Source: Heptranchias perlo
Taxonomy: Eukaryota
Length of the DNA: 64,000 nt
Direction of reading: 5' to 3'
Assembly (NCBI RefSeq): GCF_035084215.1
Contig: NW_027138892.1
Span: forward strand, 62,001 to 126,000
Both the position numbers and the translations under genes were made by a program. Each line of letters opens with the position of its first letter. Position 1 is the stretch's first letter. Positions 1-64,000 of the stretch are shown here, piece after piece. The notes under the pieces were generated by a model. It ran no database searches. It was given only the letters and a program-made list of their open reading frames with translations, and had not been told where the DNA came from.

Positions 1-37262: not shown

Positions 37263-40116
37263 CTAGTTAAACTGGGTTTGCTTGTGTTTCCTGTTCAGGA
37301 ACAAGGCAATCCAAGAAGCAGAGATCAGAGAGACAGCGCTCACAGTCAGGGCCAAGATCAGGACCACCTCAGACGCCACACCGATAAAAGCAACAAGAAA
37401 CCAATGGTTAGTGAAGGAAATACTGAGGGGAAAATGGAAACTAGCAGTCGGCCAACTCACCACCTGGAGACCTCTCCTGCATCCTTTGCTCAACATCATT
37501 AAGGGGCTCAGTTGCCAGGTCTGTCACATGAGGATCCAGAATGACCAAGGGTCCAAGTGAGGCCTCACCCTCCCACTTCAACTCAGCATCACTCTCTGCA
37601 ATATCAAACATTCCAGTTAGAGAGTAAAGGGTGACCTCCAACAATCAAGAGGATCAATGTCCTACCAGGTCCAAATACAAGATCCCTCCTTCCTCTGGAA
37701 TCAACGAGGAAATCCCTTGTGGCACTGCAGTTGCCCAGATGACAACAGGCACACACGTCATTGGTCGATTCTTCCAATGGGGTCCAGCTCAACCAGAGAA
37801 TCAGTTTATCAACCAGGTTGTCCATCACCCTTTAATCAACACATCCCTGAACGAGAGAGGGAACTTACATATTCTGGAAAGTACAAGCCTTGTTCATGGA
37901 ATCTCTCCGATCCACTCCAGCAACTTTCAGGTGACAGGTGATGAAAATCTGAGGGACACATTCAATACAAGTTGTTATTTAGTGACCTCCTCCCAACATG
38001 GGGAACCCAATGTTTGGCTTCTTCTTACCAAGGAACGGTCATCTCCAAAGAAGCGGAACGCATCCAGGCCAAACTGGAGTTTGTCCAGCTCACGTTCACC
38101 TCTTGGCAACACAAAGGTTGAAAAGGAGTCCTCAGCTTTGCTGTCCAGGAGGCAACTGAAGAAAGATTTAAAAAGGGACAAAGTGAATTAAGTGAACCCA
38201 TTGAGACAGAACCAGCTGGAGAAAGCAGAGAGCTCCTTACCCATGGTAGTCAATGATGTTGTATCTTGGGGTGGAATCCTTGTCTGGGCTCAATGTAGCT
38301 GCACAGCTGTCAATGTAGAGCTTCAAGGGCATGTGGTTGGTCATTGAAACAGAGGCCTCAATGTGAATGAGGTCACCCAGGTAGTAGACAGTCAAGGTGC
38401 GCTCTGTAAGCCAGTCATCTGAAGTACAAGAGGAAAATGGTTGGAGACAGTGGGTGTAACTCCCAGTGGGAGACGACAGAAATGCACTCCCAATCCACCC
38501 ATCACATACCGTTCATAAGACGCAGTGAGAATGACAGAAGCCCTTCTCCAGACTTGGTCGAGCTGAATGGGATCCAGGTGGGCTTGATAGGGTCACTGCT
38601 CACATTGCCCTTCCTGGAAGGACAGGCGTGTAATTTCAGGACAACTTCAGAGAACTGCACCTGCTGTAGACCTTATTTGCAATAGAGTAAAGATACTTAC
38701 CTAAAATAGTGGCACTCAATGGGAATGACTGCTCCATTAGTTCTCACAATGACAGATCCACGAGCATTTGGGGTGTGGTTCAGGTGGGTGGTGTCGACCA
38801 GGAAATCGCCAGCCATCTGAAAGACATCAGGTTAAGGAATGAAGAGCTGGTCTCATTGGACAAAAGCTATTTCTGGTCATTTTCCTACCCTGTTAAGCAG
38901 CAGTTTAAGGGGTTTCAGCTGCTCCTCAATGACACATGATTGAAGTAGCTCCACCATTGGTTGAAGTTGCCTGGAGCAGCCTCTGTTGCTCTGCTCAGTC
39001 CACCTTCTGTTTCAGGGGACTTCAGGCCTGCAGTCAGAAACCCCTGAAATGATTGGCACTGCCAGATTTGATGAGCATTCTTTCCCATATAGATTAGAGC
39101 TTTCACCTTAAGGGGCTCAAGTTACCCCTGATATGGAGCACAAAACACAACATCACTTTTAAATCTCATCTGTGTCCGTGGAATCAATGGTATTGGCAGG
39201 TGCAACAACCAAAAGTGGAGTTCCCCTTTAATACACTGTATCCCAAATATTATTCCACTTGTTTCATCTTTCAAGGGAAGTCTCAACAGGAACTTCCACA
39301 CTGAACATTCATTGACCACAATTTGAGGCAACAGGCCTGAATATCCACAAGAAGGAACGGAAAAGATAAATCAATTGAGGCACAAAAGAACAGAGTGGTT
39401 TGGAGAAATGCAGGTGAAGGTTCAAGGTCAATAGAATTGAATCTCAGAGTTAGAGAGCAGCAATGACCCATTTAAGAAAGATGCAGTCCCTCAGTGACAA
39501 GTCGAAGTTCTTTTTAAATATAAAGCGAAGATTGACATGTCAAGATAAAGAAGTAGTTTCACACAGGGTGATACTTCACAGTGGGCAAAAATTTATACAC
39601 ATATTTCATTCAGGGATCTCCTCAGTGGCTGGAGTTTCCCCCGATGTTAATGAGTTCAGAGTGGGCAGTAATCTACACAGTGAAATTGGAGCAAGAGTTG
39701 AGGAATCACATTACCTGCAATCTGCTGCCACATTCATGGAGCCCATAGTCAAAGAGGACAGTGTGGTTCTGAGAGTAGATCCCAGTTGGCCGACAACCTG
39801 CTGTCCCCAGGGTCAGGTCAGCAGCTTTAATCAGGTGCCTGGTTCTAAATAAATCCATGTCTACCCTCACCAGCAGGTTCTGCTCTCCACACTGCACCAT
39901 CACAGTCTGCAGTGGAGACAGACTTCTCCCCTCAGACACACTGAAATGGGAACCAAAGGGAGGGACAGGGAGAGGGACTCTCTGGGGCACAGGGGTGGGT
40001 TTTACTCTTCTCCATGGAAATCTCTGGCCTACAAACTGTTGCCAAATATCAGAGCAACAAACCGCTCCAACTAACACCAGCACCGGGAACAAACCTCTCA
40101 CTACAAAATCCCCCAT
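37263..40116 (-). CDS. zp3: Zona pellucida sperm-binding protein 3-like (ZPC), 9 exons: 40116-39715, 38816-38701, 38613-38510, 38418-38241, 38155-38029, 37948-37869, 37787-37666, 37595-37461, ~37381-37263
   Basis: Signal peptide MGDFVVRGLFPVLVLVGAVCC; ZP-N/ZP-C motifs (LHECGS, IPIECHY, IKPTWIPF, FSLRLM, YYLGD, IFITCHLK, NKACTF, CACC); furin site RGRR; TM exon; phases consistent, introns GT-AG except the last acceptor (CG); polyA signal 37244-37249. Confidence 0.92.
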
Positions 40117-40160
40117 GATACCAAACAACTCAACTATCACTTTACCCATCAACCAGCACC

Positions 40161-40467
40161 TTTTTTTTTTTCTTTTTTTTTTTCTGGCCCCCCTTTTATA
40201 AAAAGGGGGGGGGGCGGGTGTTGGGTGTGCTTAAGTACTAAAAACCAAATAAAACGAAACCAGGCATCAAATTAAAATTTTATTTTCCTCGTCCAGGATG
40301 CACTCCAGCACCTGCGGTGCCCACCGGTCGCGGAAAGCCTCAAGCGTACCGGCAGACACCGCGTGCTCCATCTCCAGGGCCACCCGGGCGCGGAGCAACC
40401 CGCGAAAGAGAGGCAGACAGGCCGAGCGACCGCCCCCACGGACCGCGAGCATCCTGGACCTGTGGAT
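40161..40467 (-). mobile_element. Tx1 family A short 3' copy abutting the ZP3 5'UTR
   Basis: ORF2 C-terminus, terminal hairpin with TATAAAA, poly(A) ending 44 nt upstream of the ZP3 ATG. Confidence 0.9.
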
Positions 40468-40495
40468 ATCCAGGATGCACTCCAGTTTCGTCTAG

Positions 40496-42308
40496 TTTTC
40501 TGGTGGGTCAGTGGCGGGTGGACTCCCTGCCGGAGGAGCTCAGGCCTTTCGCCTGGAGTACCACGCACCTCCGGTACCTGGGAGTCTACCTCGGCCCTGC
40601 CGAGGAAGCCTGGCCGGCGAACTGGGAAGAGCTGGAGGCCAAGGTCGCCGCTCGCCTGGCGCGCTGGACAGGACTGCTCCGAGTGTTATCCTACAGGGGT
40701 CGAGTGCTGGTCATAAACCCGCTGGAGGCAGCCATGTTGTGGTACAGATTGGTCACTTTGACCCCACCCCCCGAGTTTGTCACCAAGATTCAGAGGAAGT
40801 TCGTCGACTTCTTCTGGGCCAGAGGGATACACTGGGTCGCTGCCGCGGTCCTGAGTCTCCCGCTTAGGGAGGGCGGTCAGGGGCTGGTGTGCGTCCGCAC
40901 CCAGGTGGCAACTTTCCGCCTTCGGACGCTGCGGCGATACCTGTACGTTGAGCGTCCTCTTAGATGGCGTGCGCTGGCGACGTATTTTTTCCGCCAGCTG
41001 CACGGCCTGAACTACGACACGCAGCTCCTGTTCGTCTCGCTGGTGGGGGGCCGCACGTCTTTGCAGGAGCTGCCTGTCTTTTACCAGGATCTGCTCAGGG
41101 TCTGGAACATGGTCGCCTCCGGTCGGAGCTCTCGCCCGTCAGGGGTAGCGGCCGTCCTGCAGGAGCCGCTGCTCGGGAATCCGTTCCTCCGCGATATCGG
41201 CTTCGGCCACTCGCGGCTGTCGGTGCGGAGGGCCGTGGCCGGTCGGGTGACCAGAGTCAGGGACGTCCTGGATGGCGGTGGGTCGGGTTGGTTGGAGCCG
41301 TGGGCGCTCGCCGCACGGATGTCCTCGTGGCGTGCCGGGGACGCGGCCATCGCCATCCGGGCGTTGAAATCGGCGCTCGGCCCTGACTCCACTCGGGATG
41401 TGGAGGCGGCTCAGGCGTGCGGAGCCATCCCGTCCGACCTGACCCCCGTTCGGACGGAGTTCCTCCTCGGCGCCAAACCCCAGAACCTCCCTCGGGGGGC
41501 CGCGCCTCACAACTTGAGTCGTCTCTCGGAAATTCCCTCCGTGCCGTTTCACACCGCGCGGAGGGATTTCCTGTACGGGCTGCTCCTGCACACCATCCAC
41601 TTCCTCGCCCTCGTCTCTCGGCCGGACACGCCCTGGCGTGCCATCCTGCCGTCCGGCGGAGACGGGGGTCCCCATTGGGAGGCTCTCTATACAGGGGTCC
41701 TCCCGTGTTACTTTGGGGATCTGGGGTGGAGGGTGGCGCACGGAGCAGTCGCGTGCAACCGGCGGTTACGCCATTTCACGGACACCCAGGCCGCTTGTGA
41801 TTTCTGCGGCCTGGAGGAGTCCGTGTTCCATCTGTACACTGGGTGTGCGAGACTGCAGCCCCTGTTCCATTATTTGGAGGGGCTGCTCCTCAAGTTCTGG
41901 CTGCACTTCAGTCCCACGCTCCTGATCTTTGGCCGCCCGGTGAGGAGGGGGGCGGGCAGGTCGGTGGACGTTCTCGTGGGCCTGCTCCTGGGCCTGTCCA
42001 AGGTGGCCATCCACAGGTCCAGGATGATCGTGGTCCGTGGGGGCGGTCGCTCGGACTGTCTGCCTCTCTTCCGCGGGTTGCTCCGCGCCCGGGTGGCCCT
42101 GGAGATGGAGCACGCGGTGTCTGCCGGTACGCTCGAGGCTTTCCGCGGCCGGTGGGCACCGCAGGGGCTGGAGTGCATCCTGGACGAGGATAATAAAATT
42201 TTAATTTGAACACTTGGTTTTGGTTTATTTGGTTTTTTAGTATTTAAGCACACCCCACACCCCCCCTTCTTATAAAAGGGGGGCCTAATAAAAAAAAAAG
42301 AAAAAAAG
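40496..42308 (+). mobile_element. Tx1 family A, 5'-truncated ORF2 (open frame to 42209)
   Basis: LRYLGVYL, LSYRGRVLVIN, EGGQGL, CDFCGLEESVFHL zinc knuckle; hairpin and poly(A) at ~42255-42308. Confidence 0.93.
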
Positions 42309-42309
42309 A

Positions 42310-42870
42310 GTTGATCAGGAAAATTAAAATTCTTCTTTGACTCTGGTTATTGATTTGTATTAAAAATAAAGTTGTCATCCTAAACCTACCCCCAGCCAAA
42401 GGGGCTTAAATAAAATCAAAAGCAAAAGAAATATCTAAATAAACCCGTTTAGGAGACACTGGGTTTGCCCTCGTGTCATCAACCCAAAATAAAGGATATC
42501 TAACAAAGGGGCACAACTAATAAACACCAAAATCAAACAAAAGACAAAGAAAACTTAGCAAATTAACTCATAATATTATTGGCAGTGTCTACCATACACT
42601 CCAGTCCCTGCTGTGCCCATCGGTCGTGGAAGGCCTCAAGTGTACCTGCAGACAACGCGTGCTCCTTCTCCAGGGCCACCCAGGCATTGAGAAAGCCGCG
42701 GCAGAGAGGTACGCAGCCAGAGCGACAGCCCCCATGGGCCATATCCAACCTGGACCCGTGGCTGGTCACCTTGGCCAGGCCCAGGAGCAGACTCATGAGG
42801 AGGTCCTCCGACTTGCCTCCCCCACTCCGCACCGGGCAGCTAAAGATCAGGAGCGCAGGACTGAAGTGCA
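42310..42870 (-). mobile_element. Older, diverged Tx1 family A-related 3' fragment
   Basis: HFSPALLIF..LLLGLAKV..EHALSAGTLEAFHDRWAQQGLEC. Confidence 0.8.
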
Positions 42871-43193
42871 AAATTCAATTAACTGTGATGCTGAGACAAT
42901 ATTCAAAGCAATCAAGTAGCCTTGAGTGAATTTGCAAACCAACCATTGGACAGAGAAATGGAAAACCCATCCCATGGATGGTGGGAATCGCCCCCAGTTC
43001 TAATATAGAGAATGGGTGTGTCTGAGGATTGGCAGCATGGGGGCATCAACTGGGCAAAGCATTGTGGGATGTGTCATTTTTAGTTTTGATTCTCATGAAA
43101 TGTTGTTTGGTAAAATTCAGGACATTCAGCGAGAATGAGAGGGAGTGAAGATTACTGAATGCAATGTCACCCACACAAACATCTCCATTTGTG

Positions 43194-44465
43194 TCAGCTG
43201 TGGCTCAGTGGCAGCACTCTCACCTCAGAGTCAGAAGGTTGTGGGTTCAAGTCCCACTCCAGGGACTGGAGCACAAAGTCTAGACTGATACTTCAGTGCA
43301 ACACTGAGGGAGTGCTGCACTGTCAGACATAAAAACATAAGAAATAGGAGCAGGAGTAGGCCATATGGCCCCTCGAGCCTGTTGCGCCATTCAATCAGAT
43401 CATGGCTGATCATCGACCTCAAATCCACTTTCCTGCCCAATACCCATATCCCTTGATTTCCCCTTGAGTTCAAACATCTATCTGTCTCAGCCTTGAACAT
43501 ACTCAACAACTCAGCTTCCATGGCCCTCTGGGGTAGAGAATTCCAAAGATTCACAACTCTCTGAGTGAAGAAATTCCTCCTTGTCTCACTCTGAACGGCC
43601 GACCCCTTATACTGCGACTATGCCCCCTAGTTCTAGACTCTCCAACCAGGGAAAACAATCTCTCAGGCCTGTCAAGCCCCCACAGAACCTTATATGTTTC
43701 AATGAGATCATCTCTCATTCTTCCAAACTCTGGAGAGTTTGGGCCCATTCTACTCAACCTCTCCTCAGAGGACAACCCTCTCATCACAGGAAATAATTGA
43801 GTGAACCTTCACCTCGAAGGCAAGTATATCCTTCCTTAGATAAGGAGACCAAAACTGTACGTAGTCCTCCAGGTGAGGTCTCACCAAAGCCCTGTATAAC
43901 TGTAGTAAGACTTCCTTAGTCTTGCACTCCAACCCCCTTGCAATAAAGGCCAACATGCCATTTGCTTTCCAAATTGCTTGCTGTACCTGCATGCTAACTT
44001 TTTGTATTTCTTTGTACGAGGACACCCAACATTTCTCTGAACACCAACATTTACTAGTTTCTCACCATTTAAAAAATATTCTGTTTCTCTATTCTTCCTA
44101 CCAAAGTGAATAACCTCATATTTCCCAACATCAGATGTGCCATCTTTCAGATGAGACATTATAATGAGGCCCTCTCTGCTCTCTCAGTTGGCTGTAAAAG
44201 ATCCCATGGCACTAATTTGAGGAAGAGCAGGGGAATTCTCTCCAGTGGCCAATATTTATCCCTCAACCTACATCACTAAAGCAGATTATCTGGTCATTAT
44301 CACATTGCTGTTTGTGGAACCTTGCTGTGCACAATTTGGCTGCCCCGTTCCCAACATTACAACAGTGACTCGACTTCAAAAGTACTTCATTGGCTGTGAA
44401 GCACTTTGGGGCGTCCTGAGGTTGTTAAAGGTGCTATAGAAATGGGAGTCTTTCTTTCTTTCTAT
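43194..44465 (+). mobile_element. tRNA-derived SINE (Deu-domain/SacSINE-like) split by a CR1 LINE (~43328-44130, -)
   Basis: Head tggctcagtgg..ggttcaagtccc; body gtaaaagatcccatggcact..gaagagcagggga resumes after the CR1; L2-like tail. CR1 shows RPHLEDYVQFWSP. Confidence 0.75.
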
Positions 44466-46041
44466 TTTCTCCATCGTGTTCCTTTTATGATCAGCGTTCA
44501 ATGAGGCTAAAGAATATTTAAATCTGATTGAAATGAGACTCTGATGTTCTCCAACAGTCTGGCTCATCACATTGGTGTTTCTCTGAGATCCAAAGTCTTG
44601 ACAGCTGGTTTCATTGCAAAATGGTTGAGGTTTTCAGTCCTGGATTATGTGATGAGATATATTGCCTTGGAATAAAACTTTTTTTTTTAGATGGGCTGGA
44701 GGGGATGGAAGTGATTCACAGCTGGAGCCACCAATCATTGTACAAACACTAGTCTTTTGGGAGATGCAACCCATGAGCATCGTTGACCCACATGAACTGG
44801 AAATATAGCTGGTATTTATACCTGTATTGGCCAGAAAGGATCCAAGATGTAGCGAATGACCTGCAGTCATGCAGAGCTTCGACCAAATGGATGGACACCA
44901 CAAGTTCATCCTCAACAGCCAGGCAGGTGCACACCAGAGACTTCAATTAAGTCCTTTGATTCCTGGCTCTGCGAGTACTTGATTTATGCTTTGCACAGGA
45001 CCTTTAAATTATGTATGGAATACTTGTAGGGAGTCTACCTACAAAGAAGCAGAGCTCTGCCTCGTTGTAGGCAGACTGTAGGAAACATCAGTCGGGCACG
45101 GGGTGATTATTAACCTAATAGTCTGTATGGTGTGAACAGTTAACCAGTGTTAGCCCAGTTGAAATCTGTGGAGGGAATACTTGCAGCTGATGCACATGGA
45201 AGTTCAGCACATTAAAGACTGGTTTGTCTGAACAATGAAGCCATCAAACCCACCAGCAAATCCAACCCAACTCGGTTGCTGCTCAGCAACATATGAAATG
45301 TTTAATATGACATCATATACTTACAACGTATACAGACAGTTAAAAAGGTTTTTTTGGGTTCACAAAACTGCAATCCTCTACTACATTCTTAACTTCAGTT
45401 GTAAATTCTGGATAATTACAGCTATTGCATCCAGAGTCTTTGAATCCACTCCTAAGTGTGAAGGAGACAAAGGGAGAGCTGGTAGGATTTGGAAAGGATG
45501 ATAGATTTATGGAGGAGCGATTGTATTGACTTTATGAATTGATGGATGAGTGGTGTGGAACAACAAAAAAGTTACAATATCTAATATTTTGTTACATCAA
45601 AGACAACACACAACACCAGTGACAACAGTAACTTCTATTACAGCATTGCTCTTTACTTCTGCTTTCAACACAATCATTCAAATGCATGAATGAAATTTGC
45701 ATTCAAGGTTTACACAGAATTGAAATTTGACCTTCAACACGTGGCCCTGAACATCTAATTCTTCAGAATTACTCCAAAAGGGAAGAAAAACAACTCAGAA
45801 ATGAACCCGACACTGGAGCTGTTAAATGTCATTAATCTGAAAAAGCTACTACTCAATTTAAGAGACAAAACCCAGTGCAATGTTAGAAACAGTTTATTTC
45901 CAGTTAATGACAATTACACATCAAGAGTCCAGATCTCACCTCTTTGTAGAAAGTCAAAAGCTATCAATCCTACAGGATGGGGGTCTGACTAGACTATAAA
46001 CAGGAGTACTAAACACAATAGGCTTTATCCCTGCAGTCAGT

Positions 46042-47940
<1,899 letters not shown>

Positions 47941-48000
47941 TCTAACTGTCTAAGAAGGTATTTTAACTAGCTGAACCAGGCTAACGTCTTCCCAAACTCT

Positions 48001-48235
48001 TTTTTTTTCTTTTTTTTCTTTTTCCTATTAGGCCCCCCTTTTATAAGAGGGGGGTGTGGGGTGTGCTTAAATACTAAAAACCCAAACAAACCAAAACCAA
48101 GTGTTCAAATTAAAACTTTATTATCCTCGTCCAGGATGCACTCCAGCCCCTGCGGTGCCCCCCGGTCGCGGAAAGCCTCGAGCGTACCGGCAGACACCGC
48201 GTGCTCCATCTCCAGGGCCACCCGGGCGCAGAGCA
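48001..48235 (-). mobile_element. Tx1 family A 3' copy inserted in the ferritin core promoter
   Basis: TSD ttcccaaactct at 47989-48000 and 48236-48247; poly(A) and hairpin. Confidence 0.92.
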
Positions 48236-48249
48236 TTCCCAAACTCTTC

Positions 48250-48400
48250 TATTTATATGTCTGGGGACAGCCTGCCTGTAATACAAGGCGTGGCATTCCC
48301 GATGATGAGTAAAAACTCACACTAGCCATTCAGAGCTCTACGCCCACTGAGGACACCAATCAAGAAAGAGGCGTAGTCGAGATTGTATTTAAGGCCAATC
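48250..48400 (-). promoter_or_regulatory. Displaced native ferritin promoter (TATAAATA 48257-48250; CCAAT ~48356, ~48394)
   Basis: Similar to the promoter of the intact ferritin at 55680-55790 (tataaata..gag.tttggg). Confidence 0.7.
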
Positions 48401-48590
48401 AGAACATTTTTTTTTCAATTAAGTAGATTTGTTTTGAATCAGGTTGACTTTTTTTGTATGTTTCGATCCCCTTTTATGAGATTGAGGGAGGGACGTTCAG
48501 GATGTAACTTTATTTTTTTTTTAAAAATCCAAAAACTAAATGATAACAGAGTCAAATAATAATTTTAATTTTTTTTTATGGGCAGTCAGC

Positions 48591-49170
48591 TTTTTTTTGT
48601 GTGTTTTAGGCCCCCCTTTTATAAGAAGGGGGGGTTAGGGTGTGTTCATGTGCAGTAAATCCAAAAAAAAAATAAGTGTCAAATTATAATTTTATTATCT
48701 CGGTCCAGGATGCACTCCAATCCCTGCGGTGCCCATCCGTCGCGGAAAGCCTCAAACGTACCGGCAGACACCGCGTGCTCCCTCTCCAGGGCCATCGCGG
48801 TGCGAAGAATGCTGCGGAAGAGAGGCAGACGGTCGGAGCGACCGTCCCCATGGGCCGGGTCGAGCCTGGACCTGTAGATGACCACTTTGGACAGGCCTAG
48901 GGCCAGACCCATGAGAATGTCCTCCGACTTGCCTGCGCCCCCCCCCCCCAAACTCCCCACTCCCCTCAACAGGTGGCCAAAGATCAGGAGCGTGGGACTG
49001 AAGTCCTCGTGGGTCTGGTCCTGGGCCTGTCCAAGGTGGCCATCTACAGGTCCAGGCTCGACATGGCCTATGGGGGGGCGGTCGCTCCGACTGTCTGTCT
49101 CTCTTCCGCAGCATTCTCCGTGCCCGGGTGGCCCTGGAGAAGGAGCACGGAGTGTCTGCCGTTATGTTTG
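48591..49170. mobile_element. Head-to-head pair of Tx1 family A-related 3' fragments (48591-49003 -, 49004-49170 +)
   Basis: Both translate to LGLSKV.IYRSRLD..; the minus copy ends in hairpin plus poly(A). Confidence 0.85.
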
Positions 49171-49987
49171 AGACCGGGGACTGGAGTGGATAGTTGATTA
49201 CGACAGTGACATTTTGGTTTAATTCGGTTTCATTGCTATGATTGGGTGTGCCACAAGAAAAAATTCTTACAGCACTTGAATAGGTTTTCGGGGTTCCTGA
49301 CACTGGGGCTCAAAGACCCATTAGAAAAAAAGAGAAACTCAGTGTCTCCTTCTTGTTCAATTAAAAGAGTAACATTGAGACAATGGCACCGAGGGACTGG
49401 ATAGCATGCTCGTAGTGGAAGGAATATTTTTTATTGAAGAGAGTGACTCAGGCTGACTGAAGCACAGGGACATGGACACACAGGCTGCAGACTGCACAGT
49501 GTTACAAGGGGACATGGGAATGGGTGGGATTCTGGGGAATGGGGGAGATGGGGAGAAAAGAACAGAACAAATGAGGAGCAGGGGGAGAAATCATTAGAAA
49601 GAGAGGTTAAAAAACAGACAGGTCACAGAATAAAAAGAAACAGCAGGTTAAAATGAAGTGAAGAAACTTATGAAGTAGAACAAGAGAAGTGATTGAATGA
49701 AAGGAGGATCCTGAAGATATTGGGTTTTTGTGTGTTTTTCCTTTTTTTTTGGTGTTTTTCGGCCCCCCCCACTTTTTTCAGGGGGTGGGGTTACGGTTTT
49801 TTTCCGTTCGTGTGATGAGAAAGCAGCTATTTGATTGGCTGCCAAACATTTATCATCAGTGATGTCACATCCTGTAGTTAAAGATGGGTTGGGTCTGAAA
49901 GAATAAATATAGCAGCTTAGGTTTGAGGTCCTTATGTTCATATTGTTTATAGTCAGTTGCTGGTCTATTTAAAAAAAAGTAGTTTGG

Positions 49988-53046
<3,059 letters not shown>

Positions 53047-55011
53047 CTGGACTGTTGTCCATGTTGCAGATATTCAACTTGTGTCTTGAAGTTTTATGTT
53101 GCCATCTCTCTGAACTGGGAATGGAATTCAAAGTCTAAGATTAACTTCCAAACATTGTAGTTGAGTGTTCTTGCAGCTGAAATAAAACATTTTGATGTTG
53201 AACTGGTTCCTTTTCTTCAGTAATTGAGCACATTCTAACACCAATGCACGTGGCCTTGCGTCAAACAAAAAAAGTTGTAAGAAATAGGTTGTCACCGTGA
53301 TAAAATCTGATTTGTTTGGGCACATGGATGTTTTAACCCCTTCCCCTCCAGAAGGCTTAATTTGGTTTTGTAGCAGCCTAGGATGGCCATCAGGCCAAAA
53401 TTAGATTTGTACCTAACAGCTTTCAATATTTGGTGTTCTGTAGTAGAGATTAAAGTGTAATCTGATTACAGTAAGACCTCTTCCTCCACATAGGCTTGAA
53501 TCCCTTTTGGAGAGAGTGCATTTTTTTATTACTATTCGTTCATGGGATGTGGGCATCAATGGTGATTACAGTAGTTAACCTTCTGGAATAAACAACCCCA
53601 CACATTGCTGCTGACTTGTCCATTGTAGGACATGAGGGAAGTGTTCCCTGAAGCAGGTATTCAAATTTAAGTAGTTACAAAAATCCTGGAGCAAAGTAAG
53701 ACCAAATCTCCAATTGCTGCTGCTAGGGTTACCTGGCTCTTTCCTCCTTCTCTTCAGCCCATCTTTTTCTTCCTGTGCAGAACTTTGGTCCAGCTCCTGC
53801 TATTTGTTTCAATCTCAATTTTTATTTTCCAGTCTCTGTTCACCTCATGCACCTTTTATATCCTGGACCCCATAGCCTCTAAAATACTTCCATTTGCTGT
53901 TGCAAATCTAAGAGCCCCTCTAAGTTTCCCTTGCTGGATTCTGTTTCATTAAACAGTTCTTGCCCCATTCCCCTCTCCTTGCGAATATAATCTTTGTGTA
54001 ATCTTATTTGGCCTGCAACCAAATGCCACTTATAAGTCTACTGAAGAGTTGGAGAATAGAGCCATCTAATTAAAGGCTAAACCACCAACTACTTGGTCTG
54101 TTTAAAGCTTTAACTGAGTTTGCACCAGTGATGTTCAGGTTATTCTCACACAGGGATCATATGATCAGATCAGTCCATCGACCCCACTTTTCGTTGCTTC
54201 ATCTTTCCTTCACTAGGTTCCACCTTTGATTTTTTAGCCTGCTGTTTGTTGTTGATCCGACAGTATTCTGATGTGATCTGGAACACAAAATATCCACGGA
54301 GCCCCATCCTTCCCTGACCGGATTTAGGGAAATATCAGTAACTCCCCTTTCCAATGAGAAAATTCACCACTCGACTCTTTCCACTTGGTGTTTGACTGTC
54401 CAAAAAGTACAAGAGATTAATCATTGAAACAAGGGATTACCAAACCCAGGAAATACCAGAGAGTCTGTTCACCACTGTCGCTCACTGTATATACAACCAA
54501 CACTACACAGTGTTTGCCTCTCACCGCAATCCCTCCCAACAACAAACCCGCCCCCCACCCCAAATCCCTTCAGTCAATGGTCCACAGTCTCTTCCCCGTG
54601 GAGTGCTCTGCATTTTATTGTTTGTAAAATGTCATGATGACAAAACAAGAACTCAACATGCCGTGGCCCCCTTCACTTTCCAGCCGATGTGTGTACAGAT
54701 GCTCACTGACCCTAGAATTGATGGAGTATTGAAGGACTTGTGTTTAACACGTTCATCACACCCACTTTCCATTCGCCTGACTCGCTGTTGGTTGCTGTTC
54801 ACAGGCTCTGATCTGTTTGGATGTTGCCTCAAACCCGCAGCTACTTGCCAAATAACCAACTCACGGATCCATCCAGAATTATTCAAAGACACTGACCCGC
54901 AAACAACAATTAAACCTGTGGTTCTGGATCTTTGAACCGTCACGATCAGTGACCATAACCGATGGGATGGGGGCCGATCCACCAATTGACAATTTGGTCC
55001 ATTATGGTCAA

Positions 55012-55558
55012 GTGCCCGGGTGGCCCCGGAGAGGGAGCATGTGGTGTCCACCGTTACGCTTGATGCCTTCCGCGACCGCTGGGCACCGCAGGGTATAGAC
55101 TGTCTTTCAGACATCAATAATAGAATCCTGATTTAATTGGGAAAGTATCCTGTTGTTTTTGGTGGCACTTGATGCTTATTTTGGTATCTTTTCAGTTTGA
55201 TTGGACCATCCAATATTAGTGGTGCCCTGAGAGGGCCACTTGTGATGGTTTATGTTTGGTGACCCTGGGGCAACCCAGAGTCTCCCTTATTGGTCCATCA
55301 AAGAAAGGTCGATTATGGTCAAGAATATGGTCGCGATCAGATTTTTTTTTCTTTGGAGTGTGGGATGGAAGAGCAGCCATGGTTTTTTTGCTTTTCCTTT
55401 TTTTGTGTTTTAGGCCCCCCTTTTATAAGAAGGGGAGGGGGGGTTGGTTGTGTTTATGTGCAGTAAATCAATAAACCCAAAATAAGTGTCAAATTATAAT
55501 TTTATTACATCGATCCAGGATGCATTCCAGTCCCTGCGGTGCCCACCGGTCACGGAAA
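55012..55558. mobile_element. Two Tx1 family A-related 3' fragments (55012-55140 +, 55382-55558 -) upstream of ferritin
   Basis: gcccgggtggcccc..cgcgaccgctgggcaccgcaggg; hairpin ggccccccttttataagaagggg plus poly(T). Confidence 0.8.
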
Positions 55559-55609
55559 CAGATTTTACAGTTTGAGGAAAGTCAAAGCAATTGGATCTTT
55601 ATTGAATTG

Positions 55610-55780
55610 TCAGCCAATGATGCTCCTCCTTCAAAGTTCTGACTGGCTCTGGGTGTCATCTCCCCTCCTCCCTTTTCTTGATTGGTGTTCTGAGAGAGGA
55701 TGTAATTTCTGATTGGGTATTGCCAACTGTCACGCATCATCTAGGCTGCCACGCCCAGGATTAACCAGCAGTATAAATAT
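55610..55780 (+). promoter_or_regulatory. Ferritin promoter: CCAAT/ATTGG boxes and TATAAATA (55772-55779)
   Basis: agccaatga ~55612, gattgg ~55680 and ~55711; TATA ~80 nt upstream of the ATG. Confidence 0.7.
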
Positions 55781-55853
55781 GGAGCTTTGGGTGGCTGTTT
55801 TTCAGTTTCTTGCTTCAATAGAGTTGTTTAGTTTTGTTAAAGTTAATTTAAAG

Positions 55854-58410
<2,557 letters not shown>

Positions 58411-59779
58411 ACTGACTGCAGGGATAAAGCTTATTGTTCAGTACTCCTGTTTATAGTCTGAAGAACCCCTATCCTGTAGCAATGGTGACTTTGTACTAAG
58501 AGCTGTGAGACCTGGGCTCTTGATGTGAAATGTAATAGTAACTGGAAATAAACTGTTACAGAAGACTGGGTTTTGGCTCCTTGTAAATTGAGTGATTGCT
58601 TATTTTTCAGATTAACATAATTCAGCTGTTGTAACAAATTACATTGGGCTATGTATTGGCTTTCGGGTGAGATTCTGCCCTATGACATTTTTTCTTCTGG
58701 GGTCATATCAATGTAGTGACTTGGGTGTTGAGAGCCAATGTGTCTGCCTTGAGTGTAAATTGTATTTATGCAGTAAAATGATTACTGCTGATTTCAATGC
58801 AAAGAACAATACAGTAATGAGTTACTGTTCCTATTAGTACTGCATATTATCAACTGTTTAACTCATTAATGATGCAAAATCAGCTGCTGTAACATTTTGT
58901 TCCAATAAAACACAAGGAAAGTGAACTAGTAATTTCAGTCCAATAGGCAATTTTTTGAAGAATAGTATCTGCCTGGGGAAGAACAATCCAGATGCTTTTT
59001 TTTCAAAGATGCGACAGACCTCAGTAGGTAGTTGGGGTAGCTTATGAAATCACTCACTATTACTCCTAATAAACTGTTTGTTTGGAGTCAAATAGGTCTC
59101 ATATGGGGGAGTGCAGGTTCCCTGTTTGTCTATTTCCCTTCATTTTCATCTTCTGCCCCCAACCCCCTGTTAATCTCCCCCATGAATAATAAATTGGGTA
59201 TGGTACAGGAAAAAATACCTCGAACTAAACTCCAGCAAACAAAATCTTCCTTCTGGGAGATGTAGTAAATGCACTAAACAACGAACTTGAACCATTAAGT
59301 TGAATAGATAAGGCTCCTAAACTCTTCCATACCACTACTGTTCCATCAATTCATAAACCCAATATAAGCAGCTCATCCATAAATCTATCAATTTGTATTT
59401 ATCCCATTGTGCAGTTAATACTAGATTACAATTCTAAATTCTGCTGGATCACCATTTCATTGAAACCAAGTTAAATAGATATTTTGCCTGAAACTCCACA
59501 TCCCAATGCCATCAATTCATAAACACAATACAATCAGCTCCTCCATAAATGTGTCGATTTGCCTCTAGTCCTATTGTGTGTTCCATACCAAATTCTAATC
59601 AACCTTTCCAAATCCTATGGGTTCTCCATTCATCTCCTTCACCCCTATGAATGGATTCAAATGTTGATGCTGTAGCTGTAATTATCCAGTGTTTCCAAGT
59701 GAAGTTTAGGAACTTGTGACTTGCACTGGGTGTGATAGAATTGCCGTCTTCAGTCAGTCCATGTTAATATCTTTATATT

Positions 59780-60070
59780 GATGGAGTAAATAAGGGGAAA
59801 CTGATTCCAGTAGCAGACCGGTTAGTAACCAGCAAACACAGATTTAAGGTGATTGGTAAAAGAACCAGAAGTGACACGAAACTTTTTTCAGTGTTCTGAT
59901 CTGGAATGCATTGCCTCATCGGGTGGTGGAAGCAGATTTAATAACTTTCAAAAGGAAATTGGATAAATACTTGAAGGGGGAAAGAGCAGGGGAGTGGGAC
60001 TAATTGGATAGCTCTTTCAAAGAGGCAGCATAGGCACAATGGGCTGAATGGCTTCTTTCTGTGCTGTAAT
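59780..60070 (+). mobile_element. CR1 3' fragment
   Basis: Similar to other CR1 ends in the window (gtggaagcagat..ggataaatacttgaagggg). Confidence 0.7.
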
Positions 60071-60189
60071 AGTAGGATATTATGATCTCTAAAGGCACTT
60101 TTGGGATATCAATGTCACCACATTTCATACGTTGTTGAGCCATAATTTTAGGAGTCAGTGTGGATTATCTGGTAGCTTTGACTGCTGCA

Positions 60190-60568
60190 TAGTTCGCACC
60201 TTTGAGGTGTAGTCACTGTTGTAAGGTAAGAAATGCGGCAGTCAATTTGCCTCCAGCAAGGACCCAAAAACAGCAATGAAATATTGACCTGATAATCTGT
60301 TTTAGTGATGTTAGTTGAGGGATAAATATTGGTCCAGATATTGGGGAGAACTCCGCTGCTCTTCCTCGAAATAGTGCTGTGGGATATTTTACGTCCACCT
60401 GAGAGAGCAGATGAGGCCTCGATTTAATATCACATCCAAAAGACGGCACCTCCGACAGTACAGCACTCCCTTAGTCAGCCTAGATTATGTGCTCAAGTCT
60501 CTAGATGATGACTTGAACCAACAACCTTCTGACTCTGAGGTGAGAGTGCTGCCACTGAGCCACAGCTG
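60190..60568 (-). mobile_element. tRNA-derived SINE (same family as 43194), uninterrupted
   Basis: Reverse complement head tcagctgtggctcagtggcagcactctcacctcagagtcagaaggttg. Confidence 0.75.
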
Positions 60569-61000
60569 ACACAAATGGAGATGTTTGTGTGGGTGACATT
60601 GCATTCAGTAATCTTCACTGCCTCTCATTCTCGCTGAATATCCTGAATTTTACCAAACAACATTTCATGAGAATCAAAACTAAAAATGATGCATCCCACA
60701 ATGCTTTGCCCAGTTGATGCCCCCATGCTGCCAATCCTCAGACACACCCATTCTCGATATTAGAACTGGGGACGATTCACACCATCCATGGGATGGAATT
60801 TCCATTTCTCTGACCAATGGTGGTTTGCAAATTCACTCAAGACAACTTGATTGCTTTGAATATTGTCTCAACATCACAATCACCAACAAGTAATAAACTT
60901 GACCAGATTATGAAAAGCCACTTCAGTGAAAATATCAAATTATTATCAAATAATTCAAAGTTATGATTCCAAGAGATTGAAACAAAGAGAAACTTTCAGA

Positions 61001-62856
61001 TTTTTTTTTTCTTTTTTTTTTCACTTTCAGATTTTTTTTTCCCTTTTTTTCCTTTTTTTTTATTTTGTTAGGCCCCCCTTTTATAAGAAGGGGGTGTGGG
61101 GTGTGCTTAAATACTAAAACCAAACAAACCAAAACCAAGTGTTCAAATTAAAATTTTATTCTCCTCGTCCAGGATACACTCCAGCCCCTGCAGTGCCCAC
61201 CGGTCGTGGAAAGCCTCGAGCGTACCGGCAGACACCGCGTGCTCCATCTCCAGGGCCAGCCGGGCGCGGAGCATTCCGCGGAAGAGAGGCAGACAGGCCG
61301 AGCGACCGCCCCCACGGACCACGATCATCCGAGACCTGTGGATGGCCACCTTGGACAGGCCCAGGAGCAGGCCCACGAGAACGTCCACCGACCTGCCCGC
61401 TCCCCTCCTCACCGGGCGGCCAAAGATCAGGAGCGTGGGACTGAAATGCAGCCAGAACTTGAGGAGCAGCCCCTTCAAATAATCAAACAGGGGCTGCAGT
61501 CTCGCACACCCCGTGAACAAATGAAACACGGACTCCTCCGGGCCGCAGAAATCACAAGCGGCCTGGGTGTCCGTGAAATGGCGTAACCGCCGGTTGCACG
61601 CGACTGCTCCGTGCGCCACCCTCCACCCCAGATCCCCGATGGAACACGGGAGGATCCCTGAGTAGAGAGCCCCCCACTGGGAACCCCCGTCTCCGCCGGA
61701 TGGCAGGATGGTACGCCAGGGCGTGTCCGGCCGAGAGACGAGGGCGAGGAAGTGGATGGTGTGCAGGAGCAGCCCGTACAGGAAATCCCTCCGCGCGGTG
61801 TGAAACGGCACGGAGGGAATTTCCGAGAGACGGCTCAAGTTGTGAGGCGCGGCCCCCCGAGGGAGGTTCCGGGGTTTGGCGCCGAGGAGGAACTCCGTCC
61901 GAACGGGGGTCAGGTCGGACGGGATGGCTCCGCACGCCTGAGCCGCCTCCACACCCCGAGTGGAGTCAGGGCCGAGCGCAGATTTCAACGCCCGGATGGC
62001 GATGGCCGCGTCCCCGGCACGCCACGAGGACATCCGTGCGGCGAGCGCCCACGGCTCCAACCAACCCGACCCACCGCCATCCAGGACGTCCCTGACTCTG
62101 GTCACCCGACCGGCCACGGCCCTCCGCACCGACAGCCGCGAGTGGCCGAAGCCGACATCGCGGAGGAACGGATTCCCGAGCAGCGGCTCCTGCAGGACGG
62201 CCGCTACCCCTGACGGGCGAGAGCTCCGACCGGAGGCGACCATGTTCCAGACCCTGAGCAGATCCTGGTACAAGACAGGCAGCTCCTGCAAAGACGTGCG
62301 GCCGCCCAACAGCGAGACGAACAGGAGCTGCGTGTCGTAGTTCAGGCCGTGCAGCTGGCGGAAAAAATACGTCGCCAGCGCACGCCATCTAAGAGGACGC
62401 TCAACGTACAGGTATCGCCGCAGCATCCAAAGGCGGAAAGTTGCCACCTGGGTGCGGACGCACACCAGCCCCTGACCGCCCTCCCTAAGCGGGAGACTCA
62501 GGACCGCGGCAGCGACCCAGTGTATCCCTCTGGCCCAGAAGAAGTCGACGAACTTCCTCTGAATCTTGGCGACAAACTCGGGGGGTGGGGTCAAAGTGAC
62601 CAACCGGTACCACAACATGGCGGCCACCAGCTGGTTTATGACCAGCACTCGACCCCTGTAGGATAACACTCGGAGCAGTCCTGTCCAGCGCGCCAGGCGA
62701 GCGGCGACCTTGGCCTCCAGCTCTTCCCAGTTCGCCGGCCAGGCTTCCTCGGCAGGGCCGAGGTCGACTCCCAGGTACCGGAGGTGCGTGGTACTCCAGG
62801 CGAAAGGCCTGAGCTCCTCCGGCAGGGAGTCCACCCGCCACTGACCCACCAGAAAA
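61001..62856 (-). mobile_element. Tx1 family A ORF2 fragment (inverted paralogue of 40496-42308)
   Basis: 630-aa frame nearly identical to 40317..42209; hairpin and poly(A) at ~61001-61095. Confidence 0.93.
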
Positions 62857-62884
62857 CTAGACGAAACTGGAGTGCATCCTGGAT

Positions 62885-63188
62885 ATCCACAGGTCCAGGA
62901 TGCTCGCGGTCCGTGGGGGCGGGCGCTCGGCCTGTCTGCCTCTCTTTCGCGGGTTGCTCCGCGCCCGGGTGGCCCTGGAGATGGAGCACGCGGTGTCTGC
63001 CGGTACGCTTGAGGCTTTCCACGACCGGTGGGCACTGCAGGGGCTGGAGTGCATCCTGGACGAGGAAAATAAAATTTTAATTTGATGCCTGGTTTCGTTT
63101 TATTTGGTTTTTAGTACTTAAGCACACCCTACACCCCCCCCTTCTGATAAAAGGGGGGCCTAAAAAACACAAAAAAAAGGAAAAAAAA
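62885..63188 (+). mobile_element. Tx1 family A short 3' copy abutting the second ZP3 5'UTR
   Basis: Mirror of 40161-40467; hairpin loop reads ctgataaaagggggg. Confidence 0.9.
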
Positions 63189-63300
63189 GGGTGCTGGTTG
63201 GTGGGTAAAGTGATAAAAGAAAAAGAAAAAAAGGGAAAAAAAAGAGAAAAAAAAAAGGTGCTGGTTGGTGGGTAAAGTGATAGTTGAGTTGTTTGGTATC

Positions 63301-63702
63301 ATGGGGGATTTTGTAATGAGAGGTTTGTTCCCAGTGCTGGTGTTAGTTGGAGCCGTTTGTTGCTCTGATATTTGGCAACAGTTTCGAGGCCAGAGATTTC
63401 CATGGAGAAGAGTAAAACCCACCCCTGTGCCCCAGAGAGTCCCTCCCCCTGTCCCTCCCTTTGATTCCCATTTCAGTGTGTCTGAGGGGAGAAGTCTGTC
63501 TCCACTGCAGACTGTGATGGTGCAGTGTGGAGAGCAGAACCTGCTGGTGAGGGTAGACATGGATTTATTTAGAACCAGGCACCTGATTAAAGCTGCTGAC
63601 CTGACCCTGGGGACAGCAGGTTGTCGGCCAACTGGGATCTACTCTCAAAACCACACTGTCCTCTTTGACTATGGGCTCCATGAATGTGGCAGCAGATTGC
63701 AG
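63301..63702 (+). CDS. zp3: ZP3-like, exon 1 of a second copy (gene continues past the window end)
   Basis: MGDFVMRGLFPVLVLVGAVCC..YGLHECGSRLQ|gtaatg; near-identical to 40116-39715. Confidence 0.9.
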
Positions 63703-64000
63703 GTAATGTGATTCCTCAACTCTTCCTCCAATTTCACTGTGTAGATTACTGCCCACTCTGAACTCATTAACATCGGGTGAAACTCCAGCCACTGAGGAGA
63801 TCCTTGAATGAAATCTGTGTATAAATTTTTGCCCACTGTGAAGTATCACCCTGTGTGAAACTACTTCTTTATGTTGACATGTCAATCTTCACTTTATATT
63901 TAAAAAGAACTTCAACTTGTCACTGAGGGACTGCATCTTTCTTAAATGGGTCATTGCTACTCTCCAACTCTGAGATTCAATTCGATTGACCTTGAACCTT

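Follow-up and report, generated by a model that had tools for sequence, protein, structure and literature searches.

How a LINE selects its insertion sites and how it acquires a promoter are open questions. The described retrotransposon families of the Tx1 clade hit fixed repeats: Keno inserts in U2 snRNA genes, Dewa in tRNA gene arrays, Mutsu in 5S rDNA and Kibi/Koshi in (TC)n or (TTC)n. In the shark DNA analysed here (the window, the whole stretch of 64,000 nucleotides), fragments of one Tx1 family lie next to the 5' ends of ZP3, ferritin and tRNA genes. The initial annotation proposed that this family lands almost only at gene starts, perhaps by targeting the promoter architecture or open chromatin of germline- and oocyte-active genes. 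Does the element choose promoters, or has the locus acquired its appearance in other ways?

A Tx1 element of the Tx1L lineage

The family, of which the genome holds about 2,500 candidate copies besides 885 ends of a Keno-like Tx1, encodes an ORF1 of 679 aa carrying a zinc knuckle and an ORF2 of 1310 aa in which Pfam recognises Exo_endo_phos (APE), RVT_1 (RT) and, weakly, zf-RVT. An intact copy is present, and the copies show the hallmarks of TPRT, namely an A-tail, 5' truncation and TSDs of 10-16 nt. The closest named full-length protein to ORF2 is Tx1L of Xenopus laevis (YTX2_XENLA), with 51% identity over 99% and 63% in the RT region. The initial annotation had suggested placing the RT in the Tx1 phylogeny, and it does group within the Tx1 clade beside Tx1L; proteins of sturgeon, turtle and stingray belong to the same clade, which has a support of 90/80 (100/99 for the wider clade). 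The tree, midpoint-rooted and without an L1 outgroup, has 27 rows and used 26 of 120 matches. The element is an intact and apparently recently active Tx1-clade LINE of the Tx1L lineage.

Insertions in the ZP3/ferritin array

The window is a single unit of a heavily duplicated ZP3/ferritin/tRNA array, and its Tx1 insertions are seen again as duplicated units in the adjacent 150 kb. The Tx1 3' fragments are present where the initial annotation placed them; it overlooked the older 3' end at 42311-42420. The features of the two ZP3 copies are as follows.

39701..40160, minus strand: ZP3 exon 1, copy 1, ATG at 40116 (Pfam ZP-N)
40161..40467, minus strand: Tx1 fragment A, in the A-run of the ZP3 TATA box, sense to ZP3
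40468..42310, plus strand: Tx1 fragment B, 1.8 kb, 98%, head-to-head with fragment A
42311..42420, plus strand: older Tx1 3' end (by eye)
42521..42870, minus strand: older sister-subfamily Tx1 fragment, 77%
61043..62884, minus strand: duplicate of fragment B
62885-63189, plus strand: duplicate of fragment A
62885..63256, plus strand: the same duplicate with a repeated block of ZP3 5' piece and A-tail, followed after 44 nt by the ATG of ZP3 (63301)

Comparison with empty ZP3 paralogs reveals that the insertion 44 nt upstream struck the very run of A that belongs to the TATA box, and the TATA insertion is found in 23 of the 30 ZP3 paralogs fetched (40 were scored among 249 candidates). At least three distinct filled junctions (TATA, about -80 and about -90) fall inside 100 nt of the ZP3 promoter. 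Where fragment B lies, the native CCAAT/E-box promoter of ZP3 is missing.

The ferritin genes carry a comparable set of insertions.

47836..47940, minus strand: ferritin 1 exon 1, TATA at 48250-48257 (spliced contigs)
48001..48235, minus strand: Tx1 fragment, sense to ferritin 1
48591-49003, minus strand, with an inverted piece at 49000-49172, plus strand: sister-subfamily fragment in the interval that separates the diverging promoters of ferritin 1 and ferritin 2
about 49740..49795, minus strand: decayed 3'-end remnant with hairpin and tail; the ATG of ferritin 2 is 250 nt away (by eye, weak)
55008..55163, plus strand: old piece of Tx1, some 700 nt 5' of ferritin 3
55383..55558, minus strand: sister-subfamily fragment upstream of ferritin 3
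55854..55955, plus strand: ferritin 3 exon 1, TATA at 55772-55779

The nick of the ferritin-1 insertion is 1 nt beyond the TATA box, and its TSD measures 13 nt (47989-48001 / 48236-48248). A third locus concerns a tRNA gene, not far from an element of another family.

19285..19358, minus strand: tRNA-Asp(GTC)
19468..19762, minus strand: 3' fragment of Tx1 (96% against a full-length element), located 110 nt 5' of tRNA-Asp
21401..23030, plus strand: Keno-like Tx1 of a separate family, our control element, within a 54-bp minisatellite

The tRNA-Asp insertion is bounded by a TSD at 19454-19467 and 19763-19776, and a tRNA-Asp paralog without it lies near 26590. Both TSDs reported initially are genuine and mutually unrelated in sequence, and the distances of 44 nt to the ZP3 ATG, 110 nt to tRNA-Asp and about 300-840 nt to the start codon of ferritin 3 are correct.

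Within the window, eight of the 11 listed Tx1 pieces are at most 1 kb from a gene 5' end and the remaining three are stacked onto the ZP3 insertion. The share of the window within that distance is 36%, and other repeat blocks follow this background (15 of 40). Two explanations of the pattern were overlooked initially: amplification of the array, and the role of promoter-resident copies as sources and as suppliers of heads for full-length copies. We infer that the window combines a modest genome-wide bias with a source hot-spot and with duplication.

Target sites of dispersed copies

Dispersed sites were collected as 171 candidate ends, of which 101 with a TSD were retained, 71 for discovery and 30 as a holdout. 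The excluded ends (30 of 101 in discovery, 40 of 70 in the holdout, on identical grounds) had no or a doubtful TSD, repeated an event or had Tx1 in the flank; L194 and L238 were kept despite Tx1 in one flank, which was masked for the CpG-island test.

The dispersed sites share only a short, loose nick motif, (T/C)(G/C/T)|A(A/G), in agreement with the initial view that no long target sequence exists. Position +1 is A in 84/101 sites, and TG precedes it in 29 of these 84. Other repeats are touched by 44/101 sites, as against 228/456 random windows. The targets of the known families are absent: Rfam scans of 60 dispersed loci returned neither U2 nor 5S, (TC)n or (TTC)n was present at 0/101 sites, and 0/101 had a tRNA within 500 nt; tRNA targeting would rest on a single event, the tRNA-Asp insertion of the window. 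The TATA box is not enriched at dispersed sites (12/101 against a background of 13.9%), and neither is the GC-box or the CRE. An NF-Y box was present at 12/71 discovery sites and 0/30 holdout sites and is rejected as unreplicated. In an unbiased k-mer scan AGTTG alone survives correction, and the nick itself partly accounts for it.

A genome-wide bias towards promoters

A unique CpG island lies within 400 nt of 19/101 sites, compared with 20/456 random windows (odds ratio 5, p=5e-6; the background is 2.0-7.5% by region bootstrap). The proportion is 13/71 in discovery and 6/30 in the holdout (p=0.002 against 4.4%, p=0.022 against 7.5%), and the signal is local, falling from 18/197 at 0-400 nt to 14/196 at 400-800, 6/175 at 800-1200 and 1/65 at 1200-1600 nt. 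A first, unmasked test gave little signal (8/73 vs 38/608), and repeat masking was chosen after this result, so the weight rests on the holdout. The comparison with CR1 and L2 proposed in the initial annotation comes out in favour of a bias: 18/202 flank sides of the family are island-positive, as opposed to 1/152 in controls pooled from CR1, L2/SINE, Keno-like Tx1 and solo-LTR flanks (p=0.0005), the single controls being small (p=0.14 each for CR1 and Keno-like Tx1, the latter with 0/28 island flanks). The promoter bias is thus genuine and genome-wide, several-fold over chance, and concerns about one sixth of the dispersed insertions.

The initial suggestion is supported as far as a genome-wide excess beside promoters goes, but not in the exclusivity that it attributed to the family: at most 19/101 sites lie near a CpG-island promoter, the only promoter class scored, and 82/101 fail this test. 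Most dispersed copies have no recognisable gene start beside them, and a fixed distance to the TSS is not seen for most insertions. Nor is a restriction to oocyte-specific genes supported: the dispersed targets that could be identified (TOMM7, Rieske and exon 1 of LSM11) are housekeeping genes. In the open-access literature searched, we found no report of a promoter-biased Tx1 element.

We consider it probable, if far from certain, that the family is a Tx1-clade LINE with a loose nick motif that is over-represented at promoter edges and at a solo LTR, its endonuclease likely cutting DNA that is open in the germ line. Rather unlikely, but the strongest of the alternatives, is a tethering mechanism, in the manner of Tf1, Ty3 or TRE5: a protein of the element would dock on a host factor present at the promoter, be it TBP/TFIID, NF-Y, a bHLH protein that recognises the E-box or the Pol II apparatus, and would nick just upstream of the TSS. 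Of the nine sites at which an ATG could be called, seven cluster 152-245 nt upstream of it, a narrow band, in both orientations, and the other two are in intron 1; at ZP3 the nick is inside the TATA box, and at ferritin 1 it is 1 nt away from one; and the absence of island flanks in Keno-like Tx1 would fit as well. An E-box occurs within 50 nt of 26/101 sites, against 8.8% in the background, but the motif was picked post hoc and its excess (21/71 in discovery) is not significant in the holdout (5/30), which leads us to reject it as the target. No motif replicates cleanly in the holdout, TATA is unenriched, the majority of insertions are distant from promoters, and the narrow band could be a residue of purifying selection viewed through a 400-nt search window.

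A solo LTR hot-spot

Twelve of 161 dispersed loci are inside, or within about 60 nt of, one rare solo LTR (Poisson 5e-19) that otherwise occurs four times in 1.26 Mb. That this LTR or a short motif is the true target, as in relatives of the family, with promoter hits as by-products, is improbable. Eleven of the 12 insertions have the same orientation, for which accessibility alone is an insufficient explanation, and three independent hits fall at positions 50-63; moreover, the family groups with Tx1L, and the crocodilian families Tx1-8_Crp and Tx1-4_AMi favour LTR retrotransposons, according to PMC4494074. However, the hits are spread over varied positions of the LTR and in some cases past its end, promoter-side sites form no common sequence cluster, and the LTR share of 7% (12/161, the best repeat target) stays below the level at which PMC4494074 terms a family target-specific, one sequence type in >20% of flanks. 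One of the 28 Keno-like copies, too, has this LTR at a distance of 122 nt, and the hot-spot may therefore not be specific to the family.

The opposite view, a handful of chance insertions in an A/T-rich array multiplied by segmental duplication, is scarcely credible: the array does repeat identical insertions, and 33 of 71 matches of a diagnostic 21-mer are on C38, C43, C725 or unplaced contigs, but promoters present once, on other chromosomes, show an excess that is local and replicates, and the ZP3 promoter was hit at several different junctions.

Source copies and captured promoters

Pieces acquired by 3' transduction are present in 51/101 copies and derive chiefly from ZP3 and ferritin 5' regions; by manual count, 35/64 pieces originate from ZP3/ferritin units and 15/64 from a second source on C13/C16/C23. 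Among them are the start of the older Tx1 3' end at 42311..42420 and the 3' flank of the fragment at 55383..55558. A native A precedes 21/26 source junctions (28% expected), with TG|A most frequent, like the dispersed nicks. No cluster representative mapped to the last exon of ferritin, and read-through from source copies is therefore preferred over the capture of mRNAs, which was considered and rejected.

At the 5' end, full-length copies are fused to ZP3 or ferritin promoters: a ZP3 promoter head in sense orientation is found on L091 and L100, and an antisense ferritin promoter head on L097, L093, L094, L095 and L099. A third, CCAAT-bearing head is found on L208. A 5' addition shared by three copies has no match in Rfam. 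Spliced ZP3 and ferritin contigs are found in one sample of putative RNA, from which starts, strand and levels are not derivable, and one contig of this sample joins a ZP3 5' piece to the Tx1 5' UTR. Several promoter junctions are seen solely in transduced pieces, without a filled genomic site; some could be transcript starts.

Many source copies sit in ZP3 and ferritin promoters, and it is likely that they borrow the activity of these promoters for their spread. Combined with cleavage of open DNA, the reading that we favour, a cycle may be envisaged. A loose endonuclease would cut germ-line DNA that is open, as far as openness can be read from sequence, and mobilisation would take place in oocytes, going by the names of the genes. 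Copies in the highly active ZP3 and ferritin promoters would be transcribed from them and become the main sources; these could be hit again at their own heads and tails, giving tandem arrays and stacks, and segmental duplication of the array would multiply each event. A bolder version is tentative and on the whole doubtful: the LINE may have exchanged sequence targeting for homing to active germ-line promoter edges, repeatedly take over the promoters of highly active oocyte genes as its 5' head and shuffle promoter pieces by chained 3' transduction, with the ZP3/ferritin array as its breeding ground.

Comparison with known elements

The shark family represents a young relative of Tx1L with a bias to promoter edges, caught fused to identifiable host promoters and with half of its copies source-tagged. 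It has replaced the native promoter in many ZP3 paralogs and carries promoter fragments to new loci, and promoter capture, the hierarchy of source elements and accessibility versus tethering become testable in one genome.

Tx1L inserts into the DNA transposon Tx1D (PMC4494074). Unlike Tx1L, the shark family lacks a single target: its insertions are marked by no more than a short nick motif and a bias in context. Its LTR hot-spot resembles the preference of Tx1-8_Crp and Tx1-4_AMi, with a share of just 7%. In contrast to Keno, Dewa, Mutsu and Kibi/Koshi, its sites are dispersed without a U2, tRNA, 5S or microsatellite target; a separate, true Keno-like family in the same genome has 2/30 copies in U2. 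Non-random insertion is common to these families, Tx1-Mar, Tx1-8_Crp, Tx1-4_AMi, Tx1-9_AMi and the shark element.

Human L1, likewise a LINE of the APE-RT type, nicks at a short A-rich motif, has TSDs of 10-16 nt and reveals its source loci through 3' transductions, and L1 lineages are known to exchange 5' UTRs. New L1/Alu insertions that arose in iPS cells, a small set, were biased to gene 5' ends, which was attributed to open chromatin (PMC4729875). The shark family shares with L1 the A-rich nick motif, the TSD length and the 3' transductions. It differs in that half of its copies carry transduced pieces, often in chains, that its bias is confined to a few hundred nt around the first exon, and that the captured promoters belong to identifiable host genes which still flank the elements.

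Insertion upstream of the TSS without a long target sequence is also known from Tf1 of fission yeast, Ty3, TRE5 of Dictyostelium and the P element. These comprise LTR elements, DNA elements and tRNA-specific ones, and their choice is far more exclusive than that of the shark family.

Tx1 insertions within the ZP3-ferritin array

The Tx1 fragments of the initial annotation are all present in the window on rechecking of their coordinates, and both TSDs that it named are real in the sequence. ZP and ferritin identities are confirmed by Pfam and the tRNA genes by ARAGORN and Rfam. Contigs from four runs of one sample, presumably of RNA origin, contain GT..AG joins for introns of both ferritin and ZP3. 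Eight of the 11 Tx1 pieces are no more than 1 kb away from a 5' end, compared with 15 of the 40 repeat blocks of other kinds; the zone so defined covers 36% of the window. The window is a single unit of an array with repeated insertions and thus overstates the 5'-end pattern. ZP3 exon 1 is present in 40 scored copies among 249 candidates, on the genome sequences C38, C725 and C1048, and the same Tx1 insertions recur in the adjacent 150 kb, which holds one more event, located 3' of a 7TM receptor gene at a distance of about 0.6 kb, with no known 5' end there. In the genome (G000), C38:9-17.7 Mb and C725 form a large array whose inverted, duplicated units contain genes for ZP3, ferritin and tRNAs.

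Among 30 fetched ZP3 paralogs, 23 have the same insertion interrupting the TATA box and seven have an intact TATA; because the intact paralogs show the uninterrupted site, the insertion point can be placed in the A-run of the TATA box, with a CCAAT box and an E-box lying upstream of it. The upstream ZP3 promoter is replaced in both window copies. A 54-bp minisatellite of variable length is found at window positions 23033-23749 and immediately 5' of intact ZP3 promoters, and a stretch of the ferritin-2 promoter (49650-49730) resembles the ZP3 promoter and was possibly moved by Tx1 transduction.

Structure and relatives of the element

Intact copies, frequently arranged in tandem, are about 6.8 kb long and encode an ORF1 of 679 aa and an ORF2 of 1310 aa with APE, RT and zf-RVT domains. 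Among named full-length proteins, Xenopus Tx1L comes closest (51% identity over 99%), and the RT tree groups the element with a stingray protein, adjoining Tx1L, sturgeon and turtle proteins. This placement makes a cartilaginous fish the likely host. The 5' truncation of six or more dispersed copies, located on different chromosomes, falls at almost one base (element positions 5772-5775), which would be explained by a source copy that was itself truncated or by a site where RT stops. Three copies truncated at differing points (L125, L131 and L246) carry at their 5' end the same stretch of about 75 nt, which is foreign to the element and has no Rfam match, possibly a template switch to an RNA; in two of the three no TSD is present at the junction. 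In dispersed copies (L004, L026, L056 and others) the final A-tail, next to the TSD, contains 5.9% G (78 of 1329 nt) and less than 1% T or C, and G occurs in 33 of 36 tails of at least 15 nt; Keno-like tails (n=30) are short and essentially pure A. The G could stem from slippage or from mixed RNA tailing of the kind made by TENT4.

Sites of dispersed insertions

A diagnostic 21-mer has 339 genome matches and a sister-subfamily 19-mer 184; among the matches listed outside the array, 101 TSD-bearing insertions were kept, 71 as a discovery set (from 101 candidate ends) and 30 as a holdout set (from 70). TSDs are mostly 10-16 nt long, and the sole sequence signal at the sites is (T/C)(G/C/T)|A(A/G). 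None of the 101 sites lies at a tRNA or TC/TTC microsatellite, and an Rfam scan of 60 loci found neither U2 nor 5S. The proposal that the family lands almost only at gene 5' ends is refuted, since 44 of 101 dispersed sites touch another repeat (random windows: 228/456). Local pile-ups outside the ZP3 array comprise nine truncated copies at C14:36.187-36.197 Mb and at least three full-length copies at C13:73.365-73.381 Mb. Two long copies (L240, L103) sit within a tandem satellite with a unit of about 170 bp, and young copies at L140 and L204 have inserted into an older Tx1 relative, within its 3' UTR. At L140 both young and older copies occupy one CpG-island promoter, which therefore took repeated hits.

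A partial bias towards promoters

The suggested promoter preference stands as a real, measured excess that concerns only part of the sites. With repeats masked, a unique CpG island lies within 400 nt of 19 of 101 sites versus 20 of 456 random windows drawn from 38 regions (odds ratio 5, p=5e-6; bootstrap 2.0-7.5%). The excess appears in both sets (13/71 discovery, 6/30 holdout) and drops to background past about 800 nt. The true promoter share may be higher, because non-island promoters of the ZP3 and ferritin type are invisible to this test. Judged by eye, real first exons with promoter motifs accompany about 14 of the 19 island sites against about 4 of 21 random island windows. Flanking genes include TOMM7, Rieske, LSM11 and a DUF4611 match below the cut-off. 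For nine sites an ATG was called (four by eye, as was the identity of a fifth gene): seven insertions, in both orientations, lie 152-245 nt upstream and two in intron 1.

The controls were CR1, L2/SINE and the two families listed here.

Repeat families used as further controls
L159:9120-9332; L309-L338: solo LTR family, TG..CA ends, 5-bp TSDs, 3307 candidates
Window 21401-23030; also L280, L294, L342: Keno-like Tx1, 885 exact 3' ends

One-sided island flanks number 1/51 for CR1, 0/13 for L2/SINE, 0/28 for Keno-like copies and 0/60 for solo LTRs, each underpowered alone; pooled, 1/152 compares with 18/202 flanks for the element (p=0.0005). As explanations, the NF-Y box (12/71 discovery, then 0/30 holdout), the E-box (21/71, then 5/30) and TATA (12/101 sites against 13.9%) were rejected.

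The 215-bp solo LTR is a second hot-spot: it was hit at 12 of 161 loci, against a background of 4 further copies of it in 1.26 Mb. The insertion positions vary, and 11 of the 12 share one orientation. A few copies have PBS- and PPT-like flanks, and the LTR may be a germ-line promoter. The Keno-like family's U2 specificity looks relaxed, since only two of 30 sampled copies are in U2.

Promoter capture

Of the dispersed copies, 51/101 are built as element, A-tail, short piece, A-tail and TSD. By our own count, ZP3 or ferritin units account for 35 of 64 transduced pieces, which derive from exon 1, intron 1, the upstream stack and either strand of the promoter; 15 more trace to a second source, located on C13/C16/C23, and the remainder are Tx1 heads or unmapped. 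Piece starts, picked by eye, look like endonuclease nicks, because a native A precedes 21 of 26 (28% expected), most commonly as TG|A. Filled ZP3-promoter junctions lie at the TATA, about -80 and about -90, other junctions being known from pieces alone.

Full-length copies differ in their heads. In L091 and L100 the head consists of the ZP3 promoter together with about 70 nt of exon 1, in sense; in L093, L094, L095, L097 and L099 it is the ferritin promoter, in antisense, and L097 remains next to its ferritin exon 1. L208 has a third, CCAAT-bearing type. One run-X4 contig, presumably of RNA origin, covers L100 496-867 and joins the ZP3 part to the Tx1 5' UTR, hinting at transcription.

Mechanism

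We regard as fairly probable a combination in which a loose endonuclease would sample accessible germ-line DNA; copies in the very active ZP3 and ferritin promoters would be transcribed from these and become the main sources, new copies would strike source heads and tails again, and the array would duplicate. Mobilisation would take place in the oocyte. Tethering of the element to a promoter factor is a distinctly less likely account, and Tx1L-like targeting of transposons is more doubtful still. Duplication and chance alone are highly improbable, given an excess that occurs at single-copy promoters on other chromosomes, in both sets, and is local.

Comparison with known systems

Tf1, Ty3 and TRE5 serve as comparisons, and 5' UTR swapping occurs in L1. 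PMC4494074 gives Tx1D, U2, microsatellites, Mariner, Harbinger and LTR elements as Tx1 targets and requires 20% of flanks before a family counts as specific; the window's family reaches that level for none of these target types. For a small set of de novo human L1/Alu insertions, PMC4729875 reports a 5' bias, which it ascribes to open chromatin; zebrafish LINEs are located away from genes, and host promoters drive much zebrafish TE expression, according to PMC9341512. Searches of the openly readable literature yielded no account of a Tx1 family with promoter bias or promoter capture. The family combines a real, quantified and partial promoter bias with promoter capture.
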